From assembly GCA_036172245.1 (NCBI GenBank), contig JAYWIR010000033.1, positions 2,108,001-2,172,000 on the forward strand: DNA of 64,000 nt, written 5' to 3'. Numbering within the stretch: position 1 is the first letter of the stretch; each line of letters opens with the position of its first letter. Below, piece by piece: positions 1 to 64,000 of the stretch. The notes under the pieces were generated by a model. The model ran no database searches, was not told where the DNA came from, and was given only the letters and a program-made list of their open reading frames with translations. A program made the position numbers and the translations under genes. This stretch comes from Raillietiella orientalis (Eukaryota).

Positions 1-2400
1 TTGGACAAGAACTTCCATGGGTTAGCATGCCGTCTTACGAGGAGGGCATCGAACCGATGATGCTAATGGGGTCGGTGTCGCACTGCTTTCAGCTGCTGCT
101 TCTGGACTGCGTCCTGTTGATGCATCGTGAGCCCAAGTCCTCTCGTGATCAACATCCAAGCTCATACTTTGAAGCTTCAAATGAATTTGCCTCAGGCTTG
201 CTGTCTAACTTATTGCGACTCCACTAAAGGTGATTTTTTTTTTTTTCCTCTGATGCCATGTCCTCCTTGAACAAAACCTGGAATTCAGCAGCGATCCTCC
301 TTAATGATGATGATTTCCATAGCTGCCTTTACCATTATCTCAGTTCGAGTCCCTTTTACAAATTCCGCACCACCCTCGTGTAAATTCCACTTCTTCAAGC
401 CACAGGAGCTCCTCCAGCAATCTCGAGATTCCAAAGTGAATCCCATTTTAAATGGGGAGGGACTCTAAAAGGATTTTCCTCCTGAAAAATTGTCGCATCA
501 AATGTTATGATAGCATAATGTGAATATCATAACTTATCGAAATACGCAAGTGAACTTTCATCGCAAAAGTTGGATCCGCTGTCTCGTGTTCCTGCTATCA
601 TCCTCTCTAGTAGTAGAATTCGAGTATAGTGCAACTGAAAGATGTAGATGTAAACAAATAAACCTTCAAGTGCTGCATTCCTCTGAAGATAAAGCAAGCG
701 AGTTCCCGAAGAGCTAACAGCATCCTCACTATTCTATTCAAATTTTGATAGATGAAATAATGTCAGAAGTAAGGATCTGACAGAGACATCATCCTCGCTT
801 GCCTTCTCGCTTGAATTCTTTTTGCGTTTCCGAAGGTTCTTCCACTGAAGACCCATTCTCCGTGCCCTATGCCCTCTACAGCCCAAATGAAGGGCACTGC
901 TGACCCGCGCCGGGACGATGCTCTGGGAATCCGGATGCTGGGATGAAGGGAGTTGCTAATGAAGCTCAGAAGATTCGCTCTGGTGGTCCAGAGGTTTAGT
1001 GAACATTAGTTCCTCACGAGCGTCGCATCTACCGGCAGGCTGTTGGCTGCGAGGGCCTGGCATCTCTACTTCTGCTCCAGGTTGAAGTGCCTTGGCTTTA
1101 TCCTGAGTCACGTGACCTACCTACTGAATATAAATTTCTGAAAAATTTTCAGAAATTCAAGGCAGATGTTTCACTGACCGATACGAAGAGGTCGACAGTT
1201 TGGAGTAAGGACGTAGTTTCCAGCCTCGTTAGGTAGATTGGGTATGCCTAGAAGATATTCCGTTGATTTCTCTGCACGGAGGTGCTCGTTGACTACTCCA
1301 ACATCGGCGACAAATGTGAAAATCGGTAGGCAGAGAGCAAATGGATGGAAACTGCGAGTTTGCATTGAGAATCAAGGAAACTCGTCATCAGTGTACAATT
1401 CACAACTCTTCCTGGAACACAAGCATGAATACAATCTGCATTTGTCTGAATTGAACTGAGATTGAGAAGTTCTCGTGATATCCTAGGTCCCTTGGAAAGA
1501 TGGAATGGGGAGGCAAGAAACTGGCAGCGAAGATCCTCGTTGTTGGTTGCACCCTCAAGCACATCACCCGTGAAACACAAAGATGAATAACTCAGGCATA
1601 GAAAGGAGGAAATTACATACAATCTGGCGTACGATCCAATGCAGAAAAGCACGGCTTTAACTCAGTGGAAAGCTCCAGGACCAAGGGGAGACAGAGACAG
1701 CATCGTGCGTCGGCTCCTTCATTGGTCGTTGGAGGAAGTTTCAGACTTCTCGATTGTAAACCTATTTATGCAGAGAGCAGCAGTTGACTGTTTGTGCGAG
1801 CAGCGCCCACCTCACATCAGAAGGTCAGCAACGTCTTCAGCCAATGAGTTGGAGACTCGAATGCGATTACGGAGAGGCTCCACGAGCTGTTGACTCCTAC
1901 GCAAGAAGAGCGAAAACTGATGGCCTCCCATAAATTCCTTCCTGCAATACGTCCGAAACTGTGCCCACATCTGCAGCTCCAGCCAGACAAGGAAGTGATC
2001 ACAGTGGATGCCGGCTGCCGCTGAGAATATTCTTTTGGAGCACTGGACGAGGCAAGACGAGGGAAAAGCACGTGCACAGGATTAGTTTTCCACCCTGCCT
2101 TTAAAGAAGTAGACAGCATCGCTCTAAAAGACCGTCTCTGGATTCATAGGTTCAGGAGAAACAACCGGGAAACGACGAAGCTTCAGGGAAACCAAAAGAT
2201 CCTTTGCGGATGAATGAAGCACATCAGAAGGGAAATCGTGTGCTCCAGTGCACTCCACTCCAGAGAGGAGAGTGTTGACTCACCAGCCGGTGCGGTCTCC
2301 GTGATCAAGGTCGCCAACAACACGCTACGTCTCTCCGTGGCCGTGGCGTGTTTGGTGACCCATCTGTTGAGCATGTGACGCAGCTATTCTGCCCATCCTC
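1..2400 (-). mobile_element. Highly degraded Gypsy-like LTR retrotransposon pol remnant
   Basis: Minus-strand motifs in pol order: LFPRLASSSAPKEYSQR (RT, cf. RLPFG.SSAP..FQR) near 2050; SIQTNAD (cf. LQTDAS) near 1450; EYLLG..YVLTPNCRPL (RNase H) near 1200; HDASTGRSPE (integrase tail) near 110. Boundaries are approximate. Confidence 0.5.
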
Positions 2401-2999
2401 CGCAACCTCAACGAGTGCCGCACCAGCGGCTCCTCGCCGCTGCCACGCGCAGGCTATCAGGGGAGGGTTCCATCCGGCTGTTCACGACCAGAGGAGTCGC
2501 AGCCGCCACTGGAGGCTCAAAAGGGATGGCATCAGGCCGGTCGGGATGTCCTCGGGGTTATTCTAAGTGTCTGCGGCAGGCTGGCATTGCTGATACGGGG
2601 CGAAGACCTTCTTTGGATCAGGGTTCTCTTACCGAAAAAGCAAGCTGGGCAGCTGTCGTCCCTCCGCTCTTGCATACGAGCTTCAAACTATCCCTCAGGG
2701 TGTGCAACGCACGAGTAAGCCCAGTGGCGGCATTCCTAGTTAGTCTGGGGCACAACCACTCTGTGCTGGGTCAAATATTGGATGTTAGTCTGCTTTACGT
2801 TTACAGCTGGTTCAGACTGCGTGAAGAAGACACCACGGTTGCTCCTAAAAAAAACAAACACAAGCGTCATGGGAACTGTGTTCACCGTTGCACCCGGGAA
2901 GGGAGGATCGGCCGTTTCAGTTTCTTATCCGGTTGCGCTGGGACTTTTACTCACAAATGAGCAAACCATCAGTAGCCTGGGAACATTGTTAGATATTCC

Positions 3000-3890
3000 C
3001 AGGAAAAGGAAAAACAAGTTCAGGAGGATGAATCCCCGACACTCAGGTGGGGCACACTAAGGCTGGCGTCTGCAATCCTGGTGACCCCTTCTGGGGACGC
3101 TCGTGACCTTAACACGTAGTGGACCTTGACAATGGCGCGGATGCAACTGATCGTAGCGATGACCGCACCTAGTGAGAAACCTCCGCGCATGAAGAAGCGA
3201 AGCATGATGTCGAGGGAGGTGTTCTCCTGGTGTAGGAGCGCTGAAGGCAGCCTCCACCACAGTCCTTGGAGGGCACCGAAGTCGAAGAGCGTATGAGGAA
3301 GCGATTCCGCTGCCCTGCACCTTCCACAGTTCGGGCACGCAACTCCGCCAGAAACGTGGTAGGCGCGCTGATTGCAATTGCAATGGAAGCCCCAATGCAA
3401 CAGCAGAACCACGTCCTGTTTACACTGAAGAGGGAACACAGACGTGTCCACGTATCAGGGAGGGACAAGTTCTTCGGGGATCACACTCAAGAGTTTGCAC
3501 CACCGAAGGAGTCCCTACGCACAATTACGAGCGGCAGCGTTTGCCTGCTCGCTCGTCTTCCAGCCGCCCATGAGTCTGCTTTCTCCTGCGATCGTGCAGG
3601 TACCTTCCACCACGCCGGTAGGAAACTGTCATCTTTTGACCTAAGGGCAGAGTGCCATGCGGAAAGGGGCGTGGTGGTCAGGAGAGTCCATTTGTCCGGG
3701 TCCCCATACTCTACCAGATACAATGGGGAAAGGTGATCGCAGCGAAGTTCCAAAAGCAGCACTTCCTGATGCGTTGCCCAGGACGATAACGTCTTCTGCA
3801 GCCACGTTAGAGTTCGTTGGACGGCAGGAGATCCACGAATGCGCTTCCAGGAGCGAGGCGAGCCTCAGCCGGAAGTAGAATCCTCTCATG
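3000..3890 (-). mobile_element. Tx1/L1-like LINE 3' remnant (zf-RVT-like region)
   Basis: ACPNCGRCRAAESLPHTLFDFGALQGLW matches the C..C....ES..H.F..C......W pattern at the C-terminus of L1/Tx1 ORF2. Confidence 0.6.
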
Positions 3891-3965
3891 ACGCACGGGG
3901 AGTGAGGAAAACGGAAACTTAGCGGAACTTAGCTGCCGGTACGCGCCTGCTGCCTCAGCGCTATA

Positions 3966-4240
3966 CCAGCATCAGGATGCCCAAGCCAGGATCCCAACGC
4001 AAAGCTTCCAACTCATTAAGGCGTATCCTGGACTTCGCAGGACTCCACAGAGCATTGCAGCGCCGCGCAGGAGCATACCACGGAATCCACCACAGCTTGA
4101 GCATACGGAACCCCACTTGCAGATTGATCCTGTCCAGCATCAAGATGCTCAAATCAGGATCCCAACGAGAAAACTCCAAGCCCCTAAGGCGTACCCAGGA
4201 CTACGCAGGACTCCACAAAGCGTTCCTCAACAGCTTGGCC
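3966..4240 (+). repeat. Imperfect 168-bp tandem duplication upstream of the PPT, resembling a Gypsy 3' internal region
   Basis: ccagcatcaggatgcccaag...ggactccacagagc at 3966 recurs as ccagcatcaagatgctcaa...ggactccacaaagc at 4134. It encodes GSQR...LRR.QDY-like peptides. Confidence 0.75.
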
Positions 4241-4287
4241 GAGTAGGGGCTCGGACAAACAAAAAAGAGGGGACGTAAAGGGGGGGT

Positions 4288-4556
4288 CGTTGTAGTAGGC
4301 TTTCAAAAAGATTTCGGCTGCGTCGTTAGGCAGTCCCTTTTGAATCTGGTGGAGCGGCTCGGCTTCCAGCCTGGCTTCTCGGTTACCAAGCTCGCTCTGG
4401 TGAGTCTCTGTAGCGCTCTATTCAACGAAAGGTCAAGATCAAATAAAGAATACATTCGGGTTCTTAAGCCCGATGCACTTCAGCCTTTGAGCTCGAGCTG
4501 GACGCGTACCGTGGGCTGCAGTCCACTTCCCGTCGAAGTCGGATGACACGCCAACA
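4288..4556 (+). mobile_element. Single LTR (~270 bp) with upstream PPT and downstream PBS-like sequence
   Basis: Polypurine tract aaaggggggg at 4277-4286; termini cGTTG...CAACA; AATAAA at 4442-4447; tTGGTAGCGTAGCCG immediately after the end. Confidence 0.7.
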
Positions 4557-4699
4557 TTGGTAGCGTAGCCGACGTCTCGATCCTGCTTCTGCCTGCGCAG
4601 ACCCTTGCAGTCTCATTTGAGTTTTCTTTTCCCAGATTTTACGACAACAGCGAACGAATCCAGATCAGCACGTGGACGTCGCAAATCCTAGCATCCTGA

Positions 4700-5430
4700 T
4701 CGTCTTCCGATGATGAGGAAGGATCTTCCTTGAGAAATACCGTGAGTAGATCCCCTACCTACTTGTGAATGCGCATGGCTTCGCCCTCGTCGAAGGAGAT
4801 CCGATCCTCTTGTTTGGAGAGAGTGCACCGTGCCCTCTCCCTCGTTCCACGACAGTGGAATCCTGCAAGGGCAGGGATGCGCAACATCTTTGCCACGTCC
4901 CTTTTCGGGTGCTTTTTCGTTTAGCACGGAGGCTGTTGGGTGCTCCGTGAGATCGCCGGTCTGATGTTGTGCGGCTTCCCCAGATCGAAGGTGCGACCGA
5001 ATGACTTGGTTCCTCCTGCACAGCCTCTGGATCCGAACTGGAACATCGCTCCGATGATTGGCGCTCTTGGCATGGCTCTGGAACACTGGTCTATCCCATC
5101 GCTCATCCTGCTGAAGCGTGCCGCAAACCGAGAAGCATCGGCGCCTCCATTATTCCACGCTACTTCGAAATAGAGGGAGGTTTGCTTTACGTGCTCCGCC
5201 AAATCGCGTGGCTGCTGCAAAATCTCGAGTGATACTCTGCCGTCCTCTAAACAAGATGGTGATCGGATCGTCTGAAGTCACTGAAAACGTGAAGTGGGAC
5301 AGTATCCTTTGCGGCTCTGCACTTTGCCTCGAAGGGAGACACGGCGACCGAAAAAGCAATCATCCAGGAGTCCCTGGGAACGTGAGATCCTAGGAACAGC
5401 GATGTACGCATCGTGCTCTGGATCCTCAAG
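4700..5430 (-). mobile_element. Tx1/L1-like LINE remnant (end of AP endonuclease and linker)
   Basis: FSDFRRSDHHLV carries the APE SDH motif, followed by EHPTASVLNEK, which resembles the linker. Same strand as, and collinear with, the 3000-3890 remnant. Confidence 0.45.
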
Positions 5431-5449
5431 GAGCAGGCCGAGGAATGAA

Positions 5450-8400
5450 GGATCAGCTTCGAGGTGACGAATGCTTTCAGCGAAAGCGCGGAAGTATGGT
5501 TTCAGTAGGCAAACGCTGACTCCCTTGCCTCACCATCTGGAGAGTCGCTCAAAGGGCGCAAGGGGCGCGAAGCGGGCGCCTGCCAGAGGGCGGATCTGGA
5601 ACCCCAGGACAAGATGGGATCATTCGTAGGGGGAACTCTTCATGCCAAACTCGCTCCGATCTGGTTCCACGAGTTCTTCGATCGGGTCAAGTGTCTTCCG
5701 ATTCGAATGTCAAGCAAACGGCTATGACAACGGGAACACGAGACGATGGGCGGCTCCGGTTTCCGGTTCACACCGACGGAAACGCAGCGCAGAGAACGAG
5801 TTTCCCCCTTTTCCACTAAACTCCAGGGAGACGCATCAACAACTTCAAGAACCGAGAGGAAGCAGCGGGACCAAAGGCATGGACTCCCAGATCCTGATCC
5901 TACACGAACGAGCAGAAATCTTCGGCGACGGGTAGCGAAAGGTGGGGAAAGATTAAGCTGCTCGGAAGCGGGAAAGCAAAGGAAAGCCAACTTGCTGCGT
6001 TCAAAGAAAGAGAAAGATGCGTGGGTTCCATTGGCGGCCGCTTAAAAGGACACGAGAAGACGAGAAGTGATTTTTTTCTTCCCCTCTCAGTTTTAGAATA
6101 TGTGTCCTTAAAAGGCTTTCTACCTTTCCCAGACTACTGTCTGCTACGGATGCTGACCCGCTGCAAAGCACCATGTGGACTGAGCGGAAAGACTTCTCCC
6201 ACCTATTCTTCATCTCAGGATCCCATCCCATGGGCAGGAATCCTCATCATTTCCGAGGCTGCGGTTCTCCACTTCCAGGTATCGGTTTCAGGGACTGAGC
6301 CGTGACTGCGACCTGCCGAAGACCACGATGCTTCCTGTCGGCTGTAAAGCCTCATCGAGTCCAAATGTTCCTGCAAGAGCACTTTTCCTTCTTCCTCCTC
6401 CTTCTCTCATGCATAACCATCGCCTCCACCATGCGCACCCTGATCAGTGGGACGGGAAAGACGTAGATGCTCCCGCAAAGTGGACGGCTGAACGAGCCCG
6501 TCGCTCGGCTGGAAACGCCTCGGGCAGCGAGGGAAGCCGCGCCAGAGGACCTCGTCGCTCGGGAAGAATCGGACGAAAATGATTTGCGGAAATTTGGAGA
6601 TCTCGGACTTGTTCGGCGACGCGTCATCCCTTCCTCCGGGCCAGCAGCAGGCAGGCTGCCATCTTGCTGGCGCATTGGCAAGTCCTCCGAAACGCGGAGT
6701 CACGACGCCTCAGGGGACAGAGTGTCGAAGGAGAGTGACCCAGTGGGATAGTGGGAACGCTGTCGCACGTGCTTCCACAATGCGGAAGGTTACGATAGCG
6801 AACTGCAATGTCATCTCTTTCGAGGCACTTGGGGATCGGTCGGATCACCAGCAAATCATTGATACCCTCGCTCTCCTCAGGGTACGCTCTGATTTTCCTG
6901 TTGCTTCTTTGGCCTATCTCCAATCTCGCTGGATGCCTCTTTGAGCTCGTGACCTTCCATAAATTTTCGGACCACTGGAGCTTGCTTGTTTACGTTTCTT
7001 GTTTATTGGATATCTAAGATTATAGTAAGCGCCCCTGCGTGACCTCACCCTTGATTGCCAGGCCATCTAACTTTAAGTAAATAAAGGCAGCTTTTACGAC
7101 CAGGGAGAGCAGGCATGTACTGACCCGAAACGAAAGGGACCACACCTCTCTGGGGAAAAAAATGAGGGAGGGAGAACAGGGAAGGCGGAGAAAGGAAAAT
7201 GACCAAGTAAACTGGAAATGACCTGTGCCAATACTGAACATGATTGCCGAGGGCCTGCATCGGTCGGGGAAGGGATGGAGGAACGAGTCCACGTCGTTCT
7301 GCCTCACTATAGGAAGGTCCTCCTGCACCTTGAATCCCGGGCTGCACCAACTCCACTGCGTTTCGCAGGCAGGTGACGACGACCGGAAACAGCTCCTCGG
7401 AACGACGGCCGCTCCTTTCCGGCGCTGAGCACTGCTCGCACCGGACAGATCTCCAGCGAGGAGTCAACATGCGTTCACTACCTCCGTTAGACGGCAGGAG
7501 TGTCTTCCGAGTACGGCATGCCCTCCTCTAGTCCCTTCCATAGCCTACGAGATGGCACTGCAGTCCGGTATCAAGTGAAAGAAATATTCGAATATGCCCG
7601 CCTCAGTTACCACGGTTCACAGAAGTGCTCGCCCTTTTTCAATGGTGGCGAACGGAAGGGATACAGGACTCAGCATCCTGAGTGAAGGAAGATGGACCTG
7701 CAGCTCCAGTCAAGGACCATGTCCTCGATGACCGGGAACTGTATGCGGCATGTGGTCCTGCCTGAGAGAGCCATCTTGAGGCACGCGACCTATTGCTGGG
7801 AACGAAAGACGTCCGCACTCCGAAGTGCCTTCATCTTCTCCGAAGCTGCTACCTCGCTGAGTTCTTTGGTTCCCGTTGAGACAGATCGCTGTCCTGTGGA
7901 AAGAACATCAATGGATCTCCTGTCTTTCCTCAAACCACAATATCCAGTGGCAGGAGGCAGTGGGCACCTGGTTACTGAAGCTCACTGAAGCAACGATTTC
8001 ATCCACAGCCTGGAAGCCACTGCGTTGGCGGACGTGCAGCTGCGATGTTCGTGCATGGTATCAAACGTTGCGGGTTCGAATCCCCACGTGGAAGATCAAC
8101 ACCTAGAGATGAGTACGTCGTGGGTTTCAAGTTCTACCGCTGGATGACATTAGTTGGCTTATTCAGGTGCGTACTGACTCGAGTCGGATTCTATCGTTGG
8201 CTGGCACCAGGACTGGACGTTGACACTCCGGGGTCCTCACAGGAATCAAGGATCGCTCCCCTTCAGGTTCTTCACCGGTTTTGCAAACGGATTCGCACCA
8301 TGGAGCTGGTGGATTCTCTTTCCAAAATGTGCAAAGGTGCGCTGCTAGCTTTGGGCAGCGACCTTCCAGAGAAATTTGGAAAGCGTCCCTTGTCTTCAGA

Positions 8401-10400
8401 GGAGGAAACCAAGGAGCGTTTCCCTTGAGGATTCCCTCCGAAGGAGAAATTCCAGGAGCGGCTCCTTTCCTGTTTCCCTTAGGAGGAGATACGAGGGCTT
8501 GCTTCCACCGGGGATTCCTCCGGAGAGAATAATAGAGATTTCCCCTTTGGGACTTTCTAGAAAGCGTAAGTGCAAAGGACTCTTTCGTTCGCACCTTCTT
8601 GGATTCATAGGATTCAGGAATCTGGACCCTACAGTGTTACCCCTTTTTACTTGAAAAGAGACACTCACCCTCGGGCGACGGCGGCAGTGTTAAAGAGCCT
8701 TGTGCGCCCTCCATAGGAGGCGAACACCTTCAGCACTTACCGAAAAACGAAACAAAACAAAACAAAGCTGGAAGGAAAGCAGCGAAAACAGAAGAACCCA
8801 AAAGGATTTCCAGTTTCCCCTTGGCATCAGCCCCTGGAGGAAGTGGAGTTCGGTACTGCCGGCAAACAACGGAAGACCACAAAACCTCCAAGAAAAGCAA
8901 CTCCATAAAAGAGTTCTGTAGAGCATTTCCAGTCGTGGATGCGCAGTTGTCTTCTTCGCAGCCCAATGATGATGACAAAATGCATAGGAAAGCATCGAAT
9001 TTCGGGGTCACTTTCACTTCAGCATCATGCACCTCCGGTTCGCAGTTTGTAGATTTGTCCATGCTGCGCGACTCGAAGCTTTTCGTCCGGGAGGGCACCG
9101 CTTACCCAGGGAAAGCGCCGATCCCTCGTGCAGAAGGTGAAGAAAGCAAGAAGGACCACCGTCTCATATCTTCAGCGGATGCGTCAGAAACCGCTGAAGG
9201 CGTGACGGCTGGAGGCGACCCAGGTCAAGAAGGCTGCGCTCGGAGTTGGGGAGCGACGACCAAGGTGCTTCGGGAACACACTCGAAGGTAGTTCTAGTAC
9301 TCAAGGGCTGAAGGCAGTACTAGAGGACTCTTTCCCCAATGAATAAGTCACCAACGGTGCTGGAAGAAACGAGATAGAAGTGTCTACAGTCGGCACTCCA
9401 CTTTCCCTTGAAAGGCGTGTCAGCTTCATGGAATCTCTGGAATGTCGGGCTTCTTAAAACCATGTAGTGTTGAGGAGAATGAAAATTCTGAAGGAACGGA
9501 GCAATCGAAGAAGAAATGGTGCACTGGAGCATCCTTGAGGTGGAAGCAGCTTGTCGGCTCATTCTTCAGAAGGACTCAAAAGTAAAGATCGTATCACCAT
9601 ACTTCCTCCGGAAGACCACGTGACGGCTTCGGAATATGCCAAAAAGAGGAAAGAGAACAAGTGCTGGTATCCAGTCGCGTCCCCAGAGGGAACGCCCGCT
9701 GTGATCTGTGGTGGGATCTCCCGGGGCGCAGGACACCAAAGACAGGACGACGTCGAAGAAACCGAAGTCCTGCGGAAAAGATCCGAGACCACCTGAGAAG
9801 GAAAATAGTCTCCGGGAACTTCCAGAGACGTTCCCACCTTATCCAGTGGGTGCATGTGATGGGCTCACTGTCAGCATTCCTCCAGCCGTGGCCAAGCAGC
9901 CAGTATGGTCCGGAAGCATATTTCTGGAAGATCTCCAAAGCCATCAGAATTGCTGAGCATCTGGCAATATAGAGTTAAAAAAAACCAATCCTATATTATG
10001 GGAGTCTCGAATGGGTCACCTCCAGTATTGGAAGGAGCTATGAAGATCATAGCAAGAGTTGAAGAGAAGAGGCAGGAGATCATAGTGGAAAACTACCTCT
10101 TCATCTGTTTACATCCCCCTCTTTAGCATTTTTTTTATGTACAGGAATCTGAGAAAAACTATCTCAGAGCAACGTAAAGACGAATTCCCGAGGTTCGCAA
10201 TAAGTTACGGTGCACCGTGCTCTGGAAGAAAATTCCCACCCTTTGTGAAATCGCCTACCAGGCAATCTTTTCCAGCATCCGTTCGAAGCATTCCACCTCA
10301 GCCACACACCAGCTGGTGGTCTCGCAGGGCAATGCTTCCTCCGCCCGCTGATGGTTTCTCGAAGGCCGAGGCTGCCGGGTAATCGTGTCGGCTCCAGCAG
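5450..10400 (+). mobile_element. Degraded Gypsy-like element (gag-pol remnants) interrupted by a SINE-like insertion
   Basis: Gag-like FRFECQANGYD and PDQWDGKD. RT-like DLQRG and YGMPSS near 7450-7530. Integrase-like IVSGNF...QWVHVMG...PWPSSQYGPE near 9800-9910 (cf. IVSDNG..F...G....PYHP.SNG.AE). Many stops and frameshifts. Confidence 0.5.
8016..8690 (+). mobile_element. tRNA-headed SINE-like family copy (near full length)
   Basis: Head gcgttggcggacg...gggttcgaatccc (B-box at 8072-8084). Body is similar to the 38600, 49406 and 60470 copies. Shared tail motif ccttcttggattcatag. Confidence 0.75.
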
Positions 10401-11299
10401 TGGAGATGCGAGTCTCTCGGGTGAAGATGGTTTCAAGCCTCATTCCCAGAAACGACTTTGTAGGAAAGAGAAAAAAAAGACCATAATATCCTGAAGCCGT
10501 TTTCCCCGAAGAAACCCAAAAAAAAATTGTTTTGAGAACTTCGGTCTCTTATGACGTTCTGAAATTCAATTACGCTATTTGTTGGTATCCATTATCATTT
10601 CCAAGTAAAGACATCGAGTTCTTCATTTCATCCATTGCTCTTTATGAGTGATGGTAAAACAGAAGTCATCTCTGACAACTGGTTAGTTATTTACGTTAGC
10701 ACTGTCTTTTGCAAATCTGCTATAAGTATGAAGAACGTCCCTCGACAGTGACAGCGATTTACTTTAGCATACTTGGGGGTGTCCCCAATAGTGGGATGGT
10801 TAGCAAATTAGACTGATCCTACTAGCAGAGGATTGATGACGTAAATAATTTCATATCCCTGATCGTTAACGAACTTCCACTCTGCATGGCTAAAGAATCG
10901 AAGGACAACTGCACTTTGCAATGCACATGCTTTAAGACTCGGAGCGGAGCTTATAGTTGAGAAGATTACAGGAGCAATGATTCTCGTGTTTTCCTGGGCA
11001 GTTCAATGCAATTCTACCACAGAAGCCAGAAGTGTAGCTCCATGGTCGCAGTCTACTCCCAAAGACGGCCACTCAGAGAACTGCACCGATTCCGATGCCT
11101 CACCACCTGATCGGGAAGCCATCGCGCAATTTGTCAAAGAACAGTTGCAGCATACAGTGAAACGATGACGGTCATCGTTTGGGCAGCCGTGCAAGAAAGC
11201 CATCACGTCCCATCACTAACTGCAAAGGTGTGATGGGACGGAGTCTCATGTGGTCTTTCAGTAGTTTGTTGGGCCTTGCAGCGCTTTGTTTTCAAGACA

Positions 11300-12300
11300 A
11301 AGGAGCGAACAGTCTGAGAAAACAAAAAAATCAGCTGATTTGCACGGTTCCAAATGACTGACCAAAGAAGCAGGCAAACAACTTGCTAGCCATCCTCTGA
11401 TCACCTGCCTTCACTCCTGGGGGATTGTCAGTAAGCTAGGATTGTGACCGTTGGCAACCGCTCCAAGGGCTTCCAGGGGCCTCTGCGGAAATTCAAGGCA
11501 CTTGCAGTGTTCCGTCCTCAGTACACTCCTGCCCTTAAAAAATTGTACATGCTCACGAGTGTTTGCAATGAATTTTAGAGAGAAAAATTTCATCTGGCTC
11601 CTCCCTTTTGTCGTACACTGGTTGCATCTGGGTTGAGCATCTCCAAGGAACAGAATGGGATGCCGAGTCAGAGTTCCCTCCAGGCAAACACTGGTTGTGG
11701 ACGAGGATGCGCTTATCGTCCGAGAGCAGGAGCACTCCTCGAGGATGAGGCTTGAAACCGAACCGTGCGCAGAGATGAGGAAGCACTCCTTAGTTCTCAG
11801 CGCTAAAAGCACCCACATCTTGCAAAACACTCTCAGGAAGACTGGAGATGGGTTCGATCTCCGCAGAGAATCTCGCGGTCTTCATTGATCTTTGCATGAT
11901 AACGGTGGACACAGGGTATTCGCAATGGATGTAGTGAATGCAGCAGCCTCTCCCCGTGTTTCAGCCAGTTCCTGTACAGCTAGCAGCTGAAGATAATGCA
12001 TCAGAAGGAGGCAAGCTGAACAGGCTCTTCGCTGTTCCGATAACATTTGATCTTGTTGGAGCGGCGAGCCAGTTTGATATCAGGATGATATCACCTATTG
12101 CCGACCATAAGGATGCAAAGTTCATCAATAAGGGGATTGTGTGTGCTTCTTCTCGTTGTTTATACCGTCTACCCTCAGCCAGCAGCTGAGATAATTACCT
12201 GAAAACGGAATTACACGATCCGAAACATGCAGCCTCACTGATTCTTACCTGAGAACAAACCAAGTTGCATAGCGTTGATAGCCACCGATGATGGTCGCAC
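11300..12300 (-). mobile_element. Degraded LINE AP-endonuclease remnant
   Basis: ILFLGDAQP (cf. IILGDFN) at about 11640 in a stop-riddled region. Boundaries are approximate. Confidence 0.35.
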
Positions 12301-12949
12301 GCACGAACCGTCATAATGGAATAAAAACCCACCGACTCACTTGTCCATCAACGTCCACACCACCGTGGCGGTGAGCAGCCATTCAGTCCAAGTACCGCCT
12401 CCAAGGACCCACGTCAGTAAGTTGGCCAATCCAGTCTGCTTTATAGGGAAAACTAAATTCTTGTGGGTTCAGACCGACGAGAGAGCAGTCTAAGAAAGAA
12501 GAGTCCTCGGGAAGTTTTGAAATGCCCTCATGTTAGTCTGGGGAGTTCTTTCCTGAGATACCGGGCATCCAAGAATATCTCTCTGACTGCGGTCAAGGCA
12601 AAAAAATCTTACTGGAAAAGAGCCTGGATGTTTGGGGACCTCTCTTAGGGACTTAGGCAGCCCTCAAGAAACAGTATCCAAACTGCTTCCTTTGGCACTG
12701 GGTGTCTTCAAAGGACAACAGTTGTCCCTTCAAAGACGAGAGAAGCTCTAGGAAATATCGTCCTTACCGTTCTTGCACCAACGAAAGAGTAAACGAACTG
12801 ATAGATCGGAAGCTCATCTTCACAAGTCTCCTCAGCAATTTCACAAGAGATGCGGATCACATGTCGGCTGCTAGAGCGACCTCCTACAGCAAACTGACCA
12901 TCAAAACGTGCGGGACGATGACTCTCTAGTATTCCAGATAAGGTACGCT

Positions 12950-14800
12950 GTTATCTTCTATTCTTTTCGTATTGATTATGATGTTTCCTTAGTAACCGAG
13001 CCAGACTCGAAGAGACCTTCCTCAGTAATAACCCTTCCGCAGTGCAGTGACATTCATCCATGTCTTTGAACACATGGCTTAGGAGCACTTGCTGAAGAAC
13101 ATTAGTAGTATTATGAAGGAGTAACTCACATAGTTCTGAGCTCCCCATGCATTTTGGGAAGCGCATCGTGTCGAGGAGGCCGTGATTGCACACAGTCACC
13201 GCTTCACTTTTTTTCTGGAGCTAAGATGAAGACAATTTCAAGAACGGAATCCATGTATTCTGGTCTTCGAACTGTATTTTCTGAATCCAACCATCAATCC
13301 AGTAGATAAATCTTCCAGGAGACTCTGATCGCCAAAGCTGCGCTTCAAGAGCAGCGAAGTTCTTAGCGAATAGACGATTGGAATCGTTCGTACGCTTTTC
13401 CGCCGCATAAAAGGCACGGCGCTGGGTGTTTCCGCCTTCGAGAGAGCCATCCCGAAGCGCCCATGAAAGTCTTGCAGACGTTGAGTGATTGAGTGATTCT
13501 TTTCCGATCTCGTCTTTCGTCCCTCATCGTCACGCCTCGGAATTAAGAGGGACAGAATGGCCCTCTCGAAAAAAGAATCTTCTTCAACTGAAAACACATC
13601 TGAATAATAGTAAAACTGGTTGAGGATAGGAATTACTAGAGGACAACATGCCGCAGTAGGTTCGTTAGATGTAAAAGTACCTGACTCCTCTCAGGCCCAC
13701 AAGCATCCGATGGAACTAAATGAATTCTGATAGAAAACTATTTTTGTTGAGGAGGACGTTTCAGAATATCCAATTACGAATGAAATACATACGGTTTCTA
13801 TAGCAATGATCCTGCAAAGCCCTCTTGGTGCTGGGTTGCAAAGAGACGAACTGGATGGCACAAACACGGTAGATGGAGGATGTGTCTACGATGAATTTGC
13901 CCTCGAGAGCTCGGTCACTTTCATGATGAACTTTCGAATTGAGTGAAACAGGCGAGATGTCCATTGTGCAGGACTTTGAAGACTCGGCGGCTTGCGAACT
14001 CGACCTTCCTCGGTTTGGAAACAGCAACGACGCATGAGGAACAGAGGATGCTGCCACTGATCACTGATTCGACCTTCAGTTTACCTTCTCCAAAGAGTTC
14101 GATAAAATGAAATTCTTGGAATGTCCCTCCAGAGTTTCCCACTAATACGTTTCTCAGTTCCCATTTCCTGCAATTGGCGTCACGGTGTTGCCATGTCAAC
14201 ACGGAACATTGTGGATTGATCGTTTGCTGACCAGTAAACCTTCCCCAGGTAGTTATCCTTCTTCTTAACGTTGAACACTGAACATCCACTCGAGCAAGTG
14301 AATGGCCTCCCTCATGCTCCCGTGCCATTCCCAAGACTGACCTTCCACACCCGGTTTCGGAAGTCACGAGGATCAAAAGAGTGTAAAGAGTGCTTCCTCC
14401 TTTTCATGCTCCCTTAGTTCGAGTGAATTCGGGATTCCAACTTGCCTCTTTATGAGCACCGCTGTTCTTCTACTGGCTCCTTGCACTCATCTCTATCTGA
14501 AGGATAAGAGCATTCCTTGCAAATTCCTTGATGCTCATCTCAAGGAACTGAATTCTGTGCTCTCTGCCGGCAGAAAGAGAGACTGTTCCAAGCCACGCCC
14601 GGATGCACACTCACTTGCAGGAGTTTGGAGTGAGAGATGCCACCACGAAGCACATGGGAACGGAGATCAGTTCTTGATTTGCACCTTACAGGAAACACTC
14701 TGAAGCGTCCTGAGAGCATGGGGGAGGCGTATCTCCCGAACACTGTGACGTCAGGGCGAACACAACACTCTTGATCCTCCTCGCGACTCTTCCAGCGTGG
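12950..14800 (-). mobile_element. Degraded LINE remnant (endonuclease/RT fragments)
   Basis: QSLLEDLSTGLMVGFRKYSSKTRI resembles the segment after YADD (LQ.L...L......GL..N..KT). VLVGNSG near 14140 resembles the APE IL.GD motif. Confidence 0.35.
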
Positions 14801-15515
14801 TTGGGGAAGAAATCCCCTGCGCACCTCGACCACAGCTCTGCAGCAGCCGAACGGTGAGACCGAACTTTTTTCGGAACTCGCGAAAATCTCCGGAAAGCAA
14901 CGAGCCGGAAACTGAGAAAAGCGTTTCTTCCCCTCCGAGGATTTTTTGGAAATAGCGGGAAAAACGAATTATCAGTGGGATCCCATTAGCTGAGCAGAGG
15001 TTTCGGTGATCCAGCGGATTCAGTTACATTCATCATCCAGAAAATTTCGTGGTTCATTTATTTCCGCTCATCTCGAGGAGGACTGTCAGCGTAATCCCGA
15101 GATATGGATGCTGCGTTGTATCCGATTGCTGAAATTTGTCTGCGCCGGTTAAGGGGGGGGGGGGGGAAATTAAACAGTTTGTTGCTTCAGTGATGAATTG
15201 ATCTCCGCAGAAACACGGCAAAGTGGTTTCAACACGAGCTGCCAACGTGTGATCAATGTGCTTTCCCTCCCCTCCCCCCATTAATGCACCGTGTACCACG
15301 GATTTTCCCAAGTAATAGAACTGATGAATTTGGCAAGCATGTTTCATGTCTCGCGAAAAAAAAAAAGTGTTGCCGAAGAATACATTTTATTTATTTATTT
15401 TTTTGCATCGAATTCCCAAACCCATTTCGGGAACAGTGCAGCATCAATCATGTGTAGTTTTCAGCTGGAGCAGGAAACCTCAGAGCGACCTATAACAAAG
15501 GCCTATTGCTCCTAT

Positions 15516-15709
15516 TGATTTCGCTCAGAGCGAAGATATGGAGTTGAGGCATCACCGTGCAGGGATGTCTCAAAACACCATCGTCGTACAACCTGAGCTT
15601 CAGATCTGATGAGAGTGTCCTCCTTGTATCTCTGGAGGAACGACTCCCACGATGATGTGTCAATTAGACCGAAGTTGGGCCTTCGTGGGCTTTTGGAACC
15701 GGAGCAGGA
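15516..15709 (+). repeat. Left copy of a ~194-bp direct repeat flanking a SINE-like insertion
   Basis: tgatttcgctcagagcgaagata...cttcgtgggcttttggaaccggagcagga aligns end to end with 16110-16302, roughly 90% identical by eye. Confidence 0.92.
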
Positions 15710-16109
15710 CCGCTCTCACTTGCTTCCTTGCACTCTCGTAGAGGCGACGACTCGGAGGGGCCCCCCCGCAACAGAGGGATGTCCGCTCCTTCGAACAACT
15801 GCAGAGGTGCCCGTGAGGGCTCCCGATCCATCTTGAAACCGGAGGAGTCCCCCTGTGATGGGGAACTCCCCACTCCTTTTATTCCTGGAATGACCCGAAG
15901 GTCGACTCCCATTGTTCCGGTCTTCATCGTGGGCCTCCCGGTTTAAACGACTACCGGTGCCACGCCCGAATGTCTCGGCCAACCAGCGCCGTCGCAGGAG
16001 AAACCCGGAACCCAACGACGCAGTGACGTCAGTGTCTGCCGGAGTATTCGAACCCGCGACGCACGGAGCCACGAGCGGAAGCCTTAAGCACAAGGCCTCC
16101 GCCGTGGGC
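15710..16109 (-). mobile_element. tRNA-headed SINE-like family copy, 3'-truncated
   Basis: The minus strand begins gcccacggcggaggcc...cgcgggttcgaatactccgg. It is collinear with 49406-49770 (gctggttggcc, gggagtcgaccttcgggtcattccaggaat, gagagtgca) and then stops. Confidence 0.82.
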
Positions 16110-16302
16110 TGATTTCGTGCAGAGCGAAGATAAGGAGGAGGCAATACCGTGCAGGGAGGTCTCAAAACACCATCATCGTACAACCTGAGCTTGAGATCTG
16201 ATGAGAGTGTCCTCCTTGTATCGCTGGAGGAACGACTTCCACGATGATGTGTTAATTAGGCTGAAGTTGGGGCCTTCGTGGGCTTTTGGAACCTGAGCAA
16301 GA
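16110..16302 (+). repeat. Right copy of the ~194-bp direct repeat
   Basis: Matches 15516-15709 and abuts the SINE 5' terminus exactly. Confidence 0.92.
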
Positions 16303-17614
16303 GCATGTCACGTCAACAGCTGAAAGGGAAGAAGAAGAAAAAAGTCCACATCTGTGAGGAGCAGCGGCTTTTAGGCATTTTACCTACTGCTTTCGAGACA
16401 TCCAGGAGCCGTCATCCAGAAGTGCTTGTGGTTCATGGCGATGAGACTTGAAAGCGGCAAGAGCAGCTGACACAAACCATGTTTCAACTTTGCAAGAGGT
16501 ACCAAAGAAACTTTTATTCGCATTAGAAGCGTCAGAGTACAGGAAAACGATTTCAAGACACTTCCATGCGTGGGACAGAAATCGCAAATGACACATGGAG
16601 TCGGAAGAGCACAGGAGACGATATGGAAGCAGGAAGCGAATCCGGAATCCGTGTTTTGGCATTTCCACATGCAGAACGCTCCGTTGACGTATCTCTTAGG
16701 TCTGCACTAAAATGTGGAGTTCTTTACATGCGTGCTGAGCCCCCGGTTGTCATGCAGCAGGCAAGGCGCCAGTGAGATCTCCGGGCGAAACTTGAGGGGC
16801 CTTCTTGATGATTTTCTAGCCTTCTTGTGGACGGCTTGAATTCCAGTGCTGCTGCATGCTGGGCAAAGTTCCTGCGTCTGAAATAAACGGCATTAGTAAT
16901 GGCCCGGGAGAACACTGCTCTGAAGAACACTCTTCGTGAATTTCTTGTTCACCGGTGGCACATGAATTTATGATTCGCATTGTCCACATCAGATCATTTT
17001 ATATTCAGCACACTCAGCTGCATAAATAAACAGGAGTCAAGGTACAAAGAATTTTTCTTCCGATCACGTGTTCCGCAAGTTCTGGAGCAGCTGCTTTAAA
17101 TGGCATAACGGTTGAATCCATCAGGCTCTTTTCCTCGTGTAAATGATTTCGGAATCACAGAACGTCCCAGTGTTTATGGACGTCCGCCAAGACGACACTT
17201 AGAGGCAGTGGAATCCAAAGCAGCAACTGGTGCTCTTTGAACAGGCTTAGGCCGCGATTTTTTTTCACCATCCTTGTTCCTTTGTTTTTCAGGGACAGCG
17301 CGCCGTTCGTGGACAGCTGGTAGACGTGCCCATCTGGAACTGAAGAAGGGATGAGAAGAAAGTTCTTAACCGGCAAGGAAAACGTCACTCGCTCTGCCGC
17401 ACCATTCGAAATGAGAGCGCAAACGCGAAACCCCAAAGAGCACTTCAAGACCGTCATCACTGTCGCTTTTTTCTTGTAATCCACCGTCACTTGGTTCATT
17501 TCCTCTTCTTTGGAACCTCATCCGCTCCCCACTGATGCTTCGGACCAGTTCCTAAATTTTATGTATGCGAACGCAAACTCCCATCCAAGTCTCCGCCGTA
17601 ACGGTCTCGAATCG

Positions 17615-17710
17615 AAATGACCCTGCACTGGTCCAGCTCCGTCGTGGAAGCTGCGTCGCGGTTTCGAATGCGAGCGAAGACGTCGAGTTCGTCTTGAGCG
17701 AATGCGGGTC
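17615..17710 (+). mobile_element. SINE-like family head fragment
   Basis: ctccgtcgtggaagctgcgtcgcggtttcgaat resembles ttccgctcgtggctccgtgcgtcgcgggttcgaat in the 16109 copy. Confidence 0.45.
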
Positions 17711-18249
17711 TCTGCATGAATTCAGCTGATTCCATCATTTCAGCGGCTTCAGCTGGCATCTTTTTTTGTTGTTGCTGTTGTCGTTTCTACGCTAGCAAAC
17801 GTTTCTCGTGGCTCGTTTCGGATGCGGAAAGATGGACCAAGTGAACGAAGCTTCACCAGAAACCATCAATGATCCGTCGAACGCAAATCAAAAGAATCCT
17901 CGAAGGGGGAGCCACGCAAACGGACAGCACTGCGCAAAGGAGAAAAAAGCATCAGGAAGGAGTGATTCTGATGTTCACTTTCAAGCAGCATGAGGCTCTT
18001 CTATAAGTCTCAAACAGCGCTCAACGTCCAAGAAAAATAAAAGGAAAAAGGCAAATGCCCCTTCCCACATAAACAAGAAAACTCATGCCTTCGTTTCATG
18101 AATCTCTGCTGACGAAGAGACTGAGTACATGTACTTGGAATGGGAGAGCTGGGAAGTCACAGGGTGCATGCGAGGTCTCCATCTCTTCAAAACACCGGAA
18201 GTAGTCGCCTCTGCTTGAGCGCAAAAACCACGGGGGGTTTGTTCCTTCC

Positions 18250-18565
18250 GCATGGCTCAGAGATACCACTGCACAGAGGTTCACAAGCTTTTCTCTTCCA
18301 CCGTCACGCGCCCCGGGGTGCTTGAAAAGCGGGCGGGCGAGGTGAACCACCCTCGACCTCCCGTTAATCGACGGGCCCTTTGGCGGCGGAGGCGAGAGCC
18401 TCTACGAGAGCACTCCGGAAGTCCTGAGCTGCCTTCGTGCCATCTTGCGGGCATACGCAAAACTCGCAACGCATCCAGCTCGGTGTCTTGTCCACGCGGG
18501 TATTTGAACCCGCGACGACTGAACGTATTGCTTTCCGACTCTGTGGCAGCGCCGCCTCCAGCTTC
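18250..18565 (-). mobile_element. Diverged SINE-like family copy (5' part)
   Basis: Minus strand gtcgcgggttcaaatacccg followed by cccgcaagatg, as at 49521. Confidence 0.55.
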
Positions 18566-21500
18566 CACTTCCTCTAATTACGGCATTATTCCTCTGCTTA
18601 ATCCTTCACGTGCAGTCGCACCTATGAGAAACACCTTTGTGATTTCCTTCTTCTCTGACTGAAACAGATGAGTGGTCCGCCGGCAGTCTGTGGCTACCAT
18701 GTGTCTGCCGTGCGCTCGATTGCAAGCTTCACCGGCTTCGTAGATTCTAACATGAAGGCACTCCAGTTGCCGGGACGACTGGAGCAAGGAGAGCACAAGA
18801 GCGGTGGAGGGAAAAGAGGAGGACGCACCAAGAATTTCTGGGCTTCTCTGGAGTGGATGGTGGTCGGATCGACTGGACGTTCAGATGGAGGAAGGAGAAA
18901 ACTTCTCCAAAGTCACACTCGGACCCCCCAGGAGAAGACATGAACAGCGAATCGAAAACTGCGGGATGCAAGAAAGAAAAAGAGGCGTATTTCAACCGAG
19001 GAAGCCTTCCGCATTGGAACAGCCATTCAAAGCGGGCTGCTTCCGAGTGATTTTAGAAGACGAAAAAAAGAAAAAAAGAAAAAGAAAACGGAGAAATAAA
19101 AAATCAGAAGTGCATGATGAGAATCACAGATGTTAGATGATGACTCGCGTGCGAATGCACTCTGCGCCAACAGTAGGAAGTTGCATGACAGACACGCAGG
19201 AGTTAGATCTGCATAAATGAGAGAATAAAGAGAAATTGATTCGAAAATTGCACACGAGATCATACGGGAGAGCTTAGGTTGCAATCTTCGTGCCAGAAGC
19301 CAACGGGAAAAAAAAAAAAAAAAAAAAATGGTTTCCGAAGAGAATGAAGACTTCAGCAACGAAAGCTTCGAATCTCGTCCAAAATATTTCCTCGCATCAG
19401 TGATAAACCACGTGAGCGGAGGGCGAACTTCCGAATTTCCTTTAGCAAAGGTTTCGTGGAATTTCCATCTGACAGAATCAAACTTTCGCCCTCCATGGAG
19501 CATTCCGTTCGCTGCGCCCAGCGGAAATGAAATGAGCAGCCAGACGGCCGCCTGACAACCGGACAAAGTGTCCGCTCCTCTCAGCTACCCCGCGACGCCG
19601 GAGATGAACTCGCAGCGCAACCAAGAGTCTGGTGAGTTTCTCATGGCCCGCCTTCCTTCCTTCCTTTCTCCCTCTTTGGGCGTGTCCTCTCGCTCTCTGG
19701 ACTCTTATTGCAATCTTTCTGCACATCGAAGGCAGCTCCATTCTGCTCGAGCAACAAATGTCCCACCTTGGCAGTATTTGGACGATCTTATGATTCAGAT
19801 TAGGCATCACGCAGGAATCCTATGTCTTCGTTCTGCTGCGAGATCCAGCAGAAACCTTCAGAGGATCAGTGGACATCCCATCTTGTTCTCATCCATCACA
19901 GAACTGCATAGGCGGGCATTCCAGACAGCTTCTCCGGATCGCAGTGTCCATCAGGAAGGTCCATATAATATTTAACGAATAAAATGAGGGTGAAGAATAG
20001 CGATACAAGCAGCTGAAGAAGGAAACTTCCGGTGTCTTCTTCACCTGTCTCTTAGATTGAACCCTTCCTATGATTTTTCAGGTTCCTCCACTAAAGGAGG
20101 CTATCACCCATCAGCTACGTTTAGTGCACATCCCAGTAACTCTGTACGTTCGAGCACGCGATTCCTTTTTCAAAGTGCTCTTCCTGCTTCCTGGAGATTT
20201 TCGGTCTCCTCGATACACCATTATTCGTGGATCTCCAAACATCGGAGCTATAGCTGCTCGTGCTTTTACAAAGGTGCGTACTCCTTTAGAGTCAGATTTT
20301 CTTCTGCCCCGCCACCTCCAACACCGCTGGTGATAGAGGACAGCGGCGGCCAATACCCTGGAACACCAGGATGTGGCCTCGATTTTGCTCCCGGAATATT
20401 TTTCTGGTTGTCGGCTGCCAGCTCTCAGAGCTTGGCGGTGGCCTTTTCTACATCGATCGCCATCCTTAACGACTCTCCGTAATCATGGCATAGTCGGCGA
20501 CACTTCTGCTCTCTCCTTGTTTTCCCTATCTTCTGCACAGGCTACCGTACCTAGTGGACGATGTCCCTAAGGACAGAAGGCTGAACAGGGCAGCACGAAC
20601 AAACGTTCAGCGTGTCAAATGTCTCCAAGTGTTAACCTGGATCTTTCCCTCGCAAGAGTCCATGTGGAAGTCCACTCTTCAGACACCCCTGACTTCCCAC
20701 ACTTTGATATCGCTGTTGGCCTTGATTCACCGTCGCCAGAAGCCCTCTAGACCAGCAGCAACTCCTCAAGTCGAAGCAAAGAAATGACGTAATAGGTTAC
20801 TGTACATTTGCCCTACTGATCAGAATGAATCAGATGTTCTCGTGTCGACTCTTAGATGCTTGCACAGTCAGAATACTTATTATTCTTTTGAATTAAACAC
20901 CCTTTTTGCTAACGGTGGTTCTGCCTTTTTTCCTTTTTTACATTTGCTTCTTTGGAACTCTGTACAGCCCCATCTTGGTGAGTATTCCACATCATATCAC
21001 AGCTGTCTGCCGAGCCTTTTGGCTGCTTTTGGGAACTGCCGCCACTTCTGGCAACCGATTCTACACATCATCACCATTCGCGACCTCAGTTTTTCAGATA
21101 TCTTTGAATTTACCACGATCCAGTCTAAATTCCCATTTCACAACGGGATTGTTCCCGAATCCTCATGAACCGAGTCCATAAGGATCCAGGAATTATGCCA
21201 GGATTCAGTTTCTTCCTTACAGCACACCACACAGAAGCAGGCAAGGACGGGAAGAGGAATTTGCTTGTGATTTACCTTCGTCCTTTACGAAATTTGGATC
21301 AAGGAAAGTACCTGTCCTATACTTTTATTGGGATCCCAGGAAGGAATTCATTGCCATCTGAGCACCACAACCAAGAAAAGGACTCCGTTTAGAGTTCCTG
21401 AAACGCGGAAACCTCCTCTTGCAATCTGATAATGAGAAATGCCTGGACGGAACGCCGTGACCTCCAGCTGATTGGAAACTGCAAAAAAAAGAAAGAAATG

Positions 21501-22349
21501 CTTCGTGACCTTCCATTTCAAGGATGAGGCTGACGTGTTCAGCGGTGAAATCAAGTCATCCGGTGTTCAACGATGATGGAATGCCGTGAAGTTCATCAAG
21601 AAGGTGATCTTCAGCTGTGCTTTGTTCATCCCTGAAGACGCATCCCTGACACGAAGATGCCATTTTGCAAAACACGATCGGAGACTCTTGCTAGAGGTGT
21701 AGGTGCAGATGGAAGGAATCACCATTGGATTGCATCGTTTCCCTGATTATTTCTACTTTATGACGGTGTTCACGCTGCTCGCACCCTAATTCGAAATCAG
21801 TGGCTTCTACTAGCTGTGGCAACACGGATGGAAAGAATCTTAATTTGCTAATCTTCCAGCACTTGCTCTCCTGCTCACACTTCTCTACAAGAAAAAAAAA
21901 AAAACCATTCCTCCAAGATAAGCTCCTTGGAGTTTTTGCCTGTGTTTGTTCATCTTTAAGAGTCCCTAAGGACAGCGGATTGAAAGTAGATGGGAATTAA
22001 TTCGAGACTCCTCCTAATCTTTCTGAATAATTTGATGAAATCGAGCCATCATTAACTCCTGGTTGAAAGCCTTCATCCATCGAGCAAGGATAGAGGGAAT
22101 TAGCGCGGATGTTTTTCCAGGCGAGAGTCGCTCTTGATGATTTCAGGATGGGATGTCACGGATTCAGGGAAGAAATCGTGCCAGGACAACAACGTCATCG
22201 CAAATGCAATCCTCGGTAAATAGTTATCCCCGAAGAGTTTGCCATCCAAAACTCGAGGAGAGAGTCGGTGATTCGCATGCGCTTGGAGTAAGGAGTCCGA
22301 AAACGGAGGTGCTTTCCGATTAATTGCCCTTTGAGGTGCGTTCCCAGGG

Positions 22350-22445
22350 AGTTCCCCAGCGCCGTGCCCCAGAGTTGGGTTCAGGAGGAGACATTTCGGG
22401 GGGTACCCTGGGCGAGCAGGGTCCTCTGATGCGATCCCCGGGTCC
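22350..22445 (-). mobile_element. SINE-like family 3'-end fragment
   Basis: Minus strand gaccctgctcgcccagggtacccccc...actctggggcacggcg resembles the tails at 8624-8685 and 50090-50145. Confidence 0.35.
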
Positions 22446-24829
22446 AGCCAGCTACTGAAGCCACCTCAGGTTCTTTCAGAATAACGCTTCGCGTCAGAAA
22501 TGCAGCATCCGGTGTCATCCATTTTAATTTTTCTTTGGCGAAAAAATCTTCCTCTTTCGAGATGCTGCAGCCCTCAGCCGGAACCGCGAAGCTCATGGCG
22601 CATGGAAAATTCGTTATAGCTGTTAGCTGCTGCCATCAATCTGCTCACATCAGTTTTATTGGATTTTCATCCCCGATAGTAATAGTTTCATTGAAAAAAA
22701 AGAAGAATTATTCATACTTGCAAGCTGCAATTTAGTTTATCGACATTGGAAATCGGAAATTCGATTCATGCATTTTCATTGCATCCTTAAAATTGCGCAT
22801 AAAAAATCAAAACTCCGAGGAAACCTAAGCAGCTTCAATGTATCATGGATGTGTACCATAAAATCACCATAAAAACCAATTACTCAGCCAATGGCACCAA
22901 ATACACGTTCCTCCCAGACCCAAATTTAATAGACATCCAGGTAATTCGTGAACGTTCAGAGAATAGGCAATAGATTGGTACGTTAGAGGGGCAGAAGAAG
23001 GGGGAAAAAAAGGCAAACCCATGCAGTAGCAAAAGACGGGAAAGACGTCCTCGTGATGTGCAGCCGTGTATGAGAAAAAAAATTATAAATCATCAAAATC
23101 ATCATCCCAGCAGTCCACTCCGTTCGCAGAAGAAGTTTCTGTTTTCTAATTCATGGAGGACACTCACTCTCTCTCCGCGATTTTCAGTCCGAAACGAATG
23201 CCTTTGAAACGAAATCTCCAAAACCTTCTGAGCGGATTGAACAAAACCGAATTGAAACCAACCTATTTATTTATTTATTTTTCGTTTCCATTGCCCGGCA
23301 TGGGAAAACTGCTCATTGCAAACTTATTGATGCTGGACAAACGGAGATCGTCCTTCGTGGTCATGTGAAGCGACCCCAGGCGCCCCAGGACGCTTCCAGC
23401 TCCGCCAATTTGAGATGTTTACAGCCCTGCTTTCCGGTCATTACCCAAAGGGGTCCACGGAATCTGCAGAAAGTCCCTCCCTCCGCCATCTCGTTTCGAC
23501 GCTGAAAACACCGAGCTGACGTTCTCGGGATTTCTGCGCGGTAGCGTGGAGGTGCTGAACTTTGGCCTCTGGCGGAATGAAGAAATGGAAAGAGAGACTG
23601 AGCTACCGGAATTCCTGGAACCTCGAAAGCTCCAAACGGTTTGTGCCGAAGAGTTCGCTTCGATTGCAACCGCACTGGTCGGATTTACGGGGGTGGAGGT
23701 AAGATAAATACGAACGCAAACCGTGTTCCCTCTAAAAGTACATGCACAACGCAAGAAAGGAAGGAAAGAAAAAAAAAGAAAATTGGAATCTCCGGAGGAT
23801 GCGTTACCAATATCTCAGAAACCAAAAATCCCATTCGTGTCGGATGCAAGGGCTGCCATGCATCAGGACCGAAGCGGCTTCTCGCGTTTGTTCAAAGGGA
23901 AGCTTAAGGTCCACCCATTACTTTCCCCACCACCGCGAGGTGTTTCTCAGTGCGAAAGCACAGCACCGGCAAAGCGCCATACACTTCACACAAAAAACAC
24001 TGATGCCCACGAAAAGGTCAGCTGAAGCGGAGTCTGCGAATATGAGATGAAGTAAAAGAAAGGTGAAAGGGTGGAATTCAGGAAACCTACTTGCGAACAC
24101 ACGTCCTGCTTGAGGAGGAAATATTGCCCCATCCTCAGCCCGTCGAAAATAAATTCCACCTCATCTGTCTAATACCATCTCTACCCTTTGATACCCCCAA
24201 ATCTCGCACCAGGGCACACATTTTCGTTGTCTTGCAATCCGTTTCCGAGACGGGAAACACCCTGCGGGGATGTACAGATTGGGGAGCATCCCGAATTGCA
24301 TATCCACGCAGAGACTGTAATGGTGAAACCTTTCACAGAATTTTCGGAGACAGCCGCAACGAGGGCGAATTTTGAACTTTTCGGATGCTCATCATTTCCG
24401 CTTTAGGGGTGCGACTAGGGGCGCAGTCCCCTTTATGGAAAAAGCATGCCATCGCAGGGAGAGCAGGCAAACTTTGAACTTTGAACCGGCAGCCAAAAGC
24501 ATTGCGGGATGTGACTGCAATGATGAAATCCATGGCATCCGAGTCATCTGTGGCGATTATGTGGTTTTAAGAGGAAAAGTCAAGCGAGTAGAAATCGTCG
24601 CTCTTCAGTTCTTCATCGGAGCACCTGACTTTTGGCTCTTCCGGACGTCCTGGAAAATCCCGCGGCGTGCAAGACATGGTTTCCCATCGGAGATTGGGAA
24701 AAGTGCAGCAGCCTTCTGCCAGCGCCAACACACAGAATCACTGCGGCCACTGGAAGGCACTCTGCTCGCTGGACACGGTCCTATCACTGCTTCTCTCCCT
24801 CTTCTTTCCCCCGAGAAAGGCTTCAGGCT

Positions 24830-25535
24830 AGGCTCTGTTTTAGCCTTTTCAGTGTTCTCTGACTCTTCCTGATGCTTCATATGAAAGGCCGCGCCACCGG
24901 CAAGACATACAAGAGAGTTAACACCAAGAAGACGAAACTCCACGCTGGCAAGACTGGACAAAACGCGCAAGCTATCAAAGCTGCCAAAGAAATAGCTCTA
25001 GCCACAGATTCTATGCTTCTGAACGTTTCAAGTTGATCATCCAGATAATCTATCTTGTCTGATTTTCTAGCCTCTTTTTTGCTACTCCAATAGAAATATA
25101 GCGCATAAGAACACCATGGAAAGCAGCACGCACAAGCCAGTAACTTTCTATTATCTTCCGAGTCTTTTTTCTTGTCTTCTCTGCTTTGGTAGCTGTTATT
25201 ACCATAGTTAGCATTTGTTATATTAGCAGTATGACCACGCCCACCGAACGTTGTAACAGCAAATAATCCCAAAGGTCTAAACCTCTCTTGTGCACGTGTA
25301 CATGTATATCCTGAGTGCCTGTAGGTCGACCGCCATTTCTCTCGTTCTGTTCTATTTTGTGCATTATTTAGATTTCGACTCTCAGCAAATTCTTTCTATA
25401 CCTCTGCAAACCTATCCTCACTCCAAGTTAAGCTCTGTATATTATTACAATACTGCAAAAACCCTTTAATATTATCGTTGCCACCATATTTTTTTATATA
25501 GGCTAATGCATACCTTTTTAAAACACTATCACCAT
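24830..25535 (-). pseudogene. Decayed bacterial-type (endosymbiont-like) membrane protein gene in an AT-rich island
   Basis: One intron-free frame runs from about 25530 to 24877 with a single TAG (25396-25398): DSVLKRYALAYIKKYGGNDNIKGFLQYCNNIQSLTWSEDRFAEV*KEFAESRNLNNAQNRTEREKW...DYLDDQLETFRSIESVARAISLAALIACAFCPVLPAWSF. A frameshift probably continues it as LLGVNSLVCLAGGAAFHMKHQEESENTEKAK. The ATG at 25535 is one base out of frame and follows GGGGT. Sampled 60-nt lines are 23-33% GC, against 58% in the flanking line at 24661. Confidence 0.65.
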
Positions 25536-25574
25536 AAATACCCCATTAAATTAAGATTAAATTAATAAACACTT

Positions 25575-25603
25575 ATCATAATAAAATAACGTTCTCTTGT
25601 CAA
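25575..25603 (-). promoter_or_regulatory. Bacterial sigma70-type promoter (-35 TTGACA, 17-nt spacer, -10 TATGAT)
   Basis: The minus strand reads TTGACA agagaacgttattttat TATGAT. It lies about 40 nt upstream of the pseudogene start, on the same strand. Confidence 0.7.
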
Positions 25604-28084
25604 CTTGGGCCTAAATCGTAAAACATACCTACAAACAACCCAAAAACTTTTTAACCTCGGATTCATAGCCTTCACTCAATGACTAACAGAATAATTCATT
25701 GTGGCATACATATGGAAAAATGTAAGTTTTTTTAAAGATCCATTGAAATTTCTGAGCTTCTGTTATACTATTAATAAGTTCAAGTAAAAAAAATTAAAAG
25801 CTATTGTGTAGTAGTTTGGGATTAGTAGCCAAATTGGCTCTGGAATTTTCATGCTTCCAATCAGCACCGTGGCCAAGTCCTAGAAAGCAGTGACTTTCCA
25901 TGTTGTCCACGTGGCAATGCAGCCACCCTCCGCAGTCGCGGTTCCACTAAATAGTGGCTGGTTCCACCAACAACTACACGGCACCTATCATTAATAATGG
26001 ATGCTCTATTGGGGACTGCAGGAAACGGATTCCACTCGAGGTGAACTCTTATAGAATTTTCGCCAAAGGGCAGCAACACCTTCTAGAGAGTGGTGTGCTT
26101 GTGAAAAGGGTATCAGGGGCCATTCCGTATCCCCACGCCCCATCCCAAAACTATTGCAAAGTGCCCGAAGGTTCGTATGCACGGAGCTTTTTGAAGCTTC
26201 CGAAAGCCTTCGCCGGTTGTGGGAAGCACAGAATGCTTTTTATGATATCCTTGGAGTGATCCCGGAAACCGCAATACGCCTCGACTTCAGATCATAGAAC
26301 TTTGGATCCGCAGAAACGGAAACGAAGTCTGCATACTGTGATGGACCGTCGTGAAATTAGAACACGTGTAGTTCTAATGTATTGTATGTAGTTCGTCGTG
26401 TGTGTGTGCCACCCTGTAGGGACGCCGGCATCTCCCTAGAAGCGAATGCGCATCTTGACGACTTCAAGGAACCTTCAGATGCTAATAAAAAAAAAAGAAA
26501 ATCCCTTGCGAGCAGGGAACCGTCGCCCTGCAAAATGATCTTTCAAGTGACATCGCGCCCTAAAGCTCCTATTAAACTGTCCCCATTTTGTCGCATTCTC
26601 CTGGATCTGTCCCGCTTTGAACGGAGTCATGTTCGCTCCTCTCTGACTTCTTAACGATCTTTAAATCCGATCCTCATCTGCGAATTCCAGCATCTTGGAT
26701 AATCTCCATCCAAGATTCTGTGAAACAGCCTAGGTGTCGGAGGCTGCGAGATCACGCCTAACGGGATCCGAACGGGATTACGCCTGTGAGTTTTGACGAA
26801 ACCTCGACTGCTTCGTAGCCAGTGATCCAGTGACGTCAGCGGGACACGAGAAGATGGGCCTCCGAGAAACCTACGCTTCTGACCTTCGAAAAAGGAAAAC
26901 GGAACCGGAAGTTGCGCTCCCTGGAGTGAAATGTCATCCACTGAGGTAATGTAACTTTTTTCAAGGTAAATTTTGGTGCCAGCAAAATTCCCTTTTCCAT
27001 CGAATGGAAAAAAAAAAAAAAAAAAGCAGACGCATCCTCCGATTACTGTGTTTTTATCGGTCCAGGCAAAGGAGACATTCCTTCTGGGGAAAAAGAAAAT
27101 GAAAAACAAAACGTGTTCCAGGAGCAATAAAGCATTCAGGATATTGGCAGCTTCAGCCAGCAGGCATTTGACTACCTCGTGTGCACAAACAAGTGGAACG
27201 GCTTCTGGAAACCTCAGGGATTTGCAAATCTTTCCCTGAATTCATAGCAGCTCTTTAACTTTCATTTCCGAGCATCCAGATGAATCGATTTTAAATCTGG
27301 GCTCTGAAGGTATCGTTTGACTGAGTTTAGCGAGGGAGAGAAGACGGGAGAGGAAAGCATCACCGGCTGATTCTCTCTTGAGACTGCGGAAAGGATGCAA
27401 TTATTTTGGAACCATTCGGAAATTCTCGATACCATGGAATACAGAAAAATGGCGCCTTTCCATATATCACCGGAGCACTTCCCTCCGCCGCGACTCCGGG
27501 ACGAATGAGATATTCCTCCTTTTTTGTTTCCGTCTCCTTTTACAAGTCCGAGGAGCGCACGCCGTGACAGCAAAGCCATCTACACCTCGCCTTTGATGGA
27601 TCGCGGTCTTTTTTCAAGCCTTTTCTTTGCTTTTGTTTTTTTTTCCCCCGTTAGACGCTACAGGAATGAAGGAAGATTGAGGGGACCTCGCGAGTGCTGC
27701 ACCAGGGAGAGCGCGGGGGTCCGCAGAACACGCTGATCCACCCGGGAGCCGCAGGAGAGGATTCGTGTTCTCTCATTCCCGCCGAGCCAGGGAACGCAGC
27801 AAGGCCTCCCTGTCCAAGGAAGTTCGCTTCCAATGCTTCCGTTCCATCAGTCGGGAAGCAAACGGTCAAGGGTGAAGAATTTACCTACATCGGAACATCT
27901 GTTCCGATTTCGCAGCGGTCCCTGGCAACACGGGGACTCCATTTCGTGTGTTTTTATGTAGGTTATTTATGGCTGCTCGGATCGTCCTACCAGAAAAAGG
28001 AAAGACTTTCGTGTCGCGCCTATTACTTCTAAGCTTTTTTTTTTTTTTTGGATTGTGGAAGCAACCATGGAAAAGAAAGTTGAA

Positions 28085-28400
28085 GGCATCGCGTCGTCCA
28101 AAGATGCTGAGGATGTGCGCGACTGAGATAAAACTCTACTCGCACATCTCCGAGCACGCTCACTGCTTTTCAAAGGTGTCTTCCACCGTCGATGCGCTCC
28201 GATGCAGCAGGCTCGTTCTCTTCTCGTGGAAGGAGGAACCTCCGCCCCATGGCTACAGGGCACGCGGTCTCGCCAGGCAGAACCTCGAGGAACGCAATGA
28301 CATCACCATGAAGGATGAAAGAGGAAGGTGGACCATCGAATCCGAAATGAGGATGTGATGGATCAGGATGAAGAAGAAGACCTGGAGCGCGATGGTCTCT
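28085..28400 (+). mobile_element. RTE-like LINE 3' remnant
   Basis: KMLRM...KLYSH...HAHCF...SRLVLFSW...PHGYRARG...MKDERGRW follows the C-terminal pattern MLR...LY....GHC....S.L.LW.P.HG.R.RG....M.DR..W. Confidence 0.5.
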
Positions 28401-29299
28401 TGCAGCCAGCAGATGCTGCTGTGCTCCGAAAACCGAAAGCCACAGGGCAACGAATGCCCAGGGCAGCGGAACCGATGCGGATGCGCAAAAAATGAAGCAG
28501 CAAATCAGAGCTTCTTGACACTTGTTGTAGGGGCTAAACCGCAACCCTCGAGAAGGGAGAACCTTCCAGATGGCTCGACGGAAGGAACGGCATCCAAAGT
28601 TTCCTGAAAACGGTCTGCACTTTGCACAGTCTTCGAATGCCAGGTTTTGGTAGTTGGTGGGAGTCGACCAACCAGGGGGACTCCTCAAGACCAGAAAAAC
28701 GATGAGAACAGGAAAGTGAAATAGTTCTGCTTCGTCCAAAGCGAGGCCATTTCAAGGACGTTTCGAGATCCCTTTGGATTCGATCAGGGAAGCAGACATG
28801 CGTTTGCTTGGATGTGAGAATATCCAGGAAGGGGTCAAAAACGCCCTAAGGGAAACAAACAAATATATAAGCAAACACGTTGCGTCCTTCGATCCCCCTG
28901 ATCTTTGCGCTTGCATTCTTCAGCGTGCTTGCTAGTTGCACACTTCGGCTTGGCGAGGTGTCCAGTGCATACGGAAGGATTCACCAGCAAGAGGTGATCT
29001 GCTCTTGTGCTCCATCCCCCGATCCAAAGCGAGCGGTTGGCCTCAAAGCACTCGTCGGCCTGTGGTGAGAAACCGATGAAACGAAAGATGCGAGGCTTTC
29101 GGTTCTCTTCTATACGCTGGCAGCAGCAGCGGATTCTCTTGGTAGACCAAGAAGGAAGCATCCCAAAGCTCGTGCTTGATAAAATCGTTCAGCAGAGATG
29201 GGAGGTCACAACCCCGAATCGAGCAGAACGGGAAGAAAGACGAAGTAACCAGGCAAGGAAACCGTCCCTTGATTTTCAATAAGAAGAATTCTTAGGCTC

Positions 29300-30400
29300 G
29301 CCGACCACGAGGAGTTTGACCTTCGAGGACAAACCATCGATGTTGCTATGCTTCTTCCTCGCTGGAATTGCTCCTGCTCCGTTACCAATCCCTATCCAGT
29401 GTTGGCAAGCACCAAGTACTCCACCAATTTTTACGTTATCCATGATGAACTCGTCTGTATCGTTATGCAGTCCGCGCATAGCGCTCGTACAGTACAATGA
29501 GGATTGATAGCACATGAGATTTCCTAAGCAAAAACGGAGTAAGTGGCTCCTGTGCATTCACAGAATGTCCCCGTCATTTCAAAATGGCGTGCAGAGAGGC
29601 TTTCAAACCCCAAGATTTCCAGGCTTCAGAGGTATTTCGATGGCTTCTTTTCATGGGAGAAGGAAGCTAAAATGATCATGTTGCTGGGGTGTCCTTTCCC
29701 AATTTGGAACACGCTCCTCTCCACATAGAGTAGCGCGTTCTTCGGGGACCCCCTTTCTTCAGAAGACTCCAACACAAGAATCTTTTCTGTCTGTAAACAA
29801 TCTCTCTTGTCAGTCTGAGAAGAGATTCCAATTGAAGAATGAAAGACATTCAGCTACATCATGATGAAAGTACAGCGCTTTCACTTTTCGTGTGTCTCTA
29901 CTATCATCATGATGACAGCAGTGTCCTGGCATGAAGCACGTGCAGGGAGCCCCTTGTGAAGCACAGTTCCACGTAAAAAAGGAAGTGATGCTGGAAGCAT
30001 CAATTTGAGATATGCTGAGGATGCCGTGCTAAGGGCTTCACCTCCCGAGCGGAACAGCTGTACCTCCAGACACTGTTTGCAAAGGAAAGAGGAAAATTTG
30101 TTTATCAAACACAAACATTGGAGTATCCGAAGACGTTTTTCCGTGGACCGAAGAATCTCAGATATTTTTCAAAATCGATCTTTCGCCTGAATGAAAGACG
30201 AAAAGGGGGGGGCAGAATAAAACGTTCAGATTTTTTCCTGGCAGCTTTTCCAGTTCGACACGAAATGTTGAGGATTCTTTCGAAGATGCCCACGTGCTTT
30301 CTTGCTTCTGCGATCCATTTGCAAAGGAGCGAAAGGATCGCATCTCTGTCCTCAGCAGCTCTGATCACAGTTTTTCAAGCCCAACCCCCCTTTTCTCCTC
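29300..30400 (-). mobile_element. Degraded LINE RT remnant
   Basis: FRSGGEALSTASS (cf. GVRQG..LSP) followed by SCQDTAVIMMIVETHEK (cf. YADDTAL.AE..E). Confidence 0.35.
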
Positions 30401-31609
30401 TAGGAGGTGCTTGGAGCCTTATTAATGGGTCGCTGGAGAAGCTCTCAGGAGTCTGGGAACCCCGAATCACGTCATTCTAACGGATGCGTCAGCGGCCGCG
30501 ATCACGGAATCCAGAGAATCCCGACGAAGCCTTGAGGGAATCGAGAATTTCCGAGAAGGGAAGAGACGGTGCGCTCGAAGGTACAGTGCTTTGTGCCGGA
30601 GGGAAAGAGCGGGTCATCGTCTGCGGCGGAAGAACCTTTCAAAAATTACATGGTGAACTGAAATGGGGATGATGCCAGGAATTCTTGGTTATTCCGTTTA
30701 CATTCATTCCCTTTTCCTAATGCTGATGCTGAACTAACAAATTTTGTAACGGAACTCGCGCATTTCCTTTGCGGGAAATGGTTTCTCGAAAGGGAGAATT
30801 TGGTGGTTGTAATTTGCCCGCTGGAGACAAAGGATAACCATCAATTGTTTTGGCGCGACCTGTTCAGAGATAACGGATGTCTTCGTGGATTCCAAGCGAA
30901 GCAAGGTGGAACAAAAAAAAGAAAAAAAAAATGAATAATCGGCCAAGGTTATGGTTCTGGGAAGGAAAATAGGAAAGGAGAGGAAGCAGGGTTTAAGAAA
31001 ATTCGAGAGCAACATGAAATCATTCCTTCATCAGCTGCAATCTGTCACTCTGACGTTGATGAAAAGCGAGCGCAGGAAGCAGCAGAAATTTCCGCCAACG
31101 GAAGGATGAGCAAGGATTTTTGAGGATGAAGGAAAGCTGCTGCATTCGTGGGAGCCAACTGGGTATTCCGCGGAAACAGACGTCTCGAGAACGAGGCTTC
31201 ACGGGATGAGTTGGTCTGGACCGGCAGCTGACCATCATGCGATAGTCTGAGTCCACACGAATCCTCCCACCCCAGCGTTTAGCCGTACGGATGGAGACCC
31301 GCCGCGGGTCGTCTCCAGGTGCTTCGGCCACGCTCGATACCACCGAAAATGAGCTGGCCTTCTTTCAAAAGCCACCGCAATTCTCCGGCGGCCTCTACGC
31401 GGTGCCCTACGTGGTGGCTGAAACCAGGGTGGTGATACTCCAAGCAGCCACCACGTTGGACCGCTCATAATCGGATGTTGACGAAACGCGAGGAATCCGA
31501 TGGAATGGCTCCCAAACTCGTATTTCTTGATCCACCGGAGGAGGGATCGATATTCCCTAAGACCCTTCCTCTACTCTTTCCCTTTCCACCCTGTTCCCAA
31601 CTCCCTTAC

Positions 31610-31777
31610 CTGGAGGAAGCTGGCAGCTGAGCACAACCTCAGCTCTAGCGCTCCCCAAAAGGTTTTGAAGGATGCAGGTGTATTTCCCGCAGGCGTCTCT
31701 GCTGACATTCACGATCATTAGGGAGAGATAGGTCCGGCGGCTCCCATTCCACGTTTGGACCAAATGGCGAGCTCCTC
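31610..31777 (-). CDS. DIP/lachesin-like gene exon, second half of Ig3
   Basis: Acceptor actcttccag|GAGGAGCT (an alternative in-frame acceptor would start the exon at 31798), donor CCAG|gtaagg. Encodes TYLSLMIVNVSRDACGKYTCILQNLLGSARAEVVL, matching the D.G.Y.C...N.LG motif. Confidence 0.87.
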
Positions 31778-34700
31778 CTGGAAGAGTAGTAGGCGTTCCT
31801 GCCTGAGAAAGGTGTGGCAGAGAAAGGGAGTCAATTTGATTCTCGCTTTTTTCGCAGCTGCTGCAGCATCGAACGTGCTCCTTTGGCGGAAGATGCCCAG
31901 CGCGTCTCGGGTTGGCGTAACTTTCCTCGCATTCTGAGACGCAAATCCCGACTCGTAGGTCACTGCAGTTCAACTAACGAAGGTTTCCGTTTTGTGAATC
32001 ATAAGCCCCTTGCACACGCTCATCTCAGTCTCAGTGCAGTTGGAGAAGGAGATGTGAAGACAAGATGGTCTGAAAGACCACACAAGGGTGCTCCATTTCA
32101 CAAACCATTCCTCTGTTAGCCTCAAGAGTGATGGAAGCGGAATATGCATCAGAAAAGACACATTTTTCTCCAGACGGAGTTTCTCATCTTCCATGTCCCC
32201 TTCGCTTTCTAGGAGATGAGTTCTCTCTGGTACCTCCTAGATTTCCTCCAGCAGCCGCACTCAGCTGACTCTCTCGTTCTCTTCGAGAGATCACCCTTTT
32301 GGAGGGTACAAGTCGAGGACCGCAAGGTTTATCTGAGGGTGGACGCTCCCTCAATAGAGGGAACGAGCAATGTGGGAGGCAAGCAGAACGATGCCTTCGA
32401 CCAGACAGGAAGACATTGAAAACAAGAGCGAGCTGCTGCTCCGGCTGGCTAACGGAGATGGACTTCGTGGGGTGGATGGAAGAACAGGACGAGCCGTCTG
32501 TTTAGGGAGTCAGGTGGTGGGCATCCCAAAGAAGTCTGAAGATGCAAAGTGCATCGGTGCATTTCTGCGACAGGAGGTGTGCAAGAACGAGCAAGATCGA
32601 ACTAGCTGCGTTCCTAAAGCCCCCCGCATTGCGAGTGAGGTCCATTCCAGCATGAGCAGATGCACGCTCTGGCTTGTACCAGAGCAGTGAACAAGAGAGA
32701 ACAGCCCACCGAACGGAGTGGGGAAGAAAAAGTCGTTGGGATTCCTACGGGGAACGTTGGAAAAGGAGGTAAAGGGATGTTTTATGCGCGGTATTATGGT
32801 GAACACTGCACCATAAGATGCACTGCACAACTTATTTCCTTCTTCGGCCTATCGATTGGAGTCACCATGATCCTCTCTTGTCTGGATTTTCTCGTAAATG
32901 ACAAAAACTGGAAAGTTCGGTTTCGTCACTTGATCGAACCATTTCGCTCAAATCGAGTTGAGGAAACTCTAGTTGGCGGGACCAAACCGTGGGGAGAGCA
33001 TCCCAGCTGAGATGTGCGCGGCGAAGCAAACAGTAGAGGGGGATTCTCTCCACCTTCTCCGCGATCAATCCATTCTCTAGATTGGTCTCCACCTCGAAAC
33101 GAAAACATAGTTCCTGAGGATGGTAGTTTCATTCAGGGGCTCAGCATGTGCTTCCAGCATGTGTTCCGGAAGTGTCTTTTTTGTTCGAAGGCACCCTTTT
33201 CTACTGAAATATTCTATTCTATTCTCTTCGCATCGTCCTTACGTTTTGCCGTTCGCTGAATCCCATGAGAGGAAGGATTCTACCACCATCCCTCGCACCG
33301 ACGCAGCTGCCCCTCTAACGGCGAAACGGAGAACCTCGGCACCCTCCGCGCGTTTGGAGCAGCAACTGATGATGATTCATCTCGATCCGGGAGGTTCAGG
33401 AACACTTTTGCAAAGCCATCATCGGAGAAGTAGCTTTGGCTTGAAGAAGCCTGACAGGAGGTCTTGGAATGATCACTTCAGAATTCCGAAGCAGAGGAGC
33501 CCAAGGAACGCAATGCTTTCGGATACGACAGTGCTGTTCGTAATCGCCAAGTGTCCTCAGTCCTCATTCTTTTGAGTTTCCCTCCGGGCTTCCCATGGTC
33601 TTTCGCGCGACCTTGAAAAATACGCGCAGTCTACTCTGACGTCTGCTTCATTATTTTCATCCCAAAGTTCCCTCCTCTGGCCCTCTGGATGTACACGGAA
33701 GCCACGATGCGAAACGTTTCTTGGCAAATTCAGAAACCAAAATGGCACTGTTCGACTGCGGGCTGCCAAAAGGTAGGAGCCGGGACTCGAAACGCGAGAG
33801 AGTATTCTTTGCTGCATCGAAACTTCCATCCGTTCAACTTTGGGGATTGCCAAATCTCCAGAGGGGTACTCGGAAAAGGAAAACGCGGAGTGGGAGGAAC
33901 ACTTGACAAGCAGGACAGGCAGAACTTTCTAACCGACGCCGATAGATGGTGTTGATGGAAGCCCGTGGTCGCGTCGTGGCAGGAAACGGAGCACAGAGTG
34001 AGAGAAAGTGGCAGAAATGAAATAGGTGGGAGGGTACGACCGTCCTATTCCATTTCGAAGAGTTGGCCACTTTTTTAAAAAAAAAAAGAAAAGAAAAGAA
34101 AAAAAGAAAAAGTGGAATTTGGGTGTAACTGCACTTAAACTGTAGCTGGTAGGACTGGACTGCTTGACATTTCTAAAGTGCAACCCACTGAAGACGCAGC
34201 AAACGCTCAGAAGTGTCCTCGAGACCGATCTGGGTGGATGCAGCACCTACACGCCGATATCTACTTAAAGACAACTCAAATTGGACACACACGAACTATC
34301 TCGATCTGCACGTCTAGTGGATGAACAAAGGGGTGTGCTGTCCAAGGAAAATGCAAAATGGGGTGATGTACACGAAGCTGAGAAGCCCTTGGAAAAAATG
34401 GCGCCCCGCTTTCAAAAAAACAAGCCTCAGGATCCTCATAGGGTCCAATGCAATGTGTAGACTCAGGGTGGGCAAATTAAAGCCGGCTCGCCTAGAAACT
34501 GGCACTGTGAAGAAACCCAGCGAGTCTTAAAACCAGACCGACTTCCCATCTGTCGCCCTGTCCCTTGAAAGCGGACCTCGGGCCACCTTCATCAGGAGGA
34601 TCCCTTAGACCAAGATTTTCAGTCGTCAATAGAAAATTCATCCAATGGAAGGAGATCAGATTCCTCGAGTGGGCAGGCGTGGAGTATTCCGTGAAGAGTT

Positions 34701-35749
34701 CTATGCTCAAGCCGTGTGGATTTGGGATGTGGATATTGGAGAAAGTTTTCAAATTATCTGTAAGGTGCGAAAACGTATTGTCCGAAGTTGCACCCCGGAT
34801 TTTTTTTTCGCCTCCTGAAAGCCAAACAGGAGCGATTTTTTTTCTGTTTTTTGCATCCAGAGGTTGGAATTTCTCCCGAACTAATTTCACGACACCATCT
34901 CACTTCTTAGCTACAACGTTGGACAAAAGATCATTCCATTCTACTCCTGTCCTGGCCGGCAGTCTGAAATTGCAGTTACTGAGGGCGAGGTCTCAATTAG
35001 AGCCCTCAATAACTCAGTAAGGCAAAAGCAGTGCAGCAAGGAATAAAATTAAGTACATAAAACGGTGGCTCACTCCGATAATGAAGATAATGGTGGCTCG
35101 TTTACGATATTTTTTTCACGCACTAACCACTCCTCTTTTCCTCCATGTCCTGATCCTCTCTCATCGACTCTTTCGCTCTGATTGGTGCGAAACAAATCCA
35201 CCATCAAAGGTGTCGCATCCTCTCATCCGAAGAACTCGTTTTCACATCATCCTTTGTCCCCCAGATTGAAGCCACGAAGCCTGCTTGAGAAAAGCAGTCT
35301 TCCATGGATCACGGTATTTCACTTAGCGGAGATGCCTGTGATGATCTTATCTAAACACGGCATTCAACCCTGGACATTGTCTACTCGATTCTCCAGCTTT
35401 TTTTTCCACCCAAACCTACATTCTCCTAGCCTGGAATCTTTTTTCTCCTCAGTTTTGATCTCAGTGGCTTCAAAGGAACTATCGCTGTCAAGCATGCCTT
35501 TAGAAAAAGATCTCCGGTAATGATCATGGAAGCACAAATCTCCCAGGAGCATACCAATGAAGCAGTGTGAAATTTTCTCCGGTTTCTGATGCCCACTGCC
35601 CGTAGCTCCCGAAGCTGCATCCGTACCAAACGTGTGGGAAAAAATTCGGGACTATTCCACATGGTTTCAGGCGTAGTGCTCAAGGAAGAGAGTTTTGCCA
35701 CAAAACAGCAGCCAAATGGGATACTTAATGTGACTAACGGGAAGCAGAA

Positions 35750-35783
<34 letters not shown>

Positions 35784-38700
35784 ACTACTTTTGATTCAGG
35801 AAAATCGGACGGTAGAATGAATGCCGTACAGAACGTTTATGAGGTCGCACATACATCGCATCTGCAGGTCAGCTAGCCAGAGGCGATATCCATAATGAAG
35901 TTTTGAATTCTAATGATAGGCAATTCAATATTTCTGGTGATAGGTTTCAGGGAAGAGTAAGTCTCAAGATCTGAATGCACTGCCCACGGTTCTTTTTGGG
36001 GATATTCTTGGAACGGAATCTTCATGCCGAAAATTCTCTTATATCTACCATTTCGGTGCCATGGAAACCACTGATTCTCGTTTACTCTTAACACGCGCAT
36101 GGCGTTGATGTGATCAGCAGACCCATACTTTGTGTGTAGGAGTTAAACTCTCATGTCATTGCCAATGCGGAAGAGAGAAGTGCGTCTCCCAGACGACCGA
36201 CGTGGAGATCGACAAGGAAGATTATCTAAACACAAAAAGGGTGTGTGAGATCTTTGAAGTGGATTTTTTGATGGAAGGATCATTCTGCAATGCAAAAGTT
36301 GACGGACTTCTTCTCGTGTTCCGACGAGGAAAGATACGGTTTAGAATCATCCGCAGAATGATGCACGCAATCCAGAATTGATGAACCTCAACCTCGGCGG
36401 ACAGTAGGAGGCATAAGAGAACAAATAACCACGAAATCTCCCACCGAAGAAGACCAACGGAAGGTGCTCAATTTGTTCTTGACTTGACCGTTCCTCCAAA
36501 CCTTGTCTTGATGCTCTGCCCTACGGAAATGCGTTTTCAGGAAGGGCAAAGGAAACTTCTCCGTTCTTCTTGAAGGGACGCGCTGCCTCCGATCTTGGAA
36601 AAACTGGCCTGAAGCTGTGCCAACCGAAAACGCGAAGACTTCCCTGCTCGCACTGCACGATCGCATGAAACCCACTCAATAAAACAGCCGATTCACTGCT
36701 CATCTCTTCACGCGATTGAATCGCCTTTTTTTTTCTTTTTTTTCTTTTTTTACGGATGAGCGGCCTCACTCTGATCCGCTGACATGCAAGGGTCCATGCA
36801 GATTAGATCTCTGCGAGCTGCGACCGCTGTTTCGGTAGAGCTCCTGTCGAGCCTAGCTAATTCTGAGTCTTGTTGCGTTCTCTTCACGACGACTTCCTTT
36901 CCATCAAGCTAAGATAGAACAGTTCTATAAATCGATTGCTCGCTTTCTAAGTTTCGCTAAGTAACTTCCCCGGCTTTGACAATTCAAGACGCGCATCCAA
37001 AAACATTCGGTGATTCACTAAGAGGAGATGAATTTTAAAGGAACGATCGGTTAAGCAGCTGCGGATTTGGTGCACGTCTTAAGCATCAGAGGTTCACCCA
37101 CCACCCCAGGCTAACTCCTGTCAGAGAGGGATCGATCATATCCGCCGGTGCCAGAAATGGGATGAAGCGCTGCCGCACATTTTAAATCGTTGCGTGCCTC
37201 TTTCTCAACTCAACACCAGGAAGGATGGCGACTACATCAGAGAGACCATGCGCGGACGAGATGAGGTGCTGGGCAACAACCAAAGATCATCCGGCTCGGA
37301 ATCTCTCATCCTCTTCATAAGGAAAGGGAGTTGTGTCGTCATGCTCGAGGAGCACTTCCACGCATTCGAAAACATACCGGTGGACTTCAAGAAGAAGAAT
37401 GAAAGAAAAGAAGAAGAAAAATGGAATCACGTGCTTTCCCTTTTCCTCTTTCAGGACCCATGCCTCAGTTAGCGGAATTGTCATGGGATCACTAGAGTTC
37501 CGGAATTCTCGAGAACCATGATGTCTTGCGAGAGCTGGAAACTCAAGAACGAAGCAGCTCTACCTCGAGCCTTTTTTTTTTGGGGGGAGTTTCCAGGACA
37601 CGACAATTTTGTAGAGGAATGGATCCACAATCCGCACCATCTCCATCGCATAGCAGTCTTAGATACCGCCATTTACTAACCGTACAGCCAGGACATCTAT
37701 CGCACACACGAGACAAGAACCACCGCTTCTTAGACTCAAGCAGAGCCGAAACTCAAGCAAACCAGAATTCGTCCCTCAGCAAAAAGTGTTACCATGGTTT
37801 CAGCCCTCTCAGCAAAACAACCCTTCTCGGACCTCTAGTACCTCTTACACAACGATGAAGAGATTCCTATGCTGGTAGGAATCTGAGGAACTCGTACTTG
37901 GCCTGCTCTTTTTCACCTTTGCATTTCTTCCTGTAATTCTGAACGATTCCATTCGAACTCCAATCTTGCACTGCCTTCATGGCTCCTTGAACTTCAGCGA
38001 CCGGAATTCAATTTAATATCCATCAGGCGGGATCAGCAGCACCTGCAGAATATCCGTGCTCATCTTTCACTCTACCAGAATGCCTGGAGCGAAGCAGCAT
38101 CGGCTTTGAAGGCAGAAAATTCCTGGATGACATCATGTACGCGTCGGACCAACCCGTTGTCACGTGTCTCTTTCTGATTGGGAGGGTTCGATGCATACTG
38201 CTGATTCAAGAGAAGCCATCCACCAGATGGGAATTCGGAAGAAAAGAGTTTCCACGAGGGAGCGATCCTTGGTCAAGGAGATGTGTATTTGAGATGAACA
38301 AGGCATCTGAGCTGCGTTCTGTGTTCGAACTGAGAACACGATATCCCTGAGATCTCCGAAAATTCTGAACGAATTCGCAGAACTTCCGCTTCGGCTCTGA
38401 GAAGGATCACTCGGCAGTAACCCACATTGCTGCGTTTCTTCAGACGCCACATCGAGAGAGTAGGGACCTGGCCAGAGGATGTCAGTTGCCCCCCGCGTTC
38501 GCTCACTGCTCCCTTCGATCGTGACCCATGCGGACGTCCATTAATTCTGGTGACTGAAATCCAAACGGTGATTCTTCTCAACACGAATTTTCCCCGAAGA
38601 CCGCATTGGAGGTCGGCGCGCGGTACCGAGAGTTGTGGATTCGAATATCCGTAAAGGATGCCAGAGAAACGGTTGTGCCCTGGGTTTCGAGTTTCACCCG

Positions 38701-41700
38701 TCCCCCCCCCAAGATGACTCTGGTTAATCTACATCCGGGTTTGGCACTGGTTGAAGCCGGATGCCCCTGTTGGCTGGCCGGGATTGGAAGTTGACCCTCT
38801 GGGTCTTTCCAGGAATCAAAGAGCAGTGGTTCCCTTCGGGCGCTCCTCCGATCATGCAAACTGAATCGTATCATGGTGCTGGTTGATTGACACCTGTTCA
38901 GAGTGTGAAGTGCTCTACTCCCTCCGGAGAGCGAACCTTTCAGAGAAAGATTGGGAAGCATCCCTTCGGAGTTCTCTTCAGAAGAGGTAACCAAGGGGCG
39001 GTTCCCTTGTGGGTTTCCTCCGGAGAAGAAATAATAGAACGGCCCTCTCCAGAGAGAATGAAGAAGAGGTTCCCTTAGAAGACAACCAGGGTGGATAGCT
39101 TCGTTCTGGGTTCTTTCCCAAGCGTAAGAGGAACGGGCACCTACTCCGGAGCCTTCCCGGATTCATAGAGTGATCCCCTCTTGGAGCACCCTCTAACTTG
39201 AGGAGTCAACACGAACCTCTTGGTAGCGTGGAGCTGTCAGAAAGCTTCGTAAGCTGAGAGATTCCTGCGTGCTTAGCGAATTCGAAAAATCCAAAAAAAA
39301 TTCTCATCTTTAAAGGGAATTCTTGTTTCTGAGAATCCTGTGTTGTAGCTCGAGATGGAAAAGAAAAGAAAAGAAAATGTTGCTCGTCGCGACCACTACA
39401 TCGTCATCCGCATGGAGGGTCATCTTCCACCTCAGTTACGTTCCGAACTTTGACCTCATTGGTTGCTGAGATCCATGACAGAAATGTGGAGTCCATGCCT
39501 CGTGGGTGTGAATGTCTTTTTCCAGGGAAACGCTTCGTCTTTCAGCCGAGGAGAACGCTCGAGCGACCAGTTGCAGGAGGCGGAATTTCCTCCCTGCCGA
39601 CTTTCCTCCCACAGAAAGCTCCTCCATCCACGGACTAGAAATGTCACCTCGCCCGCCCGCCTGGAAGGGATTGTCTGAGATGCGGAAGAAGGGACATCAA
39701 GGGACATCCTAGGAGCAATTCGTATCTGCCGCTAGCTGGGCTCCAAAAGCCCTTCCTGATTCCAAAAAGGGTAGCATACCTATGGTGAAACTGGTTGGGT
39801 TGAGTAGGAGAGAGACGGCTAAGTTAGGGAGAGTTAAACAGACAAGGGGGTAGGGAGCGTAGAGTTCAAAGGAGTTACGTTAGGTCGGCCGAATTCAGAT
39901 AGGCGAAGAGAAAGTGGGAAGAATTGGGTAATCTTTAGTGGAGCAATGAGGCCAGCTAAGGAGCGATTCCACTCCCACGACAACGGCTGGCGGTGCGAGT
40001 GATGTCACATGGAACGTGAGAACAAAAGAAGTGGGTGGCGAGCTTCAGCCATCCCGCGGAACGAATAGTCATGCAACAATCGAGGAAACCCCTGCCACCT
40101 CAGGGGAAGAAGGGCGGAGGTCACCCATCCGCCGGAACTTCTTCCGGGTGTCCACTCCTAGAGGAAGGCATTCGCGAAGAGCAGCAGAGGTCGAACTGCT
40201 TGGAAACCTGCGCGCTCACGCGGCACGCGTGTGGCACCTCCCGTGCTGCCGAGGGGTCTCTGGGAAGCAGGTGCGTTCGCAGGTCGCGTCACAGACCCGG
40301 AGCCAGCGGGACCATCCGTTCTTGAGCCGTCGAGCTCCCAAGGGAAACTGGGAGGTGAATAACTGCACACTAGGGGAGGAGGAGTCCTGGAAACCAAGGA
40401 CCCATTCCACTTCGCCCTCTCCTTCCCGACCTCGCTCCTCCGGGAGAGGACGTCGGGAACCTTCGCATCCTTTCCTCCTTCTATGAAATTCTCCTTCCAT
40501 CCTTTTCCAGGGGACCAGAAAATCTTCCCTCTCGCGTCCCTTTCTTTTCGTGGCCCGTTCGCAAGTCCCGTTTGCGTCCCGAGAAACGACCGGCTGCCAA
40601 GTAGGACGTGGTGGTCCTGGAGCACTCTGCCTCCAGACCGCAGCGGGCGTTGCGGAGCTGGGAGATCCCCTCTACTTCAGAAGCACAAAAGGTTGGGAAG
40701 GAAAGGGGGGCTCAACCCTTTATTCCCCATCACGACCTAGTGAAGCGGAGCCTATGGCTTGGCCATCGGACAGACTCCGGTATTGTCACTCCAAAAGCAT
40801 CCTCCGATCTGATGAAATGCAGCCTGGAAAAGTGAAAGAACGGTCTCCCCGGGAAACGGAAGAGAACAACACCCCCGTCATCACATTCCCGGCGGAATGT
40901 GATGACGGTTTCTGGACCTCAGATTGGCGAAATGGGTGCTCGATCGCCGTGCTACCCTGAAGGAGCTCTTTCCTCTCAGAATCTGGGGCTATTCAGCGGT
41001 CCCAGGAAGCCTTCGAGTTCTCCTCGTCATTCGAGGAAATCCCGAAACCTCCCATTCGACCAGCCAAAGAGAAGGGGTCTCCACGGGAACAACGGCTCAT
41101 CTCCTCCTTCTCCCTTTCCCATCTCCACTCCCTCGTCCTCCTCCTCCTCTGTCGGTACACCGTCCGGCGGGAAAAGATCGCAAAGGCATTCCGAAAAAGC
41201 GCGCTCGCGCGCCTTCTCCAAGGTGGCGCCAATGCTTGCGCTTCCTGGCGTCCGGCTTCTCCAGGACACTCGCTGCTCGTCCGCCAATCGGACGGAAGGC
41301 GATGCCTCTCCCCTCTCCCCCCTCTTCCTGCGAGGGAGGCAATGCAGCGCCACCTACGATTCCTGGAATTCCCCAGGGCTGCGAAGATCCCGCTCCTCGT
41401 TCCTGGAGAAGAATATTGCGACTTTCCCCTTTCCTTTGCTTCCCGGTTCCTTGAACAGGGTAGATTGACGACTCCGAGGTGTGACTATCGAGAAGGGCAG
41501 TGACCGTTTTGTTGCTGACCTCCCTGATGGGTCGGGACGAAGAGCCGAAGGACTGGGGAAAGTCTCTTCCCCTCGACCCCTCCACCTCTTCCTTGCTTTC
41601 TCCTCAAGGTCGCCGCGGGGTCGCCTCGAGGCCCCACATCCATTCCCTTTCCCTCCCCCCCTCTTCCTCCTGCATACCTTTTTCCGTGACAGCGTCTCCC

Positions 41701-44700
41701 CACTGATCGTGCCACCTGCCGACGGGTTCCGGGTAGCCTTCCCCAGAGCACTCCAAGGTTGCGGCGCCCCCTTCGGCCGGTCTCAGGACGGGGCGGACGG
41801 CCTGCACGCTCGGCGGGACTTCTCGGCGAGGGGGAAGAAAAGAAAAACAGGTCGGCCTCCCACTCTCAGGGCGGGAGGTGGAGGGAAGAGAAGTGAGGAG
41901 GATGCCTACAGTGGACGTGCAGAGTGATCCTCTTGGACACGGATGGAGGAACCCCGTTCGAGGCGATGCAGAGGTAGGAGCCCGCGTGGGCGCGCGTTGC
42001 CGGGGAGAAGTGCAGGCTGGCGGCGTAGATACTGCTGCTACTGCTGCCGTTAGCTTCTGGAAAGCAACCAAGGGGCAGAGGGGTGGAGGCAGCGACCGCG
42101 GAAACTCCGGGCCGTTACCTCGTTCGTCGTCTCCTAGCATCAGTCGCTTCCCATCCTCCCTCCTCCAGAGGGTAATGGGCGCAGGATAGCCTAATGCATG
42201 GCATCCGAGTGAGACGCCGCTGCCCTCCCTGATGGTAACCTCGGAAAGCGTCTCGGCGTCGTCGATGTACGGGGGAACTGGAAAAAGAGCGGAAAGAGGA
42301 GAGGCGCAGGTTGCCCTCTGAAAACGAGGAGTGAAGTCTTTCGCAAATTCCAGAGAATCACAGTGGCAGGGGTCTTCGCAAATTCTGAGGAATCCCGGGA
42401 AACGTGTGTCGCGCTGCCATTCCTTGAAGGGTGGGGGGTGCATCTACCCGCCCCAACAGACAAAGAGACGCAGGGTCCCTCGGAGACGCTGGAGACCTCC
42501 AACATCGACTATTCTCTGATCACCAAGGTTTTCTCTGCTCGGGCGATCCCGAAAGTCAAGTTCGTTTCCCTCCCCTCCCTCTACCCTTCTTTTCTAGAGG
42601 CAAGATGAGACCGAAGAAGAAATGAAACGAGAAGCGCAACTCGGAGGAAGATGAGCAGCTGCAACAGCGAAGGAAGAGAAACCACAGCCATCCGAGGACA
42701 GGGGCAGATGAAAGACGCTCTGCTGGACGAATGAAAACTCAATGTTAGCTCTGGAAGCCTGGAAGTCTGTGCTTCCAGACTGCTCTGGATGGGCTCGTAA
42801 ACAGGACCAGAGGACCACACCTCGAAGCGTTCGTCCTTGAGAAAGTGCTCGCGGTTTTCGAGAGTCTCTCAATGCAGCGCGGATGAGGCAATGTGGAACG
42901 AGTGGTCCGGACCACCTCGGAGCACGCTCGGGTCGGGGCCACAACTTGGCGATGAACAAAATAATCAGGTGTCTTTTGCTCTGGCATACCAGATGCATCC
43001 TCGGAATGGCTCTCGTGATAAGAGGCTCAATAAGAGGAAATGTAACCAGTTAGGTCAGGTAGGGTGGATTAATTTAGGCTTTAGGTTCAGCTGAATAGTT
43101 GGAACATGAAACGTTGAGTTGAGCTAGGTCAAGTCACGTTAGATAGGTAGGCAGGCTAGGAAGGTTAAGACATCGGTGAGTTCGGGGCGGGTGAGTTGAG
43201 TCACACCTGAAGCTTGGAAGGGCTACTCGGAAACCACTCAAGGGGTACATCCTGAGGGAGTCCAACACTTACGATGTTGAAAAGGATTTTGATTTCCTGT
43301 CGACTTTCCGAAAAAACTTTGATCCACCTTTCCTCCTTTTCCCCTCTTCCTGATGGAGAAACGCGAGTTTTCGCAACCAGTGGCGTCAGGGGTCACATCA
43401 GGTCAGGGGATGAAGAGGATTAAGTAGGAACTGCTGTGGTGAACTTTCATTCCTGTTGAAAACTCAGGAGATTGCGAAAAGGGATGAAATTATCCATATC
43501 TGCCTTGCAGTGGAAGAAAGAACCTTTTCCAGGTGTCCAAGTAAGATTCCGCTTCGTGGGAAGATCATGGCAGCGCCGGGTCATAGATATTTGAAAATGC
43601 TGCATAAACAAGAGGTTTCAAGCCGCACGGTTCCCTGATAATTATCTAATTATAAATTCGGAAGAATTCAAATGGTGGGATCAGGAACTTAGCCATGCAC
43701 TGTTGCAGCAGAATGCCTCGCATCCTCCTCGTGCCAAGTGTTACATCCCCAAAAGAAGAACAGATGATGAAATCCCTCTTCGAAACATACGAGGAAGATG
43801 AGTTCCGTTCTCCAAACCCTTAGTCTGTGAAAATCTTTCATCTGCTGATAAGGAGTTATACGTGCAATTCTTGAATGGCAGAGAGTCGATGCCATAGAGA
43901 AGAGGAGATTTCCAAGCCAACAAACGTTGGCTCTGGAACCACATGAGGTCCATTGCAGCAAAAAGCCAGCCCATGGCTGCTGCAGAAGTTGGTACATGCA
44001 GAATTTGATTCCGCCATTATTCATCTGTCCCTCATCTTTTCCCTTATTCACGATTATGTAGCTGGAAGCAGAACCCCTTTTTGATTTGCTGAGGCTCTGA
44101 TCGTTAAGAAAGCATCTGTTGGCAACGAGTGAGATGCTCCTGATTCACTAGTGATGTGATGCAGGCTTTTCTCAGACCGATGCTTGGACATTGGACTCCG
44201 CGCACAGGCAAACACTTGCAGATTTTGAGACCGAGAAGCTTTTGGCTGCTGCTTCGAGTTGCCACCTTTGCTGCCACCACAGATCCACGCGCTTCTTCCT
44301 CATAGCATTTTTCGGACAGACATCTGCATGCCGCTCGAATCGAAATGCTGAGTTCCAAACTTCATGTCAGTTCATTTGCATCAGAACGGCTAACAACTGT
44401 TGGCTGAAGAACAAGAGATTCGATTTTTTTTTTTTAGCTGATTCCACAAAACTCTTCGAACGTGGGCAGCATGCCCTAACGATGGAGACTTGATGACGGA
44501 CTTTTCAGAGAGCATCATCTTCCTCCTCCTCGGCATTCGGCAGAGCAGTGCTTGTTAGCAAGAGACTGCGGAGCTCCACAGATGAATGCTTTGGGACCAA
44601 TGAATGAAGTTCTCTTCACATTCGGTGACGATCGGCGTAGGTGGTGAGATGAACATCATTGATGAAGGATCCCTGGGTTTCAACAACGAAGAGTTTTTGC

Positions 44701-47700
44701 TCGATAGGAGAGATCAAAGACTTTCACCGAAGAAGAAATGGTGTGCTTCCAGCGTGTAGCAGCGCTCGCTGCTTGAGAGACTTTGCTGGTTCCAATGGCC
44801 TACTAGCAGCTTTCGGCAGAATGGAGCTCTGCTGCGTGGTCGAGTCCGAAACCACTTTGAAAAGGATGCATTCTCAGAGAAAACTGACCTCGAAGCAGCT
44901 GCCGCATTCCAAATGACAGAATGTTCTCGGCGATCCCGAGGATTCGGCATGCGAAAATTTCGCAAAAGCAGATCTAGGTTCTAACTGAGTCTAAAATCTT
45001 GTAAGTGGAGATGTGGAAAACAGTACAAAATTTATCTTCTGAGTTCCCTTCACTCTCTGTCAGCAGCGAGAATCGAGGCAGAGATCTGAACCGAATCGCA
45101 GATGCGCAGTTTAGGTTGCACTCCTCTAGAGCTTGTTTGGATTAAATCATCTTCCATCAACTCTTTCACCCAACCGAAACAAAAGAGCAAGAGCGAGACC
45201 ACTTTGATTTCAAATGGCGAAATTTTCGCTCGTTCTTTCATCACCATCTGCAAGAGTGCGAAGTGGGAAACATCGGGAACAGCATCCACGGAAAAGGATT
45301 GTTTGGAACCGTTTAACTATCCGTAAACCGGATATCGACACGGAACGAGTTTATCCTTCTTCCAGGAATACACGCATCCGGTGTTTTCGCTTTGGTTCCT
45401 CCGAAGGAAAATCGGCGATGAGCAGTGCTTCTGCTTCCAGCAGCGCGAAACGCGCTTCTGGAAGCTGGATCCGAAATCAGCTCTCCTCCTCCACAATCGC
45501 GGTCCTCAGTGCAACGCGGAAGATTTCTCATTCCGGGAGCAGCCTGGCACGAATCCACCAATTTTCCGTATTCTCCAAGAGCAGCTCCCCTTCCGTTTGC
45601 TGCTGTTTTAAAATCGACCGATAATCTTCGTGCTGAATCAACCCGGAAGGCTTCTACCAGACCCGGTCAGCACCATCTCAGCACTGTCTTGCTTGTGCAG
45701 CCTCCCCAGCAAAAACGCTGTCGTCGATCAAATTGCCGGATGCTCTCTGTCATTCCCGTTGATGACGCATGGTGAGTTAAACTGGCCATCTACTTTTGAG
45801 GCGACGAGAAGAGGAAACTCCACCCCTATCAGTTCCCACGCTTGTGCAGTTCACTTGCAAGAAAGTTAACGGAAATCACGTCTTCCATCGAAATGCTCGC
45901 TCTGTGCAAACGGATTCTTAGCTGTCGGTGTCCAACACGTTTCCACGATCCTGAGCAATGCAGGGAGCATGATGAGATCAAACTGAGCGATGAGCATGGA
46001 GGCTGTGAGCGACTCAAAAGCAGACCACCTCAGGTCGTTTCTTGCTGGCGGAAGGTGGCGAGGACTGACGTCACGAGACGGTTTCCAGCGGCGCTGATCA
46101 GGTGTGATCTCAAGCGTGGTCATCCCTTGCGTTTCTTCCGTGAGCTTCCCTGTATTCTCCGTTCACAAAATAAGATGGTTAGTAGCCTCAAGGGATGTTA
46201 GGAGATCACCGTGCATCCTCGAAGCCATCCGAGTCTGCTGTGATGGTGGAAACACACTATCTTTGAAGTAAGCATCCCGGACTTTCGTCATCGATCTCAT
46301 GGCAGGCTGATCGTATTTCTCAAACATCGACCATACCAATCGCGTTCACTTTTCTCTTCCTCTTAGTACCTCTTAGTTGTGTCCTTCGGCGAATGCTTTT
46401 TTTTTTTTTTTTTTTCCCCGTTCTCGAATGTGCGCAAATGCATATTTCTGTGCTGATTCGTACTGACGGCATCCCTACTACTGCTGACACTCCTCACTCT
46501 GAATGAAATTCGCAGGATTTTGTATGAGCAAAAAGTCTCTGAAAGCGACATTCGAGATGACTATTTTTTTTTTTCTTCTTCTTCTCTCGATCCCCTAGAT
46601 CACAGCTTCATTTGCTGGTCTTCAGAAAGTTGTGGGCCTCGTTGGTTTTTCTAAGTGATCATATAAAGAGTAAGCCTTCTCTGCAAGAGGCGAAGGGCAG
46701 ATCGTGAGAAACCTCGCAGAAACTCACCCCTTCGTTTAAAATTTTCTTTATTTCTGCAGTGTACCGGAGGTCTCTATAATTTCCGGAAAAACAAAAGAAA
46801 ACGAAACCACGGGGACTTAGCAGTCGCGTCAAAGAGATCACTTGAGAAAAGGACCTTGGAGGAATTCTATCCGGCATCATGCACCCTGAAGCTGCGAGAT
46901 CTCGAACTTTCAGGTGATTTCATTACTTTCGAGTCTGATGGAAGCTCATCGAGTTTGTCGCCAAGAAACCTTGCGGGATCTTTCAGCGAGAGTTTGGCGC
47001 TGCAACTGTCTGACACATAAGAACAATAAGATGTTCGATCAAGCAAGGACCAAAAGAAAAGCTCTTCCTACGGGGGTGGCTGCGAATCTCAAACGTGAGC
47101 GAGAACTTCCTTCACGCGGCATGAAAATAAAAATGAGGCAAAAATGGAGGACACAATAATAAATGAGGACAAAAAAAGCTATTGATTCCAGAACCGGCAT
47201 TGCTACATAATTCATTCTTACCCAACACGTTCAGATATGCCTTTTGTTGGAGCATGGGAGAAGTATTGATCTGACACATGTACCAGCCTTTGTCAGAAAT
47301 GAGTACTTTAGAGATTTCAAGGTCCCATTGCTCTTCACCATTTGCTTTCAGTGCAATTCTTGGATTCCTGATGATGACATGGCTTCCAACGCTCAATATA
47401 GTACTCGTATCCATTTTTACCCATGCGACCTGGTGAAACCTCTTTTTTAGTACCGCTGAACCCCATTAACAAGCAAAACATTGAATCTCGGAAAATATTC
47501 AAGAGAGGATATTTCTTTTTATCGTGGGTCCATTCGAAAACGAGTTCTCATCCTCTCACTCTTCCGAACCCTTTCACTCACTTTACTGGGAAGTGAAACA
47601 ACCGGAAGGCACGGCGGCGCAAATTGGTAGGTGAGCATTCGTGGGTGGTTGGAAAGAGATGCATTCCGAAGGTCCGTCACCACACGGAATGGCAGCCCTA

Positions 47701-50700
47701 CTTTCAGGGTGGGAAACTTCGAGGAAGATGCCCGAGCTTGCATCCCTTATCGGGTGCTTGGGAAGCACCTGGGTGTTTTGCTCCAGGAGCACACCTGCAA
47801 CGGCGGGAACAGTTTCTTTTCCGACCATCGAGGAAAACATTCGGCTGCAGATGTAATGCGATGGATGTTTGACGAGAATAACGGAAAATCCACCCATCTC
47901 CCTGTGAGGTATTCCAGGAGGAACGGTCTCGTGAAGATGATTTGGTGAATGTGGCCTGCAACGCTCTGGGACTTTCGTTCCGCTCCCTTGAAAAAACTAC
48001 CATTTTCTAAGCAATGCCTTGGTCAGCTGACCAACGGGTGACATCCAAGTTTGCAAATCGATATTCTTTGCTAAATTTTCAGATTCAGTTTACAACGGAG
48101 GTATCTTCAGTGTTGACCTGAGCTGCTCGTTTCCCTCTTCGGAAGCCTCCGCGATTCGCTCCGAATCCAAATGTTGCAAGAAAATCTTCCCATATTCAAC
48201 CGGCTTCAAACAATTCGCAGCCATCCTTTATCCCCTCCGTAACTAGGATGATACCGCTCGTCCATTATCCTGATCAGTTCTTCTTTAGTTTCAGTCATCC
48301 TCCATTTTACAATTCGCAGCGGTTCTAATTCTGCCCTTCCCATCCTACTAGCATCTTCTTGTCGTCATTCACTTTCTCTTTCCTCTCAAGACAATTCCAT
48401 CATTGCTCGCAGTAATCAGGCAGTTAGCCGGCAGTCACCATAACTGCCATTGGGATGTCAATCCAATGCGCAAATTCCTGGCTGCTACTCATGAAGCAGC
48501 AGCAGGAAAGGGTAAACTGAAATCTGGGAGTCCTTCCTGTTGATTGGCATCCATAACAAATCCAGGCAGCATCAAAAAGGATCCTTTGGCTTCCCCCCCA
48601 TCCACCCCCAATTAACTACCGATGAATCTAATCCTCATCGGGCAGCTTCCATTTTTGGTTCTATGATGGATTCACGTGGGAAAGGTCCACTCAGGTGTTT
48701 GCAAAATCAGAGGTGAATGAAAAATGCACGACACAGTCTTCTCGCAAAACTAACCACAGGGGCAAATGGATTCCGCAGTTCTTCTGCTTCGGTTTCCCCT
48801 CTCATCTGACAAAACGCTGATTCAATAACGCCCAGCTGACATGTTGTTCGCATCTCGACGTTCCTCCTCCTGCAGGAACGAACGAGGACAGCGAATTCCT
48901 CGAAAGTGTTCTCAGGCAGAGGGAAACTCCAATGTGCTAAGCAGAGATGCCGCTTTCCGGAGAAATTCATTATACATAAATTGAAGATGCAAATTCAGCA
49001 TTTTTCACCGTCGAATTTCGTTTTCGTGAATAAACCATTCGGAAGACCCACAATCGATTCCCGCTGGAAATGCGAAGCACTTTGTCATCACACTCGGTGA
49101 ACGAACGCTTTCCACAAATTGAGGATTACGCTCAAATGGGCGTAATGTCTCATTTTGGGACAGACTCTGCAACACATTGGAAATTTTCCAGCGAGGGGAA
49201 GGAATTCCTTTACTGCCAAACCAGGTATTTTTGAAGCCGTGGAATTGATATTCGAAGAGGTCAGCGTGAACTCGTCCACAGGTGCCCCTAAATGACCTCC
49301 AGATTTGCGGGAGTCGGGCTCAGCTTCAACGCTTTATGCTTTCCCGAGGAAGGAAAATTTCAACGCGATGCCTGCGAATTCCGTTAGGACATAATTCCAT
49401 TCCATGCCCGCGTCGGAGGCCGTGTGGTTACGGTGGTCTCCGCCCGTGGCACCACCAAGCCCCGTGGGTTCGAATACTCCGAAAGGAATCGACGCAGTGC
49501 GTCGTGGGTTCCGAGTTCATCCCGCAAGATGACGCTGGTTGGCCTGCATTCATCCGGGTGCGGCACTGGGGACGGTTCAAACCGGATGCCCCCGATGAGG
49601 GCCGGGACAAATGGGAATCGACCTCCGGGTCTTTTCAGGAATCACGGAGTGGGAGCTCCCCCCCGGTTGTGAAGGAGTGGACACCCCATTCCGAGGGGGA
49701 TCCCTCTGCGTTGGACTGATGGAGTAGCTGTGTCGCCACCACCTCTCCAGAGAGTGCAGAGAAGCGAGCCGACCCTTTCGGGGAAACTGCGTCCTTCTGA
49801 ATTTCGGAAGCGTCCCTTCTGGGTTCTCTTCAGAGGAGTAAAAACAGGAGCGGATCCCTTGCGGGGGATCCCTCCGGAGAAGAAATTCCAAGAGCAGATC
49901 CTTTCCGGGTTCTCTTCGGAGAAGAAAGAATGGAGCAGATGCCCCCGGGGGTCCTCCAGAGAGAATAAGAAAGGGAATTCCTTTCAGGATTCTCCTCGGA
50001 GACACCAGAGTGGAGGTGATCTCCATTTCCGGGGATCCTTCTCCAGGCATGAGAGGAGCAGACTTCGAGTCCTTCCTGGATTCATAGGGCGGACCCTCCC
50101 GGGATACCCCCTATCTTGAAGAATTACCCACCCTGGGTGCCGTGGAACCGTGTCGAAGTGCGAAGACAGAAAAGAAGGATTTCCATCATCCTAGGCCAAT
50201 AGTAACGATCGATAAAATTATGTACATATTTCTACTATATGTATATGATGCTGTCGTCATTGCAATTGAGGCAATGCATTTGCAGGAGTTTTGCTTGGAA
50301 TCAGATGCACGGAAACTCTCTCAAATTTGCTCAGCCTTCTCCATTGCCTCACTTTGTTTCTCCACGATGTATTCAAATCTTAGGATAAACACACTACCCA
50401 TCTCTTGCAGGTTCAGCTGTTTAGAGCACGTGCTGTGCTCCTAGTGTGAGGACGATGTGGCTGGACCAGTGGTGAGAAATTCGGAAAAGGACCGATGGAG
50501 GACCAGATGGCACCTTCTCCTCAAGTGGCCCTTCAACAGAGTGGGTTTGTTCGCTGACTTTGGTTGTCCACAGGTCTGGTGAACCTTTTGGTTTCAGGCT
50601 GAGCGTGACTTGCTCGCCGTGCACCTTCTTCCGTGTCATCTGAGAACTGATGCTGTTAATTGAATGATTTTACGTACGTCCACCTCGCATATGGATGTTA

Positions 50701-53700
50701 CATTTCTCCTGTTCGGTCACATATGTGTTTGCGACTCTCGCTTGTGACTGTCTCAACCTGATTACTGTGATGAAAGTGTCAGGGATTCCCCGAGTTTCCA
50801 TAGAGGGATTTCTGGATGCTTCCGAAACGTGTCGGGAACAAACTCGTGACCCTCGAGGAGATTTTGCGAAAGTTGCAAAACGTCATGGAAAAGCAATTTC
50901 CGAGGCATCATGGAATCAATCAAAGGACGGTGCACTGTTTGACTCGAAACTTTACTTGACGAGAACGTTCACACGGAGGCTTAACTCTCTAGACAGGACT
51001 GTGCCGCCGTTGTGAACGGATGGACCGTTTTTTCCTCCCGCAAGAGTTCTGCTTCCGATAGTATGCATCTCCGAGCTTTCATCGATACAGAAAACCTAAT
51101 TCTCAACAGGGCGGAGATAAAAGGTACCTGTTGCACGTTAAGGGGCAAATTGCAGAGACTATGTGAGCTCCACTACCATCTTGTGTCCCACTAAAAGCAG
51201 GCATAATCTTATTTTTTCCTGTTCCTAAACCCGAAGCAATCCAGAGATGCTGACTCTGCAGTCAAGAGCCCAACTGTTGATTCGTGCTGGGGGGCTCTGC
51301 GCAGTTCATTCGCCATCAAGGGAGCAATGCAGCCACCTTGCAGAGCAAACATCAGAAAAGCGAATAGAAGAGTCGGAGAGAAACAAGACGGTTCTCTCGA
51401 AGACAGCGAAGACCTTGTGGGGGGCTTCTGAAAGCGACGCTCCGAGCTTTTTAGACGAGAGAGATACTGCCAGTAGAGCTATCACATACTCTGTGTGCAA
51501 ATTCCTTTCCTAGTTACCTGGAGGTGATCGCAAGAAGGGAGCTGCGCTGAACAACTGATGTTTAAGTGTGCAACCGATTGAAACTTGATGGAGCCGAGGC
51601 ACTTTTTTATAAACCGGAAAAAACCGACACCGAAACGATGACGTCGTATTTAGCAAATTCACGTGACTGCACGTGGAATCTTCTGATAGCTTCGAAAGTG
51701 GTTTCATGCAACAGATTAATCCACTTTTCTTCCTCTTCCGGATCAACCGTGCAGAGACACTTTCTAGAGAACAGCAGAGGAAAGTCTTCATATCTTCACA
51801 GATTGGGTGGAATCACGCTTCAAGCCTCTCCTTCAATCACAAGGATGATTTTTCCAGATGTCCAAGAGACTGCAATCTCAGAAAGTAGTGATAGGGGGGT
51901 GGTAGGACAATAGGGGCAGCGTTTCTTTCCAAGCGGATTCAGTCCACCGAGAAAGGAAAACTACAAAATGCAAAAGGTAAGCGAAAAAAGACACTCGGAT
52001 TCGACTCGTGCTGCTCCTCAGAGTTACTTCAGAAGTCAAAAACCATCTCTGACAGTTTTGCTGAAAGGCAAAAAGCCCGAATACTGCTGAAGGCACTCTG
52101 CTGTTCACGGCTTCTCGTTGTCAAAAAGTACCACAAATATGGAATGCATTCAAATTCCTCTTCGAGAGAGCTCGCGCGGTAGCCAATTACCGTGAATAGG
52201 GGTTGACCTGCTGGAAAGGTTCACCGACGCTTCAGAGACATGGCCGCGGGGTCCAGGAGCGTGTACCAATGCATCCTTGGAGTCTGGTGAGATGCCTAAA
52301 GCAATCTTTTCCTGTCTTCTCAGCTTCCTCTCCAGCGGTACACGAAACATTAAGGATTCTTAGCATCCCTCTCTTCTCTCTGAGCAGCAATGAAGTGAAA
52401 ATTTCAACTGAGGCTCCAGAAAAGAAGACTGGCAGCGACTGGCTCGGAAAGCCGATTCAGCGGTGCTTGATGAACTGTAGCACCGTGTCTTTCAGGATGA
52501 TCGATATGCGACCATCGGCTTCTGCTGACCATTTTTCGGAAGCCTGCCCTCGTCCAACAAGACCGCGCTCAGTAGGAGGTGCAAATAACCTCGGAAGCTG
52601 ATCCGCATTAGGATGCAAACTTATGGCTTCCCCAGTTTTGCCCACATTGACTTTTTCGAAGCTGTGTACACAGCCATTAAATAAACATGCACTGAGAAGC
52701 AAGGATGCCAATAAGACATCCTTTGCTGGAAGTATCGCTTGCCTTTCTTTCAAAGAGCGAGAAGCAATTCTTTGAACAGCTCTTAAGCGGCCATAACATA
52801 ATTCTTCATTCTTCAACGCATTAGCGGCACTGTTTCCTTTTTTAAGATGACTTCGCACTTGGTGGGCAGAGCGGGCCAGCGGCGGAGAAAATTAAGCCTT
52901 CTTTGAATGAAGATGGGGAGATGGGGATGAAAATTCCACCTGCAGGGAATAGCCAGACCTCACCAGAAGGGGAACACAGCTAAATGAGGTAGAAGGATCC
53001 TCGTCCTGTTCCATACTGCCAATTAGGAGATGCAGCTTTCCGATTTTGGAGACAAACAGTCTCAGAGGGATCCTTCAGTACAGAAAAACTGCGAGATCCG
53101 AGTGTGAACAGAGGAGCGCGGGACTGAATCAGCCTTTGCTTAACTACAGGGGTAAACAACCAGATGCAGATGAGTTGTGTTGTTAACAACACCAGCGGCG
53201 ATGCTCTGTTAGCTCAGATGAAATCCGTGGAGACCTGAAGTAAAAGGACGGCGCAGGCATCGTCCGCACTAAAGTTCCGTGGCCACGCCCAGCTCTCGTA
53301 TGTCCAAGGTCAAATGAAGATCCCGTCATCAGCATCCGTGGACTAATCGGCAAAGACCACGGTCTTGCGAATGCATATTTGACGGCCGCTGCTGAGGAAT
53401 GGTGGATCTCTCTTGCCGTGTATTGATGTTCCACATCGACGCCGCAGACCAACGCAAATACGGAAAAGCGTTCTTGATTTAGCGATGTGCTAAGAGCGAA
53501 TGTTTCTTGGTACGTCGCTGTACAGCGAACCACTCGTGATTAGGAGCATCGTATTGCAAACCACTTTTGGTTTCACCTAGATGTTTCGATAGAATTGCTG
53601 TTGCTTATCCTAAGCAAATTTGATTAGCAGTGAGGAATAATGGTTATAACTTCCTCCGCTTCTAAAAGTTCTGCGTGAGGAACGAACACGCTCCATCTCA

Positions 53701-56700
53701 TGAGTCAGTTCAGGGGTACCAAACGCCCATGTCCCTCGTGTGGATTAATGCACACGTATTCGACATATATAGATTTACACACACACATGAAGTGCATCTA
53801 CCTATCAGTACGTCTGCACATGCAATGGACATCTCAATACCTGCCTGAAGACATGCATATAAACAAGATACTTGATAGGTTTATGCTCTTGTTAATACAG
53901 TAGTTATTCCTTATGACAAGGTGCGGTTGCCGCAACTTAATTGGTGACTTGGAAAAATCTACGCGCATTTCTTTTATATGCCCCCATATTTATTCAAGGG
54001 ATCATGTGTTCAGGAGCGTTGATGGCACGAGTGTTTGAAGCATTCCTGTATAGGAATCGTTATAATAGCCCTATGGGTTACACACGGATAATGTAATAAG
54101 AGTATTTGCGGAAAATAAAAAGTTCTTCAAACAACGAAAAATCGAGTATTTATCATTGAAATTAAAGAAAAAGCAACCTTTATAGTTTTGTTGATAGTAA
54201 ATCAATTTAGACGGTCCTATAATTTCAGCTCTATCGCTCTCGACAAATCTTCCTGCTCCCTTAAATTCACTGAAATTTCAACTATCACAGATTCCTTGCT
54301 GGACAGAAAAAAGGAAAAAAAAGGAAGCTTCAAAATAGCACGAAAATAACGAAAAACTTAATGTACTTGAGTCAGTTCGTGTCCTTTTTGACAACAGCCG
54401 ACCCAACACTCTACCACACATGTTTGTCCACTACGTCCGTACGGACCTGACTGAGACTGTACGAGGACGGTCGCAGCAGCGTTTACGTCGCGTTGTACGA
54501 ATACGGGCTATGAGGAGGGGTTCAATGTACTCGAATTTCTCACACGAGTGCTGATGCTTTTCGAATCGCTTCTTGAATGCTCCAAGCAACATCCATGCTC
54601 AGCGGTGGGAAGGGCGGCTGCAGAGGAAGGCAGAGGAACTTCACGAAGAGGGGAACCACCCTTTTTCCATTTCGACTGTGGTGGTCCATGAGCTGGCAAT
54701 GCGGACTTGTACGCAAGCTGGAGCGCGTCATCGTACATCGTCCTCCATTAACATAGATATTTCTGGTTCGTGCTGGATTTACTTTAATTATAATGATTTC
54801 AATTTGAAGATTCCAAAAGCTTTCTCCATAAGGTTTCCTTTTTCTGGTCCACAGCGATCCCTATTTTAAGCGATCCCTTAAACGCCGTGATAACCAACAC
54901 AATCCCTAGGATGATAACGCATGAAAAACGAGATAAACGAATCAGCAGCTGCAAAGAAAGGCACCCCATGGCCTCTGAATACAGATATCAACAGAGTAGC
55001 CGTGGTCTTGCATACAAGCTAAGAAGCTGTTATGGAGTCAAGGTTGCTTCAACCCCTCCATTATCGAGGACACGTCACCCACATCCTTACTGCAAACCCG
55101 AAGTAAATATGATCAGTGCCGCTATCGTCATTTTTATTTGCCATAAATAACCACTTCATTCATCCCCAAAGACCTAGGTTCTAGTTACTCCCTAGAACTC
55201 GATGCTCCTACAAATCAAGTTCTACTCCAAATTCTCTATTCCGATAAAGTTGCACGAAGAACCCCACATGCGAATCGCGATCTCCTTCTACCTCCACCAT
55301 CAACGGAGGATCTTTCGTCACCACGGAATTTCCCCAGTTCCTCGGCCTTTTTCTTGGGGAAGCGGAACTTCGTGCGAATGGGGCTAGGATGCGAGAAGGG
55401 ATGACCAAGACTTGCATCGGCACGGTGTATAGCTCTCCAGTGGAACGGACTTACAGTCAGGAATTTCCAGTCTCCGTGCTGGGCACATCTGAGTTCATGA
55501 ACTTCCATGCTGGCCTGTCCTCGACCTTCCAGCTGGCCACATGACTTATTTTATACATGCTTCTGTGCATTTCTGTCCGAGAAGCAACACTCCCTTCAAG
55601 CTTGCTTCTTACCAGCGCTCTTGAGGCGAGTGGCTCAGTTCGGACACCCAAAAAAACTCTGCCCGTGATGAGTTTTGGTGAAGATCACGAAGTGGTTGCA
55701 ATCTGCAGTGAGCCACCTGTCTTCGCATGCAGCTTCCTTGCAACACCGTTGCTGCTTTATACTCAGTGGACTTTCCGGGATGTCGCTGGCTTCTGGTGGA
55801 TTCAGAGTGGAGACGACCGACCCACTGTCCAGGAGAAGTCCTTCCAAGGGTCGAGAGATGTAGTGACTGTGAGATCACTTTGCCATCTTGATGGCATCTC
55901 CGCGGGTCCATGTCGCTCCGGTTCTCAGTTCGCCGGTGGCTATCGCGAGACTCCACGTAGCTTGCGCTCCTGCACGAAACCCGGAGTCTCGGCGTGATAG
56001 AGACTCCAGATCGGACTTATTGTCAACTCAAGGACTTGCAGGTCAGTGTTTTCTCATCAGCAAGAAGTAAGCAGTTTCCCAGGACCAATGGAGAAAGTTC
56101 CAGAGGTCGAATTAGCAAGACAGGGAGCTCTTGAAGACTGTTTCCGGATAGGTCATTGCCCTTCCGCGGTGAATTAATCTGACGAGGATTCGGCAACCTT
56201 GTGACGACGATGCGAGAACCGACTGATGAAGATGGAACATTTCGATCGGTCTTTTCTTTCGGAAACATTGAAGACTGCCGGTGGGTGCTCCTCCTTGAAA
56301 TGAAAATGCCGATGAAGCCTGTGCGATATCAGATCCCAGCATTCTTCATCGTGACCCACGGATGAAATTCGTTTATTTTTTTCTGACAGAATTCCTCTTT
56401 TCACGGTAGGAGCTTCCACTTACCTGCATCCGCCACCGGTTTTCTTGTCCTCTAGAAAGTGTGCGTTGGTTACCCCATGCATGCCTCCATCCTTTCTTAT
56501 CTCTTCTCTCTCCTCCTCATCTTTGTGTTCCTTCCTTTCTCTTCCCTGTGATTCCTTTCCTCTTCACTCTTTCGGCCTTAGATGTGGTCTCCGTGTCTGA
56601 GGCGACCACGGGAGGTTCCGCCAAACACGAAACCTTCTTTGCCAAAGTCCGTCACGTGGGAGGATGCCTTCAGTAGGCGGCGGCTTCTGGTCCCTAACAG

Positions 56701-57183
56701 GTTTGTAGACCACCCTGAAAGAGGGTGCTGAGACTTGCACACTCTTGCCGTCGTCTCCCAAAAAGATATGCGGCTCGAACGACGAGTCGTGACAGTCGCC
56801 CATCGCGCGCTGCTCCCGGTGCTCACATGCACGAAACTGACATCACTGAAACACACATCGGATGCCGCGGGTTTACGGACATCGGTGACCGTGGAACGCG
56901 CAGAGTACATTTAGGATGTGCCCATCTGTGTGGCCTACTGTGGGGTCCGAGGAGCCGAGTGGAGAAGCGCGATTTCCCTCTCTCCTCCTTCGGAGCCTAT
57001 TGCAACCTCTGCCTGGGGTCGGCAAGAAGTCTCCACGAAAACCTCCGGGACGGTGCGCGCAGCGTCTCACCTGGTGCTTGTTGAGGTTCTTGATCCTGCA
57101 GAGCAGCAGTGCGCACATTCCCTGGACAGCGGTCACATTGACCATGGGAGTCAGGAAGGACGGCCCGCTGACAGAGTCTGAAT
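31610..57183 (-). CDS. Multi-exon DIP/lachesin-family three-Ig-domain cell adhesion protein gene (partial model: 6 coding exons; first and last exons unresolved)
   Basis: Spliced translation: DSDSVSGPSFLTPMVNVTAVQGMCALLLCRIKNLNKHQ/VAWVKMDTSTILSVGSHVIIRNPRIALKANGEEQWDLEISKVLISDKGWYMCQINTSPMLQQKAYLNVL/VPPYIDDAETLSEVTIREGSGVSLGCHALGYPAPITLWRREDGKRLMLGDDER/EANGSSSSSIYAASLHFSPATRAHAGSYLCIASNGVPPSVSKRITLHVH/FPPSVQAVRPVLRPAEGGAATLECSGEGYPEPVGRWHDQWGDAVTEK/GGARHLVQTWNGSRRTYLSLMIVNVSRDACGKYTCILQNLLGSARAEVVLSCQLPP. The motifs VAW..DT.TIL, D.GWYMCQINT.PM, W.REDG and YLCIASNGVPPSVSKRI are characteristic of arthropod DIP/lachesin proteins. All introns are GT-AG with matching phases (0,1,1,1,1). Confidence 0.9.
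31850..33300 (+). mobile_element. Degraded Gypsy-like pol remnant (intronic)
   Basis: FRFVNHKPL (cf. TDHKPL), MDFVG, and VRFRHLIEPFRSNRVEE (cf. PY.P.SNG.VER). Confidence 0.4.
34300..36100 (-). mobile_element. Degraded Tx1/L1-like LINE ORF2 remnant (intronic)
   Basis: LKTFSNIHIPNPHGLSIELF (cf. LK.L...K.PGPDGL..E.Y), ALDPMRILRLV (cf. LD..KAFD.V) and FPWHRNGRYKRI (cf. APE YTW.....SRID). Confidence 0.5.
37150..38450 (+). mobile_element. Degraded Gypsy-like RT/RNase H remnant (intronic)
   Basis: FFLGGVSRTRQFC (cf. FLG...YYRRF), FEGRKF...ASDQPV (cf. LEGR.F...TDH.PL) and STRWEFGRKEF. Confidence 0.45.
38600..39225 (+). mobile_element. tRNA-headed SINE-like family copy
   Basis: ggtaccgagagttgtggattcgaatatcc, gacccTctgggtctttccaggaatcaa, gttctcttcagaagagg and the tail ccttcccggattcatag all match the other copies. 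Confidence 0.78.
39785..39960 (+). repeat. Degenerate TTAGG-like G-rich tract
   Basis: Loose pentamer periodicity (gttaggg, gttaaa, gtaggg, gttagg, ataggc). Confidence 0.35.
41678..41818 (-). CDS. DIP/lachesin-like gene exon, first half of Ig3
   Basis: Acceptor ccgagaag|TCCCGCCG after a polypyrimidine tract, donor AAAAG|gtatgc. Encodes FPPSV...ATLECSGEGYPEPVGRW. Confidence 0.88.
41910..42056 (-). CDS. DIP/lachesin-like gene exon, second half of Ig2
   Basis: Acceptor gctttccag|AAGCTAAC and donor CACT|gtaggc. Encodes ...HAGSYLCIASNGVPPSVSKRITLHVH. This frame is not shown in the ORF track. Confidence 0.93.
42119..42277 (-). CDS. DIP/lachesin-like gene exon, first half of Ig2
   Basis: Acceptor ttttccag|TTCCCCCG and donor CGAG|gtaacg. 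Encodes VPPYIDD...EGSGVSLGCHALGYPAPITLWRREDG. Confidence 0.92.
43045..43205 (+). repeat. Degenerate TTAGG-like tract
   Basis: ttaggtcaggtaggg...ttaggctttaggtt...ctaggtcaag...ttagataggtaggcaggctagg. Confidence 0.45.
44100..46300 (-). mobile_element. Degraded RTE-like LINE (RT to C-terminus, intronic)
   Basis: SWKRVGHRQLRIRL (cf. AFD.V.H..L), NLIDDSVF (cf. FADD), and C-terminal CYEEEAR...CKCLPVRGVQCPSIGL...HLTRC (cf. RTE C..C....S.IGL.SH). Confidence 0.5.
47222..47429 (-). CDS. DIP/lachesin-like gene exon, C-terminal part of Ig1
   Basis: Acceptor tttcaccag|GTCGCATGG and donor TTGG|gtaaga. Encodes VAWVKMDTSTILS...DKGWYMCQINTSPMLQQKAYLNVL. Confidence 0.93.
49406..50150 (+). mobile_element. tRNA-headed SINE-like family copy (best preserved, ~750 bp)
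   Basis: Head gcccgcgtcggaggccgtgtgg with B-box gggttcgaatac at 49466-49477. Internally duplicated body. Tail ccttcctggattcatagggcggaccc. Confidence 0.82.
54500..54740 (+). mobile_element. RTE/BovB-like LINE 3'-end remnant
   Basis: One frame reads SMLSGGKGGCRGRQR (cf. MLG..EG.R.RGRQR), followed by gtggtccatg, which resembles RTE 3' ends. Confidence 0.4.
57071..57183 (-). CDS. DIP/lachesin-like gene exon, N-terminal half of Ig1
   Basis: Acceptor gggtttgcag|ATTCAGAC and donor CACCAG|gtgaga. Encodes PSFLTPMVNVTAVQGMCALLLCRIKNLNKHQ, matching the Ig V-type A-B strand pattern P.F...+.NVT...G..A.L.C.+.NL. Confidence 0.88.
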
Positions 57184-57359
57184 CTGCAAACCCAGAAATG
57201 CACAGTGACAACACGGAAGGTGCTTCTCGTGACCACCCACCCCTCGGAGGCGAACCTTCCCAAAGCAGCGTCACCTACCCTTTCCCAGGATCCCGGATGC
57301 AAAAAGACCTCAAAGCAAGTGCCCTTTTCTGAGTGTGAAAGTTACAGTGGCCACGTTCC

Positions 57360-57530
57360 AGAGCATGAAGAGGACGAAGAGGAAGATGAGTATTGAAAAG
57401 AAGAAAAGTGGATGAAGAGGAAGACATCAAATACATGAAGGGGGTAGGAAGAGGGAGAGGAGGAAGAAAGAAGAACAGGGAATAGGAAAGTAGGACGGTT
57501 TGAGGGAGGAATAAGAGGAAAGAAATGCAG
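57360..57530 (+). repeat. Purine-rich (GAA/GAG) low-complexity tract
   Basis: gaagaggaagatgag...gaagagggagaggaggaagaaagaagaacaggg. Confidence 0.6.
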
Positions 57531-58639
57531 GGAGCAGTGGTGGGACGACCTTGGAGTACTTGTTCGCGGCCGCCCACTAACCCGAGGCGTCACCCGGATA
57601 TGCTGCCAGAGAGCCAGAGGAGGAAGGGAATGGGAAAAGGGCTTTTGACTGTGGCAGCGACAACATCCACTCCTTCCACAGACTACCAGGACCTCCTCGC
57701 CACTGTGGCGAGCGTGGAGGAGAAAGGTGGGAATTGGGATCAACCAGAAAGTTTGCGAAGAGCCTCAGGGAGCGCAAACTCCCTCTGTCTCTGTGCACGG
57801 GTCCTCTTTGGTTGCTTGCGGGAGAACATGCAAAGGTGGGAAGAGCCCCCTTGCCCTCTCAGCGGCCCTCTAGGGGGCAGGGTAAGGATCGATTCCTCGC
57901 CCAAACCTCCCACTCGCTCCAGGTCGAATGGCTGCGGGTATGGGGGGTCAAAATTCAGAAGAGAGAACAAAGAGAAGAGAGGTGGACAAAAACCTCTCTG
58001 CAGTCTCCTCTCCGTGTGAGTCCCTTCCCGCCTTGTCTCCCACCCCACTCACCGAGGCTGAGCCAGAAGAGGCCGATAGCGACAGCTGCTGCTCGGGACG
58101 CCCCACGCATGGCGGTCCTTCCTCGCTTCTTCCCTGGCAAAGGCGCACGGTTCCCAGCTATCCTCCCTCTCGTCCGCTTCCGCCGGCGGAGGGGCCGTGT
58201 CTGGCCGCGCGCGGAGCGCGTGTCGCCCGTGCGCGCGAGGGAGGGAGGCACGTCTGGAGGGGACCCGCCGCCGCCCTGAGCGCGCATGCGCTGAAGACTC
58301 ATGGGCGCCGGCAGGACGCCGCCACACGCGCGCATTCGACCAGCTTGCGGAACCCCCCAGGGATCACCGCCATCCAAACCCGTTCTCCCCGGACGGCGAT
58401 CAAGTTGGCAACAGGAATCAGGAGGGATGGCCTTCCGGCGGCATTCGAGTCCTCGATCCCAGGAGCGCACGGTGACGGTCCCGAAAGGTACTCTTCCGGT
58501 GAAGTGGGTCGTCTGGAAGCGGCTTCGCGCCTGTTCGAGGGGAGGAACTCGGCACACAATCATCCAGGAGGAGGGGTCAGTTCTGCGGTGTGTGCCATGC
58601 AGGCCAAAGAGGACCCCATGGAGATAGATGTGAATGGGA

Positions 58640-58890
58640 TCCAGGAAGGCGAAGAAGGCGATGAGTAGGGGAAGATGAAAAGGATGAGGAAGAGGGTAAA
58701 AATAATGTGGATGACAAGGATGAGAAATAAGAGAAGAAACTGGACTGTGGTGATCGCAGTAGCGGAGACGAGGAAGCCAGATGAGGGAGAGAAGTGGGTG
58801 GTGGAGAAATGGACTGATAGCAGCAGTGATGAAGAGGCAGAACAGGAGAAGGAAGCGAGGGAGGAAGAAGTGAAGAAGAGAAGAGCATCT
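58640..58890 (+). repeat. Purine-rich (GAA/GAG/GAT) low-complexity tract
   Basis: Almost entirely A/G triplets. Explains the long Ser/Leu/Phe-rich shadow ORFs on the minus strand. Confidence 0.55.
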
Positions 58891-60469
58891 ACATTGGATC
58901 CATCGAGTAGTTGGTGCGCTTGCACGTGGGCTACTCGCGATGTCCTTTCTATGTACCGGCAGCTTCTCGAGGGGATTTGACGTGTCCTCCACGGAAGCAG
59001 ATCCAGGGGGGAGAAGGGACAACTCCAAGGGTCCAACAAAACTCCCTGGAACGCAGCGGCCGTTCCTTGCTGGATACGAGAGCCCCCATCCAGAATAAGA
59101 GAAAGAAAAGAGGAAGAGGAGGAAGAAGACAATGACAGCTGGCCTCTGAGTGCTGTGTGTGCTCCAAAGATCGGTAAGACTTCTGATCCTACTTCCCTCA
59201 CCAGGAGGAAGCGTGTTCCTGCCTTAGCAGCCGGCCTTCCCGAGTTCTTCGCGACACAGAAGTCCGCTCGTTCCTGAAACGCCCCGCCCTGCGTGCAGCA
59301 GACTTGCCGTCCCTTTCCCAGGACTCGTCCGCTGCCCGGGAAGCGAGAGAGCAGATCCCGAGCTCTTGCATGCGCTCCTCCGGAAGTGACGAGTGAGCAG
59401 GGTCTAACGGCCCGTCGTCGCGATGGCCTTCTTCCCGGGATCCCTGAGTTCCCCTCGGGCATTTTCTCTCCCCGAGATGAGGAGCGCGTCTTCTCGCTCC
59501 AGAGAACCCCGTGTGGGTTACCTGCATCCCACACGGCACAGGAGGAGAGGCGAAGGGCTCTCGAAGTCTTCCAGGGAGCGCTTTGCCTTCCCCTTTCGGT
59601 TGTGCGAGCAAAGAGAGGGGGGCGGCAGCTGCTCTCCAGGGAGGAGAGAGGAAGGAGAGAGGTGCGAAGGCAGAGAGAGCTCCCCGCCCATCGATCGCGC
59701 GCGCCCCATGGAAGCTGCTCGCCTCTTTCTCTCCGGCTCCAAACGTCCAGCATCATTTATTCATCCCTGAGAGGGTTTATCAGGTGATGGGAATCTCGCG
59801 TGCGTCCGGGAGTCTGCTTCTCACGCTCAACGAGTCTCTTCCCTCTTTCCTTTTTTCCTCCCTCCTCCTTCCCACGGCTTGCTCGGCGACCCGGCCCGCT
59901 CTAGCGACCTCTGAGGCCGGCGCTGTTCCCTTTCGGCGCGCCCCGCCGGCAGGCCTAAGGATCCACGTTTCAGGAAAAAAAAAAAAGGGGAAATCTTTCC
60001 TGGAGGCGAGTGAAACCCGCACGGTTACCCTGGAAACAGGAGTCGGGAAGCTTTCTACCAGCACTCAGGGAATAGAAGCATCCCCGCGGAAGATAGGGGG
60101 GAATCTGTACAGGGCTCCTGATGAGCTCGAGTCCCTCGGGACTGGAAACCGCGATCTGAGCACAGAGGAGTCGCTTTAAGGGAAGAGGGTTGAGGCACGC
60201 GCAGTCGCCAGGAAACCGTCTCCTTTCCGCGGGAAACTTCCGACAGCACTGTGTCACACTTGCTGGAGTGAAGACCCGTTCGCAAGGAACATCGACGGTC
60301 CTCCTTCCCAGGCACGGAAGAGGCGTGTGAAAGAGATATTTGGGGGGAAGAAGCAGGGGAAGAAGCGTCAAGGCGATGGGGCCCATCACGTCACAGCTTT
60401 GGTAGAGAGTCCCTTCCAGTGCATCTCCTCCTTGTCTCTCAGGGCACTGAGAGTTGCGATTCGCAGCAC

Positions 60470-61117
60470 GCGCAGTCTTGGTGGCTACGGGCGACCAGTA
60501 CTGGCCACTGATACTTCGGGTTAGGGGGTACCACGGGTATGAACTACTTCATGAATCCAAGAAAGACTCCGGAGGAAGGAGTCCGTTCCTCTCACTCTTG
60601 GGAGGAAACCCCCAAGGGAAACACCTCTTCTCTTTTTCTCTCCGGTGGAATTCTCCGTTAATGGGGTCACTCCCCATTCTCCTGTAGGAACCCGCAAGAG
60701 AACCGCTTCTTGCTATGTTTCTGAAGAGAACCCTGAAGGGACGACTCCGAATTGCTCTGAAGAGCACTCTCTAAGGGAGCTTCTTGCACTCTGGGAGGAC
60801 AACCCCCTGAGGCGAGTAACAACCAGCTCCATGGTACTTCGGCTTCATTTTTAGAACTGGAGGTGAAGCCCGAAGAGCTCCTTGGATTGGAAACCCTCAA
60901 CAGTGAACCTCCAATCCCAGCCAGTCAACGGAGTCATCGGTTTCTGGCGACAACCACCAGTGCGGCGCCCAAAACCAACAAACCAGCCATTTTGCGGGAG
61001 AGGAATCGAAACCACGGCGCCTCTGCCAATCTCGGCGTCGATTCTTGCCGAGTATTCGAACCAGCGACGCTCGGTACCACGAATGGAGAGCGCGCCCACT
61101 CGGCCGCCAACGCGGGC
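60470..61117 (-). mobile_element. tRNA-headed SINE-like family copy
   Basis: Minus strand gcccgcgtTGGCGGCCGAGTGGgcg...gctGGTTCGAATACtcggc (A-box-like and B-box), body gggttctcttcagaaac, tail ctttcttggattcatga. Confidence 0.78.
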
Positions 61118-64000
61118 ACCTTCGATGAGGCCATCTGCAGCCTGTCGATTCCTTGACAACGTACGTGAGAGGTGGAGAAGTGGTCTCCGCGCGGGAGAGC
61201 CACAAGCGTTCCACAGCCGACTCGCCGGTCGTCCTTCGGCCTCAGCCTTGAAGCCGAAGACGCTAAGAAATTCAGCAACCTCCGGAAAAAGCGACGCCTC
61301 GCTGCCCTCACGAGCGCCGAACTGCAGGGGAGTTTCCCCCTGGCTCGACTTCCTCCATCAGTCAAAGCAGAGGATTACGGATGCAGCATCAGGGAAGCGA
61401 AAGAACGAGAGGAGGAGGCGAAAAAACAGTAGCGGCGGCAGTTTTGAATGTTAGGGATTTCCTCCCTCCTCCTTTCTCCCTTCCTCTGTCTCTTTCTTAT
61501 CTCTTCGTCGGATGGGCACTCGAATCTCTCTCAGTACCTAGATCCAAGAATGAAAAACGAGGAGCTTCGGAGAGAAGGGTTTTCAGCCACCCGCGCATCG
61601 TCTTCCTCTGCTTGCTCCGTGGGCGGTGCAGGCGACGTTCCGTCTGCCAGCACCGTCGGCTCACGTTTCCGGTGGGATCACTTGGACACGACTGCGCCAT
61701 TCTGTCACTTGTAGGGTAGCTACCGCTTCCTCCGTCCCGAGTGGCAGCCACAGGGGCTCCTCTCCGGGCAAGCGGCTCGGGCATCGCTAGTCAGGGGCGC
61801 CTCCAGGAACTTTTGCCAAGGGCGGGAAAACCGAAACCTTCCTGCACCTTCTCGAGGACTGCGATCCGCTCTTCAATGCAGAAATGAGCGCCAGGAAGGA
61901 TTCCTGCTGTACCCTGGAGACACTTCAGTAAGGTCTCTGAGGCTCTGCTTCACTCGCGTCAGACTTTTCGCTCGCTAGCCCCGCCCTCCGAGTGCGGCTC
62001 GCGCCGTGGGGATGGAGGTGTCAACATGGCAACGGCACAAACGGGAAGGCGTCCTCTTTGCCTCTTCCGTGGGGGACGAGGAATGTGGTGTGGTGGCTCT
62101 ATACTTAGCAGAAAGTGCGGAGGAAGACGTCGCCTGCATCTCTGCGAAGGATGCGGAAGACGTGGAAAGTACCATCTATTCCTCCTTATATTCACTTTGT
62201 TTTTTTCTTTCTGTTTTCATCCACAGTTTCCACCCTTCGACCCTGTTGGCTTACTGCTCACTCGAACTGTTAGTCGGTGGCCAGACCTCTTACTTCTGGA
62301 GTGCCCTGAAGTCCACACGGGAAAGGCCTCGGTGTGGCCAAAGACATCGACGTACGTTGCACGGGAAATGCCTAGTTCAGCAACAGCGTCGCTGAGGAAA
62401 AACTCCCAGAAATACCAAGACAACGAGCTCTGTAGCTCGCAGTGTTGAGCATTTGCAGATGCTCCGAGCACGATCTGAGAGCACGCGAGATCGTAGCGGA
62501 TGTTTAGATTTTCGGCGCTGGCACGAACCGTTTCTTGAAAGTTCCAAGTGTTCCGGCGCGTGCTCTTCCTGGAGAATCAAGGTAAATCAGCCAATAGTCA
62601 CTTCAGCCTTCCTTCACATCGCATCTCATGGGAGCACCGGAGGAAGGCTGAGAGATGTGCAAAGGACAGCAGTCTGCGCTACTGGATCGTTGGACTGAGA
62701 AAGGGAATCTGGAAGTGGACTCGTTCTCGAAGGGCCCATCGAGTCCGCTGGTGGTGATGGCAACTGGAGCACAATTCCTGGATAAGAGAAATGACGCTCC
62801 AACTTTCGGATTGAAGATGGCACCTGACACGTCTCAGGATGTTTTACCTCTGAGAATCGAGGTTCGAACCCGGTCTCTGAAGCCTCCAGGTTTGCCAGCA
62901 AAACACTCTATCCCTCACGTTTAGGTGAGTCTTTGCCTTCCAAGCCTGCGAGTCGTGTGCCGCCATCAGCCCACCGGAATTTCTTCCTTGGCGACGTTGT
63001 CAAACCAACGTCGCCAGAGGCTCTCGGGTTTGCGGAATTGATCTCCTCTTCTAATTGCCAGCTGAGTTTTGGGTCATCTGAAACGGTAAGAAAGGATGCG
63101 ACACGTGCCTACACGAAAAGAAAGTTCCTCATACTTCAGTGGGGGATAGGAATGAGAATGTTGCAGATGAGTATGGAGGATCAACGAGTGAAGGAATGGA
63201 CAGAGGTAGGTTGGACGGATTATCCAATGGAGGTGTGATGCTATCACTGGTTTCTCGTCCACAATAGTCCTGATACGCCTTGTACCCCACCCTTCAGTCC
63301 GGTCCATTTCGTCGATGAGGAAGATGGAAAATGCAAACGTAACCTTCTTATGGGACTGTCACAGACTTCTTCCCTTTTGAAGTTTGCCCACGTAGCGGAA
63401 GATTGCCTACAAGAAGACTGCTGGTCACCCAAACAGGTCAACTTTCTTTCTAGCGGCTCCTCGGTAGCACCTTCGGAGAGTTGGAGCTACCCTTCAGTGC
63501 GGGTTCCAGTATACTGCTCAAAACGGAGCCACGAAAGAAATTTCTGCACGGCTCAGAGGTGAGCACATCTCTCTTAGGAATTCTCTCTTCGGACTTTTTA
63601 GTTACATTTACTTCTCCAGTGCATCTACAGCAAGACGCTGGGGTGCTAGTAGAACAGTCCCTCATTCCAGAGCACTTCCGGGGCATTCTGAGTAAATCTT
63701 TCTATACTCTGCTTCAGGGAGTATTCGTGTATGGTTCCCAGGGACTGCCGCGCTGCTATTGACCATGAGACGGACTCCGTGACTCCAGATACCACGCAGG
63801 TCATGCCCGTTGCCCAGCAGCCTTCACGAGAGAGCAGTTTTTCCTGTTATACAGGTGCAGAAGAGGGGTCACGCGGTACGTGACAACCAGCCAATGCACT
63901 TCGGGAATGCTCAGGCCCAGGATCCGCCCCTAGAGAGAATCCTTCTGCAAGCGAAAACCTGTGTAAAACGAACTGCATGCGACAGACGGAATCACAATGC

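Follow-up and report, generated by a model that had tools for sequence, protein, structure and literature searches.

A very probable nuclear Wolbachia transfer, small and degraded, in an animal germline genome

Background

An AT-rich island of about 1 kb interrupts a 64-kb stretch of DNA (the window), and the question it raises is whether it is bacterial DNA that entered an animal chromosome and decayed there, a piece of a living symbiont genome misplaced by assembly, or a transferred gene that still functions. The initial annotation, made by eye from the letters, had read it as Rickettsiales- or Wolbachia-like DNA with its own promoter, decaying within an arthropod locus. Homology searches, alignment and phylogeny lead to the conclusion, held here with high confidence, that positions 24836-25865 are a nuclear Wolbachia transfer (nuwt), short and decayed, in an animal germline genome.

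Extent and homology of the segment

24836..25865, no strand assigned: Wolbachia-derived segment (nuwt), 1,030 bp, 36.6% GC, with end-to-end homology (blastn, MAFFT) to the Wolbachia loci L008, L009, L003 and L010

Identity to these four loci is 74-79% (blastn/MAFFT). By genome, the nucleotide matches are 79% in G003, 76% in G032, 75% in G001 and 74% in G028, and they span all 1,030 bp, taking in about 270 bp of non-coding spacer as well as genes. Both edges of the homology, at 24836 and 25865, are sharp. The G+C content of the segment contrasts with 50.3% in the remainder of the window and with 51.5% and 49.7% in the adjoining 1-kb flanks; a profile averaged over 200-nt spans dips to 0.285-0.42 at approximately 24900-25900, compared with 0.48-0.57 in the flanks. 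The AT-rich island is therefore real, and the values of 23-33% and 58% originally quoted for it and its flank are line-level extremes rather than averages.

Matches to the segment occur in 55 of 60 genomes of the Wolbachia genus. A protein search gave 101 matches at E <= 0.01 among 273 candidates (best E 7e-60), nearly all of them Wolbachia proteins labelled 'hypothetical protein'. The matches labelled otherwise comprise a few metagenome-assembled genomes (MAGs) of Rickettsiales, one spider record and several entries without a name. The best DNA match, G003, has an ORF equal to P0004, a protein of 'Candidatus Wolbachia massiliensis'. Translated and DNA searches thus agree on Wolbachia, as had been proposed.

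The segment holds a minus-strand membrane-protein gene, a divergent intergenic region and the 5' stub of a plus-strand permease gene. Only G003, G032, G001 and G028 have permease, spacer and membrane-protein gene in unbroken order, in agreement with the tree described below; in G012, G002 and G044 approximately 0.9 kb intervenes. Both ends of the homology lie inside genes, as random breakage of bacterial DNA would give.

Decay of the membrane-protein gene

24836..25535, minus strand: pseudogene of a Wolbachia-specific membrane protein, residues 1 to ~246, with the final ~15-20 codons and the stop absent
25535-25533, minus strand: ATG start, same as the Wolbachia start region
25526..25532, minus strand: 7-nt deletion right behind the ATG (ATG, seven gap positions and GTGATAGTG in the window, ATGGCAGCAAGTGGTAGTG in L008), which puts the start out of frame
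25396..25398, minus strand: premature TAG, TAT (Tyr) in orthologues
25338..25362 (~25353), minus strand: frameshifting deletion of 17 nt relative to L008, from alignment to orthologues
25237..25250 (~25249), minus strand: frameshifting 16-nt deletion with loss of approximately 'CCINSL', from alignment to orthologues
25100..25161, minus strand: lesion cluster in the first transmembrane helix (~20-nt deletion at ~25136, +3 nt at ~25113, +2 nt at ~25100-25103)
24929..24931, minus strand: 1-nt deletion between the two C-terminal helices, from alignment to orthologues

After frame correction, the encoded product is 77% identical to P0002, 75% to P0003 and 72% to P0004 over 228-232 codons; intact orthologues are 258-315 amino acids long. 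Six indels shift the reading frame of the gene, which also has one nonsense codon and a +3 insertion that keeps the frame. Three of these lesions had been spotted by eye and are borne out by the alignment: the shift after the ATG (the 7-nt deletion), the TAG, and a late frameshift near 24935 (the 1-nt deletion at ~24931). Four mid-gene indels (~25353, ~25249, ~25136 and ~25100) and the C-terminal loss had been missed. The window copy has ten alignment-unique indel stretches, two of them adjacent and probably one event, versus one to five per Wolbachia sequence, and the reading frame is cleanly open in 17 Wolbachia orthologues. Judged from its sequence, the membrane-protein gene is dead.

Eight of the 25 Wolbachia loci examined (L004, L010, L017, L021, L024, L026, L028 and L029) were excluded from the tree as having truncated or stop-containing extracted ORFs, some of which may be extraction artefacts rather than real pseudogenes. 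L010, from the Wolbachia assembly G028, is likewise broken, by a TGA at codon 8 and 1-nt indels, so that pseudogenization by itself is no proof of nuclear location. The original argument from lesions to integration rather than contamination keeps its premise, with more lesions than were first counted, but does not suffice alone.

The pseudogene shares with the Wolbachia-specific membrane protein family (P0002-P0102) an N-terminal domain and three hydrophobic segments, and differs from the intact members in being broken. Some members are labelled DUF1129 by their sources, whereas P0004 and P0061 score 20.2-20.3 bits, below the Pfam threshold of 29.1, and P0049 is not matched at all; the window ORFs likewise have no Pfam match to DUF1129. 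Intact members score 18.5 bits against the TomO hydrophobic C-terminal domain, below the cut-off of 27, and no curated family model matched this membrane protein above its cut-off. A Pfam match of a window ORF to P_C10 (E 0.069) is at chance level, and no family was assigned from it.

Relic regulatory elements and the permease stub

25575..25603, minus strand: relic sigma70-type promoter TTGACA-N17-TATGAT, 11/12 consensus matches; the -10 box is TATAAT in 4/4 aligned Wolbachia
25540..25544, minus strand: relic ribosome-binding site GGGGT, 4 nt ahead of the ATG, identical among orthologues
25743..25771, plus strand: promoter-like element TTGAAA-N17-TACTAT, 9/12 matches, ahead of the permease start and within sequence conserved in Wolbachia
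25806..25865, plus strand: 5' fragment (~20 codons) of an APC-family amino-acid permease, beginning at GTG, with two TAG codons and 27 nt deleted ahead of ..FGISSQIGSGIFMLPIS; ends at the junction

Promoter-like sites in general are not enriched (5 found, 3.0 +/- 2.0 in shuffles), and TTGACA-N17-TATGAT is accepted as genuine on the strength of its conservation in Wolbachia orthologues. This promoter, the ribosome-binding site and the start at 25535 were all correctly recognized in the initial annotation, as was a plus-strand element, TGtTATACT, which lies inside 25743-25771, upstream of the truncated permease start at 25806. The permease family was assigned through the intact orthologue in L008, the 20-codon stub itself being too short for a direct test: the stub aligns to the start of L008 ORF 304-1587(-), which is an AA_permease_2 protein (PF13520; 163 bits, E 1e-47). 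In most Wolbachia genomes, a 45-nt piece of the stub (25821-25865) has two matches at 84-96%, in permease paralogues that stand in tandem. This element, repeated 1.37 kb apart in those genomes, was considered as an RNA gene and rejected, as it is the conserved 5' end of the two paralogues; Rfam and tRNA scans of the insert, two Wolbachia loci and the whole window found nothing, which also argues against an RNA gene.

The near-consensus bacterial promoter and ribosome-binding site that persist, together with a 172-codon frame (24877-25395) that is open by chance, might suggest a transferred gene that was domesticated and still works, or a non-coding RNA expressed by the host, and nuwt expression has reportedly been seen in a filarial nematode (PMC3849323). 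However, the open frame is off the homologous register for about 100 nt (25250-25350), the homologous frame past the 17-nt deletion being 25218-25367; a frameshift and the TAG stand between the ATG and the open frame; part of the first transmembrane helix is missing; substitutions are spread evenly over codon positions; and eukaryotic polymerases do not read sigma70 promoters. Continued function is highly improbable, and the insert makes no functional protein and most likely does nothing.

A donor among other Rickettsiales symbionts would accord with two close protein matches, P0003 and P0008, that are labelled just 'Rickettsiales bacterium' MAG. Yet the window copy nests within one GTDB genus beside named Wolbachia genomes, and a genome in that very genus (L020) has a gene identical to P0008. 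Transfer from host to bacterium is at odds with the bacterial promoter, the ribosome-binding site and the bacterial permease neighbour in conserved synteny, which fix the direction as bacterium to host. A different donor or the reverse direction has next to no probability.

Phylogenetic placement and substitution pattern

The donor, which could not be named by eye, can now be assigned to Wolbachia, beside the type genome of supergroup T. In the tree, the window copy is sister to L008 (UFBoot 94) on a terminal branch of 0.186 versus 0.025, part of which may be donor divergence rather than decay after insertion, the true donor lineage being unsampled at the DNA level. A search of metagenome contigs for a closer donor, by protein-profile scan and exact 27-mer scan, found none. 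Tajima's relative-rate test counted 82 unique changes in the window copy versus 18 in its sister (p 1.6e-10), a rate approximately 4.5 times faster, and three other outgroups gave 66-77 versus 20-27.

Changes unique to the window copy number 18, 18 and 23 at the three codon positions, weak support at most for relaxed constraint, because the membrane-protein gene evolves fast within Wolbachia too, with divergence nearly equal at the three positions, and the comparison has little power. By direction, 32 unique changes are AT>GC and 7 GC>AT, versus 77 and 49 for four Wolbachia pooled (Fisher p 0.02). This excess is in the direction expected for a host of 50% GC; L003, a Wolbachia lineage, is also AT>GC-biased (21 versus 7). 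Two marks by which nuwts are recognized are thus present: release from bacterial purifying selection, seen in the lesions and the faster rate, and DNA-level homology to Wolbachia that includes non-coding DNA and gene order.

Flanking DNA and integration

A DNA search of the approximately 63 kb of the window outside the segment, in which the positive control worked, found no other Wolbachia similarity; two further AT-rich patches (22.6-23.0 kb and 53.85-54.45 kb) were compared at the DNA level with five Wolbachia genomes and gave no match. No repeats were found at the segment flanks. The flanking DNA is metazoan-like. Only one of 150 window ORFs has a Pfam domain, an Ig domain in a DIP-like gene at 41.6-42.4 kb, for which Drosophila DIP proteins are the best match among solved structures (E 7e-12) ahead of vertebrate IgLONs (~1e-4); no longer protein relatives of this ORF were found at E <= 1e-5. 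The nearest sequence-atlas clusters are 'commonest Arthropoda'. The host is probably an arthropod, as judged from the one Ig-domain ORF. Of the arthropod locus first proposed, the setting holds, in that the flanks lack Wolbachia similarity and include the DIP-like gene, and the word 'arthropod' is weakly supported.

In the assembly, the segment is joined on both sides to DNA without Wolbachia similarity, and the 64 kb contain zero N gaps. Sequencing projects on arthropods often contain Wolbachia reads, the junctions are known from the assembly, and a broken copy also exists in one Wolbachia assembly (L010), all of which would suit a chimera in which 1 kb of living Wolbachia was wrongly joined into a host contig. 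Such a chimera would need two false joins separated by 1,030 bp, both well inside gap-free sequence, with the neighbouring Wolbachia genes absent on both sides, and it would have to supply a copy with ten alignment-unique indel stretches, three stops and a branch approximately seven times the length of its sister's. The one public sequencing run found (X1, 0.05 share of words), with no RNA run among the matches, also yielded a single 151-nt contig that reproduces the lesion-bearing 25049-25199 exactly; it lies inside the insert, reaches neither junction, and may stem from the same sample as the assembly. A chimera or contamination is unlikely, and the assembly and the decay pattern together point to physical integration into host DNA.

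Proposed origin and significance

Under the preferred reading as a nuwt, a stretch of approximately 1 kb of a Wolbachia chromosome would have been inserted into the host germline genome, presumably when a broken chromosome in an infected germ cell was mended by non-homologous repair. It would have begun within the amino-acid permease gene, crossed the divergent promoter region and stopped a little short of the end of the membrane-protein gene. Its donor would belong to the Wolbachia clade whose present members are the type genome of supergroup T ('Ca. W. massiliensis'), a bed-bug strain and louse strains, among others. After insertion it would have evolved neutrally as host DNA, decaying by deletions, frameshifts and the gain of a stop codon, losing its consensus -10 box and drifting from AT towards GC.

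Annotation pipelines could mistake such an insert for contamination or for a host gene, and on this reading it is neither. The germline of the host lineage would once have been exposed to a Wolbachia near the supergroup T/F clade, one data point for the history of the association. It is a tentative suggestion, more doubtful than not, that the segment is the fossil of a supergroup T/F-like infection in an arthropod lineage of approximately 50% GC that perhaps now lacks such a strain or any Wolbachia. If so, the long branch (an excess of up to ~0.16 substitutions per site over its sister) would date an old association, and the insert, if orthologous in related species, could be a marker for a host clade gaining, and perhaps losing, Wolbachia.

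Comparison with known nuclear Wolbachia transfers

Small degraded nuwts are common and their kind is well known, so that the present one adds no new mechanism. With the nuwts of arthropods and nematodes it shares Wolbachia coding and non-coding DNA, here within what is probably host sequence, arbitrary cuts, and decay by indels and stops. It is far smaller (1 kb, one near-complete gene and a stub) than the insertions of Drosophila ananassae or Brugia malayi, which are large or multi-copy; it is single-copy within the 64 kb, and its donor is related to a supergroup T/F-like clade in contrast to the common A and B supergroups. PCR-confirmed nuwts have been described in a mite without current Wolbachia (PMC5467014). 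The 'fossils' of Wolbachia infection in Dictyocaulus viviparus and filarial nematodes are reportedly degraded and long-branched and record the donor lineage (PMC4046930, PMC12693587). The segment described here is likewise degraded and on a long branch, and is a single fragment seen in a window of 64 kb.

Extent and source of the AT-rich island

GC content is about 50% over the whole window, save for one sharp AT-rich island that the initial annotation had pointed out and that sliding 200-nt windows bear out (0.285-0.42 at about 24900-25900, against 0.48-0.57 on either side). The segment at 24836-25865 has 36.6% GC, compared with 50.3% in the remainder of the window and 51.5% and 49.7% in the neighbouring 1-kb flanks. 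Its homology to Wolbachia breaks off abruptly at both ends, each within a gene.

When the minus-strand frame was used as a protein query (TAG read as X), 101 of 273 candidates matched at E <= 0.01 (best E 7e-60); almost every one is annotated as a hypothetical protein from a Wolbachia strain, and the hits also include a few 'Rickettsiales bacterium' MAGs and one spider record. Against fetched Wolbachia loci (blastn), 25865-24837 gives one continuous match to a louse Wolbachia contig (75% identity, 1,106 columns). DNA matches are present in 55 of 60 genomes of the Wolbachia genus, and four genomes align end to end: G003 (79% identity), G032 (76%), G001 (75%) and G028 (74%). These protein and end-to-end DNA matches support the Wolbachia/Rickettsiales-like origin proposed initially. 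The protein encoded in G003 is identical to P0004, labelled by its sources 'Candidatus Wolbachia massiliensis', which is described as the type strain of supergroup T (PMC7662661). No closer donor was found in metagenome contigs by a protein-profile scan or an exact 27-mer scan. The spider record (P0045), a 281-aa homologue deposited as a Trichonephila clavata protein on a 32-kb contig, represents either contaminating Wolbachia sequence or a further copy integrated into host DNA.

Gene content and relic signals

The segment holds parts of two Wolbachia genes and the spacer between them.

Features of the Wolbachia-derived segment
24836 side to ATG 25535-25533, minus strand: Wolbachia-specific membrane-protein gene (Wolbachia orthologues 258-315 aa)
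ATG 25535-25533, minus strand: GGGGT-N4-ATG, RBS-like element and start
25603-25575, minus strand: promoter TTGACA-N17-TATGAT, 11/12 consensus matches
Upstream of the membrane-protein gene: divergent spacer of about 270 bp, from alignment with Wolbachia
GTG 25806, cut at 25865, plus strand: 5' end of a gene for an amino-acid permease of the APC family, from DNA alignment

Of the membrane-protein gene, the part encoding residues 1 to about 246 is kept, ATG included, and the final 15-20 codons and stop are absent. The parent protein falls in no curated family; DUF1129 and the TomO hydrophobic C-terminal domain both match it only below their cut-offs, the first hydrophobic segment (P0004 residues 137-165) scoring 18.5 bits against the latter (NCBIfam NF047986, cut-off 27). 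Three intact orthologues (P0049, P0023 and P0007) have PPxY-like motifs (PPPY and APPY, for example) in variable C-terminal tails past the last hydrophobic helix; these motifs might be ligands of WW-domain proteins in the host, and the window copy ends ahead of this tail. An intact orthologue of the permease matches AA_permease_2 at E 1e-47. The 45-nt piece at 25821-25865, encoding ISSQIGSGIFMLPIS, has two matches in most Wolbachia genomes, spaced 1.37 kb from each other, since these genomes carry the permease as a tandem duplicate; an RNA gene at this place was rejected, RNA scans being empty and the tandem copies accounting for the double match.

Both the promoter and the RBS-like element with its start codon are present as first described. 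The -35 box is the same in all four aligned Wolbachia sequences, each of which has TATAAT as its -10 box, compared with TATGAT in the window; the element is the membrane-protein gene's own promoter. Activity of these bacterial relic signals would not be expected in a eukaryotic nucleus.

Decay of the coding sequence

Lesions in the membrane-protein gene were read from a frameshift-aware protein-to-DNA alignment and the DNA alignment.

Lesions in the membrane-protein gene (minus strand)
Directly 3' of ATG: 7-nt deletion
25396-25398: TAG for the orthologues' TAT
Near 25353: 17-nt deletion
Near 25249: 16-nt deletion
Near 25136, within the first hydrophobic helix: deletion of about 20 nt
Near 25113: +3 nt
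Near 25100: +2 nt
Near 24931: 1-nt deletion

The TAG that had been reported to break the long frame is present, as is the late frame change (near 24931); both frameshifts of the initial annotation stand, but not its total of two, six being counted in the alignments. Part of the open frame of 172 codons (24877-25395) does not keep the register of the homologous one. Frame-corrected amino-acid identity is 77% to P0002, 75% to P0003 and 72% to P0004 (228-232 codons). In the permease stub, two TAG codons follow the start, and a 27-nt deletion is present. Clean open frames are found in 17 Wolbachia orthologues, and in the window copy ten indel stretches are unique within the alignment, most of them deletions, versus 1-5 per Wolbachia sequence.

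Phylogeny and substitution pattern

The window copy was placed in a maximum-likelihood tree together with 17 intact Wolbachia genes, using 224 codon columns (loci L004, L010, L017, L021, L024, L026, L028 and L029 left out). Its sister there is the G003 gene (UFBoot 94), and both fall in a clade that also takes in the Cimex lectularius strain (L011 = P0010), a louse strain and two further genomes. Gene order agrees with the tree: among the 60 genomes searched, the permease start adjoins the membrane-protein gene only in G003, G032, G001 and G028, lies about 0.9 kb from it in G012, G002 and G044, and is far from it in the others. The terminal branch of the window copy is 0.186 substitutions per site, versus 0.025 for its sister, and Tajima's relative-rate test counts 82 unique changes versus 18 (p 1.6e-10), or 66-77 versus 20-27 when three other outgroups are used. 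By codon position (1/2/3) the changes unique to the window copy number 18/18/23, and by direction they are 32 AT>GC versus 7 GC>AT, compared with 77 versus 49 in four Wolbachia pooled (Fisher p 0.02).

Probable integration into host DNA

Two junctions 1 kb apart in gap-free sequence, gene-internal truncation at both ends, heavy deletion-biased decay with accelerated, position-independent, GC-ward substitution, and the lack of adjoining Wolbachia genes lead us to infer integration into host DNA. Decay alone is no proof of nuclear residence, since L010 (G028:C75:22298-26375), a locus of a Wolbachia assembly, also has a broken membrane-protein gene, with TGA in frame at codon 8, additional stops and 1-nt indels of its own; that locus might be a true pseudogene of its strain or a piece of host-integrated DNA that was binned into the MAG. 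One sequencing run yielded a match, a lone contig of 151 nt that has the exact sequence of 25049-25199 inside the insert and covers several window-specific lesions; this run may be the assembly's own sample and is thus not independent support. The window contains no Ns, no repeats were found flanking the insert, and the rest of the 64 kb gave zero further DNA-level matches to five Wolbachia genomes (positive control run). Going by what is known of nuclear Wolbachia transfers (nuwts), the most likely history would be that fragmented Wolbachia DNA was captured as a broken germline chromosome was being repaired, after which the fragment would have decayed neutrally.

Host sequence around the insert

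Among the 150 longest stop-to-stop frames, just one carries a Pfam domain, Ig_3/I-set at 41607-42443 (minus strand); the Ig-domain exons there, in a GC-rich (56-62%) region, belong to a cell-adhesion gene of DIP/IgLON-like type, and no other host coding sequence could be recognised in this set. Of solved structures, those of Drosophila Dpr-interacting proteins match it best (E 7e-12 to 5e-9), ahead of vertebrate IgLONs (about 1e-4); searching for longer proteins related to this ORF gave no match. The nearest atlas clusters are mostly arthropod, and together with the Ig matches they weakly suggest a metazoan, probably arthropod, host. The GC-rich block at 57500-62500 (55-61%) has long open frames on both strands, the longest 422 aa (57958-59223, minus strand), none with a Pfam match, and may consist of low-complexity sequence or of host sequence that lacks annotation. 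The window has just two repeats of at least 40 nt, both short, local and direct: 15546-15679/16138-16271 (134 nt, 93% identity) and 3966-4056/4134-4224 (91 nt, 80% identity). No Rfam families were found in it.

Comparison with known nuclear Wolbachia transfers

The observation behind the initial annotation is confirmed and its interpretation supported; though real, the finding is an ordinary one, of modest interest only for its donor affinity to a supergroup T/F-like clade and its potential as a marker of past infection. A table in PMC5467014 gives chelicerate genomes 30% to 52% GC, so that an arthropod host of 50% GC is not unusual. The same source describes nuwts of a mite verified by PCR (PMC5467014), and the insert is a member of this well-described class.
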